Source: an uncultured archaeon
GTDB taxonomy: Archaea; Asgardarchaeota; Lokiarchaeia; Sigyniarchaeales; SOKP01
Reading direction: 5' to 3'
Length of the DNA stretch: 50,168 nucleotides
Assembly: GCA_964583985.1 (NCBI GenBank)
Contig: CAZOYD010000022.1
Coordinates: forward strand, 1-50,168
Shown: one piece after another, positions 1-50,168 of the stretch
Position numbering within the stretch: position 1 is the stretch's first letter
How the letters are laid out: every line of letters starts with the position of its first letter
Notes under the pieces: model-generated
Seen by the model: the letters and a program-made list of their open reading frames with translations, nothing else
What the model was told of the DNA's origin: nothing
The model's database searches: none
Position numbers and translations under genes: made by a program

Positions 1-144
1 AACTCTGCATTGAAAAATATGAAGATTTTCCAGAAATGGGACGATTTGCCGTGCGCGACATGGGTAGTAGCATACTGAATATCTCAGTAGCAGCCTAAAA
101 CTGTCTGCGTCGGCATCGTAAAAGACTTAGAAACCGGAGCGTAA
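1..144 (+). CDS. tuf: Translation elongation factor EF-1alpha (aEF-1A), 3' end only (5'-partial); interrupted by a putative 31-nt intron (exons <1..67 and 99..144)
   Basis: The frame starting at nt 3 reads LCIEKYEDFPEMGRFAVRDMG, then SSILNISVAA* (TAA 96-98). A second frame from 97 reads KTVCVGIVKDLETGA* (TAA 142-144). Joined, they match the EF-1alpha domain III end (xxExFxxFPxLGRFAVRDMGxTVAVGxV). Confidence 0.88.
68..98 (+). other. Putative BHB/BHL-type (tRNA-endonuclease-spliced) intron in mRNA, 31 nt: TAGCATACTGAATATCTCAGTAGCAGCCTAA
   Basis: Central 4-bp helix GGGU(62-65)/GCCU(93-96); bulges AGU(66-68) and AAA(97-99); internal hairpin UACUGA(73-78)/UCAGUA(84-89); long exon-exon helix 41-61/100-119. 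Cutting after the 2nd nt of each bulge restores the frame (ATG GGT AG^A ACT GTC). Confidence 0.78.
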
Positions 145-150
145 TGCGTT

Positions 151-200
151 AAATAAATAAATAAATAAATTAATTTTTTTGTAATACTTTTTTCTTTTCT
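151..200 (+). terminator. (AAAT)5 tract followed by oligo-T runs; likely archaeal intrinsic terminator of the EF-1alpha gene
   Basis: AAAT x5 at 151-170, then T-rich runs just after the spliced-frame stop at 142-144. Confidence 0.4.
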
Positions 201-498
201 TATTATTAGCTATTAGAGCATTTCTCGCCTGTAATTAAAAAAAAATTAATCTAATAATTTTCTCGACTTAAGACATCATCAACGGTTAAATCATTCTTGT
301 TGTTTTTTGTGGACCTTCTCCAAGGCTTTTCCCACTCTTTCGTTCGGCTTTTACTTTTAATGACTTTTATTAAGAAATACATCATCGATAATGCAGGAAC
401 GATTTTAATAAATAAGCGATTTAAATCATAAATTACCTTTTTTTCTTTAAATAGTTCTGAAAAATAAAGGGTAATAGCATTCATTTAGGTAAATTCAG

Positions 499-3400
499 AT
501 GACTGAACCAAAACCAGAACCAAAAAACCAAAATGCAATTTCGCTCTATTGTCCAGACTGCAATACCAAGATCCCACCGGAAATAATAGAAAACAACAAT
601 GATCCAAGCACCGTCTATTGCCCACATTGCGGTGTTATCATACCAATCGAGCCACAAATCGAGATCCCTGAAATAACTCAAGAAAAAAGTGAAGAAAGCC
701 CTCAAATACAAGTACAACAACCATCACCGAGAAGAACAGCCAAGTGGCATCTCAAACTCCTTGTTTATTTTGCCATCCATGACTTGCTTTACAGCAAGGT
801 AAGTCCCCTCCTTAAAATCAAAAAGCAGAAACAATTGCGTTCAATCACCCTCAAGCGATACGCAAAACAACTCCGATCAAAATTGTTATACAGTCCTATC
901 TCACGCGATTTTCTAACAAGATTAAACCCAAGGGAGCAAAGGAAGCTCAAACGAGTATTTCAACAGTTCAAGGAAACCATTAAGGATAAAAAGCAGTTTA
1001 GGAAGTATCAGATCCAATCCTTCATGGAAGGAATTCAATTTATTTTCGACGTGATGAGTGGTGATTACGAGTGCGTTACTTTTTCCTCCACGGAAAAGGA
1101 AATTATCATGGAACTCAAGGATAAGGTCAACCCATTCAAAGACATGAGGAGTAAAAGATCCCTTGGACGGGCGATCACCGTCATTTTTGCGCGTATCATT
1201 CACCAGCGCCTTTTTGCACTTTCTCGAACGAATGAACCGCTCACGCCTGATTTAATGAAAGAATTCGTAGATCGGTTTATTGACCAACTTAGTGCTCAAG
1301 ACTGTATCGAATGGATCGAATCGCAGGTCAACATCAAGCTGGACCACAGGGAAAAACAAGCCCTAAAGACGATCCAGGTGCGATTGAACAACGATTGGAT
1401 CCAAGGTGAATATTTTTCGGATCTCCTCATTTCAACTATAGACGCGGTGCACGCACTCATGGATAACATGACGGGCGAAGTTCCTACGAATGAGTTTAGT
1501 AGGATCCTCTTGCAAGGATTTGAAAAAAGTGAATTATTTCGACTTGACAAGGCTTTCTCGAATAGAGAAAAGCTGAACATCACCATCGTGCTCGCTCGAA
1601 TGATTTACGCTCAAATCTTCGTGGCATTTCCTCCTCCAAGGCAAATTAATCCGAATCAAAAATTACCCCCAGCACTACATCGAGACATCGGTGACACGAT
1701 TCTCGAAGGGTTAGTAGATCACCTTGAAATCAACTCCGAATTTTTGTTGCGGTTTTATAACTTCGCGCTAGATAAATTTCATGCTGCAATCGAAAAATTA
1801 CTCGAAAAACTGGAAGGCGACATGATCTACCGCGCGAGCTTTAAAATATTCCTTACGAACCTCATCGAGACCGTGTTCAAGGTAACCCGCCAGGAACCGA
1901 AAGAATCGAAACTTTCCCCTTTGGAACTAAGAATACGGGAAGACCTCGAATTATATCCCTATGATTGGAGGAAAAAAAATTTCAAACTCTTTGAAGATGA
2001 AAAGGAAACAGACTCCATTGAACCATCTGATGATCTTTACCACCCTTCAGACCTAGAAAAAATACCTGTAGAATTTGGACTAAGAAATTTCCAGACTTTT
2101 CAAACCAAATCATCTCTACTTGAACTTATTAAGACATGCATTGAACAAATAATTATAAATAGAGGAGAATTAGCAAGATTTCATAGAGAAGACCTCAAGA
2201 ATAAATTTGAGCAATCTAATTTTGAAAAAGGTTTTAAATTCAGAAAGAGCGGCTTATTTTCAGAGAATTCAAAGTCAGATATAAATTCCATATATAAATT
2301 CATATCTCCTCATAATATCGGTGTATTTTTGGGTGCAAGATCTGATACTATTAGAAAATGGGTCTCAGCGATTGAGAATGAAGAAATTTATTTTCACACG
2401 TTAACAGAAGCAGAAAAAGCTTTTAGAAAGTTAAGACCAAGAATATTAGGTTTATTTGGAGGTAAGGGTAAGAATATCGAAAAAGGGAGGGTATTAATTG
2501 AAAACGCAATTAAAAAAGTTCTTGTTGATTATTTCGGAGAATTAGACTATATAAAAAAAATCATAACACTCCTTGAGGATTGTACGATCTGGGAAAGAAA
2601 ATCAGACTCCAAAGAACACCCCAATAGTATGAAATCTATATCTCTTGCATTAGGACAGAATAGAAGTTATATAAGTTATAAAACTCGAACAAGTGAAACC
2701 GATAAAGAATTTAATGAGTTTGTAAGCATATTCAATTTCACTACAAATATTCTACGAATAAAAAAGAAAGATTTCGATTTTAAAAGTGAAGCTAAGTATT
2801 ATGAATTCCGAACCAAAGCTTTGGAAATATATTTTGAAGAATTAGTCGAACAAGGTATTTTTATTGAAGAATTGAAACTACAATATGATGCTTTAGTATA
2901 TACTCTTTTTGCTCTAACTCAAGCGAGATTTGAGGAATTAAAAGATACTCCTAATGAACTGCAAAAATATATTACTGACAAAAATCCTCAAGGTTTTTTT
3001 TCTATTAAAGACCTCAGTAAGCACACCTCTCAATTTGATAGAAGGCACGGAATTCAAGAAAATATTAAAAGTGACACTTGGATGTCCCCAGAAAAAGTAT
3101 CAAGTATACAGGCTTTACTAATAGATAAGCAAAAATTTGCTCCTAAAACCATTACTCACGCTCAAGTTTTGATAAAAGAGCTTCCTCGACATCGAGTTAA
3201 GAATCGAGCAAGTTATGTGGGTCGAAACTCACATCCAATATTGGAGAATTGGTTAAGAAAAGCATTATTTGATAAAGGAATAGAGTCACGACATGAGCAA
3301 TATTTTAACCTACCAATTAGCCAACATCGAATTGATTCATTGATTGATGTTACACAAAAGGGATTTTTGGATTTCGTATCGAAAGATCTAAAAACATACA

Positions 3401-3822
3401 TAGAATCTAATAAATTTAATTACCTCTTTATAGATTTCAACATCCCAAGCGTAATTAAAGCTGAGAAAACGGCAAGTAAAGGTATTAAGTTTTACCATTC
3501 AGAAGACCATCCTTTATACATAGTCTTTTATGGTCCATATGGGTCAAAAGCGGTTGATGCTGTACGCAAGAAATTGGAACAATTGGATAACATTCAACAC
3601 AAAGAAGGTATTCGTTTAATCAACATTTTTGAGTTTGTTGATTTATTGGGCTTAGCAAATAAATGTACGGAAGAGTTAATTGGAATTAATGATCTCATAA
3701 AGCGTGCTTTATACGATAGAGCTGAAGGACTCCCCGATCTTAAAAACTTGGAAGAAATGGCAGATGATGCATTATTAGAATTAAAGAATTATGAGAATAA
3801 AATTTTAGGAGAAAATAAATAG
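499..3822 (+). CDS. Large multidomain protein: N-terminal Zn ribbon, three degenerate helical repeats, HTH-like segments, C-terminal PD-(D/E)xK-like nuclease domain
   Basis: CPDC...CPHC. Repeats begin LKLLVYFAIH / ITVIFARIIH / ITIVLARMIY. C-terminal GRNSHPILE...RHEQYF...RIDSLI...LFIDFN resembles a restriction-endonuclease-like fold. The ORF is solid; the nuclease call is tentative. Confidence 0.55.
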   Translation: MTEPKPEPKNQNAISLYCPDCNTKIPPEIIENNNDPSTVYCPHCGVIIPIEPQIEIPEITQEKSEESPQIQVQQPSPRRTAKWHLKLLVYFAIHDLLYSKVSPLLKIKKQKQLRSITLKRYAKQLRSKLLYSPISRDFLTRLNPREQRKLKRVFQQFKETIKDKKQFRKYQIQSFMEGIQFIFDVMSGDYECVTFSSTEKEIIMELKDKVNPFKDMRSKRSLGRAITVIFARIIHQRLFALSRTNEPLTPDLMKEFVDRFIDQLSAQDCIEWIESQVNIKLDHREKQALKTIQVRLNNDWIQGEYFSDLLISTIDAVHALMDNMTGEVPTNEFSRILLQGFEKSELFRLDKAFSNREKLNITIVLARMIYAQIFVAFPPPRQINPNQKLPPALHRDIGDTILEGLVDHLEINSEFLLRFYNFALDKFHAAIEKLLEKLEGDMIYRASFKIFLTNLIETVFKVTRQEPKESKLSPLELRIREDLELYPYDWRKKNFKLFEDEKETDSIEPSDDLYHPSDLEKIPVEFGLRNFQTFQTKSSLLELIKTCIEQIIINRGELARFHREDLKNKFEQSNFEKGFKFRKSGLFSENSKSDINSIYKFISPHNIGVFLGARSDTIRKWVSAIENEEIYFHTLTEAEKAFRKLRPRILGLFGGKGKNIEKGRVLIENAIKKVLVDYFGELDYIKKIITLLEDCTIWERKSDSKEHPNSMKSISLALGQNRSYISYKTRTSETDKEFNEFVSIFNFTTNILRIKKKDFDFKSEAKYYEFRTKALEIYFEELVEQGIFIEELKLQYDALVYTLFALTQARFEELKDTPNELQKYITDKNPQGFFSIKDLSKHTSQFDRRHGIQENIKSDTWMSPEKVSSIQALLIDKQKFAPKTITHAQVLIKELPRHRVKNRASYVGRNSHPILENWLRKALFDKGIESRHEQYFNLPISQHRIDSLIDVTQKGFLDFVSKDLKTYIESNKFNYLFIDFNIPSVIKAEKTASKGIKFYHSEDHPLYIVFYGPYGSKAVDAVRKKLEQLDNIQHKEGIRLINIFEFVDLLGLANKCTEELIGINDLIKRALYDRAEGLPDLKNLEEMADDALLELKNYENKILGENK

Positions 3823-4104
3823 TTTGAGATTGATGTTGTACTCTTGAATAGAGATATAGAAAAAGTTCCTCAACTTTCTTGTTACTTTTTTTCTATTATT
3901 TATTTTAAGTACAATAACTTTAAGATTTTTATTTGAAGCTGAAGAAACTTAAAATTCATTATTTTTATAATTTCAAATTATTTTGCTCAATCTTCTTTAG
4001 ATGAGATACTACTGATTAAGGAATCGTAACATCCTCGTGGCATGTCCATATTATTTCAATTTTAGTAGGGTGACCTTCCTTTTTTATTTAACGCCATTTT
4101 TACC

Positions 4105-4599
4105 TTGGAAGGGTTGGTCAAAGTTCTCACAACAAAGTCGAAGATTTGTTTGATTGGTGAAGGAGGTGTAGGAAAGACATCTCTACTATCTCTCCTTCAA
4201 GGAAGGGATGTCATGGAAAAACGGGTTCCTACGGTAGGTTTAGAGGTTGAAGATTCCACTTTAAATGGGGTGAACTGCTCGATTTGGGATTTAGCGGGAC
4301 AGCAACGATTCAAATTCATGTGGCAAGATTTTTTGCGGGGCGCGGGATTAGCGGTTTTAGTGTGTGATTCTACCGATAAAAATTTGGAAAAGACGAAAGA
4401 AATTTATGACAGGTTTGTTAGAAATATTGGCACAAAGATCATTGCTATTGCGAACAAGCAAGATCTCCCCGGCGCTCTCACTGCCAAAGAAGTTCAGAGA
4501 AAATTGGGGGGTCTGAAAACGTACGGAATGTCAGCCATTCGTCCTGAATTAAGACAAAGAATGAAAGAGATTTTAGAATACGAGACTGCAATAAATTAA
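4105..4599 (+). CDS. Small Ras-superfamily GTPase (Arf/Rab-like, Asgard type); start may be TTG 4105 or TTG 4114
   Basis: G1 GEGGVGKT, G2 PTVG, G3 WDLAGQ, G4 NKQD, G5 SA. Confidence 0.9.
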   Translation: MEGLVKVLTTKSKICLIGEGGVGKTSLLSLLQGRDVMEKRVPTVGLEVEDSTLNGVNCSIWDLAGQQRFKFMWQDFLRGAGLAVLVCDSTDKNLEKTKEIYDRFVRNIGTKIIAIANKQDLPGALTAKEVQRKLGGLKTYGMSAIRPELRQRMKEILEYETAIN

Positions 4600-4658
4600 A
4601 ACCTACGACCACTTCACCAATTTGTACAACTCAATTTAATATTATATTAAATATGCAT

Positions 4659-5111
4659 TTAATGAGTAGGTAGGAATTCCTTCATCGTATTTAAAAGAAC
4701 TGTAAATGCATTCCTCGCGGTTTCAATTTCAAGATTTCTAATGGAAATATCTCCAGATAAAGCTTTCCACAATATGTCTATCATCTCATTTAGAGTCATC
4801 TTATTACTCAACCAGACATAGGCGACGATTGCTTCAACAGTATCAGCCATGTCATGGGCATCCCCTCTATTTTTTGAAAACGGTTTTAAATCTGCGTTTT
4901 TTAACGCTTCTGCCAGGATTTTTTTACTCACTTTATTACCCGTTCGAATAGTTCTATTCGTTGGATTATTGCGCGTTAAATAAATGGATTTTGCCATGGA
5001 ATATGAGAGGTTAACGATCCCATCTCCTAACTTTGCCAAGCCTTTATCTGTTCCAATTGTTTTTTGGGATAAATTTTTATGCAGATCATTGAGGAGGAAG
5101 TGGTATGCCAT
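4659..5111 (-). CDS. Archaeal RNase III-like (mini-III) family protein
   Basis: LAKLGDGIVNL and ADTVEAIVAY RNase III signature motifs; no dsRBD. Confidence 0.75.
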   Translation of the reverse strand: MAYHFLLNDLHKNLSQKTIGTDKGLAKLGDGIVNLSYSMAKSIYLTRNNPTNRTIRTGNKVSKKILAEALKNADLKPFSKNRGDAHDMADTVEAIVAYVWLSNKMTLNEMIDILWKALSGDISIRNLEIETARNAFTVLLNTMKEFLPTH

Positions 5112-5152
5112 TAAAATCAGTTATTTCTATATGAATGAAAAATATAAGTAAA

Positions 5153-5560
5153 TCACATTAATTTTTTAAAAAGTTCTTTTACTTCTTGACCTTCGGCTCT
5201 AAGCGACTCAATTGCCTCGAATAAAATATCCATTATTTTATATCCATCCTCCAATCGAATGAAAATTTCTGCGGGTTTTATTGTAGTGATTCTATATGCT
5301 GCCGAAATCACGCCTTTTAATGGAAGTAGTTGTTTTACAAAAGCATTGCAAAAACCATGAGATTGCCCTTCTAATAATAAAACGTGATCGTTTTCGTTTA
5401 GACCCTTTGTGAGTTCAAGATCCAGGTATTTATAATTCTTTTTCTCAATTATTTCTTCTTCGAAGTCTTCATCTTCTTCTGAATACTCTTCATCATCATC
5501 AAATAAATCTACAGCACTTTTATTTTCAAGATTTTCTTCTTTAGGAGGTTTTTTTGCCAT
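5153..5560 (-). CDS. rpoL: DNA-directed RNA polymerase subunit L (Rpo11) with acidic N-terminal extension
   Basis: LEGQSHGFCNAF...GVISAAY matches GEDHTLxNLL...GVxxAAY; lies downstream of csl4, the usual archaeal context. Confidence 0.8.
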   Translation of the reverse strand: MAKKPPKEENLENKSAVDLFDDDEEYSEEDEDFEEEIIEKKNYKYLDLELTKGLNENDHVLLLEGQSHGFCNAFVKQLLPLKGVISAAYRITTIKPAEIFIRLEDGYKIMDILFEAIESLRAEGQEVKELFKKLM

Positions 5561-5653
5561 TTACAATGCACCTAATATTGAGAGATACTAAATCTAATAT
5601 TATTTAAAATAAATGTTTTATGGTTTGTAATCCTCTGAATGGGTTTGAATCCT

Positions 5654-5881
5654 TCAAGAAGAAAGATAACGATTCGCCAATTCTCTTAATCGTTCGGTAG
5701 CAAGATATTGAAGATCACGTGGTCCAAATATCGTGATTTTGACGGACCTTCCCTCAATTGAGCAGTTCAAAGAAAGGTAATTAATTTTTTTTTGAATTTC
5801 TTCGAGAAATTGGATGATATTTTCTATATTATCGCTTGAATTATAGAAATGAATGACTTTTCGCCCACCCTTTCTTGCCAT
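5654..5881 (-). CDS. Small hypothetical protein between csl4 and rpoL
   Basis: 75-aa ORF, co-oriented in the csl4-rpoL cluster, with an alpha/beta pattern. Confidence 0.6.
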   Translation of the reverse strand: MARKGGRKVIHFYNSSDNIENIIQFLEEIQKKINYLSLNCSIEGRSVKITIFGPRDLQYLATERLRELANRYLSS

Positions 5882-5935
5882 ATTTAGTCATCTCAAATTT
5901 TAATATTATTTTGAATGGAATGGAACCAAAAAAAA

Positions 5936-6532
5936 TTAATATCTGAGCTTTTCAGAGACATTCCGATAATCCGAAGCTATTTTTCTAGATTCTATATTAC
6001 CGCATCGGGTACATCTTAGCTTGTTAAATCCTATCTTTTCCAATGGTGTCCCGCAAATAATGCAATCAGCATGAATAACACCTAAGTTATTCTCAGATGT
6101 AGTTAAATTATACTCATTTTGGTCTTTTTCAATGACTTTCGCCCGTACAATATCTGTAATTTGAAAAGCATCCGCTATTTTTTCAACAAACTTGTTCGAA
6201 ATTTGAGAAACATGAATATTTCCAAAATATGAACTATTAAAATGAAGTTTTTGATTTATTGCTTGAAAATCAATACCTACTGAATATTGTCTTAAGAAAA
6301 CTATGGTTCCAATGACTATATCTCCCATCTTGATAACTTTTCTATCCTGATCTTGATGGCTCCTTATCTCAAGTTCTCTTTTATTTTTATCAATTGAGAC
6401 AATTCCAGATTTCGTTGCATAGATGTTTCCATCTTTGGTATAAGTCGAATTTTTATCTGGTAGATACTCTTCTACCACTCCTAAGTACTGACCAGCAAAC
6501 ACAATTTCATTCGTTTTAATTGATTCTTTCAT
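5936..6532 (-). CDS. csl4: Exosome complex RNA-binding protein Csl4 (likely start ATG 6532; ORF open to 6601)
   Basis: VFAGQYLGVVEEYLP N-domain, S1 domain (IHVSQISNKFV...DIVRAKV), NLGVIHADCIICG...CTRCGNIESRKIA Zn ribbon. Confidence 0.92.
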   Translation of the reverse strand: MKESIKTNEIVFAGQYLGVVEEYLPDKNSTYTKDGNIYATKSGIVSIDKNKRELEIRSHQDQDRKVIKMGDIVIGTIVFLRQYSVGIDFQAINQKLHFNSSYFGNIHVSQISNKFVEKIADAFQITDIVRAKVIEKDQNEYNLTTSENNLGVIHADCIICGTPLEKIGFNKLRCTRCGNIESRKIASDYRNVSEKLRY

Positions 6533-6647
6533 GATAATAAGTACTTTTTTTCTATTTATCTCACTATTATTATATTTATAAAAACAAATAAATTTATTCA
6601 TTATGTTTCATGAGATTAAACCAGAGCGAGTAAATTAGGAGATTAGT

Positions 6648-7286
6648 ATTAATAAAAAAGAATTAATTTCGATAATTCAATCGACAGCGCCATTTTTAAA
6701 GCCAAAAGTCGAATTTGAGCAATATAGCATTGATGCAGTGAGTGCGGCTGATATTATCTATTTTGCTGGATTAGAATTTAATGACATTGAAAATAATTTA
6801 ATTATCGATTTAGGTTCAGGAACGGGAAGGTTATCGATTGCTAGTGCCTATCTCAGAGCAAGTCAAGTAATTGGAATTGATTTTGATTGGTCCGCGATCA
6901 AGCTTTTTAAACAGAATATCAATGATCTTGACTTGAATCATCTAATTAGTCCGATATGTACAACCGTCTCCAATTTTGAAATTAGTAGGAATGTTCTACA
7001 TGATTCTCTTAAAATCACCACGATAATGAATCCTCCCTTCGGAGTACAAAAAAAGACGGCTGATAGGGCGTTCTTGTTGAAAGCTTTTAATTTTTCAGAT
7101 ACGATTTACACGATTCACCTCCATAATGATAAAGTATATGAATTCCTCTCAAAATTCATAACTAAAAACGGTTGGAAGATTAATTACACGTTTCCCTTCA
7201 AAATGGAATTAGAGAAAACATTCCCATTTCATAGTCAAAAAAAGAAGGATATAAACGTTAAAATATATCGAATAATTAAAAAATAA
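6648..7286 (+). CDS. METTL5-like N6-adenine RNA methyltransferase; probable non-canonical ATT start at 6648 (or 6642)
   Basis: DLGSGTGRL motif I and MNPPFG motif IV. The conserved N-terminal KKEL...FxxPKVxxEQY lies upstream of the GTG at 6738, in the same open frame. Confidence 0.85.
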   Translation: MNKKELISIIQSTAPFLKPKVEFEQYSIDAVSAADIIYFAGLEFNDIENNLIIDLGSGTGRLSIASAYLRASQVIGIDFDWSAIKLFKQNINDLDLNHLISPICTTVSNFEISRNVLHDSLKITTIMNPPFGVQKKTADRAFLLKAFNFSDTIYTIHLHNDKVYEFLSKFITKNGWKINYTFPFKMELEKTFPFHSQKKKDINVKIYRIIKK

Positions 7287-7301
7287 AAATATAAAATTAA
7301 T

Positions 7302-8609
7302 TCATTGATAATTTTTCCATGAATCGAAGGATCCCGTGTATTTTGCTTTATCCCCTAAAAGTTCTTCTATTCGTAATAATTGATTGTATTTAGAATTTCT
7401 TTCACTCCTACAAGGTGCTCCACTTTTGATCTGACCAGTACATAATCCCACAACCAAATCTGCTATGAACGTATCTTCTGTTTCTCCAGAACGATGAGAA
7501 ACCATTACATTAAATTTTTTGTTAAAAGCCATTTTACACGCTTTTATAGCTTCAGTTAAGCTTCCAATTTGATTAACTTTTAGCAAAAGCGCATTTCCGG
7601 CATTTTCTTCGATCGCTCTTTGAAGTAACTTTATATTCGTGACTGTCAAATCATCATCAACAATCTGAATCGATTTATCTGTCTTTGCGGTTAACTTAGC
7701 GAATCCACGGAATGCTTGTTGATCGAATGGATCTTCTATAGATTTAATGTAAGGAAAATCATCGAACATATCCAAGTAATATTGTAATAGTTCGATTTCG
7801 CTCAATCTTTTACCATCTATTTCATAGATATCGCCATCAAAAAATTCACTTGCAGCTGCATCCATTCCCAATACAAAATCAGTATTCATGAAAAATCCTG
7901 AACTTTCAATTGCATCAACAATAACCTCAATTGCTTCTGTTGTATTTGAGATATCGGGTGCAAATCCTCCCTCATCACCAACATTGATTGCTGTTTTTCC
8001 ATATTTGTCCCTTAGAATAATTTTGAGATTTTGATACACTTCAGCAACATTTTCTATGGCTTGAGAAAATGATGTTGCACCAATGGGCAAGATCATAAAT
8101 TCTTGTATCGCTAAATTATTCCCAGCATGTTCTCCACCATTTATTATATTACAACAGGGTATGGGTAATAGATAATCATCTCTTGATTTATTATGGCTTA
8201 ATTCATATAGATATTGAAACAAGGGTTTATTTGACAATCGGGCTGCCAATTTTGATGCTGCTAGTGAAACGGATAAGATCGCGTTTGCTCCCAACTTACT
8301 CTTGTTATCCGTCCCATCAATCTTAATCATTTCCAAATCAATCTTCTCTTGCTCACGTACATCAAATCCTATCAATTTTTTTGCCAAGATCTCATTTACA
8401 TTTGCTACAGCTTTAGTGACATGCTTTCCTAAAAAAGCTTTTCCTCCATCCCTCAATTCTAATGCTTCTAAAGCCCCTGTAGATGCTCCAGATGGTACAG
8501 CGGCACGCATGAAAATATCCCCCGCAAAAACATCCGTTTCTACGGTTGGATTTCCTCGTGAATCTAATATCCATCGAGATTTCATTTTTGTAATTTTAAA
8601 ATCTGTCAT
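7302..8609 (-). CDS. eno: Enolase (ORF open to TTG 8621)
   Basis: ILDSRGNPTVE, VPSGASTG, GDEGGFAP, LLKVNQIGSLTE, VSHRSGETED, KYNQLLRIEE. Confidence 0.98.
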   Translation of the reverse strand: MTDFKITKMKSRWILDSRGNPTVETDVFAGDIFMRAAVPSGASTGALEALELRDGGKAFLGKHVTKAVANVNEILAKKLIGFDVREQEKIDLEMIKIDGTDNKSKLGANAILSVSLAASKLAARLSNKPLFQYLYELSHNKSRDDYLLPIPCCNIINGGEHAGNNLAIQEFMILPIGATSFSQAIENVAEVYQNLKIILRDKYGKTAINVGDEGGFAPDISNTTEAIEVIVDAIESSGFFMNTDFVLGMDAAASEFFDGDIYEIDGKRLSEIELLQYYLDMFDDFPYIKSIEDPFDQQAFRGFAKLTAKTDKSIQIVDDDLTVTNIKLLQRAIEENAGNALLLKVNQIGSLTEAIKACKMAFNKKFNVMVSHRSGETEDTFIADLVVGLCTGQIKSGAPCRSERNSKYNQLLRIEELLGDKAKYTGSFDSWKNYQ

Positions 8610-8730
8610 GTTAATCTCCAAATAATCCGTTTTTGAAATTTGAAAAATAAAGAAATTTTATTTCTTAAGAGAATTATTTATATAATATAATAAATCTTCA
8701 ATTCTATTTAGTTATAACACAATTAAAATA

Positions 8731-9705
8731 ATGTCACATTATAAAAACAGACCCTGGGTCGAAAAATATCGACCCCGAACACTAAATCAAGTAACCAATC
8801 AAACGGGGATAATAGGAAGATTAAAACAATTTGTTAAGGATAAATCAATGCCTCATCTCATATTTGCAGGTCCTGCAGGGACGGGCAAGACCACTTCTGC
8901 ATTAGCCATGGTTAGAGAAATATACAGAAAGAAAATGGCTATAAATATTACTTATTTAGAGTTAAATGCGAGTGATGCAAGGGGAATAAATGTCATTAGG
9001 ACGTTTATTAAGGATTTTGCGAAATCAAAACCACCCTCAGACATTCCTTTTAAGATCCTCATACTAGATGAAGCGGATAACATGACATCTAGTGCACAAC
9101 AAGCTTTAAGAAGAACTATGGAAAAGTATACAAAAAATTGTCGCATGATTTTAATATGCAATTACTCAAATAAAATCATCCCTCCCATTCAATCTCGTTG
9201 TGTTGTTTTTCGATTTTCTTCCTTAAACCAAGAAGACATTAAAGAAAGAATAAAATATGTCGCATCGCAAGAGAAATTATCACTAACCCCAGATGGATTA
9301 TATTCATTAGTTCAAGTATCTCATGGAGACTGTAGACGAGCAATTAATTATCTGCAGTCTTGCAGTACAATTTCAAAAGAAATTGATCAAGAAACGGTAT
9401 TTAAAATAGCAGGAGAAGTCCCATCCGATAAAACTACTAATATACTTAAAGCAGCTTTACAAGGGCAATTACAATTATCCATAAAACTCTTGGATGATAT
9501 AATGAATGAATATGGGCTTTCTGGAATCAATATTATTAAAAATTTTTATCGCGAATTGTTTGATCTTGAAATTTCTGAAGATGATAAGATAGAACTTTCA
9601 AAAATTCTAGCAGAATTCGAATACCGGTTGAGTCAAGGAGCAACAGAAGAGATCCAATTAAAAGCATTATTAGCTAAAATCGTCTTGCTCCATGATATGA
9701 AATAA
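8731..9705 (+). CDS. rfcS: Replication factor C small subunit
   Basis: PWVEKYRP, GPAGTGKT, ELNASDARG, ILDEAD, SRC motif. Confidence 0.97.
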   Translation: MSHYKNRPWVEKYRPRTLNQVTNQTGIIGRLKQFVKDKSMPHLIFAGPAGTGKTTSALAMVREIYRKKMAINITYLELNASDARGINVIRTFIKDFAKSKPPSDIPFKILILDEADNMTSSAQQALRRTMEKYTKNCRMILICNYSNKIIPPIQSRCVVFRFSSLNQEDIKERIKYVASQEKLSLTPDGLYSLVQVSHGDCRRAINYLQSCSTISKEIDQETVFKIAGEVPSDKTTNILKAALQGQLQLSIKLLDDIMNEYGLSGINIIKNFYRELFDLEISEDDKIELSKILAEFEYRLSQGATEEIQLKALLAKIVLLHDMK

Positions 9706-10500
9706 TCGCGATTTTAAATCAAATTCTTCAAAACGTTTTAATAAAAATCTTTTCATTCGTTCTACAGACTTGGTATCAATTTCAAATCTCACTTTTTGTC
9801 CAAAATTTACATCCCATAATATTAAACCATTCGCATCAGCAGGTTTATATGAAAATTCATTAGATGGATCAAAAAGTTGAAGAAAATTATCATAAGAGAT
9901 TTGATTTCTTCCTACTTCAATGATTTTTGTCATCATCCTCCTAATCTGTTGTCTTAAAAATGCCCTGCTTTTAAAATCGAATATTAAAAAGCGATCCTGC
10001 TTTTCAAATCGAGCAACGATTAAATCCCTTAATGTATTTACTTCTTCTTTATCTCTTTTAGAGAAATTTGTGAAATTATGCCTTCCACCCAGCTCTTTAC
10101 ACGCTTCCTTCATCAAGTCTAAATCCATGGCTGAATCATTAAAATATAATGGAAAAATGTATTTATAATGACGATACTCTGCATTATAACGAGATAAGAA
10201 ATCTTGCGGAACAATAACTTTTGCCCATATACCTATATCCTTAGGTAATGCCGAATTAATTTCCATTAAAATGGGTGGTTTTTTTGCAATGAAAGAAAAT
10301 GCGCTCCCTCTTGCCGATACTCGCCTATCTGTTCGACTAGCAACTTCAAATCTAGAACTTATGACATCATTCATATATTTTTTTTTCACTAATGCATTAA
10401 TTATGCATTCTTCAATAGAAATATGATTTAATTGTCTTTGTGAACCATGATAATTCGCTCCAATATAAAAAAACTTACACAAATATCTATTTCCATTCAT
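9670..10500 (-). CDS. truA: tRNA pseudouridine(38-40) synthase TruA
   Basis: YIGANYHGSQRQ, ASRTDRRVSA (catalytic Asp), RHYKY, GRHNFTNFS, FLRQQIRRM. Confidence 0.93.
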   Translation of the reverse strand: MNGNRYLCKFFYIGANYHGSQRQLNHISIEECIINALVKKKYMNDVISSRFEVASRTDRRVSARGSAFSFIAKKPPILMEINSALPKDIGIWAKVIVPQDFLSRYNAEYRHYKYIFPLYFNDSAMDLDLMKEACKELGGRHNFTNFSKRDKEEVNTLRDLIVARFEKQDRFLIFDFKSRAFLRQQIRRMMTKIIEVGRNQISYDNFLQLFDPSNEFSYKPADANGLILWDVNFGQKVRFEIDTKSVERMKRFLLKRFEEFDLKSRLFHIMEQDDFS

Positions 10501-10657
10501 TAAAGAAATTCTTTTCTTTCATTCTATATTTGTTATGATATCAAGACGTTTTCATTTATTAAAAAATAATCTTTTAATGAAAAGGAGTTTTTTATAATCT
10601 AAACTTTAGTTTGTATTTTATTAAATATTTAAAATTAAACAATAAGGATAAGATTTC

Positions 10658-13600
10658 ATGAGTAAATTCGGTAATTCAATTCGAAATTTCAGAGATCGTA
10701 TTAGATCTGGCTTGACAATTAAACGACAAAACCTTCTGTTATTAATTGCATTAGTGATCGTTTTCATCCTTGCAATCGCTATTAGAATATCTCCAATTGT
10801 GGTCAACAATTACCTTATTAAAGCTTTTGACCCGTGGATCCAATATTACAATTCTGACTATCTATCAACTCATACTATTTACGAATACTTTAATTGGTAC
10901 GATTTTAAGAGTTGGTTTCCTTCTGGTTATTATAGAGCAAATTTAAGACCAGGTCTCACTTTCACAGTAGTTGCTGTTTATAACTTTTTTAATGCCATTG
11001 GCATACCAATTTCTCTTTATGATGTCTGTTTTTATTTTCCTGCAGTAATGGGTGGAATCACTGTTTTAGCCTGTTACTTGTTAGGTAATGAAGTATTGGA
11101 TAAGAAATGTGGCTTATTATTTGCCTTCTTCATGACATTTAATGTAGGGTTCATGCAAAGAACTACCGCTGGATTTTTTGATAATGAGACCATTGGAGTG
11201 TTTGGTACTCTGATGACTTTCTATTTCTTTATTAAAACGATGCGAACGGGAAAAATTACTGATTCCATCTTTGCAGGGATATTCTTAGGTTATTTGTCTC
11301 TTAGTTGGGGCGGATACAATTTTGTTTTTTACATACTTCCTATGATTACTGGAATTATCATATTGGCTGGTAAATACAATCCTAAGGTATTAATTGCATA
11401 TGGTGGAACTATAGGTACAGGCATACTCATATTTTCATTGTTCGTTAAATTTAACTTTGGTGAATTATTAACGAGCTTGGATATCGGTGGCGTCTTCTTC
11501 TTCACATTGCTTCTTATAATATTTCATCTAATATATATGAGTAAAAATGAAAAACCCCAACTTTACAGCAAAATTTTAACAACTATTAAATCGATAATCA
11601 TTCCTGGAATTGTCATATTTGCCGTAATTATATGGATTGCCCCAGATTTAATACCACTTGGAATAAGTCAGAGGTTAGTAAGTATCTTAAGTCCCTTAAT
11701 TCGAGATCAAATTCATATAATTGCATCTGTTGCTGAACACGCACCAAGTGCGTGGAGTGTCTTCTATTATAATACTTTAATACCATTGATGCTTCTCCCC
11801 TTAGGCGTTTTCTTTGCTTTCAAGAGATCAAATTTTGCAGATATCTTTTTAGTAGTATTCCTTTTAACGATATTCTACTTTACTGGAAGCATGATTCGAA
11901 TTATTCTCTTATTTGCCCCTGTAGCTTCATTAGTGGCGGCATATGGATTAAGTAATGTTTTGAAAATATTCGGAAGCTTTTTTGATGAAAAGCGAGTGCT
12001 TAGTCGCAAGAGAAAAAGACAACTAAAAACAACAGTTGGTAAATTTGAAATTGGATTAGTCTATTTTATTGTGGGATTAATGTTATTTGCTCAAGTTTCT
12101 CATGCTGCTAATATAGCAACAAATGACCTGGCTTTTAGTCAGCTATCACCAGGTGGACAATTTCATGATTGGGAAGAAAGTCTTACTTGGATGAAGACAA
12201 ATCTACCCGGGGATACCGTGGTTGTCTCGTGGTGGGATTATGGTTACTGGTTGACTCCAATTGGAAACGTTACAACTGTGAACGATAACGCCACGTTAAA
12301 TGCCACTAGGATAGGTCTTACAGGAATGGCTTTAATGCAAACAGATGAATTATATAGTGCTAAAATTTTCAAACTTCTTAGAGCAGATTACGTGTTAGTA
12401 TATTTTGGATTCCTTTATACTGGTTTAGGCGGTGATGAAGGGAAGTGGCCTTGGATGGTACGCATATGCAATGATAATTATGAAAGTTACAAAAAAATGG
12501 GTTTAGAAGAAGATAATTGGGAAATAAACTCCGTATTTGACGAAGCTAAATATTGGAATTCAACAAGCCAAAAAGCAGAAAATTTATGGTTTAAAAGCAT
12601 GTTAGTCGAACTAATGTTTTCTGGAATTCCTACTAGTACTGTTGGACCTGATGAACAAGTGAATCAACTACAGAAAAATTATAGAGAGCAGATTAATACA
12701 AGAACAGATGATCAAGGTCTTCTTTGGGCTGCAAGCATTCCGCAAGATGGAAATTATAATTTTAAAGTGTTCGAGCCTGCATATTTTTCAACTTGGGGCA
12801 CGGTAAAATTATTTAAATTGGACTATACTGCATTGGAATCTTCATTTTCAATAGTTGATCCCGAAGTATTTGATACTGGATATGCTACTCTAAAATTAGA
12901 AAACACTGGGACGAGAAATTTAACGATTACCGATGTAAAAGTTAATGGGCAGAGTTATAGCTATTCTCTTGGAAAAGGTATAAGCGACAACGTAGTGGAA
13001 GCAAAGGATGATGATTTGGTATGGGTCAATATTAAAGATGGAGGAACGACATTTAAAAAGGATGATATCGTTAACATTGAGGTTCAAGCAGAATCCGTAG
13101 CGTTAGAAGGAAAACCATACGTTTTCTCTAATTACACGAGTAACCTTTTTGTAAAGGAAGCAGGAGAAGAAGATATCCGCATAAATAGGGAAAACAGTCA
13201 AGTAGTTCAAGTCGATGCTGCTCAAGCAGATCTCTATCTTGAAATTGAAAATACTGGAGATAATATTGTCGTGTTAGATGACTTTTATTACGATACTATC
13301 GACAATGTTTTCACCACCGTGAACTATATATCAGGTTCCTCAATACTTGAACCAGATGAAAAAGCAACCGTGCATATCACAAATTCAGTTGCCTCATTTT
13401 ATCCCGTAGGTACCGAACATAAAATTGGAGTTATCACCCCAAATGGAGTAAAAGATGAGATCCAATTGACGTCAAATTATGAAAATTATAAGATTTCTCT
13501 TCTTCCCGAATCGCGAATAGTTTCTCCAGAGGTTGCAATTATTCAAAGTACCGATTATAGAGATAATATTCCAATTGATCTCAGTGGTACCCATTCCTAT

Positions 13601-14512
13601 ACGTATGACAATGGAACAACTTTTCTAACTATAAGAATAAAAAATACGGGTAATATCATTCTCGCATTGGATTCGATTTTATTACGAGAAACTGGTGCTT
13701 GGACTCCTGTATCTTTATCTACGTCATTTAATATCAAATCAGGAGAAGAAAAATATGTTACTGTGAAAGCTTCGGATTATTTAGATCTAGACGTGAATGA
13801 TGAAATTGGTTTAATTGTCACGCCACTTTTCGATAGTTCTACTAAAGCTTCAGATATCGGGTATTTGCATACAATTAACGATGATCCTGACATTCAAATC
13901 ATTGAAAGTGTGGGCGGTTCATTAGCTTCATACATTGCAGCAAATGAAACGGGTAGATTACTAATCAAAAATACTGGTGATGAAGACATTCTTCTTGATG
14001 AGATCACGCTCAATGGTACTTCAGTTTTAAATTTTGATTCAGATGTGGAATTTCTTAGTGGAGATAAAACCTTAAGCATGCAAGAGTGTGCTTATGTTTC
14101 CTTTAACATCACGGGCCTGAATATCAATAATACAGACACCGTACAAGTTAGTATTACTACAAACACAACGGCTTTAGCAAACAAAGATCTTATTGCCACT
14201 GTTGATTCAGATCTTTATGATATAAATATAAATCCTGCAACTACAACAGCAAGTAGTTCTCTTAATAGGTTGATATTAACAATTGATAATCTGGGTGAAT
14301 TGAATGTTACTCTTGATTCAGTGAATATCAATGGTACTTATATTAATGTATTGGAAATTGGAGAAATAATCCCATATCTTGATTCTCTCCAATTAACAAT
14401 TAACGGTCTCGACAGTTATATTGGAACGATTAATAGTGGCGATGAATTGGTAATTACAGTTCGAACCAAGGAAGGTGCAGAAGATATACAGATAGTAACT
14501 GTTGCTACTTAA
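10658..14512 (+). CDS. aglB: Oligosaccharyltransferase AglB/STT3 with long C-terminal Ig-like repeat extension
   Basis: FDPW, GFFDNE, SVAEH, SWWDYG, DNAT, DEGKWPWMVRI; multiple TM helices. Confidence 0.95.
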   Translation: MSKFGNSIRNFRDRIRSGLTIKRQNLLLLIALVIVFILAIAIRISPIVVNNYLIKAFDPWIQYYNSDYLSTHTIYEYFNWYDFKSWFPSGYYRANLRPGLTFTVVAVYNFFNAIGIPISLYDVCFYFPAVMGGITVLACYLLGNEVLDKKCGLLFAFFMTFNVGFMQRTTAGFFDNETIGVFGTLMTFYFFIKTMRTGKITDSIFAGIFLGYLSLSWGGYNFVFYILPMITGIIILAGKYNPKVLIAYGGTIGTGILIFSLFVKFNFGELLTSLDIGGVFFFTLLLIIFHLIYMSKNEKPQLYSKILTTIKSIIIPGIVIFAVIIWIAPDLIPLGISQRLVSILSPLIRDQIHIIASVAEHAPSAWSVFYYNTLIPLMLLPLGVFFAFKRSNFADIFLVVFLLTIFYFTGSMIRIILLFAPVASLVAAYGLSNVLKIFGSFFDEKRVLSRKRKRQLKTTVGKFEIGLVYFIVGLMLFAQVSHAANIATNDLAFSQLSPGGQFHDWEESLTWMKTNLPGDTVVVSWWDYGYWLTPIGNVTTVNDNATLNATRIGLTGMALMQTDELYSAKIFKLLRADYVLVYFGFLYTGLGGDEGKWPWMVRICNDNYESYKKMGLEEDNWEINSVFDEAKYWNSTSQKAENLWFKSMLVELMFSGIPTSTVGPDEQVNQLQKNYREQINTRTDDQGLLWAASIPQDGNYNFKVFEPAYFSTWGTVKLFKLDYTALESSFSIVDPEVFDTGYATLKLENTGTRNLTITDVKVNGQSYSYSLGKGISDNVVEAKDDDLVWVNIKDGGTTFKKDDIVNIEVQAESVALEGKPYVFSNYTSNLFVKEAGEEDIRINRENSQVVQVDAAQADLYLEIENTGDNIVVLDDFYYDTIDNVFTTVNYISGSSILEPDEKATVHITNSVASFYPVGTEHKIGVITPNGVKDEIQLTSNYENYKISLLPESRIVSPEVAIIQSTDYRDNIPIDLSGTHSYTYDNGTTFLTIRIKNTGNIILALDSILLRETGAWTPVSLSTSFNIKSGEEKYVTVKASDYLDLDVNDEIGLIVTPLFDSSTKASDIGYLHTINDDPDIQIIESVGGSLASYIAANETGRLLIKNTGDEDILLDEITLNGTSVLNFDSDVEFLSGDKTLSMQECAYVSFNITGLNINNTDTVQVSITTNTTALANKDLIATVDSDLYDININPATTTASSSLNRLILTIDNLGELNVTLDSVNINGTYINVLEIGEIIPYLDSLQLTINGLDSYIGTINSGDELVITVRTKEGAEDIQIVTVAT

Positions 14513-14635
14513 TTCTTCCAATTTTATTTTTTCATAAAAATCAAAAAGTATAGTTCATTACAATTTTTGTACTCTTGTTATTTTTAAATTTATATCATCC
14601 CTATTCTTAATTATCCCAAATTTTGTGGTTTAGAA

Positions 14636-16645
14636 ATGCCTACTAATCAATTTCAAATCGAATCTGATTTTGTTCCTCGAGGAGATCAACCCGAAGCAAT
14701 TCAAATATTAGCTGAGAATATTAGAAACGGAAAAAAATTCCAGACATTATTAGGGGCCACGGGCACGGGCAAAACTTTTTCGATCGCCCACATTATTCAA
14801 CAGATTCAAAAACCCACGCTCGTAATGGCTCCAAACAAGACATTAGCAGCTCAATTATATAATGAGTTGAAAGAATTATTTCCTCATAATAGCGTCCATT
14901 ATTTCGTATCTTATTATGATTATTATCAACCCGAAGCTTTCATGCCAATTACTCAAATGTATATTGAAAAGGATTTCAGCGTGAATGAAGAGATTGAGAA
15001 ACTCCGATTAGCGGCAACTCATGCCATAAAAACCAGAAACGATGTCATCATTGTTGCAACAGTTTCATGCATATATGGAATTGGATCCCCAGAACAGTGG
15101 GTTGCGGTCTCGATAAATTTAGAAGTCGGTCAAACGATCGATAGATCGGAGATTATCAAGGGTTTAATTAAAATGAACTATGAAAGAAAAAACGTTGAAT
15201 TCAAGCGTGGTGTTGTACGAGTAAATGGCGATATTTTGGATGTGTATCCTGCTTATCTCGATACGGCAATTAGAATCTCTTTATTTGGGAATGAGATCGA
15301 ATCTATTCAAGAAATTCATCCAATATCTAATGATGTTATCGAGGAATTATCTAATGTTCGCATATTTCCTGCAACTCATTTCATAATACCCGAAGAGAAT
15401 AAAATCAAGGCCTTAGAATCTATTGAAGAAGAAATGAAAATGCAGGTAGCTAAATTCTTAGCAGAAAAAAAATATGCTGAAGCTCAATGGATTGAGAAAA
15501 GGACCAAGTTTGACCTTGAAATGATGAGAGAGATGGGATATTGTAAAGGTATTGAAAATTATTCCCGTCATCTTGATGGAAGATTACCGGGAACGCCTCC
15601 AATGTGCTTGATAGATTACTTTCCCGATGATTTTTTAATAGTAGTTGATGAGTCACACATCACCATACCTCAAATCCATGGGATGATAGGCGGTGATCGT
15701 TCTCGCAAGAAAAACCTCGTGGAATATGGGTGGAGGCTTCCCAGCGCTTATGATAATCGACCCCTTACCTTTGAGGAATGGGAAAAAAAAATAAAATACA
15801 TCATAATGATGAGTGCTACACCAGGAGAATGGGAGCTAGATAAGAGCAATGGAATTTCAGCAGAGCAAATAATTCGTCCTACTGGATTGGTAGATCCTCA
15901 AGTAGAAGTACGACCTGCAAAAGATCAAATTGATGATTTACTCAACGAACTTCGCAAAGTCATAACCAACCAAGGGAGGGCTTTAATTACTACTCTTACA
16001 AAGCGGATGTCGGAAGATATCTCTGAATATTATTCTGAATTGGGTATTAAGATTGCCTACCTACATTCAGAAGTGGATACTGTTGAGAGATTTGATATCT
16101 TGAGAAAATTAAGAGATGGAACCTATGACGCTGTCGTTGGAATAAATTTATTGCGGGAAGGATTAGACTTACCTGAAGTAAAATTAGTTGCAATTCTTGA
16201 TGCTGATAAGTTAGGATTCTTACGAGATACCAAGTCGTTAATTCAAACAATTGGGAGAGCTTCAAGAAATGTTGAAGGGAGGGCTATATTATATGCAGAA
16301 AAAATATCTCCAGCCATGCAAGCTGCAATTGAAGAAACAAATCGTAGGAGAAAAAAACAAGAAGATTATAATTTAGCAAATAGCATAACTCCCCAAACGA
16401 TAAAGAAGAACATCTTAGATTCTCTCTCTGAAGAAATCGAAATGAAAGAGAAAGAAGTAAAGCGATTAAAGAAATCGGTCAAAGAAAAAATTCAAGAGTT
16501 AGAAAAGGAAGGAGATATGGAGGTAGTAATCCAATATCTTGAAAATAAAATGTTTTTGGCTGCTAAAGAACTCCGATTTGAAGATGCAGCTTACTTAAGG
16601 GATAAAATCAAGGAAATTAAAAAGGACCACGATATAGATATATGA
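14636..16645 (+). CDS. uvrB: Excinuclease ABC subunit B
   Basis: GDQPEAI, GATGTGKT, YYDYYQPEA, DESH, GINLLREGLDLPEV, C-terminal UVR domain (FEDAAYLRD). Confidence 0.98.
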   Translation: MPTNQFQIESDFVPRGDQPEAIQILAENIRNGKKFQTLLGATGTGKTFSIAHIIQQIQKPTLVMAPNKTLAAQLYNELKELFPHNSVHYFVSYYDYYQPEAFMPITQMYIEKDFSVNEEIEKLRLAATHAIKTRNDVIIVATVSCIYGIGSPEQWVAVSINLEVGQTIDRSEIIKGLIKMNYERKNVEFKRGVVRVNGDILDVYPAYLDTAIRISLFGNEIESIQEIHPISNDVIEELSNVRIFPATHFIIPEENKIKALESIEEEMKMQVAKFLAEKKYAEAQWIEKRTKFDLEMMREMGYCKGIENYSRHLDGRLPGTPPMCLIDYFPDDFLIVVDESHITIPQIHGMIGGDRSRKKNLVEYGWRLPSAYDNRPLTFEEWEKKIKYIIMMSATPGEWELDKSNGISAEQIIRPTGLVDPQVEVRPAKDQIDDLLNELRKVITNQGRALITTLTKRMSEDISEYYSELGIKIAYLHSEVDTVERFDILRKLRDGTYDAVVGINLLREGLDLPEVKLVAILDADKLGFLRDTKSLIQTIGRASRNVEGRAILYAEKISPAMQAAIEETNRRRKKQEDYNLANSITPQTIKKNILDSLSEEIEMKEKEVKRLKKSVKEKIQELEKEGDMEVVIQYLENKMFLAAKELRFEDAAYLRDKIKEIKKDHDIDI

Positions 16646-16700
16646 TACCCCTCCCTTATAATAATTAAAAATATTGGTTATAAAAAGGTGTTTGAAAAAC

Positions 16701-18005
16701 TTAATTCTTTTCAACATCCAATTGTCCTGGGATGATTGAGGTCGTTCCGCTAATGGTATAAGCTATTACGGTTGTTATTCCAGCAGGAATAAATAACATT
16801 GGTACCCAAGTCATCTCTACAATTATGAAGATAGCGGCGATGGGATTTTTTGTTGCTGCCCCTAAAGTGGCAGAAACTCCTAACATTACAAATAATTCAG
16901 CATATTCCGGATAAACTAATATGCCAAATAAACCGCCATTAAGTGCCCCAACAATTAATAATGGCATGATAATTCCAGCACTATTCATTGTTCCAATCGA
17001 AAGAATGATCGCAATCAAAATTACCATTAGAAAGACAAGTATATGATTCCAAGGAATAACATGAACAAAATTAGTGAGCACGCTTAAAAATGATAAATCT
17101 GGATGGATCAATTCATTGCTATAATTAAAATTCATGAAAGGAATGATTACAAGTAAAAAAATCCCATATCCAAATCCTCCCAATAAAGGAAGAATCCATA
17201 ATCCAATCTTTTTTTCAAATCGGTTTTTTAAATGATGAGTGATGATATTTAATACTCCTATGTAAAGTATAACGAAAATTCCAACAAATACTCCGAACAC
17301 AATCAATATTGGAAATAGAAAGACATAATTGATACTCTCTGGCGATGCAGAAAAAAGTTGCGTTTCTATTAGAGGAGTAAATCCAAAAACTAAACAAAAA
17401 ATAATGTAGGCGATCGTTGATGAAATAATTGAAGGTATCAGTGATTTATAATGAATGTGGTTATAATAAGGAAGTTCAGAGCAAAATAATGCGCCGCTTA
17501 TAGGGGCTTTTAATAAAGCTGCAGTACAAGCGCTTGCACCGATAAAAGAATATATATGTCTATCTGACCTTTTCTTTTTTGATAATAATGACCCTAAATT
17601 TGCTCCAATTAAAAGACCTGGACCTTCTCTTCCGCAGATCATTCCTGAACCAAATGTCCAAGATGTTGCGAAAGCCTTGGCAAGTAAATTTGCTATTTTC
17701 TTATATTCTGGATTCGATAAGGTAACTTCCTTTATGAATTGATCAGAGCCCGTGCCCATTATTCTATCATATTTACCATACTTTACTAATAAACTTGTTG
17801 AAAGACCAGCTATAATTGGCGCTAAAAAATAAGGCACGTATGAAAAACCAAATTTAAAAAGCTCTAAAAGAAAATTGAATAAAATTATAATTGCACCACA
17901 TATCACGCCAAAAATAATCGCTATTAAGAAGAAATGATAAGAATCATTACCCCGAGTGAATTTGGATGCGATGATCTGTTTTGTTTTTTTAAAAAAATTA
18001 TTCAT
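16701..18005 (-). CDS. ClC-family chloride channel/transporter without CBS domains
   Basis: GREGP gating-glutamate motif, KAPISGALF, PIAAIFIIVEMT; many TM helices. Confidence 0.88.
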   Translation of the reverse strand: MNNFFKKTKQIIASKFTRGNDSYHFFLIAIIFGVICGAIIILFNFLLELFKFGFSYVPYFLAPIIAGLSTSLLVKYGKYDRIMGTGSDQFIKEVTLSNPEYKKIANLLAKAFATSWTFGSGMICGREGPGLLIGANLGSLLSKKKRSDRHIYSFIGASACTAALLKAPISGALFCSELPYYNHIHYKSLIPSIISSTIAYIIFCLVFGFTPLIETQLFSASPESINYVFLFPILIVFGVFVGIFVILYIGVLNIITHHLKNRFEKKIGLWILPLLGGFGYGIFLLVIIPFMNFNYSNELIHPDLSFLSVLTNFVHVIPWNHILVFLMVILIAIILSIGTMNSAGIIMPLLIVGALNGGLFGILVYPEYAELFVMLGVSATLGAATKNPIAAIFIIVEMTWVPMLFIPAGITTVIAYTISGTTSIIPGQLDVEKN

Positions 18006-18191
18006 GTTAATACTAAACTCTGTTTAACAGTATTTAATTTTATGATTAATAATTTTAAAATTTGAGAAATGATTTTTTCTTGATTTTACTATCTATTTTT
18101 TGAATTTATTAATTGAATACTCAGATCCTCTCAATTATTTTATAAACGTTACTAGCAGTACATTACCATCATTCCAAACAGGAAATTATAT

Positions 18192-18821
18192 TCATTTTAT
18201 AATAACATCATATTTCTTTAAATCATCAATAAGTTTTTCAGTATAATAAAAATGTATTCCATTAATACCCAGAGATCGCGCAATTAATACATTTTTCTTC
18301 ACATCATCAATTAGTATTGCCTCGGACGGTTCACATTCGAGATGTTTGAGTAATTCCTCGTAAAATTCTATATCGTTTTTGTTTTCTTGATAATCAAAAC
18401 TAAACACGGTGTCATCAAAGTATCTCAAAAAACCGCACTTTTCTTCCAAATATTCAACACGTTCTCTAACATTTCCACTAAAAATCAGTAATCTATAGTT
18501 TTTTTTTAAAATTTTTAGAAGTTCTTCTATTCCATAATGAATACAATAAGAACCAAACCAAATATAACGAGCATGCTTTTTCTCCTTTTTATTAATCCCC
18601 AACTTTGAAAATAATCGTTCTTCAAATTCATCAATGGTTATTAATCCCTTTCGTATTAAATACCCCTCTGTATTCGGTCTATCGCTAAAAATTTCCCGAA
18701 GTAATGTTTCATCTTCAATATTATAAAGTTCTTTAATCTTTTCTATTGCTAAAATAGTACCCGAAGTGAAAAATACACCACCTAGATCAAATACTATTGT
18801 TTTTATATTATATTCGGTCAT
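18192..18821 (-). CDS. HAD-superfamily phosphatase (YihX/HAD-IA-like)
   Basis: FDLGGV motif I; LIDDVKKNV...A...GI.GIHF motif IV. Confidence 0.88.
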   Translation of the reverse strand: MTEYNIKTIVFDLGGVFFTSGTILAIEKIKELYNIEDETLLREIFSDRPNTEGYLIRKGLITIDEFEERLFSKLGINKKEKKHARYIWFGSYCIHYGIEELLKILKKNYRLLIFSGNVRERVEYLEEKCGFLRYFDDTVFSFDYQENKNDIEFYEELLKHLECEPSEAILIDDVKKNVLIARSLGINGIHFYYTEKLIDDLKKYDVIIK

Positions 18822-18908
18822 AATTTCTTTCAAAAGAAATATTAATTCAATTTTTTTTAGATTATAAGCTAAAAAAAAAAAGCATTACAATTAACTTTAG
18901 TTTATTTT

Positions 18909-20255
18909 TCAGCTACACTGTTCTAAAATCCAATCTCCGATGAGTTTTAATGCAACAGGAGAAATAGTTTCTTCTATATTGGAATATTCACTTATTGCAC
19001 CCGTTTGAGTCGTCTGAAATAAATGATTTAAATTTGGTAATTCTCTGACCTTATAGTTCTTATTACCTCTTTCTTTCAGTTCTTTTTCAATTGTTTCTAA
19101 ATTCTCTTTAAATGGAACTTGAAGATCTTTTTCTCCATTGATCGCTAATATAGGGCATTTTACATTTCTTAATGCCTCTCGCGGATCATACGATAGAAAA
19201 TCACGGAACCAAGGGGATATCATGAAATTGATTTGAGCATCAATAGATCCTTGTGAAAATATTGGTAAATTTTGACTCTTCATTTTTTCTAACGCTCCAG
19301 AAACAACCTTTTCTAACTTTAATTTTGCTTTATCGTTATTCTTCTCTTCTTTTATGATAGAAAATAGCTCCTTTTGTAAAGAAGTTTCTTGAGATATTAA
19401 TTCTTCGCTTAATTTCTCAGCTCTACCAATTAATTCAGCTTGTTTATATAATATTTCTTCTAATAGCACACCGGGTCCTGCCATTAATACAAGAAACGCA
19501 ACATCAGAAGTTAAAGAAGCAACTAAAGGAGCAATAATTCCTCCTTCACTATGACCTATTAATCCAATCATTCTTTCATTAATTTCTTTACGTTTCTTTA
19601 AAAAGTTTATTCCAGATATAACATCACTAGCAAAATCATTAATTGTGGATTCTAGATAATTACCAGAAGTCCCTCCAATCCCTCTATCATCCACTCTTAA
19701 AACCTCAATTCCGCGCCTAGTAAGATAATCCGCTATGATAAGGAAAGGACGATGTCCAAATACAGTTTCATCTCGATCTAAAGCACCAGAGCCCGAAATG
19801 AGGATGACAACTGGAAAGCTATTCCCTTCCTTGGGATAAGTTAAGGTACCAGCCAAAGTAATATTCGCTTTTTCATTTTTATAAGTTACTTGCTCTTCAT
19901 TATAGGGATAAGGTTTATGAGGTTCTTGAGGGCGTTTTATTTCAACTTCTTTTGATCTCTTTTCTAAAATAACATCAAATACTTGTCCTCCTTGATACCA
20001 CTTACCGGGAATTGTTTTAGAGGATTTTTGATATTCTCCCTCAAATTTTCCTCCTATACTACTAAATTCAATTTGAAGGTGATTATCTCTAAATTCCATG
20101 ATGTTTGCAGCTATTTTTCGCTCTTGACTAGATAGGCTTACACCAAGATTTTCCTTATTCTCTTTTTTAATAATAAACGTCAAAGGCACTTTTACAGTTC
20201 CTACTGTGAGATTACCTTGCCAATTTCCTACAATCTCGCTACTATCTTCAGTCAT
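18909..20255 (-). CDS. Alpha/beta-hydrolase (peptidase S9/S15-like) with N-terminal beta domain
   Basis: LAGTLTYP, ISGSG, DDRGIG, GHSEGG nucleophile elbow, GEKDLQV, LNHLFQ. Confidence 0.88.
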   Translation of the reverse strand: MTEDSSEIVGNWQGNLTVGTVKVPLTFIIKKENKENLGVSLSSQERKIAANIMEFRDNHLQIEFSSIGGKFEGEYQKSSKTIPGKWYQGGQVFDVILEKRSKEVEIKRPQEPHKPYPYNEEQVTYKNEKANITLAGTLTYPKEGNSFPVVILISGSGALDRDETVFGHRPFLIIADYLTRRGIEVLRVDDRGIGGTSGNYLESTINDFASDVISGINFLKKRKEINERMIGLIGHSEGGIIAPLVASLTSDVAFLVLMAGPGVLLEEILYKQAELIGRAEKLSEELISQETSLQKELFSIIKEEKNNDKAKLKLEKVVSGALEKMKSQNLPIFSQGSIDAQINFMISPWFRDFLSYDPREALRNVKCPILAINGEKDLQVPFKENLETIEKELKERGNKNYKVRELPNLNHLFQTTQTGAISEYSNIEETISPVALKLIGDWILEQCS

Positions 20256-20332
20256 AAAGAAAATACTCTAACTTAAATTATTATACTTTCGTCTTATAAA
20301 GCATAATAGTTAACAATCTTTTTGACTATAAA

Positions 20333-20595
20333 AATGAACAAATGGAGATTATGAAGAAAAAGGGATTAGGCGAGATTCCAGATATCTTAGATGAAAAACC
20401 GATCATTCTCTTAATCATATCTGCTCAAAAGCGAATATGATCATTTTTAGACAAAATCAGGACAAAATCAGAGATAATGAAGATACATGGAATAGTTTTA
20501 AAAAGTTTTATGAAGCGAACAGAGAAATTGAGATGAGGGATATACCTCATTTAGAATCATTCATAAAAGAGACATTTCCTATAGAACTATCTTAA
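20333..20595 (+). pseudogene. Decayed C-terminal remnant of a Lokiarchaeia-type TPR/longin-like protein
   Basis: Reads NEQMEIMKKKGLGEIPDILDEKPIILLII-SAQKRI*SFLDKI, then an 11-nt duplication GACAAAATCAG (20450-20471) shifts the frame, then RDNEDTWNSFKKFYEANREIEMRDIPHLESFIKETFPIELS*. Family assignment is from recollection of Loki TPR-protein C-termini. Confidence 0.5.
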
Positions 20596-20666
20596 AAACA
20601 ATTAGATTTAATTTTAAAAGTAGCTTATAATCTGTTTATTAAGTCAAATAAAACTATACTTTTAAT

Positions 20667-20774
20667 ATGAAATCTTCTAAACTCAACCATTTCACAATGG
20701 TAGAACAGCTATTTAATGATGGTGAATTCGATAATGCCTACCAAATTCTAATTTTTTTTTTATTTGTAAAATAA
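20667..20774 (+). pseudogene. Truncated N-terminus of a TPR-like protein (35 aa)
   Basis: MKSSKLNHFTMVEQLFNDGEFDNAYQIL is a typical first TPR helix pair; it ends in a T10 run and a stop. Confidence 0.4.
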
Positions 20775-20845
20775 CCATAAATAAGAGCTTGTCCTAGTTC
20801 AATATCAACAACATGAGATAGGTTTTTAAGTTACTAAGTCACTAG

Positions 20846-21136
20846 GTGATCATGGCAACAATTAAATTTGACAGACAAGATGAATTAGATGAGATTATTG
20901 CACGTATCTACTTAGATACAAATAAAAAATTCACAAAAAAAGAACTCTTGGAAATTATTTTTGAGTTAGGAATTCAGGACTATCATGCTTTGCTTAATAA
21001 GATAAATAATATGGAGAAATCTGATTCAAAAGATCTGAGGGCTCAATTCATTAACCAGTTCTCGGGATCCCTTTCTGTTTCAAAGCCTGATGAAATAAAT
21101 CCAAAATCAATATGGGAGAAAGAAGTAGAGGATTAG
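20846..21136 (+). CDS. Putative antitoxin (VapB-like DNA-binding protein)
   Basis: 96 aa; ends 1 nt before a PIN-domain gene; N-terminal MATIKF strand plus helices; acidic tail. Confidence 0.65.
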   Translation: MIMATIKFDRQDELDEIIARIYLDTNKKFTKKELLEIIFELGIQDYHALLNKINNMEKSDSKDLRAQFINQFSGSLSVSKPDEINPKSIWEKEVED

Positions 21137-21137
21137 C

Positions 21138-21572
21138 ATGACAAAATTTTTTCTCGATACTAATATATTATGGTGGTATTTCGTCAAGAATTCTAAAAAC
21201 CACCAACCAATAAAATCATATCTGGATAAACTTATCTTAGATGCTCAAAATTCTTTTATAATAAATGAATTTGTCATGATTGAATTGTTTCATTTACTTA
21301 TTAAAAAAAAAGGGAATGAAGGTTTTAAAATAGCAACATTGCTATTAAATGAAAGATATCCGTTTATAGAATTTAAGTATGATTTACTACATATTTCTGA
21401 TTTAAATAGTGTATTACAAATTTTATATGAGTATGGGAAGAATAGTTCGATTGGTGGGAGAGACTCAACAATTATCTATTCCATGAATCGCCATAAAGTT
21501 AAAGACATCATTACAAATGATAAAGGATTTGAAAAGGTAGAGTTAATCACTGTTCACAACCCTTTAAATTGA
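21138..21572 (+). CDS. vapC: PIN-domain toxin (VapC family)
   Basis: FLDTNIL, VMIELF, RDSTI, IITNDKGF: the conserved PIN acidic residues. Confidence 0.88.
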   Translation: MTKFFLDTNILWWYFVKNSKNHQPIKSYLDKLILDAQNSFIINEFVMIELFHLLIKKKGNEGFKIATLLLNERYPFIEFKYDLLHISDLNSVLQILYEYGKNSSIGGRDSTIIYSMNRHKVKDIITNDKGFEKVELITVHNPLN

Positions 21573-21759
21573 ATTCTCTGTTCACAACAGAGAAAAAAAA
21601 TGGGCTCTTCCTTCTTAATGTTATAAAAGAATGGTAAAACCATGAATTGGTGGGGATAATTCATAAATTGCATGCCCCGATTAGGTATATTATTTTTTAA
21701 TTGTAATTCTTGTTACTAACTTTTATTACATGGTAGAAAAACTTTTTTGATTTCCAGAA

Positions 21760-22290
21760 TTACATGGGTAAATCGATTAATTCTTCTTCAATAACACTAT
21801 TTATCTCTATTTCTTGTTTATTGTTATTCAAGATTCTTACTTGATCCTTTACTTTCCCTTTTTCTAATCCCAATTTTAATTCTAAAGGGAAATCTGAAAT
21901 CTAATTGTTTAAAATCATTAAAACTAAATAGTTTCGTTCCAATTTCAAATATTTTCCGGATTCAAAACTATTAGTAAAACTAATCTTTTCAATATTAGCG
22001 GTCATAATTATGCCTTTTATATCATTCTTATTTTCAATAAGAATAACTTTTACGTGAATATCGTCTTGTCCGTACACTTTTGTTCCTAATTTAACAAGTT
22101 GTATTAAAGCGTTCATATTTTTATTCCGTGGTCTAGTTAAAATGGTTAATTCGCGTCCTTTTTCTAACTCTTGGATTAACTTTTAGAATATTTTTGTATT
22201 ATCTTGAATCCCGTAGGTACATAGAATCAACTTTCCTGCACTATTTTCAATTAAATTTAAAATAGCATTTTCTAACGATTCATATTTTGA
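21760..22290 (-). pseudogene. Disrupted phospholipase D-like (HxK) nuclease-domain gene fragment
   Basis: Minus frame reads SLENAILNLIENSAGKLILCTYGI...IF*KLIQELEKGRELTILTRP...DIHVKVILIE...GIIMTANI...SFESG, with a premature TAA at 22183-22185 and a frameshift near 21900. Confidence 0.65.
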
Positions 22291-22309
22291 CGACAATTAA
22301 AAGTGAAAA

Positions 22310-22507
22310 GTGAATTGGATAGATGATAGCTCCGATCTCAAATTCAAAAAATTTCGATATGCTAATTCACTTAGAGAGAAGAATTTGAAAAGTTTACCTT
22401 TTTCCAAAGGGGAAAAAAGGACAGATCTTTTGGAAGATATTGAGAAAACAGTATTTTTCCTTCAAAATATTATTGATAATGACGATAAAAATGATTTGGA
22501 TGAATAA
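22310..22507 (+). CDS. Short hypothetical ORF, probably a gene fragment
   Basis: 65-aa GTG-start ORF with coding-like composition; no motif recognised. Confidence 0.3.
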   Translation: MNWIDDSSDLKFKKFRYANSLREKNLKSLPFSKGEKRTDLLEDIEKTVFFLQNIIDNDDKNDLDE

Positions 22508-22625
22508 TTCAAAAATCAATTACCCATATTCTGTATATTTTTTTTAATTGTTTATACAAGTATAAGCTTTTAAAGTATTGTAGGAAAACTTTTCTGATTT
22601 GAAACATTAGAAAAATATGTAGAAT

Positions 22626-25490
22626 ATGAATGAATTCATTGTAGTTAAGGGAGCCCGAGAAAATAATTTAAAAGATATCGATGTAAAGATACCTCGTAAT
22701 AAGCTTACTGTCGTAACTGGAATAAGTGGGAGTGGAAAATCCTCATTAGTTATAAATACGCTCTACGCAGAGGGTCAGCGAAGGTTCTTAGAATCCCTTT
22801 CAAGTTATGCTCGCCAATTCTTAGGGGAGATGGATAAACCAGATGTAGATTCGATAGAAGGATTATCACCTGCTATAGCAATTGAGCAAAAAGCTCTATC
22901 AAAAAATCCACGAAGTACTGTGGGTACTGTTACTGAGATTTATGATTATTATCGTTTACTATTTGCTAATATAGGCATACCCCATTGTCCTAATTGTGGG
23001 AAACAAATTAAACCACAAACTCCTCAACAGATTATCAATCAATTAATGGAAATAATCCCAGAAAATGAAAAATTCCTCATTAAAGCTCCTGTAATACGAG
23101 ATAGAAAGGGAGAATATAAAGATTTACTTCAAGATCTTAAAAAGAAAGGATTTTTGCGTGTAGAAGTTGATGGAATTCAATATACCCTTGATGAAGATAT
23201 CACCATGGATAAAAACGTGAAACACACCATTAGTGTAATCGTTGATAGGTTGGTAATGTCGAAAGAAGACATTCGTACTCGTTTAGCGGATTCAATAGAA
23301 AAAGCACTTGATTTAACAGAAGGTATCGTATCAGTTGAGATATTAAACGGAGAGGAAAGTATTTATTCAGAACATCTTGCTTGTGTTGATTGTGGGATAT
23401 CTTTTCCTCAATTGGACCATAAAATGTTCTCCTTCAACATACCGCATGGGAGTTGTAAATACTGCAGTGGATTGGGTACAGTAATGGAATTTGATTCTAG
23501 TTTAGTTTTGGGGAATGATATGAATGTTCCAATCCAAGAAACACCAATTAGGAATATCCCTGGATTTGGTACATTGACAGCATATTCCTGGCAGATGTTG
23601 GAACAAGTGGCTAAACATTATGGATTTGATACTGACATAACCCCCATCAATGAGATCGATCCTGAAAAAATTCAGAAATTGCTTTATGGATCTGATGATG
23701 AACAAATCGAATTTCATTTTGAAAAAGATAATGAGAATTCCAAATATGATAATAGTAATAACGGAGTCATGTGGCAATATTCAAGGACCTTTGAAGGGAT
23801 AATTCCAATGCTCCACAGAAGATACATGGAGACATCTTCAGAATGGGCCAGAGACGTGTATGAGAGTTTTATGAATCAAATTGAATGCCCGCAATGTAAT
23901 GGTCAGAGATTGAAACCTGAAAGTTTATCAGTGACTATTAAAGACATGAATATCGCAGATTTATCTACTCTATCCGTTAAAGATTCAATAGTATTTTTTA
24001 AAGAACTCACGCTTGATGAAACTGAAATGGTAATTGTAAAAGATGTATTGAAAGAAATCAATGATCGACTCTCCTTTTTAGATAACGTGGGTCTCGATTA
24101 CATAAATTTAAGTCGGCGTTCTCATACGCTTTCAGTAGGAGAAGCTGAAAGGATTAGATTGGCCACTCAGTTAGGATCAAGCCTCGTAGGGGTACTCTAT
24201 GTTTTAGATGAACCTTCCGTCGGATTACATCAAAGAGATATCTCTCGATTAATAAATATGCTCAAAAAGCTGAGAGATATGGGGAATACCGTTATTGTTG
24301 TAGAACATGATGACGAAATAATGAAAAATGCAGATCATATAATAGATTTGGGGCCATTTGCAGGAGAATTAGGTGGAGAGGTCGTGGCGGAAGGTAGTTT
24401 AAATGATATATTAAATTCAGATACTCTTACTGGTAATTATTTATCGGGGAAAAAGACGATTGATGCTCCCAAAAAAAGAAGAGCTCTAAATGGTGAGTAT
24501 TTAGAAATTAAGGGTGTTCGAGAAAATAATCTAAAAAACATTGATATAAAAATCCCTTTAAGAGTGTTTACGTGCATAACTGGCGTTTCTGGAGCGGGTA
24601 AAACAAGCTTAATCCTCGATTGTTTATACAAGGGCTTGCATAATCTCATCAATACCAGAAGTTCAAAATTAATACCGGGAGATTTTGACGAAATAATTGG
24701 GTATGAGAACATAGATAAAATTATCAATATTGACCAATCTCCTATAGGAAGGACTCCTCGTTCTGTACCAGGAACTTACACAAAATCTCTAGATGTTATA
24801 AGGGATATATTTGCACAACTTCCTGAAGCAAGAGAAAGGGGATATAAAAAAGGGAGATTTAGTTTCAATACAAAACAAGGCCAGTGCAAGAAGTGTAACG
24901 GAACGGGTTATATTCTAAAAGAGATGTACTTCTTGCCAGACGTGTACATACGTTGCGATTTATGCTTGGGAAAGAGATATAACGCTGAAACACTTGAAAT
25001 TAAATATCATCACAAGTCAATTTCCGACGTGTTGAAAATGACTTTCCATCAAGCATTAGACTTTTTTGAAAACATACCTAGCTTAAATCAAACCATAAAA
25101 ACAGTAGTCGATGTAGGTTTAGGTTATTTAGAATTAGGACAATCATCAACCACCTTAAGTGGTGGAGAATCACAAAGGATCAAAATAGCGAGAGAATTGA
25201 GAAAAACCAGTACCGGAAACACCCTTTACATCCTTGATGAACCAACAGTTGGCTTGCACGCTCATGATATAAAATCATTGCTCGCTGTTTTACAAAAAAT
25301 AGTCGAAAAAGGGAACACGGTCGTAATTATTGAGCATAACATGGATGTGATTAAATCTGCTGATTACATAATTGATCTTGGTCCCGAAGGAGGAGAAAAA
25401 GGCGGAACAGTTGTTGCAAAAGGCACGCCCGAAGAATTAATTACCGACAAGAAATCTTATACTGCCAAATATCTCAAAAAATACCTTTAA
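22626..25490 (+). CDS. uvrA: Excinuclease ABC subunit A
   Basis: GARENNLK, two Walker A motifs (GISGSGKSS, GVSGAGKTS), Zn fingers, LSGGESQRIK, LDEP. Confidence 0.98.
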   Translation: MNEFIVVKGARENNLKDIDVKIPRNKLTVVTGISGSGKSSLVINTLYAEGQRRFLESLSSYARQFLGEMDKPDVDSIEGLSPAIAIEQKALSKNPRSTVGTVTEIYDYYRLLFANIGIPHCPNCGKQIKPQTPQQIINQLMEIIPENEKFLIKAPVIRDRKGEYKDLLQDLKKKGFLRVEVDGIQYTLDEDITMDKNVKHTISVIVDRLVMSKEDIRTRLADSIEKALDLTEGIVSVEILNGEESIYSEHLACVDCGISFPQLDHKMFSFNIPHGSCKYCSGLGTVMEFDSSLVLGNDMNVPIQETPIRNIPGFGTLTAYSWQMLEQVAKHYGFDTDITPINEIDPEKIQKLLYGSDDEQIEFHFEKDNENSKYDNSNNGVMWQYSRTFEGIIPMLHRRYMETSSEWARDVYESFMNQIECPQCNGQRLKPESLSVTIKDMNIADLSTLSVKDSIVFFKELTLDETEMVIVKDVLKEINDRLSFLDNVGLDYINLSRRSHTLSVGEAERIRLATQLGSSLVGVLYVLDEPSVGLHQRDISRLINMLKKLRDMGNTVIVVEHDDEIMKNADHIIDLGPFAGELGGEVVAEGSLNDILNSDTLTGNYLSGKKTIDAPKKRRALNGEYLEIKGVRENNLKNIDIKIPLRVFTCITGVSGAGKTSLILDCLYKGLHNLINTRSSKLIPGDFDEIIGYENIDKIINIDQSPIGRTPRSVPGTYTKSLDVIRDIFAQLPEARERGYKKGRFSFNTKQGQCKKCNGTGYILKEMYFLPDVYIRCDLCLGKRYNAETLEIKYHHKSISDVLKMTFHQALDFFENIPSLNQTIKTVVDVGLGYLELGQSSTTLSGGESQRIKIARELRKTSTGNTLYILDEPTVGLHAHDIKSLLAVLQKIVEKGNTVVIIEHNMDVIKSADYIIDLGPEGGEKGGTVVAKGTPEELITDKKSYTAKYLKKYL

Positions 25491-25705
25491 TCAAGTGATT
25501 CTTTCCGTTCTTATTAATTTCATGAACTTGAATTTGAAATATGTTGGTTTAAATATTTTTATTTCAATATTTCATTGTATCCTGCTTTTTAAGTTACTGC
25601 AAGAAGAGTTCAAGAGTTTGATAGGAATTTAATATTTGAAATTAATTATTGGTAGTTTTGTATAAAATTATCAAGTTATGATATAAAATAAGATCTGATA
25701 ACTAT

Positions 25706-25921
25706 ATGCCAACTCATTATCACTGCCCTCGATGCATGTCTTTCCAAGTAAAAGAACAGGATAGAAGCATTTTCTGTCCGAGATGTAAGCTCAACTTTGA
25801 TAAAAAATTCTTAGATTTATTAGAAGATGAAGATATTTTAGCCAATGAGGAATTGAATGGTATTATCGACTTGTTTATTGAAGATACGGACGATATTAAC
25901 GATTTATCTTTAGTTCCCTAA
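25706..25921 (+). CDS. Small Zn-ribbon protein with acidic tail
   Basis: CPRC-x13-CPRC followed by a D/E-rich helix. Confidence 0.65.
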   Translation: MPTHYHCPRCMSFQVKEQDRSIFCPRCKLNFDKKFLDLLEDEDILANEELNGIIDLFIEDTDDINDLSLVP

Positions 25922-26036
25922 AGTTTATTCCTCTTTTTTTAGACTTTAATTAAGTTAAATTCTAATCCTTTGATCACTTTTTTTACCTAACATATTATGA
26001 AAACCGCATACAATCATCATGTAAGATGTTATGCAC

Positions 26037-27842
26037 ATGCCAAGCGAAAAAGAAAAAGTAATAAGGGCTCCAATAGCATGTATATTAGGGCATATCGATC
26101 ATGGAAAAACTTCGCTTCTCGATTATATTCGAGGAACCATAGTCCAACAAAGGGAAGCTGCTGGAATTACTCAACACATTGGAGCTTCCTATTTTCCAAT
26201 GGATGACATTAAAGCTTTTTTAGGAAAATCAAAACAAGAATTTGCTGACAAGGATATTAAATTACCCGGTATATTAATAGTCGATACACCCGGGCACGCT
26301 GCTTTTTTAAATTTGAGGAAACGAGGGGGCGCTGTGGCGGATATTGCCATCTTGGTCATCGATGTAACTGCTGGTACCATGCCAATCACGTGGGAATCAG
26401 TAAGAATATTACGAGAACGAAAAACTCCTTTTATAATTGCTGCAAATAAGATTGACAGAATCTCCGGTTGGAAATCCATACAGAACGCTGATTTTTTAGA
26501 CACTTATAAATCGCAGAAACAGCACGTGAAAGATTTTTTAGATGAAAAAATATTTCAAATCATAGGAAATTTTCTTGAAGAAGGATTTAAAGATTTAGAT
26601 CGTTATGATAAGATTACTGATTTTACAAAAAAAATAGCAATCGTTCCCACAAGTGCAAAAACGGGCGAAGGGATTTCCACCTTGCTAATGATTTTAATGG
26701 GTTTAGTTCAACAATACTTGACAGCAAATTTACAATTTTCAGAAGGACCCGCGAAAGGAGTGGTCTTGGAGGTAAAGAAAGAAAAAGGGCAAGGAATCAC
26801 TATGGATATCTTAATTTATGATGGCATTTTACGGAAAGGTGATGAGTTCTATGTGGGCGGATTAGAACAACCCATTAAATCAAAAGTACGAGCCATATTG
26901 CGTCCAAAACCGCTTGATGAGATCCGAGATCCTCGTCAAAAATTTGATTCTGAAGACTTTGTAAGTGCCGCTGCCGGAGTGAGAATTTTGGCTCCAAATA
27001 TCGATGATGTCGTTGCTGGATCTCCATTTAAGGTAATTAGCTCCACTTCTGAAGAAGAAAAGATTTACAATGAGATTAATGATGAAGTTCAAGCCATCCG
27101 AATTAAAACAGATAAAGCAGGAGTCGTTTTAAAAGCGGATACTCTTGGATCACTAGAAGCGTTAGAAAATCATTTCAGTTTAAGTGGTGTGAAAATCAGC
27201 ATAGCGGATGTAGGCCCTATTAAAAAAGAGGATGTTATTAATGCAAATATTGTCAAGGTTTTTGATCCCTATTCTGCTGCCGTTCTTGGTTTTAATGTTA
27301 AAATATTGCCCGAAGCACAAGAACAAGCCATCACTGATAATATTAGGATTTTTACAAACAACGTCATTTATCGATTATTAGAGGACTATATTGAGTATGC
27401 CGAAGTAAGGAAAGCTGAAGATACGGCAAGGGGTTTGAGCGAATTGATGTTACCAGCAAAACTTAAAATGCTTCCTGATTATATTTTTAGAAATTCTGAT
27501 CCTGCTGTATTTGGCGTGAAAGTGGAAGCTGGAACGCTTTTTCCGAAAGTCCCATTGGTTACTGATAAGGGAAAAAAAGTTAGGCGAATTCATCAGATTC
27601 AAGATAAAGGAAAAACGTTAGATAAGGCTGATATCGATTCTGAGGTCGCTATTTCTATTCGAGGAATTGAAATTGGTAAGGATCTGGGTAAGGATGAAAC
27701 TCTTTTTGTGGCTATCCCAGAATCACACGTGAGACAATTACTCGGAAAATTTGTAAATGAACTCACTACTGATCAAAAAGCGGCTCTTAGAGAATATATT
27801 ATACTCATGAGAAAGGTAAATCACGCCTGGTGGGGCATGTAA
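26037..27842 (+). CDS. infB: Translation initiation factor aIF5B (IF-2)
   Basis: IRAPIACILGHIDHGKT, EAAGITQHIGA, DTPGH, NKID, KADTLGSLEAL. Confidence 0.97.
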   Translation: MPSEKEKVIRAPIACILGHIDHGKTSLLDYIRGTIVQQREAAGITQHIGASYFPMDDIKAFLGKSKQEFADKDIKLPGILIVDTPGHAAFLNLRKRGGAVADIAILVIDVTAGTMPITWESVRILRERKTPFIIAANKIDRISGWKSIQNADFLDTYKSQKQHVKDFLDEKIFQIIGNFLEEGFKDLDRYDKITDFTKKIAIVPTSAKTGEGISTLLMILMGLVQQYLTANLQFSEGPAKGVVLEVKKEKGQGITMDILIYDGILRKGDEFYVGGLEQPIKSKVRAILRPKPLDEIRDPRQKFDSEDFVSAAAGVRILAPNIDDVVAGSPFKVISSTSEEEKIYNEINDEVQAIRIKTDKAGVVLKADTLGSLEALENHFSLSGVKISIADVGPIKKEDVINANIVKVFDPYSAAVLGFNVKILPEAQEQAITDNIRIFTNNVIYRLLEDYIEYAEVRKAEDTARGLSELMLPAKLKMLPDYIFRNSDPAVFGVKVEAGTLFPKVPLVTDKGKKVRRIHQIQDKGKTLDKADIDSEVAISIRGIEIGKDLGKDETLFVAIPESHVRQLLGKFVNELTTDQKAALREYIILMRKVNHAWWGM

Positions 27843-27954
27843 GCACGTGTTTATCACTCAAGGAAGTGAACCATCCAAAAAGTTATAACCAAAGGCTAAG
27901 TATTTTAATTTAACATAACATTCATCCATTCAATTCTCCCCATTATTAAATCAC

Positions 27955-29439
27955 ATGTCAAGTATCGAGCAAATATTCAAGAACGTATTAAAGGATATCG
28001 TACCAACGATAAACGAGATCTCAACCATAAATCATGTAGTCGATAAACTAAAAGATTTATTGGAGAAAAGAGCTCGAGAACAGGACATACAATACACGAA
28101 CATGGAACCTCAAGGATCGACGGGTATTAAGCAAACTCAATTGAGAAATGATTTTGACATAGATTTTTTTATTGGTCTTAACTTCAGTGGATTTTCCCCA
28201 AAATACGAAGGATTGAGCAAGAACAAGCGTAAAAAATTATCCAAGAAGGATTTTCTCTTTTTATGTAATGAATGGATTATCAAAGCATTAACCACGGATG
28301 AATTTAAAAACCCTAGCTTGCTTTATGCGGAACATCCCTACGTAAAAGTCGATTACATATCAGATAAAATTAACTTAAAGGTAGATATTGTATTATATTT
28401 TGATCTGCCACTCGAATACATAAAAAAACATGGACCAATTACAGCTGTTGATCGTTCCCCTTGGCATGGTAGATTTGTCAGAGATAACCTCACTGATACC
28501 CAAAAAGATGACGTGAGGCTGCTCAAGCAATTTTTTAAAGCATGTCATAGTTATGGGGATAAAAGTGCCGTAGGAAAAGCTGGTTTCATAGGTTACAGCG
28601 CAGAACTACTCATTTACCATTATAAGAACTTACATAATTTATTTTTCAATTTTAATAATCTACCTAACACTCCTCTTGATTACTATAACAGAAGCATTAA
28701 AGAGATACGAAAGAAGCCTCACATGCGTGAGGATACCTTAATCATCATTGATCCAATAGATCAAAATAGAAATGTCGCTTCAGCTATTTCTGAAAGATCA
28801 TATAGATATTGCAACCACCAAATTCAAGAATTCTTAAAAAATCCCAAAGAGGAATCGTTTCAAATTACAGAAATTCCTGACTACGTAGATATGAAAAATG
28901 ATGACACGCTTAGTAATAATTTCTTTATTATCGAACTCAAAAATTTAAATCAAGAAATACATTACACGATTAATAGAGATAAATTATATTCCCTCGGAGA
29001 TAATATAAAATCAAATGGCGAAATTGAACCTTCTCATGCTCAGAGATTTGGTAATATCGAATTTGAAGTCTATTTTGAAGATGAGATTGAAGAATATAAT
29101 GTCGCAATTTATTGTTCAAATCCAAAAATATCGCATTCATACCTCCGAAAAGGACCACCAACAAATGAAAAATCACACGTGAATAAATTTAAATCCAAAA
29201 ATCCTAACTACATTGAAAAGCAAGGATATCTTTGGATTGACACCAAGCGAGAATTTACTGAATTTATGGATTTCTTAAAAAATGATTCCATGCTCAAACT
29301 TCCCGAAAATTTTGAAATAACCAACATGTCAGATTCTAAAAATGCAATAACACGTTCTGGTAAAAAAGCAATTTACGTGTTAAGAAACATGGTTTTACCC
29401 TTTTGTTATGAAAGAGCAAGAGTTTCTCCTAAATCCTAA
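27955..29439 (+). CDS. cca: Archaeal (class I) CCA-adding tRNA nucleotidyltransferase
   Basis: GSTGIKQTQLRNDFDIDFF nucleotidyltransferase motif, YAEHPYV, TAVDRSPWH, VRLLKQF, GFIGYSAELL, IDPIDQNRNVASA. Confidence 0.92.
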   Translation: MSSIEQIFKNVLKDIVPTINEISTINHVVDKLKDLLEKRAREQDIQYTNMEPQGSTGIKQTQLRNDFDIDFFIGLNFSGFSPKYEGLSKNKRKKLSKKDFLFLCNEWIIKALTTDEFKNPSLLYAEHPYVKVDYISDKINLKVDIVLYFDLPLEYIKKHGPITAVDRSPWHGRFVRDNLTDTQKDDVRLLKQFFKACHSYGDKSAVGKAGFIGYSAELLIYHYKNLHNLFFNFNNLPNTPLDYYNRSIKEIRKKPHMREDTLIIIDPIDQNRNVASAISERSYRYCNHQIQEFLKNPKEESFQITEIPDYVDMKNDDTLSNNFFIIELKNLNQEIHYTINRDKLYSLGDNIKSNGEIEPSHAQRFGNIEFEVYFEDEIEEYNVAIYCSNPKISHSYLRKGPPTNEKSHVNKFKSKNPNYIEKQGYLWIDTKREFTEFMDFLKNDSMLKLPENFEITNMSDSKNAITRSGKKAIYVLRNMVLPFCYERARVSPKS

Positions 29440-29591
29440 ATTTAAAAGATGAGAGATGGGATTATAGGGGGATTTAATGCAAACAATTTTCGATATTTGC
29501 CGATTTATTGCTTATTTTCATAAAATTTTTATCATTTCTTTCACTTTTATCAATATCGATAATATTCGAATTTTATAAATAGGTAATAATT

Positions 29592-31844
29592 ATGGTTAAA
29601 GTAAAAAATCCTGAAGATATCGCCCGCATGGTAACAAGTACGAACTTTGAAAAAAAGAGAATTTTTTCCATTGTGGCCCATATTGATCACGGTAAAACAA
29701 CTGCATCAGACTATCTACTACGTAGAGCAGGTCTCATGCGAGAAGAAGATGCTGGCCAGCTCCAAATGACCGATTCAGATGAGGAAGAGCAAGCAAGAGG
29801 TATCACAATCTTCACATCCGTCGTTTTGCTTTCATTCGAAGACTCGCGAACACCTGAAGACAAAGAGCCCTATATCTTCCAGATTAATGATACACCCGGA
29901 CATATCTCATTTACGGGAGAAGTTTCACGAGCCCTTCGGGGTTCTGATGGCGCTATTATTTTAGTTGACGCACTTGAAGGTGTCATGACGCAAACTGAAA
30001 CAAATATAAGACTTGCCGTAGGAGAAGAATATTGCAAGCCGGTGTTATTTATTAACAAGGTAGATCGCTTAATAAGTGAGCTAAAACTCTCTCCCCAAGC
30101 AACATTTGAGAAAATTGATAAAATTTCAATGCAAGTAAATGATTTGATTAAGAAAATCCGCCCTGAAGGTTCAGATTGGGGCGTCGATTTTTCAAAGAAT
30201 AGCGTTGCAGTAGGTTCAGCTAAGCATGGTTGGGGCTTTACATATGAAATCCTTCTTGAAAAAAAACTAAAACCTCAAGATGTGTTTCAAAAATATAATG
30301 AAGGAAACATTCAATGGTTACGAGAAAATCTTCCATTAGATGAACCAATGTTGAGAATGGTTGTGGATCATTTACCCGACCCAACAACTGCTGCAAAATA
30401 TCGAATTCCCCATATATGGGGTGGAGACTTGGATTCTGAGTTAGGTAAAGCTCTTGTAGCAAGTGATCCTAATGGTCCTCTCTATGGAATGATTACAAAA
30501 ATTTTTCTTGATCCCAAGAAGAATTATCAAGCAACGCTCATCGGTAGAGTATTTTCTGGAACATTTCATCATACCGATTCAATTTATTTAGTTGGAAATA
30601 GAACAGTAAATAGAGTAAAACGTCTTGGAGTGATGGAAATCACCGATATTTTGGATGTTGAAAAAATTCCAGCAGGAAACCTGTTTGCAATTTATGGGTT
30701 TATTTGTCCTTCTGGTGAAACATTCATGAACGCTAATGATGTACCAAGAGATAAAGAAGAACAAGCAATGCTTCCATCTTTTGAAAAGATTAGCTATGCA
30801 TGTGAAGCAGTGGTATCGCGAAGTATTAAAGCAAAAGATCCACATGATATAGCAAAACTTGGAGACGTAGTCGGAAAATGGTTACAAGCTGATCCAACTG
30901 CTCAATTCCGTCTCGATAAAGAATCAATGGAATACATTCTCTCCGGCATTGATCCACTTCAAATTGACATTCTTACCAAGCGGATTAATAATCAAGTGAA
31001 AATAGATATTGGAGAACCTATTATCGTTTACAGGGAAAAGATTACAGCGAAAAGCAAGGACTTTCATACGAAATCCTCTAATAGTCATAACAGAATGCTC
31101 ATGTACATGGAACCTCTAGATGAAATAACAGAAAATTTAATAGAAAGTGGAAAGATCAATGAATTAATGGATGATAAAACTAAGGCAAAGATACTACGTG
31201 ATGAAGCTGGATGGGATGCTAAAGAAGCACGCCGAATTGTCGATGTATATAATGGAAACTTATTGGTTAATGGTACTTCTGGGCTCCAAAGGTTTGATAG
31301 GATCAAATCATACTTATCTGCAGCTTTTAGAGAGTGGTTAGAAGGAGCTATCTTAGCAAAAGAACCCGCTGCAGGCATAAAAGTTGTATTCACTGATTTA
31401 ACCATTCACGAAGATCCAGCACATACAGGATACAATCAAATCGCTAGCATGACCTTCTCCGCGTTTTCTATGGCAATGTTAGATGCTAAACCACATCTCT
31501 TTGAGCCTGTCCAAAAAATAGACGTTAAAACACCACAAGGTACGGAATCAGGTGTATTAGCAATCATCAACAAGCACAGAGGAAGAGTGTTAAACGTGAT
31601 TCCCGAAGGAGAATACGTGCGCGTTCAAGGACAACTTCCTGCGGCAGAATTAATCGGTATTGCTGATGAAATTAGAGGCTCCACTCAAGGTAGAGCGTTT
31701 TTTGGTTATGAATTTTTAGGATTTGAAAAAGTACCACCAAGCATTGAAGAAAGTTTAATCCTTGAAATTAGGAAAAGAAAGGGGATGCCGCTTGAAATGC
31801 CAAATAAATCAAGCTGGGACCGCTTTTTATATAAGAAATCGTAA
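29592..31844 (+). CDS. fusA: Elongation factor EF-2 family GTPase, probably the Asgard paralog aEF-2p
   Basis: AHIDHGKTT, EQARGITI, DTPGH, NKVD. The diphthamide loop reads HEDPAHTG, not HRG. Not beside rpS12/rpS7 genes. Confidence 0.9.
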   Translation: MVKVKNPEDIARMVTSTNFEKKRIFSIVAHIDHGKTTASDYLLRRAGLMREEDAGQLQMTDSDEEEQARGITIFTSVVLLSFEDSRTPEDKEPYIFQINDTPGHISFTGEVSRALRGSDGAIILVDALEGVMTQTETNIRLAVGEEYCKPVLFINKVDRLISELKLSPQATFEKIDKISMQVNDLIKKIRPEGSDWGVDFSKNSVAVGSAKHGWGFTYEILLEKKLKPQDVFQKYNEGNIQWLRENLPLDEPMLRMVVDHLPDPTTAAKYRIPHIWGGDLDSELGKALVASDPNGPLYGMITKIFLDPKKNYQATLIGRVFSGTFHHTDSIYLVGNRTVNRVKRLGVMEITDILDVEKIPAGNLFAIYGFICPSGETFMNANDVPRDKEEQAMLPSFEKISYACEAVVSRSIKAKDPHDIAKLGDVVGKWLQADPTAQFRLDKESMEYILSGIDPLQIDILTKRINNQVKIDIGEPIIVYREKITAKSKDFHTKSSNSHNRMLMYMEPLDEITENLIESGKINELMDDKTKAKILRDEAGWDAKEARRIVDVYNGNLLVNGTSGLQRFDRIKSYLSAAFREWLEGAILAKEPAAGIKVVFTDLTIHEDPAHTGYNQIASMTFSAFSMAMLDAKPHLFEPVQKIDVKTPQGTESGVLAIINKHRGRVLNVIPEGEYVRVQGQLPAAELIGIADEIRGSTQGRAFFGYEFLGFEKVPPSIEESLILEIRKRKGMPLEMPNKSSWDRFLYKKS

Positions 31845-32153
31845 TACATCCTCTATATTCTAATTCTTTTCTATTTACTCTTTTAGTTTTTAAGTGTATT
31901 TGTCTTTAATTACCAAATTGGCGACTTGTTGAAAATTTTAATAGCTTTTGTTTTTTTATAGCTTCTATGATATCATATATGACCCACTCCAAGTTAAAAA
32001 TGATGCCTTTGAAATCATCTAAATTGAATTTCCCCTCTAACTATTTGAATTAAGACCTAATTATATTTGTTGAAAGAATATTAAAATTTAAAGAATTAGA
32101 TTGTCATTATTATCTTAATATAAAATAAATATCCGTTTTTTACTCTTACAAAG

Positions 32154-33071
32154 ATGACTGAAGATAATAAAAATCCCTCTGAAGATGAAGATGATCAAGA
32201 GAGAGAGAATGCAGATCTAAATAATCTTAAAGATGATTTGAAAACATATCTGGAAGAGATGAAAACCCTTGAAACTGATTTTTCTGATATGGACGATCTC
32301 GATTTTGAAGAAATACAAGCCATGCAAAATGCTGTTGACAAAATGCGTGATATAGATGCACTTGATAAAGACATTCCCAATGAACCGATCTCAAAGGATA
32401 TGTCTGAAGAACAACAAGAATTTGTTTCTGAAAAAGAGAGATACGTTGCTGGAAGAGAATCGTTATTAGCGGATTTTTCAGATCTTGATGAAATTGGATT
32501 TGATGAACTTAAAGAAATGCAGGAAGCAATGAAAACCGTAAGACAAGAAGATGACACACCACAATTAAAACAAGAAATTTCAATGCCATTAGCTCCTGGA
32601 ATGTCCAGCGAGTTAGAAAAACGAATAGAACAAGAATTATTGGAAAGAAAAGAAGAAGTAGTAAAAGACATCATTACCCCAGAAAAATTCATCGATCACG
32701 CACGCAATAAACGGGACAAGATATGGTATCATGCCCTTCATTATATGATATATCATGCTGAGGATCATGTGGCAAGTAAAGAATTATTATATGAGATGTT
32801 AAAAGAGGTAACTAGTAAGAGCCCAATCGATCCAATCCCAGAACATCAATTTTATTTTGGGCTTGGATATGTATTAAGATTAACACTAAATGATAAACAA
32901 ATTATTCGATATATTAAAGGGGGAAAATTTAAACTCAACGTATCTCCAAAAGGGTTAAAAGAACTCTTAGACCAAGTTGGAGAGCCAATAAGCACTCGTC
33001 CTGTTATTAAAGAAGAAGAAAAGAAGCAAATGTTTCAAGATTTTCTCAAAGATGATTTTTTAGATATTTAA
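32154..33071 (+). CDS. Hypothetical protein; acidic N-terminal half with a duplicated motif and a globular (possibly winged-helix) C-terminal domain
   Basis: DFSDMDDLDFEEIQAMQNAV and DFSDLDEIGFDELKEMQEAM repeats. Confidence 0.7.
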   Translation: MTEDNKNPSEDEDDQERENADLNNLKDDLKTYLEEMKTLETDFSDMDDLDFEEIQAMQNAVDKMRDIDALDKDIPNEPISKDMSEEQQEFVSEKERYVAGRESLLADFSDLDEIGFDELKEMQEAMKTVRQEDDTPQLKQEISMPLAPGMSSELEKRIEQELLERKEEVVKDIITPEKFIDHARNKRDKIWYHALHYMIYHAEDHVASKELLYEMLKEVTSKSPIDPIPEHQFYFGLGYVLRLTLNDKQIIRYIKGGKFKLNVSPKGLKELLDQVGEPISTRPVIKEEEKKQMFQDFLKDDFLDI

Positions 33072-33093
33072 ATCAACATTACTTTATTATATT

Positions 33094-33717
33094 ATGACGC
33101 AAAAACCCTCATTATTAATCATTGGAAACTCTAATGTTGGAAAAAGCTCAATTACAAGATTACTTCTTTCCAACCCTCGTAAATTCAAAGGTAAAAGTGG
33201 GAAAACTCCTGGGAGTACTTTATTAGTTAAACCTATTACTCAACCTAATATGCTATATCAAATAATAGATTTACCTGGATTTGGGTACATGAGTCATTCA
33301 AGTACTCGAAGGACAGAACATATAAAGAAACAGATCGTTATACATATAGAGAAGCATTATAAGGATTATTTTTTAGGTTTCATCGTTCTTAATATCCTAA
33401 GAATTGAAGATGAGATTCAGAAATACTTTATTGATAATCAACAGACTGTCCCATTAAGTTTTGAACTAATAAAATTCTTAAAGGAATTTGAGATTCCTCT
33501 ATTGATTATTATAAACAAAATCGATAAAGTATCAAATATCGATAAAACCAAAATACTTAACTTATTTTTAAAATCAGCTGAAGAATTCGGTTTAGATCTC
33601 ATGCATCTTGATGAATTCTTCAAGGAGAACAACGGGCAACTACCATATATTGAATTTTCTGCTCTAAACAAAGAAAATCTTGATAAATTAAAAAAGATGG
33701 TAAAACAAAACCTTTAA
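33094..33717 (+). CDS. engB: EngB/YihA-family GTP-binding protein
   Basis: GNSNVGKSS, GKTPGST, IDLPGFGY, NKID, FSA. Confidence 0.88.
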   Translation: MTQKPSLLIIGNSNVGKSSITRLLLSNPRKFKGKSGKTPGSTLLVKPITQPNMLYQIIDLPGFGYMSHSSTRRTEHIKKQIVIHIEKHYKDYFLGFIVLNILRIEDEIQKYFIDNQQTVPLSFELIKFLKEFEIPLLIIINKIDKVSNIDKTKILNLFLKSAEEFGLDLMHLDEFFKENNGQLPYIEFSALNKENLDKLKKMVKQNL

Positions 33718-33739
33718 TATTAAATCGCAAATTTAAATT

Positions 33740-34345
33740 TCAAAAACCAATGATCTTACTGATATAATACTTCAAATCCTCATATTTTCTTATACTGGGA
33801 AAATCAGGGAATTCTTTCTCAACATTGATTGGAGGTCCAAATAGGATTCCATGATCTGCTGTTTTTAACATGTCGATATCATTATAAGAATCTCCAATAG
33901 CAATTGTTTTGTAATTCATTTCCTTGAACTTTTGTATTGTTATCTTTTTCATTTCTTTAATTCTTAATACATAATCGATAATTATCCCCTCATTATTTAC
34001 CCTAAGGTCATGACAGAATGCAAATGGATTTCCTAATTTTTTTAATAGTGGCATTGCAAATTCTTTAAAACTATCTGTTATAATAACAACTTGGGTGTAA
34101 ATTTTTAACCAATTGATAAATTCAGATGCCCCTTCTAAAGGATTTATGGTATTAATTATAGCTTGAATATGTGGCAAAGAAATTCCATTTTCTTGCAGGA
34201 TTTTTAATCGTCTTCTCATTAATTTATCATAATTTGACTCATCTCTAGTGGTTATTTTGAGCTCCTCTATTCCTGTTTTTAAAGCAATGTTAATCCATAT
34301 TTCAGGAATAAGCACGCCCTCCAAATCCAAGCAGATAATATACAT
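33740..34345 (-). CDS. thrH: Phosphoserine phosphatase/homoserine phosphotransferase ThrH
   Basis: CLDLEGVLIPEIWI, TTRDESNYDKLM, GDSYNDIDML. Confidence 0.92.
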   Translation of the reverse strand: MYIICLDLEGVLIPEIWINIALKTGIEELKITTRDESNYDKLMRRRLKILQENGISLPHIQAIINTINPLEGASEFINWLKIYTQVVIITDSFKEFAMPLLKKLGNPFAFCHDLRVNNEGIIIDYVLRIKEMKKITIQKFKEMNYKTIAIGDSYNDIDMLKTADHGILFGPPINVEKEFPDFPSIRKYEDLKYYISKIIGF

Positions 34346-34407
34346 GATTAAAGAAGAAAATTTGAAATACTTTTTATTTTTAATTGTTAAAAAAGTACCT
34401 GAGAATT

Positions 34408-35706
34408 TTATGGCTCGGTTATTATTGGATCTTTATCTTTATCCCAATTCACAGCAAATAAGATGTCCCTGCTAGTTTCGTTTGTGTAGATTATGGGAAA
34501 ATTGCTAAATTCTTGGAATTTTAAAGCAATATTATACAAATATTTAAAATCTGGAAAGTGATCTTGAAGTGGTCGTTCACTCTTTAATCGTTCTTTAATT
34601 AATAATGCTTTCGCTTGTAAAGTAAATCCCTTAATTTCAAAAAAGTTCGGGTTTGCTTTTCCTACAATTTTCGCATATTCCTTAATTAAAGTTTCATTAA
34701 TATTTAGATCCTTAACAGCAGTAAGTCTTATCAACGTTCGGCAATCTAAAGTTTCAATAAGGTCCATTGTGTCCAAGATACGATTCCAGCCATCACGAAT
34801 CATTGGTCTACATGTTTTTTCATATATATTTTTATTAGGAGCAGCAAGCGTGAAATAAAATTGTGAAGGTAATGTGTCCATAGTTTTAATTACATCTGGC
34901 ATCGTGCTATTAGTTACGATAAAAGTAGTCATATTTCTTTTTCTAAATTCATCCACTAAACCATCGATTTCTGGATATAATAGAGGTTCACCATCCAATG
35001 AAATCGCTGCGTGATTAGGATTCATCGCTTCACTATGAGCGTTCATGATATCATCAGGATCTGTAAGTTCAAGATTTATCAACCTCTCAACCTCATCCTT
35101 AGAATCGATACAACACGAAATGTCTCCGTCTGTAACATATTGATTTAATAAAGAAGGTTGGGAATGTATAAATTTCTGATTTTTTAACAAGTTAATAGCT
35201 CTATCAATTTTATTAGAACTAACATGAAGTTCCCGTGATAATGAATTAATCGTGTGTTTACCATGGTTATGCAACATGAAATACATGATATCATTCATTA
35301 TTTCATAATTATCCAGATATCTTCTTAAAGGTAGGTGGTTTTTAATGATATCTTGATGGTGTCGAATCATCTCATCAACTAATTCTCTTGGATCATCAGG
35401 ATCTACAATAAATTCACTTCCTAATGTCCCTAATTCTACATCTCTCCAACAAAAAACACATTGATGGTTACAAAATGGCATTGAAGGTGTATTTTGAAGG
35501 CATCTATGACTTTGAATTCCAAAAACGCTTTTATAACAATTACGATTGTCTCTGCCTGTCATTAGTCTTTGTTCCAACCAATGACATGGTTTAATAGCAG
35601 AGTGTTTATTCGAACCTACTATCCGATACAATGTTTTAGTATACTTATCTACAAATTCATTTGTAATCTTGTTGTTAATTATATATTTATTATTCATGAC
35701 GGTCAT
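34408..35706 (-). CDS. taw1: 4-demethylwyosine synthase Tyw1/Taw1 (radical SAM) with an inserted winged-helix-like domain
   Basis: HSAIKPCHW, CYK (Schiff-base Lys), GIQSHRCLQNTP, CNHQCVFCWR, HAAISLDGEPLLYP, FFEIKGF. Confidence 0.92.
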   Translation of the reverse strand: MTVMNNKYIINNKITNEFVDKYTKTLYRIVGSNKHSAIKPCHWLEQRLMTGRDNRNCYKSVFGIQSHRCLQNTPSMPFCNHQCVFCWRDVELGTLGSEFIVDPDDPRELVDEMIRHHQDIIKNHLPLRRYLDNYEIMNDIMYFMLHNHGKHTINSLSRELHVSSNKIDRAINLLKNQKFIHSQPSLLNQYVTDGDISCCIDSKDEVERLINLELTDPDDIMNAHSEAMNPNHAAISLDGEPLLYPEIDGLVDEFRKRNMTTFIVTNSTMPDVIKTMDTLPSQFYFTLAAPNKNIYEKTCRPMIRDGWNRILDTMDLIETLDCRTLIRLTAVKDLNINETLIKEYAKIVGKANPNFFEIKGFTLQAKALLIKERLKSERPLQDHFPDFKYLYNIALKFQEFSNFPIIYTNETSRDILFAVNWDKDKDPIITEP

Positions 35707-35869
35707 TTTTCTCCAGAGTGAATCAGCAAACTATTAAATGATTATAGATGAAAGTATTTTATCAGAGTAAAAACAGCTATAATCTTAAATAAAAATTTTT
35801 ATTTAGAATTATAAGTCATGAAGTAATTAGGAAGACACTTATAAATTATAATTGATTTAGCATTAAAAA

Positions 35870-36760
35870 TTGGATGAGATATTCATGTTAAATAATATTA
35901 AAAGTCAAATGATGAATTTCGGGTTAAAATTCTTATCTGTAGACGATAAAATTGTGAGGATGCTATTGGAAACAGCTTCATCAAACATAAATGAGATTGT
36001 TATTTTACCAGCTGTTAAAACAGTTATGAAAAAATTAGTTAAGAAATTGCATAACAAGATTTCTCATGGAATCGTTTATAATGGAATTCTAAATGGAATT
36101 CGAGTCAGCATCATTTTATCTCATATTGGTTGTCCAAATATCGCGATGATAATGGAAAGTTTAAAACGTTGCAAGACAAAAGTAGTATTAAGAGTGGATT
36201 TATGTGGAGGAATACAAGGAAATGAAGAGGAAATCACGGTTGGCGATGTTTTAGTTCCTAAATTAGCATATTGTGATGATGGTACGAGTCCCCAATATAT
36301 TCGTTCTAATGCTTCTTTACAATCTCTATTAAAATCCATCAATAATCCATTGAAAATGATTCAAAATATGGATACAGGTAATCAAATCGTTTATTACTCA
36401 AAACCTGATGAAGTTTTAAAGGAAATGCTAATGAAGACAGGTAGGAACATTAATCCAAGGATAAAAGAAGTAGATTTTTGGACTACTGATGCCTTATTTT
36501 GCGAAAATTCTGAATTTGTAAGATCCTTACAATCTATCAATGTGCAAGGAATTGATATGGAATCCTCAGTTTTATTTTTGTTAGGCACGCTTTTTAATAT
36601 AAAAACAGCGTCAATTCTTGCGGTAACAGATCTTCCAGGTCATCCCAAATATGATCTACTTTGTTCAAATGAACTCCATCCTAACATGGAAAAAGGGATT
36701 GATGATGCTATTAAAATCGTTATCGAATCTTTGCCCAAAATTAAATCTCTATTTGTTTGA
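35870..36760 (+). CDS. Nucleoside phosphorylase (PNP/UDP family 1)
   Basis: HIGCPNIA, LRVDLCGG, DDGTSPQY, WTTDALF, IDMESS. Confidence 0.85.
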   Translation: MDEIFMLNNIKSQMMNFGLKFLSVDDKIVRMLLETASSNINEIVILPAVKTVMKKLVKKLHNKISHGIVYNGILNGIRVSIILSHIGCPNIAMIMESLKRCKTKVVLRVDLCGGIQGNEEEITVGDVLVPKLAYCDDGTSPQYIRSNASLQSLLKSINNPLKMIQNMDTGNQIVYYSKPDEVLKEMLMKTGRNINPRIKEVDFWTTDALFCENSEFVRSLQSINVQGIDMESSVLFLLGTLFNIKTASILAVTDLPGHPKYDLLCSNELHPNMEKGIDDAIKIVIESLPKIKSLFV

Positions 36761-36788
36761 TTAAAAAATCGGGCTTTTGGGTTCAACT

Positions 36789-37691
36789 TTATAATCCTTT
36801 TAATAACTGAGAGAAATCTGGTTCTTTGAAAAATTCATTGTACTTCTTTAATAGCTCAATATTAACCAAATGGATTTTATCATTTTTTTGATTAATCGTT
36901 GTTTTAACTAAATCTAAATCTTTTAGCTTTTTGATATGGTATTGTATGGTTCCTGCATATATATCGAGAATTTCTCCAACTTTAGTAATTGTGATTGTTT
37001 CCTCTTTAAAAATTAATTCCACGATTTTGGGTATTAAAGGATTTGTAAAGATGACTCGATATTTATCGAAATTTTCGGGAACTTCCGCGAGAAAATAATG
37101 GAGGGTTTTGCCTATTTTCCTTGAACGTATTAATTTAAATCTTTCCAAGGTCATTACATGCTTTAAAAATGGTGTGCGTGTAATATTCAATTCCCGTTCT
37201 ATTTTTTCATCCCTTGCATGTATTCCGGGGTTCTCTTGTATAAAATCTAATATTGAAACCAGTTTTTCATTTGTTAATATTTCCAGTTTTGTTCTGCGTT
37301 CACTCGTTACAATCCAACTTTTTTCTTCTAAGCTACGAATAGCAAGAAAGATATCTTCTTTACTATATCCTTTCTTATAAGCTAATTTTGCAATACATTT
37401 TGCATATAACTTTTCAAGGATTGGATATTTCTGAAGTTCAGATTCAGTATCTACTTCAATATCAAAATCAGCGTCATAACGTTTTAATTTTAAGATGTTC
37501 TCCGCAATTGTTAATACATCCTTCTCGATCTCAGTTAAATCTTCAACAATTTCTAATGGTTTAGGAGGTTTTGGGTGCTCTTCTGTTTTTTTAGATACTA
37601 ATGGAGTAAAATCTAATTGTCTAAATGAACTTTCCTCTAGCTTTACTTCCTCTTTATTTCCTCTGGGCTCTCTTCTTTTTTCAAGCGACAT
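36789..37691 (-). CDS. Multi-winged-helix transcriptional regulator (ArsR/MarR-like tandem wHTH)
   Basis: ILDFIQENPGIH...HVMTLERFKLIRSRKIG and ITKVGEILDIYAGTIQYHIKKLKDLDLV. Confidence 0.78.
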   Translation of the reverse strand: MSLEKRREPRGNKEEVKLEESSFRQLDFTPLVSKKTEEHPKPPKPLEIVEDLTEIEKDVLTIAENILKLKRYDADFDIEVDTESELQKYPILEKLYAKCIAKLAYKKGYSKEDIFLAIRSLEEKSWIVTSERRTKLEILTNEKLVSILDFIQENPGIHARDEKIERELNITRTPFLKHVMTLERFKLIRSRKIGKTLHYFLAEVPENFDKYRVIFTNPLIPKIVELIFKEETITITKVGEILDIYAGTIQYHIKKLKDLDLVKTTINQKNDKIHLVNIELLKKYNEFFKEPDFSQLLKGL

Positions 37692-37711
37692 TTTGGAAAG
37701 TTCACTCTAAA

Positions 37712-39376
37712 TTACGCATTCTGTTCTAAAAAGGTTATAAATTCATATTGTTCTTCATCATTCATAAAATTTAATTGCTCAATAATCTTATCATAATGTT
37801 CTGGTTTTACATTAGGCAAGTTCTTAATTCTCTTTATTAATTTTAACGGCAATTCTTTATATAGCTGCTTGATGGATTCAATATACTTAAATTGTTCTTC
37901 TTTTGCTAAATATGCCAATTCCTTTAATAACGCCATTTTATCTTCCTGAGGTATTTCAAGTTCTAGTAATTTTTTTCTAGTATCCTCAGATAACACCGTG
38001 AAAATTTTTGTGAAATATTGTTTTACCATTAATTTATCCTTTTCATCTTTTACAGGCAAAAGCGAATCATGGAGTTTTAACTGGTTATCATTTTGCTTTA
38101 CTTTTGCTTTCTCATCCTCTTTTAATGCTATTGTTGATGCTATTGGAGGGGTAATTTTTACCGGTTCTTTGATAGTATCTAAAAAAGTTCTCTCTTCAGA
38201 TGAGATTTCTTCCTGTTTATTTTTAGTCGTTTTAATTTCATTTAGAGGTGTTTCGATTTCTCCTAATCTTACTAAAGGTGCTCGTGAACCCTCCTCTGTT
38301 TTATCAAGCATGTTTTCGGAAGCGTGTCTTAATAAATCTTCTTTTAAGACCGGTTCTCTTTTTTCTTCAATTGTAACTCGAGGTTCTTTTCCCCAATTAA
38401 AGGGTTTTCCTGCAGCCAATAAAAATAATAAAATGCCTTTAAGGAAAATGAAAATTCCCATTGAAAAAATTGCTATACCAAATACCCCTAAAATAAAGAC
38501 TTTAAAAGCATCTGACGTGGTGAATTCCTCTTTTTGCCAAATCTCTTCTCTTTTTCTACGATCAATTAGCAATATTACCATGGGAATTAATAAAATTCCA
38601 ATAATAATTGCGATTACAATTAAAATAGTTAAAATTTCATTCATTGGACCTATTAGAGTTATGAGGAGCGCTATCCCCGCCATAATCGAATAGCCATTAA
38701 ATCCTGAAATAAATAAATTGGCTATTATTAATAATAATATTATGAATCCGGCATTAGCAGAAAAATTATTTAATGAATTCTTAAGCTTTAACCCAAATTT
38801 ATATGCTTTATGTTGTTTATCCTTGTCATACCTAGCGACATATATGAAAATCAATATTCCCTTTACTAAAAGTATGACACCAGATCCATAAAAAATACAT
38901 CCTAAGATACCATAACAGAAGGCATCTAGCAATATGTCATCATATTTTTCCTCTTTTATTTTAGGAGTAATTTGCTTTATGTCATAATAAGCTACAAGTA
39001 AACCCGCAACGGAGGTGAGCACGCTAAAAATTACCCCATCTATCCAATTCGCAGGATCAGTAAAAATCCAACTGGTTGTCAACATCACGCAAGATAAGAC
39101 AAGAATCGGAATATAAGCAAGGGCATCGATTTTCTTAATTGCCTTGCTAAGTTTTTGTCTTGATCTCTCTTTTATTGACTCTTTAGAGTAAGAATTAATT
39201 TGTGATATTTGCTGCCTTACTGGTGGTTGCTTGAATTCTACACCAGCTAATGTAAAAGGCATTCCACACATCTCACAGAAGACTTGGACCCTATTTTCTA
39301 TTAATTCTTTTAACTCAGATGGAAATACAAACCCACACTCGCGGCAAACATATAGCGTTTTTACCATAAAACTCAC
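37712..39376 (-). CDS. Membrane protein with N-terminal Zn ribbon, duplicated TM module and duplicated C-terminal helical motif
   Basis: CRECG...CEMCG; two D-A-F...G...G...KGIL TM units; two C-terminal repeats ending YLAKEEQFKYI / FMNDEEQYEFI. Confidence 0.72.
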   Translation of the reverse strand: MSFMVKTLYVCRECGFVFPSELKELIENRVQVFCEMCGMPFTLAGVEFKQPPVRQQISQINSYSKESIKERSRQKLSKAIKKIDALAYIPILVLSCVMLTTSWIFTDPANWIDGVIFSVLTSVAGLLVAYYDIKQITPKIKEEKYDDILLDAFCYGILGCIFYGSGVILLVKGILIFIYVARYDKDKQHKAYKFGLKLKNSLNNFSANAGFIILLLIIANLFISGFNGYSIMAGIALLITLIGPMNEILTILIVIAIIIGILLIPMVILLIDRRKREEIWQKEEFTTSDAFKVFILGVFGIAIFSMGIFIFLKGILLFLLAAGKPFNWGKEPRVTIEEKREPVLKEDLLRHASENMLDKTEEGSRAPLVRLGEIETPLNEIKTTKNKQEEISSEERTFLDTIKEPVKITPPIASTIALKEDEKAKVKQNDNQLKLHDSLLPVKDEKDKLMVKQYFTKIFTVLSEDTRKKLLELEIPQEDKMALLKELAYLAKEEQFKYIESIKQLYKELPLKLIKRIKNLPNVKPEHYDKIIEQLNFMNDEEQYEFITFLEQNA

Positions 39377-39551
39377 TTTATAATATTTATGATTTTATTT
39401 TATTGTTTTTATTTTTATAGAGTTCAATTAGAAATACAATATACAACTAATTAGTTATTAAGAAATTCTCAAAATTGTATATAAATGTTAATTCTAGAAT
39501 ATAGATGTATCCAATTTTATTAAACATAAATGGAGTCCAATTTTTATTTCT

Positions 39552-40070
39552 TTAAAGGTCTCGTTCATACTTTTCTATTAGCTGAATCCAGTTTATTTTT
39601 TGAACAGTTGAATAAAGATAATGATCATCATCTACGATATTGTAATCTAGGGTAGAAAATAGAATGGATGATATTGATTTTGATTTCTCTGGTGATGCGA
39701 TTAAATCATTTTTTCCATGGAATGCAACTATTGGCACATCTATTGGATGGAATTTTGAAGGTTCTATTAAACTAGTTTCAAGGAATGGTGCCATAAGAAT
39801 TAGTAATTTTACTTTTTCAGGGTGTTGAAGCGCATAAATGGCACCCATTAAGCCTCCAAAACTTGAACCGATAATGATCCAATTTTCTTCATTCTTTAAA
39901 ATCATAAATAATTGGAGCATTCTTTTTTTCAATAATACATTCATTGAAATATTATTTTGATAATGTTCAAAATCTGGAGTAAGGATTTCAGGAAAAATAT
40001 GTTTTAAGTATTGCCCTTTAAATCCTTTTCCCGTCGATTCTAATCCATGGATAAAGATAATATTCCTCAT
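39552..40070 (-). CDS. Alpha/beta-fold esterase (YqiA/YcfP-like)
   Basis: IFIHGLES, IGSSFGG, FHGKNDLI, DDDH. Confidence 0.85.
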   Translation of the reverse strand: MRNIIFIHGLESTGKGFKGQYLKHIFPEILTPDFEHYQNNISMNVLLKKRMLQLFMILKNEENWIIIGSSFGGLMGAIYALQHPEKVKLLILMAPFLETSLIEPSKFHPIDVPIVAFHGKNDLIASPEKSKSISSILFSTLDYNIVDDDHYLYSTVQKINWIQLIEKYERDL

Positions 40071-40094
40071 AGTATTGAGCTAAATTAAATTTTA

Positions 40095-41135
40095 CTAAAT
40101 AATCTCATCATTCTCAGATAATCGATCCATTTCTTTATTCATTTTTTTCATTTCCCTTTTATATCCGAAGTACATTAAAAGAAATAAGGCTCCAAAATAG
40201 ATCGTAATAATTATAAGCATCAAAAAATAATACTCTCGAGTGAAATTTAGGAGGTTTAAAGCAATTCCAATCATAAACCCAGTGATCAATCTTGATTCAG
40301 TCGTACTTTTTCTATATTTTAATTTTTGAGTACCCCAATCAATCATGCCAATAATTGGAAGTAAAATACATAAATATACAGCAAATTCAGGATTGAGGTT
40401 TGCACCTGATATTAATTCAAAAAGATGAATACTAAACATTGAGATTAAAGCTCCGATGATTACTCCAGAGCATCTTGAACAAAAGTAAAATTTGGTCCGT
40501 CCAAATTGAAAAAAAAAGGTGTGATCACTAGCCGAAATCGGATGATGAGTAAGAAATAGATTATAAATGTAGCGTTCTCGCGTAGAAAATATCTTATCGT
40601 AGACAATTAATAAAATTGGAATTGGTAGGATCATGGATATTAAAGATTGAGTAAAAAACATAAATCCATAATCGATGAATATCACTTCAATTTCTAGCGA
40701 TACGGGATAAAATAAAATTCGGAAGAGAACTATTAAAATCATCACGATAAAAGAGGTGATTACCAATATCAAAAAGGTATAATATGCTTTCATTCCTTCA
40801 TGATACTTTAAAGGTTTATACTTGTATATTCCACAAAATAATCCAAGCAGAGCTACTAAAAAGCACCAATCAAAATAGATGATCTTATAAATTGCTACCT
40901 GAACAAGGAGCTCTCCAAAGAATCCTGAAATAAATCCGATAAATGGGCCGGCTAGAACTGCCAAAAACGTAAAAATCAATAAAGAAAGGCTGAACTGAAC
41001 TGCATATCCACTATTATAGACATAATAAGATGATATTGAACCAAATCCCTCTGAGACATAGAAATAGGTAATGATAATAAACGCAACCGTAAAAAGATTT
41101 AAAAATAGTTTCCTTAAAAGGTCTCTTTCACTCAT
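40095..41135 (-). CDS. Membrane protein: ECF S-component-like N-terminal domain fused to a DUF2085-like domain
   Basis: LAVLAGPFIGFISGFFGELL (S-component pattern); H..SDHTF...FCSRCSG...P...IDWGTQ...RLITG (DUF2085 pattern). Confidence 0.7.
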   Translation of the reverse strand: MSERDLLRKLFLNLFTVAFIIITYFYVSEGFGSISSYYVYNSGYAVQFSLSLLIFTFLAVLAGPFIGFISGFFGELLVQVAIYKIIYFDWCFLVALLGLFCGIYKYKPLKYHEGMKAYYTFLILVITSFIVMILIVLFRILFYPVSLEIEVIFIDYGFMFFTQSLISMILPIPILLIVYDKIFSTRERYIYNLFLTHHPISASDHTFFFQFGRTKFYFCSRCSGVIIGALISMFSIHLFELISGANLNPEFAVYLCILLPIIGMIDWGTQKLKYRKSTTESRLITGFMIGIALNLLNFTREYYFLMLIIITIYFGALFLLMYFGYKREMKKMNKEMDRLSENDEII

Positions 41136-41186
41136 TTATCATCACTAGACAAAAATGCTTTTATAAATAGTAATTAACCAAGATTA

Positions 41187-41843
41187 TTAAAAAATCTCGT
41201 CAAGTTCCGCTATTAGCTTTTGTTTTGTGAGTTCAAATCCTTTACGAAGTGTGCTTGTAATAATATTTTTACCCATATTAACTTTTAAAATGCTATCATC
41301 TTGCTCCACAATACTTATGCCATCATCGTTTAAATCTAATTGTCTTTTTAATGCTTGATATGCGCTTTCTTTAGTTTTATATGCCACTCTTGATAATTCG
41401 TTATAACTATTAACGTCTTCTTTAACATTCAGCAATTTTAATGATTCTTCTATTTGGGAAATAAATAATTGTTTTGAAATGGCTTCAAGTTTTCCATAAT
41501 TTTTATGGTTTTTTTTACATTGTCTGGCAGTTTGATCGTTTTCAAGATAAAATTTGAACTTTTCATTTATGATATTATTAAATTTCTCTTCAGAATATCC
41601 TCCATTTACTATTATACTCCTGGCAGAATCTAAACTTAATCGAATTTGTTCAATTGTACCCACTTTTGCATCTTTATCTGTCCAATATTTATAAAAAGAA
41701 GTAACAATGGGTTTTATGACGAAATTTAATAAACCTGCATCTAATTCCGAGTCTAAAATTTCTTTTCCATAACCAAGCGATACATTCATTTGGTGGATCA
41801 TTCTATCGCGAACAAGATCATAATTTCTATCTATATATTCCAT
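41187..41843 (-). CDS. Hypothetical helical protein, tandem paralog 1
   Basis: Aligns end to end with 41969..42622 (RNY...ELDAG..NF..KPI...FY.YW...DA..GT.EQI...H.NY..L...LRKGFEL). Confidence 0.78.
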   Translation of the reverse strand: MEYIDRNYDLVRDRMIHQMNVSLGYGKEILDSELDAGLLNFVIKPIVTSFYKYWTDKDAKVGTIEQIRLSLDSARSIIVNGGYSEEKFNNIINEKFKFYLENDQTARQCKKNHKNYGKLEAISKQLFISQIEESLKLLNVKEDVNSYNELSRVAYKTKESAYQALKRQLDLNDDGISIVEQDDSILKVNMGKNIITSTLRKGFELTKQKLIAELDEIF

Positions 41844-41968
41844 TACTAAATACCCAATTAAATTATTAATGAATTCTAAAAAATAGAATATCTGAACATT
41901 ATCAAAATAGAATAATCTATGAAATTAATATTTTGGTTATAATTTAAAAATACGTGTTATTGTCAGTA

Positions 41969-42622
41969 TCAATAAACTGTATCGATGCCCTCAAAAAATT
42001 CTTTCTTCTTTAGCTCAAATCCTTTCCTCAATGATTTGATGATAATCTTACGACCTATGGTAACATTTAAGATTGTTAAATCTTCTTCAACAATTCTTAT
42101 ACTCTCATCAGTAAATTCTAATTGTTTTGACAAAATCCTTTTTGTTTTTTCTTTAGAGGTGAATGCATGCAAGCATAAGTCATTATAATCTTTCACATCA
42201 TCTTTTACGTTTAATAACAAGATAACTTGGTTTAAATAACTCAAATATGTTTTCTTTGCTATTTCTTTCAATCTTTTATAATTTTTATGGCGCTTGTTGC
42301 TTTGACGAAATGTCTGATCCCCTTGTAAATAGCGTGGAAAAGTTTTTTCCATGAGTAATCCAATAGAATCTTCAGTTACATCATTCTTTATAAATTGTTT
42401 TGCAGTATCAAGTGTAACTTGAATTTGTTCAAGCGTTCCAGAACGAGCATCATGTTTTGACCAATAATCATAAAAATTTTTAATGATTGGTTTTACAATA
42501 AAGTTAAAAATCCCTGCATCTAATTCCGTGTCAATTAATGTCCGACCGAGTCTTATGGATTCCTCCATTTGCTCAATCATCTTTTCTCGAATGATGCTAT
42601 AATTTCTCTCGACGTGACTCAA
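41969..42622 (-). CDS. Hypothetical helical protein, tandem paralog 2 (TTG start)
   Basis: Paralog of 41187..41843. Confidence 0.78.
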   Translation of the reverse strand: MSHVERNYSIIREKMIEQMEESIRLGRTLIDTELDAGIFNFIVKPIIKNFYDYWSKHDARSGTLEQIQVTLDTAKQFIKNDVTEDSIGLLMEKTFPRYLQGDQTFRQSNKRHKNYKRLKEIAKKTYLSYLNQVILLLNVKDDVKDYNDLCLHAFTSKEKTKRILSKQLEFTDESIRIVEEDLTILNVTIGRKIIIKSLRKGFELKKKEFFEGIDTVY

Positions 42623-42823
42623 TGTTCTCTCTCATATTTTAATTATTTAATGGTAAATTATACTTGAAAGATAAGTTTTTTCAGCTAAAATAATTATTTG
42701 ATATGCTTAAACTTAAAATTTAAAATATTTAATAATAATAATAGTTTTAAAAATTTGATAAGATAATTAGATTAAAACTTGTGAAATATTTCAAATTAAT
42801 TATGTTAATGGGAAGAGTGGTAA

Positions 42824-45800
42824 ATGCGGTACATTTTTAAAGTCTTGGTATTGGGGGATCCAAATATTATTCCCCCATATATAACAAATGCATTTGGTGA
42901 AAATGGGGAAGAAAAAGACACTTTTTTGGAATGGTATAAAGAAATCACTGTATTTGAAGATGTATGCGATTTAGAAGTAGACGTAATCGTTGATCTCATT
43001 GGAGCAGATTATGATGAAATATTACCTATAGTTGATGGGATCATTTATTTCCTTAATCCAATGAAAGAAGAAGAAACAAATTATTTTGAAACAATAATAC
43101 CGGTAATATATTCCGTAAAACGTAATATCCCTACTGTTATCATTTATCACGACCCCAATGGAGTGATTCCCCTCGCAGTTAATGAATTATTAGAAAGATT
43201 ATGGATAAACCATTTTGAATTAGAAGCGTTTGCTAATCTTTCTCCGAGAGATTTTCATCAAGCTCTTCGTTGTTTATGTTTAGCCATGATCTCTGGAGAT
43301 ACTCCTTTAAATATCGAGAATGCCTGGATGAGATATCCTATATTTATTCAATTAGCAAACATTTTTTTCAAGAATAATCAATTTATCTATGCTGCACACG
43401 CAATAAGAAAAGCAGCCATGATAGCTGATATTTTCAATAATCCAGAAAAATTAATTATTAGTGAACAAGCAGCTTATTTTTTTGCTAAAGCAAATAAATA
43501 TTTAGAGGCCTCAGATATTTTAAAAGACATAAATAAAGAGAAATCAACAAATTTCAAGAGATTATATGCTCAAAATGAATTAACTATAGGAAACCGTTTA
43601 TTTAACAAGCGAAACTATGAACAAGCTGCAAATCAATACTTAGCATCGGCTCAATGGGTTGCAATTGAATTAAAAGATGAAGAATTTAGGAAGGAAGCTT
43701 TTAAATTAGCAATTAATTCTTGGATTTCTGCTTGTAGAGTAGAAAAAGCTTTTAAAATCCTGAATAATCTGGATCATAAAGAAGCGCTTCAAATATTGAA
43801 TGAAATAAAAGATAAAATTGAATCTGCAGCAGATTTCTTGGTAGGAAATAATAATTATTACGCTGCGAGAGATCAATTATATAGAACCATTGCTGTTTAC
43901 CAAAAAGAAGATTTATTTGAAATCCTTAAAATATTTACTAAAAAACTCGAATCTGTATTAATAAAAATGTTAGAAATACAGATTAAAGAAAAGGATAAGC
44001 ATGCTGCGAGACAAAGCTATGAAGAAATTGAAAATCTCTGGATTTCTTATGATGTGAAGGAGACAGATATTGACCAACAGTTAGTGGAATTAATTGAGCT
44101 CTTTTTAGATGATGGAGATTTTGGAACTTCGATGCTGCTAACAAGCAAATTAAATTCGCGTTCATTGAAAAAAAAAATGACCGAGTTAAGTTCTAGGGTA
44201 GAAGATAAGAAAAAGGAACTGAAAAAAAAAGAATCTGAAGATTTAATCTTAAAAGGTCTTGACTTGGTAAAAGAATTTGTCAAGGAAGAAAAACAGATCA
44301 TCATAAAGTTGAATGAAGAAATTTTGGTGAAAGTCGATGAATATATTCAGAAGGATCAATTTTCAAATGCTATTCATATACTAAATGAACAAGCTACATT
44401 TTATAAACAAATTGGAAAAGAAGAGGCAAAAGATAATCTATTAAAGAAAGTTCTTGATATTTTACTTGGAGAAAAAGAATTTCAAGAATTTTTTCATTTT
44501 TTTGACTTGATCTCTAAGGGTGAAAAGAAAGCCTATCTCATTAAAAATCAAACGTTGATCAAAGATCAGTTGAATAAATATGGTGTAGAGTCAAATTATA
44601 CGGAGATTGTGGATATTATTGAAAAATTTTCGATGGTTTACAGGGATCAAATGCTCTACGAACAAGCTAAAGAAATTAGTAAACTTTTCATAAAAATTAT
44701 TAAATTGGAAGCTCTTCGTATTGTAAGTACTCAAGGAGAATATGAAGGAATCCAAAAAGCCCTAACATTAATGAAAAAAGCAGAAAATATTTCTTTCGCT
44801 TATCTTGACGAGGAGGTCATCGATTTTGATGAGATCTCCGAAATTATCGTATTTTTTTACATAAAATCTGGGGATTTTTCTTCAGCACATGCTATAAATG
44901 ATAATATTTCAAACAAAATGTTAAAATCAGAATTAAACAAGGAGATAGAAAAAACTGAATCCTTTGTGAGAGCGATCGATCTAAAAAAAATAGAAGAAGA
45001 AGATAAAATTAAAGAATTAAAAGAAAAAGCTTTTATAATTCAAAAAATGGCTCGAGATGCATCACATGGTAAAAAAAATGAGTTAAAACAAAGAATTGGA
45101 AGGAAACGTATTTATATGAATACCCTTGAAAATTTATCCGAAAAAAAATGGGAAAATGCCATCCAAAGCTACATACTAACTATAGATAGACTAGTAAATC
45201 TCACGGAATATAATTTTGCCGGAATCTCTTTGGTTTTAGCTATAATACTTTTACTTAAACAAGATAACATTGCAGAAAGCCAAAAGTTATTAGAAAATAC
45301 AAAAAAAAAAATAGCTGGATTTGATAGTATTGAGCCCTTCGCTATCGCATTGGCAGAGTATATTATCGATGTAAAAAAATATCAAGAAATAGAAGTTTTT
45401 GAAAAATCAATTCAATTTGCAAGCAGCTTACCTTTACTTGATGAAGAAATCTCCGCTTTAAAGACCATATATCCAAATCTTGAGTTTGAAACTATTTCTG
45501 ACGTTCAAAAAATAACTGAGAATACAGAGGAGGTTAAAGAAACTTTTATGTCATATGCTAATGCGATAAAAAAGGAAACACAAGATGAAGCAAAGAGAAG
45601 GTTAATGAAAAATGAATATTGGCGTTTAGCTTTAGAAGACCTTGCTAATCAGAAATATATTAATGCTTCCGTGATATACTTTAATGCCGTTCCAAAACTT
45701 GCCGAGAAGAAATTCTTGAAGATTGCTGCTCTAAGCTTGATCCTTGGTACTATTGTTAATTTAAAGACTAAAGATACTTTTACTGTAAAAAAGAGATTTC

Positions 45801-46543
45801 AAGATAATCTTAAAAAATTGATGAAATATCAAGAAAAAATTCAAGAACTTCCAGAATTAAAATTAATGCCTCTTCTTTTTTATGCGTTCGAGAATAAATC
45901 TTCAGAACTAATCCCATTTATGTTAAATCTACTGAATGAAAAATTAATTTTATTTGAATCCGAAAGAATTTTTCTTGAATCATTCCTACCCGAAGAATTT
46001 GTAGATAAAGAAAAAATCGAGTCATTAACAAGGAGTGAAATTGGAAAGCAAAATATATTATCCATCTCATTAGCTCAAATGTACGCAAGTCTTCAACAGA
46101 AGGTAAGTGATATCCGAAATGATAGATCCACTCTGTTGGAAAAACGTGAAAAAATGAAAAGAATATATTACAATCCTGTTATATCCTATTTGGAGAAAAA
46201 TAACTTCAAAGCAGCGGGATATAAATATATTGATCTAACTAATGCATTCAGTAATAGAAAGGACTTTAACGCTGCATCATTAATGATATTATTGCACGGT
46301 TTAGCATTAATGAAATCAGGGGAATCTTTAATTGATATTCAAAAAAATATGAATACATTTTTAAAATCAATAGGTTTAAATAGAAAATTAGTTGAGGACG
46401 CCTTTTACATTAAATGTCTACAATTTATCATTGAAGTGAAAGTAAACAATATGGAAAAGAATTATCTACATAAAGTCGAAGAGATGTTAGAATATCTTCC
46501 CCTCCTTGAAGCAGAAAAAAGTTTGATTGATTTTGATCGTTAA
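42824..46543 (+). CDS. Large protein: degenerate small-GTPase-like N-terminal domain, TPR/SNAP-like alpha-solenoid, three C-terminal repeats
   Basis: YIFKVLVLGD...DGIIYF...IPTVII Ras-fold strands without GKT/DxxG/NKxD; repeated A-x-x-Y/A helical hairpins. Confidence 0.7.
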   Translation: MRYIFKVLVLGDPNIIPPYITNAFGENGEEKDTFLEWYKEITVFEDVCDLEVDVIVDLIGADYDEILPIVDGIIYFLNPMKEEETNYFETIIPVIYSVKRNIPTVIIYHDPNGVIPLAVNELLERLWINHFELEAFANLSPRDFHQALRCLCLAMISGDTPLNIENAWMRYPIFIQLANIFFKNNQFIYAAHAIRKAAMIADIFNNPEKLIISEQAAYFFAKANKYLEASDILKDINKEKSTNFKRLYAQNELTIGNRLFNKRNYEQAANQYLASAQWVAIELKDEEFRKEAFKLAINSWISACRVEKAFKILNNLDHKEALQILNEIKDKIESAADFLVGNNNYYAARDQLYRTIAVYQKEDLFEILKIFTKKLESVLIKMLEIQIKEKDKHAARQSYEEIENLWISYDVKETDIDQQLVELIELFLDDGDFGTSMLLTSKLNSRSLKKKMTELSSRVEDKKKELKKKESEDLILKGLDLVKEFVKEEKQIIIKLNEEILVKVDEYIQKDQFSNAIHILNEQATFYKQIGKEEAKDNLLKKVLDILLGEKEFQEFFHFFDLISKGEKKAYLIKNQTLIKDQLNKYGVESNYTEIVDIIEKFSMVYRDQMLYEQAKEISKLFIKIIKLEALRIVSTQGEYEGIQKALTLMKKAENISFAYLDEEVIDFDEISEIIVFFYIKSGDFSSAHAINDNISNKMLKSELNKEIEKTESFVRAIDLKKIEEEDKIKELKEKAFIIQKMARDASHGKKNELKQRIGRKRIYMNTLENLSEKKWENAIQSYILTIDRLVNLTEYNFAGISLVLAIILLLKQDNIAESQKLLENTKKKIAGFDSIEPFAIALAEYIIDVKKYQEIEVFEKSIQFASSLPLLDEEISALKTIYPNLEFETISDVQKITENTEEVKETFMSYANAIKKETQDEAKRRLMKNEYWRLALEDLANQKYINASVIYFNAVPKLAEKKFLKIAALSLILGTIVNLKTKDTFTVKKRFQDNLKKLMKYQEKIQELPELKLMPLLFYAFENKSSELIPFMLNLLNEKLILFESERIFLESFLPEEFVDKEKIESLTRSEIGKQNILSISLAQMYASLQQKVSDIRNDRSTLLEKREKMKRIYYNPVISYLEKNNFKAAGYKYIDLTNAFSNRKDFNAASLMILLHGLALMKSGESLIDIQKNMNTFLKSIGLNRKLVEDAFYIKCLQFIIEVKVNNMEKNYLHKVEEMLEYLPLLEAEKSLIDFDR

Positions 46544-46547
46544 AATC

Positions 46548-47465
46548 TTATTCAATCATATCAACGTATTTCATCAAATCTTTTACACGCATCCGTAAAG
46601 TGACCTCTGTGACACGTGCGAGATTGCTTATTTCCTTCTGAGTGCGATTTTCATTACATAATTTTGAACTAATATATATAGACGCAGCAGCAATTCCCTT
46701 CGGGTCCTTTCCTGCTGAATTAAATCCTTGTTGATTCGCTTTTTCTATTAATTTCACTGAAATATTTCTACATTTCATTGACAACTTCAACTCATCATAG
46801 AATTTATCTACATATCTATCAGCTGTGAAATGTTTTACCTTTAAATTAAGATTGGGGAGAATTTCCATCAAAATCAAACGATAGCTTTTAGTAACTTTCT
46901 TTTTGGGAATTTGAGCAACTTTAGTTATCTCTTCAACTGTTCTTGGTATACCATGAACCCTTAAAGCGCAAAATATGGAGGCTGCTAATAAAGTATCAAT
47001 GCTTCTACCCATTGTTAGTTTTTTTTTTACTGTCTGCGTGTAAATTCGCAAGGCATCTTCAGCAACCGTGTCTGGAATTCCTAATCTTTTCTGTAATCGT
47101 TGCAAGTTAGGTAATGCTATCCACAAGTTTCTTTCATAACTTGTTGTTAATGATCTATGAATTTTAGCAAGTCTATTAAATTTGGATTTATATTTGGGAC
47201 TCAATAATGTTCCACGTGCATCTCGACTCCCTCGAATAATAGTACGGGGTCCTATTGGACTATAAACTCTTTCATTGCTTTTACGTTTCTGAATTTCCTC
47301 TTGAGTGAATGCTCTTCTAGGGGAATCATCTAATATCCTACTATATACAAAACCACAATTCAAGCACACATAAAATCCATCCTCTTCACTAATTTTAGGG
47401 TTATCACAACAAACCGCATCCTCGTCATCATTAAAGAATTCTTGATCATCTAAATTGGAAGGCAT
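46548..47465 (-). CDS. tfb: Transcription initiation factor IIB (TFB)
   Basis: Zn ribbon CC...CLNCG, ERNL...L, GRSIDTLLAASIF...R...PRT, GKDPKGIAAASIYI...RTQKEI...VTEVTLR cyclin folds. Confidence 0.95.
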   Translation of the reverse strand: MPSNLDDQEFFNDDEDAVCCDNPKISEEDGFYVCLNCGFVYSRILDDSPRRAFTQEEIQKRKSNERVYSPIGPRTIIRGSRDARGTLLSPKYKSKFNRLAKIHRSLTTSYERNLWIALPNLQRLQKRLGIPDTVAEDALRIYTQTVKKKLTMGRSIDTLLAASIFCALRVHGIPRTVEEITKVAQIPKKKVTKSYRLILMEILPNLNLKVKHFTADRYVDKFYDELKLSMKCRNISVKLIEKANQQGFNSAGKDPKGIAAASIYISSKLCNENRTQKEISNLARVTEVTLRMRVKDLMKYVDMIE

Positions 47466-47604
47466 ATGCTATGAATTTAAAATTATATCTTTTTGGCGTT
47501 ATTCACCTTTATTATTGTATTTAAAATAAATATAGTATTTAAATCTTAATCAAAAATTCCCAAGTTAGTGAAAATTTAAATTTTAATCTATTTAACTATA
47601 CTAT

Positions 47605-48834
47605 ATGGAAGTCGATATTTCAAGGGTAATTAATACCATATCAAAATTCTTAGATCAAAATACTGTAAAAATTTCAAAATTAAAAACCATTGAGGATGTT
47701 TTAAAATTACCAATATACTCTTACAAGTTTTTGGATAAAAATACTGCTAAGGTCCTTAAGGAATTATTAGACATCAATGATATTGAAAGCGCATCCAAGT
47801 TGGATAGAGAATATCCATTTGATTCGTTAAAAGAAATTGAAAATACAACTGATCCGATAAAAGCTGCAGAATTGCAAGAAGAATTACAAGCTAAAATTGA
47901 AGAACTTCGAGAAAAATATCCTGATATCGAAAAAAGTCTTAAAAAAGCGATCACGGTCAGTTCAATAATCAACTCTTTTCAAGAAGAGCAAGATAATCTC
48001 AAAGGGGAATCCCAAAAAGTCCTAGTGATCGGATTGGATAATGCGGGCAAGACAGCAATATTAACTCAATTTGGTGGGCGTTTAGGAATTGGTGAATTAG
48101 CATCTTTGCAACCTACTAAAGGAGTAGATAGAAAACACATTAAAACTAAAGATTCTGATGTAGATTTATTCATTTGGGATTTAGGAGGACAATACCAATA
48201 TCGAAACAAATATCTAAAAAATCCAGAAAGTTATTTCTTAGAAACCGATTTACTCATATATGTAATTGATGTTCAAGATCCTGACCGATATCCTGAATCC
48301 TTTGAGTATTTTGAGGACGTTTTAGAAATATTAAACTTATTAGAAGAGAACCCCTTTGTAATGATATACATACATAAGTTTGATCCTGATATCAAGGGGG
48401 ATCAAGAGATATTGCTTAATATTGAATTGCTAAAAGAAAATTTGAATCAATTGCTGACTCAGCATGGATTTGATTATGAGGCTTATTTAACATCGGTATA
48501 CTCCCTTATAACAAATGAACCTCAATTTTCGAGATATATCAAGGACGTAATGAGATCAACTGAATCTCTCACGAATCCCACCCTTAAAAAAGTTGAAGGA
48601 CTTGGAAAAACATTGGAGGAAACGATGAATGCTGTTATTCGCTTATCTGAAAGCATTTCAAAACAATTGAATAATCTCGATAGTCGATTAAGAGCAATTG
48701 AGAGTGGTGCCTTTCAGATAGCTCAAAGCGGAACTCCAATTTCTATTCAAAATCCTACTCCTGGAAATTCAAGAATGCAAGTATTAGATGAATTAAAAGA
48801 GCTATTTCAGAAGAAAAAAAAGCTCAATTTCTAA
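47605..48834 (+). CDS. Arf-like small GTPase with N-terminal helical extension and C-terminal coiled coil
   Basis: GLDNAGKT, PTKG, WDLGGQ, IYVID, HKFD, TS. Confidence 0.88.
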   Translation: MEVDISRVINTISKFLDQNTVKISKLKTIEDVLKLPIYSYKFLDKNTAKVLKELLDINDIESASKLDREYPFDSLKEIENTTDPIKAAELQEELQAKIEELREKYPDIEKSLKKAITVSSIINSFQEEQDNLKGESQKVLVIGLDNAGKTAILTQFGGRLGIGELASLQPTKGVDRKHIKTKDSDVDLFIWDLGGQYQYRNKYLKNPESYFLETDLLIYVIDVQDPDRYPESFEYFEDVLEILNLLEENPFVMIYIHKFDPDIKGDQEILLNIELLKENLNQLLTQHGFDYEAYLTSVYSLITNEPQFSRYIKDVMRSTESLTNPTLKKVEGLGKTLEETMNAVIRLSESISKQLNNLDSRLRAIESGAFQIAQSGTPISIQNPTPGNSRMQVLDELKELFQKKKKLNF

Positions 48835-48837
48835 ACT

Positions 48838-49567
48838 TCAATTCTTTTCTAATTTTTCTTTGATAGTAAACATTTCTTTTATCCTTTTGTAGAATGCAAT
48901 AAGGAATATTATTAGGAATATTCCAAAAACAAAAAAACTGTACCAAAAATTATCAAGTAAATAAGGATTGATGATATGATAATGAATCTCGAAAATAGCA
49001 AGCTGCTCGAAAAATGAAATAAAGTTTAACATAATTGGAGCAAAAATAAATGCTGATAAATAAAAACCAAGGATGCCTATCAAAAAACCAAATATAACAT
49101 CGCTCGGATAATGGGTACCTAGTTGTATCCTGGAGAATGAGACAAGTAAGGCAATTCCTACAAAAATGAAGGTGAGAAAAAGGGAGTTAAATAAATAAGA
49201 GAATAACAAACCTTGAGAAATCACATTATAAGCGTGCCAAGAAGGAAAACTTCTTGATGTCGGCTCGGGTTCTAAAATTTTTATCTCTGGCATGGCTTCA
49301 AAGGGTCTGGATCGGGTCACTTTTTTTTTAATTGGAGCAATTAATAAAACACCAGTAAGAAAGATGGTTGAAATATAGGAAAAAATGCGTGGATCATACC
49401 ATATGAAAAGATAAAAGGTAATTAGGCAAATCCATATGGTTTCTCTTCCAAAAAAAGAAAGAAATCGCAAGAAATAAGTAAACGGTTTTCCACCAATACC
49501 ATTATATTTCAAGATAATTCTTTGATCCCATTCGTCAATTGTCATCAAAAGTTTTTTAAAGTCCATA
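48838..49567 (-). CDS. PAP2-family membrane phosphatase (ORF open to 49587)
   Basis: K-x6-RP (KKKVTRSRP), SFPSWH, SRIQLGTHYPSDV. Confidence 0.9.
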
Positions 49568-49590
49568 GTGAATTCACATTTTTTCAATAA

Positions 49591-50168
49591 TTAAATCAAA
49601 GAAAGAAATTCATAAGCATTCTTTAGATCCGGGATCGTTTTTTCAAAATAACCTATTGAATGTGAATCCGAACCAACAAAAACTTTCCCACCCTCCTCCT
49701 TTAACTTTGAGATGACCGCTCTTGATGGAAAAGGGCGTTTAATTGGAAATCTAAGACCAGATAAATTATATTCTATATTTACATCATTTTCAATACAAAA
49801 TCGACCCAATTTTAAAACGCGATCATCAGATACATCACAATCATCCTCTGGAATGATATCATTTTCATTTATGTAACGAAATATAGTATCAATATGACAG
49901 ATATTTTTGAATATTTTAGACTTTATTAAGCTCTCACTTACTTCAAAATATTCATCTATAATTTGTTTCATGGGAATTTTTTCAATTAATTCATTTAATT
50001 TATCCCTCAATGTGATTGGATAATTAGGTATCCATTCATGTATCGTTCCTGCTATGAAATCAATCTCTCTTGCATTATCATCCATGAATTCACGTAATTG
50101 AGTTTCCTTTTCGGGATAATAATCAACTTCCAAGCCCGACAATATGAAATCATACGTTTCTTTTAGAG
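49591..50168 (-). CDS. PHP-domain phosphatase (histidinol-phosphatase HisJ-like), 5'-partial
   Basis: GLEVDY, DFIAGTIH, CHID, EYNLSG, GSDSH; the frame stays open to the window edge (LKETYDFILSGLE). Confidence 0.85.
   Translation of the reverse strand, partial: LKETYDFILSGLEVDYYPEKETQLREFMDDNAREIDFIAGTIHEWIPNYPITLRDKLNELIEKIPMKQIIDEYFEVSESLIKSKIFKNICHIDTIFRYINENDIIPEDDCDVSDDRVLKLGRFCIENDVNIEYNLSGLRFPIKRPFPSRAVISKLKEEGGKVFVGSDSHSIGYFEKTIPDLKNAYEFLSLI

What the first reader, a model, noticed from the sequence alone, without database searches (positions are those of the whole stretch)
41..119. Candidate tRNA-type (BHB/BHL) intron inside an Asgard EF-1alpha mRNA
Seen: the EF-1alpha frame breaks right after GRFAVRDMG (TAA at 96-98), and the missing conserved tail TVCVGIVKDL resumes 31 nt later in another frame. 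The RNA can fold as follows. Exon-exon helix: ACGAU(41-45)/AUCGU(115-119), GCCG(48-51)/CGGC(111-114), GCGC(53-56)/GCGU(107-110), GACA(57-60)/UGUC(102-105), U61-A100. Central 4-bp helix: GGGU(62-65)/GCCU(93-96). Bulges: AGU(66-68) and AAA(97-99). Intron stem: GC(70-71)/GC(90-91) plus UACUGA(73-78)/UCAGUA(84-89) with loop AUAUC. An A69.A92 mismatch makes the 5' site a relaxed BHL-like loop. Established: archaeal EndA cuts after the second nucleotide of each bulge and RtcB ligates; the classic protein-coding example is the crenarchaeal cbf5 intron. Applying that rule removes exactly 68..98 and gives ATG GGT AGA ACT GTC = M-G-R-T-V, the expected EF-1alpha sequence. Inference: EndA/RtcB-dependent mRNA splicing of a core translation factor in a close prokaryotic relative of eukaryotes. 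Gene callers would miss it and annotate a truncated protein.
Basis: partly seen in the sequence, partly recalled or inferred. Interest (0 to 1): 0.93.

Follow-up and report, generated by a model that had tools for sequence, protein, structure and literature searches.

The report
tRNA-type mini-intron in Asgard EF-1alpha
The only gene for the essential translation factor EF-1alpha in this Asgard archaeon is broken 15 codons before its end by a 31-base hairpin shaped like a tRNA intron, so its mRNA almost certainly has to be cut and rejoined by the tRNA-splicing enzymes, which papers I could search document inside an archaeal coding sequence for one gene only (cbf5).

Summary
No spliced RNA has been seen.

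- **The insert.** Window 68-98 is a 31-nt insert in the single-copy EF-1alpha gene. Its 5' 1.25 kb lies intact on contig C2. An independent 5.6-kb contig, 99.8% identical, validates the C2/C22 join.
- **Boundaries.** The nearest intronless relative reads ATGGGTAG|AAC. That fixes the insert at exactly 68..98, the two cut sites predicted by the bulge-helix-bulge (BHB) rule.
- **Not an artefact.** The same insert occurs in at least six independent assemblies.
- **Other alleles.** Five further alleles (30 nt, different sequence, one slid by 1 nt) sit at the same Arg codon in other lineages. All form the 4-bp central helix in register. Of 14 pairs, 8 show compensatory changes (0/500 shuffles; slid controls collapse).
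- **Selection.** Intron-bearing genes are under purifying selection (29 of 30 differing codons synonymous).
- **Predicted product exists.** A database protein equals the predicted spliced product.
- **Host machinery.** The genome encodes two EndA paralogues and RtcB, has intron-rich tRNA genes, and has at least two more BHB-split protein genes (leuS and an AIR-synthase-family gene).

The kind is known from crenarchaeal cbf5, so this is a new member in a new gene and phylum. This scan has already reported such introns on other Asgard DNA, including EF-1alpha at other sites.

The parts
1..67 (+). 3' end of EF-1alpha exon 1, ending with the first two bases (AG) of the Arg codon. The gene starts on contig C2.
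   Evidence: Frame 3 reads LCIEKYEDFPEMGRFAVRDMG. C2 carries an intact 417-codon upstream part and overlaps window 1-55 exactly. Contig L151 is 99.78% identical, without gaps, across the join.
68..98 (+). 31-nt BHB-type intron, phase 2 in Arg codon AG|A. Unspliced reading stops at TAA 96-98.
   Evidence: The empty site in G022 reads ATGGGTAG|AACGG. An identical insert is found in G006, L151, L152, L153 and L154. The BHB register was checked.
99..144 (+). EF-1alpha exon 2: the last base of the Arg codon, then TVCVGIVKDLETGA and stop (142-144).
   Evidence: Translation. Own versus G006: 4 synonymous and 2 tail changes in exon 2. P0129 ends with exactly this tail.
62..65 (+). Central 4-bp helix H, exon strand (GGGU), pairing with 93-96.
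   Evidence: All four pairs are valid in all alleles. The pair 65/93 is U.G, A-U, G-C, C-G or U-A across alleles.
93..96 (+). Central 4-bp helix H, intron strand (GCCU).
66..68 (+). 5' bulge AGU; predicted cut between 67 and 68.
   Evidence: The rule 'between the second and third bulge residue' comes from PMC2738675. It coincides with the comparative boundary.
97..99 (+). 3' bulge AAA; predicted cut between 98 and 99.
   Evidence: Same evidence as for the 5' bulge. The minimum-energy fold instead leaves 98-101 unpaired.
69..92 (+). Intron hairpin h': A69.A92 mismatch, G70-C91, C71-G90, A72 bulge, 73-78/84-89, loop 79-83.
   Evidence: Fold. Five of nine h' pairs show compensatory changes among alleles.
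41..61 (+). Exon 1 strand of the exon-exon helix h (pairs with 100-119).
   Evidence: Fold. Only partly kept in other alleles, so the exon side of the motif is relaxed.
100..119 (+). Exon 2 strand of the exon-exon helix h, with C101 bulged.

Best explanation
Window 68-98 is an archaeal bulge-helix-bulge (tRNA-type) intron inside the coding sequence of the organism's only EF-1alpha gene.

**Proposed mechanism**
1. In the pre-mRNA, four exon bases (GGGU, 62-65) pair with the 3' end of the insert (GCCU, 93-96).
2. That helix is flanked by two 3-nt bulges on opposite strands (AGU 66-68, AAA 97-99), an intron hairpin, and an exon-exon helix.
3. The splicing endonuclease EndA, here probably a two-subunit (alpha-beta)2 enzyme, cuts after the second base of each bulge (67|68 and 98|99).
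4. RtcB joins the exons.

**Result of splicing.** The Arg codon AG|A and the conserved tail RTVCVGIVKDLETGA are restored, giving a 434-aa protein. The unspliced message would give a 429-aa protein with a wrong tail.

**Shown:** the structure, its register, covariation, selection, and presence of the enzymes.
**Inferred:** the cleavage and ligation themselves, and the fate of the 31-nt product.
For: **1. Boundaries.** The closest intronless relative (G022) reads ATGGGTAG|AACGG. The insert is therefore exactly 68..98, which equals the BHB cut sites. The cut rule is taken from PMC2738675.

**2. Real DNA.**
- An identical insert is present in G006 (JAGXNQ010000177.1), L151, L152, L153 and L154, from different samples.
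- L151 spans the C2/C22 join at 99.78% identity over 4598 nt.

**3. Homologous alleles elsewhere.** L105, L106/L107, L108/L109, L110 and G240 carry 30-nt inserts of different sequence at the same Arg codon.
- L110 is slid by 1 nt to fit a C|GT codon.
- All contain stop codons.
- All form the 4-bp helix in register and splice to GRFAVRDMGRT...

**4. Covariation on alignment A2.**
- 91.7% of cells are paired.
- 8 of 14 pairs have changes on both sides.
- 0 of 500 shuffles reach any measure.
- Slid controls pair at only 27-49%.

**5. Selection.**
- Own versus L153: 30 codons differ, 29 synonymously.
- Own versus G006: 136 differ, 110 synonymously.
- Exon 2 changes are synonymous or lie in the variable tail.

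**6. Single copy.** This is the only EF-1alpha in a genome rated 100% complete, and the upstream 417 codons are intact.

**7. Predicted product exists.** P0129 (434 aa) is identical to the own protein through RDMG and then reads RTVCVGIVKDLETGA.

**8. Host machinery and context.**
- Two EndA paralogues, one closest to the Aeropyrum pernix alpha subunit (E = 1e-36), plus RtcB.
- Asgard EndA is reported as the broad-specificity (alpha-beta)2 type (PMC5829648).
- ARAGORN finds 13 of 22 detectable tRNA genes interrupted.
- leuS and an AIR-synthase-family gene are split by 30-nt BHB inserts.
Against: - No RNA evidence: no spliced junction, excised or circular intron, or peptide was available.
- The own motif is relaxed. 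There is an A69.A92 mismatch and an A72 bulge in h'. Only one exon-exon pair (U61-A100) lies before a C101 bulge. Two of the four central pairs are G.U. The minimum-energy fold prefers a 5-bp helix with a 4-nt 3' bulge.
- The exon-exon helix is not kept in all alleles.
- Contigs C2 and C22 are linked in this assembly only by a 55-nt overlap at a graph branch, although L151 supports the link.
- P0129 shows that near-identical intronless alleles exist. The intron is therefore dispensable and polymorphic.
Confidence: 0.85

Rival explanations
1. Translational recoding. The ribosome gets past the insert by a programmed frameshift, a hop (as in T4 gene 60), or stop-codon read-through, without RNA splicing.
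For: A stable hairpin directly follows the break. In five alleles the insert is 30 nt and in frame.
Against: - The Arg codon is assembled from two bases before and one base after the insert (AG|A; C|GT in L110). A hop cannot do that.
- No matching take-off and landing codons are seen.
- One mechanism would have to handle a 31-nt frameshifting insert and 30-nt inserts with TGA or TAA stops.
- Read-through would put 10 foreign residues into a conserved strand.
- Covariation links the third base of the Gly codon to the 3' end of the insert at the exact BHB register. Recoding does not predict this.
Confidence: 0.04
2. Inactivated allele (pseudogene), or an allele that makes a working C-terminally altered EF-1alpha. 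The insert is simply a tolerated lesion near the 3' end.
For: Only the last 15 codons are affected. Intronless alleles with identical protein exist (P0129), so mixed populations occur.
Against: - The gene is the only EF-1alpha in a genome rated 100% complete.
- Intron-bearing alleles evolve under strong purifying selection, including exon 2 in the post-splice frame.
- The insert has persisted across several lineages with compensatory changes that preserve a splicing motif.
Confidence: 0.04
3. Assembly or binning artefact. The insert, or the link between the 5' and 3' parts of the gene, is not real.
For: - The window starts at a contig end with a 55-nt overlap to C2, which is a de Bruijn graph branch.
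- Contigs end at or in the insert in G001, G023, L104 and L152.
Against: - The identical insert occurs in at least six assemblies from different samples and pipelines.
- G006 and L151 carry the whole gene plus insert on one contig.
- Sequence-divergent alleles occur at the same site in other lineages.
Confidence: 0.01
4. The insert is removed from RNA, but by something other than EndA and RtcB, for example another endonuclease or ligase pair, or by DNA-level excision.
For: No enzyme assay exists for any Asgard EndA (stated in bioRxiv 10.64898/2026.10.13.758758). The own motif is not strictly canonical.
Against: - The geometry (3-nt bulge, 4-bp helix, 3-nt bulge, cuts after the second bulge base) is the defining EndA substrate and is the conserved feature.
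- EndA and RtcB are encoded.
- 30-31 nt is too short for self-splicing introns, and no Rfam family matches.
Confidence: 0.05

Closest known systems
BHB-type pre-mRNA intron of cbf5 (pseudouridine synthase) in Crenarchaeota, orders Desulfurococcales and Sulfolobales (Watanabe 2002; Yoshinari 2006; Yokobori 2009, PMC2738675)
   Same: - A short intron inside a coding sequence.
- Often an unconventional or relaxed BHB.
- Predicted cuts between the second and third bulge residues match the exon borders.
- The host has a hetero-oligomeric, broad-specificity EndA.
- Patchy gain and loss among relatives.
- Gene callers mis-annotate the gene.
   Different: - A different gene (EF-1alpha, an essential translation factor) and a different phylum (Asgard/Promethearchaeota).
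- The intron lies 15 codons from the stop.
- Several sequence-divergent alleles exist, plus a 1-nt slide at one site.
- There is presence/absence polymorphism between near-identical strains.
- cbf5 splicing was shown by cDNA and in vitro cleavage. Here there is no RNA evidence.
Archaeal tRNA and rRNA BHB introns (Marck and Grosjean 2003), including the intron-rich tRNA genes of Asgard archaea (bioRxiv 10.64898/2026.10.13.758758)
   Same: The same motif, the same length class (about 30 nt), the same predicted enzymes, and a host genome with many interrupted tRNA genes.
   Different: [quoted passage not shown] Splicing here decides the reading frame of a protein.
BHB intron in the 5' UTR of Haloferax volcanii HVO_1309 (PMC7714728)
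   Same: An mRNA that is a substrate of the archaeal splicing endonuclease.
   Different: That intron is 46 nt, lies in an untranslated leader, and was confirmed by circRNA-seq and in vitro cleavage. It does not interrupt codons.
Unconventional HAC1/XBP1 mRNA splicing in eukaryotes (Ire1 endonuclease plus tRNA ligase or RtcB). Recalled from my own knowledge, not tested here.
   Same: It works alike: protein-enzyme cleavage at two RNA structural sites in an mRNA, and ligation by the tRNA ligase, changes the C-terminal reading frame.
   Different: Ire1 is unrelated to EndA and recognises stem-loops, not a BHB. That splicing is a regulated stress response, and nothing here shows regulation.

Membership tests
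Archaeal BHB (EndA-dependent) intron | [quoted passage not shown] | tested here: met
   Helix 62-65/93-96 with bulges 66-68 and 97-99. All four pairs are valid in all 8 sequences at the register set by the comparative boundaries. Helix H is 100% paired. Caveat: the own minimum-energy fold adds U61-A97.
Archaeal BHB (EndA-dependent) intron | Cuts between the second and third bulge residues give the true exon junction. | tested here: met
   The predicted removal of 68..98 equals the insert defined by the empty site of G022. It restores the conserved Arg and the tail in every allele, including the 1-nt-slid L110.
Archaeal BHB (EndA-dependent) intron | Flanking helices h (exon) and h' (intron) directly stacked on the bulges (strict hBHBh'). 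| tested here: inconclusive
   - Own allele: h' starts with an A.A mismatch and has an A72 bulge. Helix h has one pair, then a C101 bulge, then at least 4 bp.
- L105, L106 and L110 have a canonical h'.
- Helix h is variable.
- So the motif is relaxed, as reported for most cbf5 introns.
Archaeal BHB (EndA-dependent) intron | The structure is conserved by compensatory substitutions. | tested here: met
   8 of 14 pairs have changes on both sides. 0 of 500 shuffles reach any measure, and slid controls pair at 27-49%.
Archaeal BHB (EndA-dependent) intron | The host encodes EndA (of broad-specificity type for relaxed motifs) and an RtcB ligase. | tested here: met
   - Two EndA-domain ORFs, at C4:51753-51977 and C3:71349-71597.
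- Both have the N-terminal and catalytic Pfam domains.
- One is closest to the A. pernix alpha chain 3p1z_B (E = 1e-36).
- RtcB lies at C1:155665-156978.
- The specificity loop (L1) was not examined.
Archaeal BHB (EndA-dependent) intron | Spliced RNA junction, excised or circular intron, or in vitro cleavage observed. | not testable with these tools
   No transcript data could be linked to this allele. P0129 equals the spliced product but lies on a 34.9-kb contig, so it is most likely an intronless DNA allele.
Programmed translational bypass or frameshift (T4 gene 60 type) | Matched take-off and landing codons; the product is colinear with codons on both sides of the gap. | tested here: not met
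   The conserved Arg codon is split AG|A (C|GT in L110). No matched codon pair flanks the insert.
Self-splicing group I or group II intron | A catalytic RNA core of hundreds of nucleotides. | tested here: not met
   The insert is 30-31 nt. There is no Rfam match in the window at gathering threshold, nor at E <= 1 in positions 1-300.

The most novel reading that the evidence does not exclude
**Reading 1: a mobile, still-active intron.** The intron is not a frozen relic but part of an active population of mobile BHB mini-introns in Asgard mRNAs. It enters and leaves one preferred site in EF-1alpha. Observations consistent with this:
- at least 6 state changes on the gene tree;
- presence/absence polymorphism between strains with identical protein;
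- a 1-nt slide between sister lineages;
- an intron 31/31 identical between genes that are 11.5% diverged.
The route could be reverse splicing, or gene conversion by spliced cDNA.

**Reading 2: a regulatory link.** Because EF-1alpha output then depends on EndA and RtcB, splicing could couple the supply of elongation factor to tRNA-processing capacity. That would be a prokaryotic analogue of HAC1/XBP1-type regulated mRNA splicing in the closest relatives of eukaryotes.
Probability: 0.15. Interest if true: 0.9.

Novelty: new member of a known kind. Interest (0 to 1): 0.68.

Why it matters
**State of the literature.** In the papers I could search, archaeal splicing inside a protein-coding sequence is documented for cbf5 of Crenarchaeota only. 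PMC7714728 said so in 2020. No paper in the held library reports it for Asgard archaea.

**What this locus adds.**
- An essential, highly expressed translation factor of an Asgard archaeon depends on the tRNA-splicing machinery.
- It comes with an unusually complete comparative case: empty sites, six sequence-divergent alleles, covariation, and purifying selection.

**Why that is useful.**
- Annotation: EF-1alpha is called truncated in public databases.
- Understanding how protein-dependent splicing spread to mRNAs in the lineage nearest to eukaryotes.
- A ready substrate for testing Asgard EndA.

**What tempers it.** No RNA evidence is available. The same scan has already found many such introns, including in EF-1alpha at other sites and in other genes of this genome.

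Tried and rejected
- **Metagenome pattern scan** (ATGGGTAGTAG..GCCTAAAAC). It returned 8 hits. All were chance matches outside EF-1alpha.
- **Genome-collection scan**. Only G006 was a true hit.
- **DNA of P0129's contig.** It is not retrievable. I could not tell how close the intronless allele is at nucleotide level, nor whether it comes from the same sample.
- **L102/L103 as possible spliced transcripts of the own allele.** These 1366-nt JGI contigs encode a protein identical through residue 415. Rejected: they differ at many synonymous sites and use CGA for the Arg codon, so they are an intronless relative.
- **Genome-wide BHB plus ORF-fusion scan of the own genome**. Candidate counts were no higher than with mis-registered decoy pairings because gene junctions dominate. 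I abandoned it as a census. Only two hand-checked hits were kept (leuS and an AIRS-family gene).
- **In-window hit at 26813-26846.** Rejected: the 'intron' is ordinary coding sequence of an IF2-like GTPase in another frame.
- **Copies of the intron core elsewhere in the genome**. There were 24 matches to a 13-nt degenerate core, roughly what chance would give by my own rough estimate. There is no second copy of the own intron.
- **Exon hairpin in intronless alleles**. The insertion site falls in a loop, but the fold is not better than shuffles (z from +0.5 to -2.0). A 'pre-formed landing hairpin' is not supported.
- **Two weak EF-1alpha matches per genome in families f16-f18.** These are divergent paralogues, not split genes.

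Full report
**1. What is in the sequence**

The window is contig C22 of a 3.8-Mb, 138-contig genome (31.7% G+C) and begins inside the 3' end of an EF-1alpha gene.
- Frame 3 reads ...LCIEKYEDFPEMGRFAVRDMG, then SSILNISVAA, and stops at TAA 96-98.
- The conserved tail TVCVGIVKDLETGA plus stop is read from 100 to 144 in another frame.
- The offset is 31 nt.
- RNAfold of 35-125 gives -32.7 kcal/mol, z = -3.47, and 0 of 200 shuffles fold as well. The minimum-energy fold differs in one detail: U61 pairs with A97 rather than A100.

**2. The rest of the gene, and whether the join is real**

- Contig C2 ends with the same 55 nt that begin the window. That is a k = 55 graph junction, so the assembly branched at window position 56, the wobble base of an Arg codon.
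- C2 carries an uninterrupted 417-codon upstream part.
- The own genome, rated 100% complete, has no second EF-1alpha. The next best match is a 30%-identical GTPase.
- A contig from another sample (L151, JGI 3300031692, 5660 nt) is 99.78% identical, without gaps, over 4598 nt. It spans the upstream gene, the whole EF-1alpha with the insert, and the downstream genes. The join is therefore correct.
- The identical insert is also in L152 (100% identical), L153 and L154 (97.8% identical), and G006 (JAGXNQ010000177.1, 'Promethearchaeota archaeon isolate bin12', a different species of the same genus).
- An assembly artefact is excluded.

**3. Boundaries**

- The closest intronless relative, G022, reads ATGGGTAG|AACGGTC at this point, encoding DMGRTVCVGIVKDL. 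Aligned to it, the insert is exactly 68..98. Moving the 31-nt window by one base either way gives Lys or Ser instead of Arg.
- In the roughly 70 relatives' genes whose sequence I read at this site, the match runs through with Arg here. Search rows for genus, family and phylum show no other break at the junction apart from the cases named here.
- The published cut rule places cleavage between the second and third residue of each bulge (PMC2738675). Applied to bulges 66-68 and 97-99, it removes the same 68..98.
- Two independent criteria therefore agree to the nucleotide.

**4. More alleles at the same site**

Gene calls that stop just after RDMG led to further contigs:

| Source | Insert |
|---|---|
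| L105, L104 (GCA_004196275.1) | 30 nt |
| L106, L107 (two JGI samples) | 30 nt |
| L108, L109 (two JGI samples) | 30 nt |
| L110 (GCA_030619785.1) | 30 nt, slid by 1 nt |
| G240 (species representative) | 30 nt |

- The inserts differ in sequence, but their hairpins share a similar core (own UACUGAAUAUCUCAGUA; compare L106, G240, L108, L110).
- They are in frame but contain TGA or TAA.
- In L110 the Arg codon is CGT and the insert lies one base earlier (C|..|GT). The central helix is shifted by one base on both strands, so the BHB rule again gives the right junction.
- In all eight sequences the four central pairs are valid at the register fixed by the comparative boundaries. All splice to GRFAVRDMGRT[V/S]...

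**5. Covariation**

Alignment A2 is anchored on the boundaries (7 rows, 6 distinct). The BHB structure gives these results:
- 91.7% of cells are paired.
- 8 of 14 pairs have changes on both sides.
- 0 of 500 shuffles reach any of the five measures.
- Sliding the 3' partners by 1-3 columns drops pairing to 27-49%.
- The central-helix pair next to the 5' bulge is U.G, A-U, G-C, C-G or U-A. That links the third base of the Gly codon to the fourth base before the end of the intron helix.
- The sequences are related, so the shuffle count is not a probability. The slid controls and the number of pair types are the stronger evidence.

**6. The gene is alive**

Comparisons between intron-bearing alleles:
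- Own versus L153 or L154: 30 codons differ, 29 of them synonymously.
- Own versus G006: 136 codons differ, 110 synonymously.
- In exon 2, four of six changes are synonymous. The two amino-acid changes lie in the variable last residues.
- The intron itself is 31/31 identical between own and G006, although the genes differ at 11.5% of positions. The chance expectation is about 0.02 (my calculation).

A database protein, P0129 (434 aa, recorded on a 34.9-kb JGI contig), is identical to the own protein through RDMG. It then reads RTVCVGIVKDLETGA, which is exactly the predicted spliced product. Its DNA could not be fetched. On a contig of that size it is most likely an intronless allele of a near-identical strain.

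This would also explain why so many assemblies break at this site: G000 C2, G001, G023, L104, L152 and the 'partial' P0006. That explanation is an inference.

**7. Distribution**

- On a quick maximum-likelihood tree of 77 EF-1alpha genes, the intron-bearing rows need at least 6 changes of state.
- Own is sister to the intronless L102 (support 96).
- G006 lies in the same five-row clade as intronless G022.
- G240 and L110 are sisters (support 99).
- L105, L106 and L108/L109 lie elsewhere.
- Among species representatives, 3 of about 120 family genomes with a match carry it (G000, G006, G240), and two are undecided because their contigs end there.
- The pattern is repeated loss, lateral spread, or both, as described for cbf5. 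The tree is from one gene and is unrooted, so gain and loss cannot be separated.

**8. Host machinery and context**

- The genome has two EndA-domain ORFs of 207 and 205 aa, each with the N-terminal and catalytic Pfam domains. The first is closest to the catalytic alpha chains of crenarchaeal heterotetramers (3p1z_B, E = 1e-36). It also has one RtcB.
- Published work assigns Asgard archaea the (alpha-beta)2 EndA with the loop that confers broad specificity (PMC5829648). It also reports heavily interrupted Asgard tRNA genes (bioRxiv 10.64898/2026.10.13.758758).
- ARAGORN finds only 22 tRNA genes here, 13 with introns. That fits many multiply interrupted genes being missed.
- Two more protein genes of this genome are split the same way.
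  - leuS has a 30-nt insert at C64:4237-4266. The exon before it matches positions 1-134 of the class-I synthetase profile. The exon after it matches the LeuRS editing domain, profile positions 224-369, and the anticodon-binding domain.
  - An AIR-synthase-family gene has a 30-nt insert at C123:4513-4542, whose fold is a textbook helix-bulge-helix-bulge-helix.
- Relatives of the same genus carry other introns in EF-1alpha, in the P-loop (HG|K) and at GH|ID.

**9. Rivals**

- *Recoding* cannot assemble an Arg codon from bases on both sides of the insert. It also does not predict the register-specific covariation.
- *A pseudogene* is contradicted by single-copy status and purifying selection.
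- *An artefact* is contradicted by six assemblies.
- *Self-splicing* is excluded by size and by the absence of Rfam matches.
- What remains open is only whether EndA and RtcB are the acting enzymes, and whether splicing is efficient or regulated.

**10. Comparison and novelty**

- The mechanism is that of the cbf5 pre-mRNA intron.
- The defining features that can be tested in silico are met. The strict stacking of both flanking helices is the exception, and it is relaxed here as it is in most cbf5 introns.
- The RNA-level features are untestable with these tools.
- In the library I could search, no paper reports such introns in Asgard protein genes. A 2020 paper still counts cbf5 as the only coding example.
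- Earlier notes of this scan report the same kind of intron in many Asgard genomes, in EF-1alpha at other sites, and in other genes of this genome. I used these as leads. I independently confirmed only the P-loop introns in relatives, plus two split genes of my own finding.
- Verdict: a real feature, a new member (new gene, new phylum, new site) of a known kind, well supported by comparative evidence, and awaiting RNA proof.

Noticed in passing
window 1-55 = G000:C2:1-55(-); also G001:C33 end, G023:C1 end, L104 end, L152 end: Contigs of several independent assemblies stop at or inside this intron. Together with P0129, an intronless allele with identical protein, this suggests that intron-plus and intron-minus strains co-occur and break the assembly graph.
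   Followed up: partly
L016 (G018), L031 (G017), L060 (G042), L041 (G040): about 60 nt upstream of the STMMG codons; L032 (G015): EF-1alpha genes of other species of the same genus carry different mini-introns. One, of roughly 30 nt, lies in the P-loop (GHIDHG|K|STMMG). One lies between GH and IDHGK in G015. The own gene has neither.
   Followed up: partly
G000:C64:4237-4266 (-), locus L156: The leucyl-tRNA synthetase gene is split by a 30-nt hairpin insert. The flanking exons match consecutive parts of the synthetase profiles. Fold z = -3.6.
   Followed up: yes
G000:C123:4513-4542 (-), locus L157: An AIR-synthase-family gene is split by a 30-nt insert with a textbook helix-bulge-helix-bulge-helix fold: an exon helix of at least 11 bp, a 4-bp central helix, two 3-nt bulges and a 9-bp hairpin. 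Fold z = -4.8.
   Followed up: partly
own genome, whole (ARAGORN): Only 22 tRNA genes are detectable in a genome rated 100% complete, and 13 of them have introns. Many tRNA genes are presumably too interrupted to be found.
   Followed up: no
G000:C1 about 112,800-112,960 (-): There is a tRNA-like sequence that ARAGORN does not call on this strand. Its T-loop (GGGGGTTCAA..AAATCCCTC) is interrupted by an insert of about 29 nt. The hairpin core of that insert, TTGAAACTCTCAA, is identical to the core of the EF-1alpha intron of L110.
   Followed up: no
L078 (G240) and L110: Sister EF-1alpha genes (92% nt identity) carry homologous introns. Their position differs by one base (AG|A versus C|GT), and the whole central helix is shifted accordingly. 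This is an apparent 1-nt intron slide.
   Followed up: partly
window 499-3822 (+): A 1107-aa ORF lies directly downstream of EF-1alpha. It has an N-terminal pair of CxxC motifs (zinc-ribbon-like). It is conserved in position in L151. Its function was not examined.
   Followed up: no
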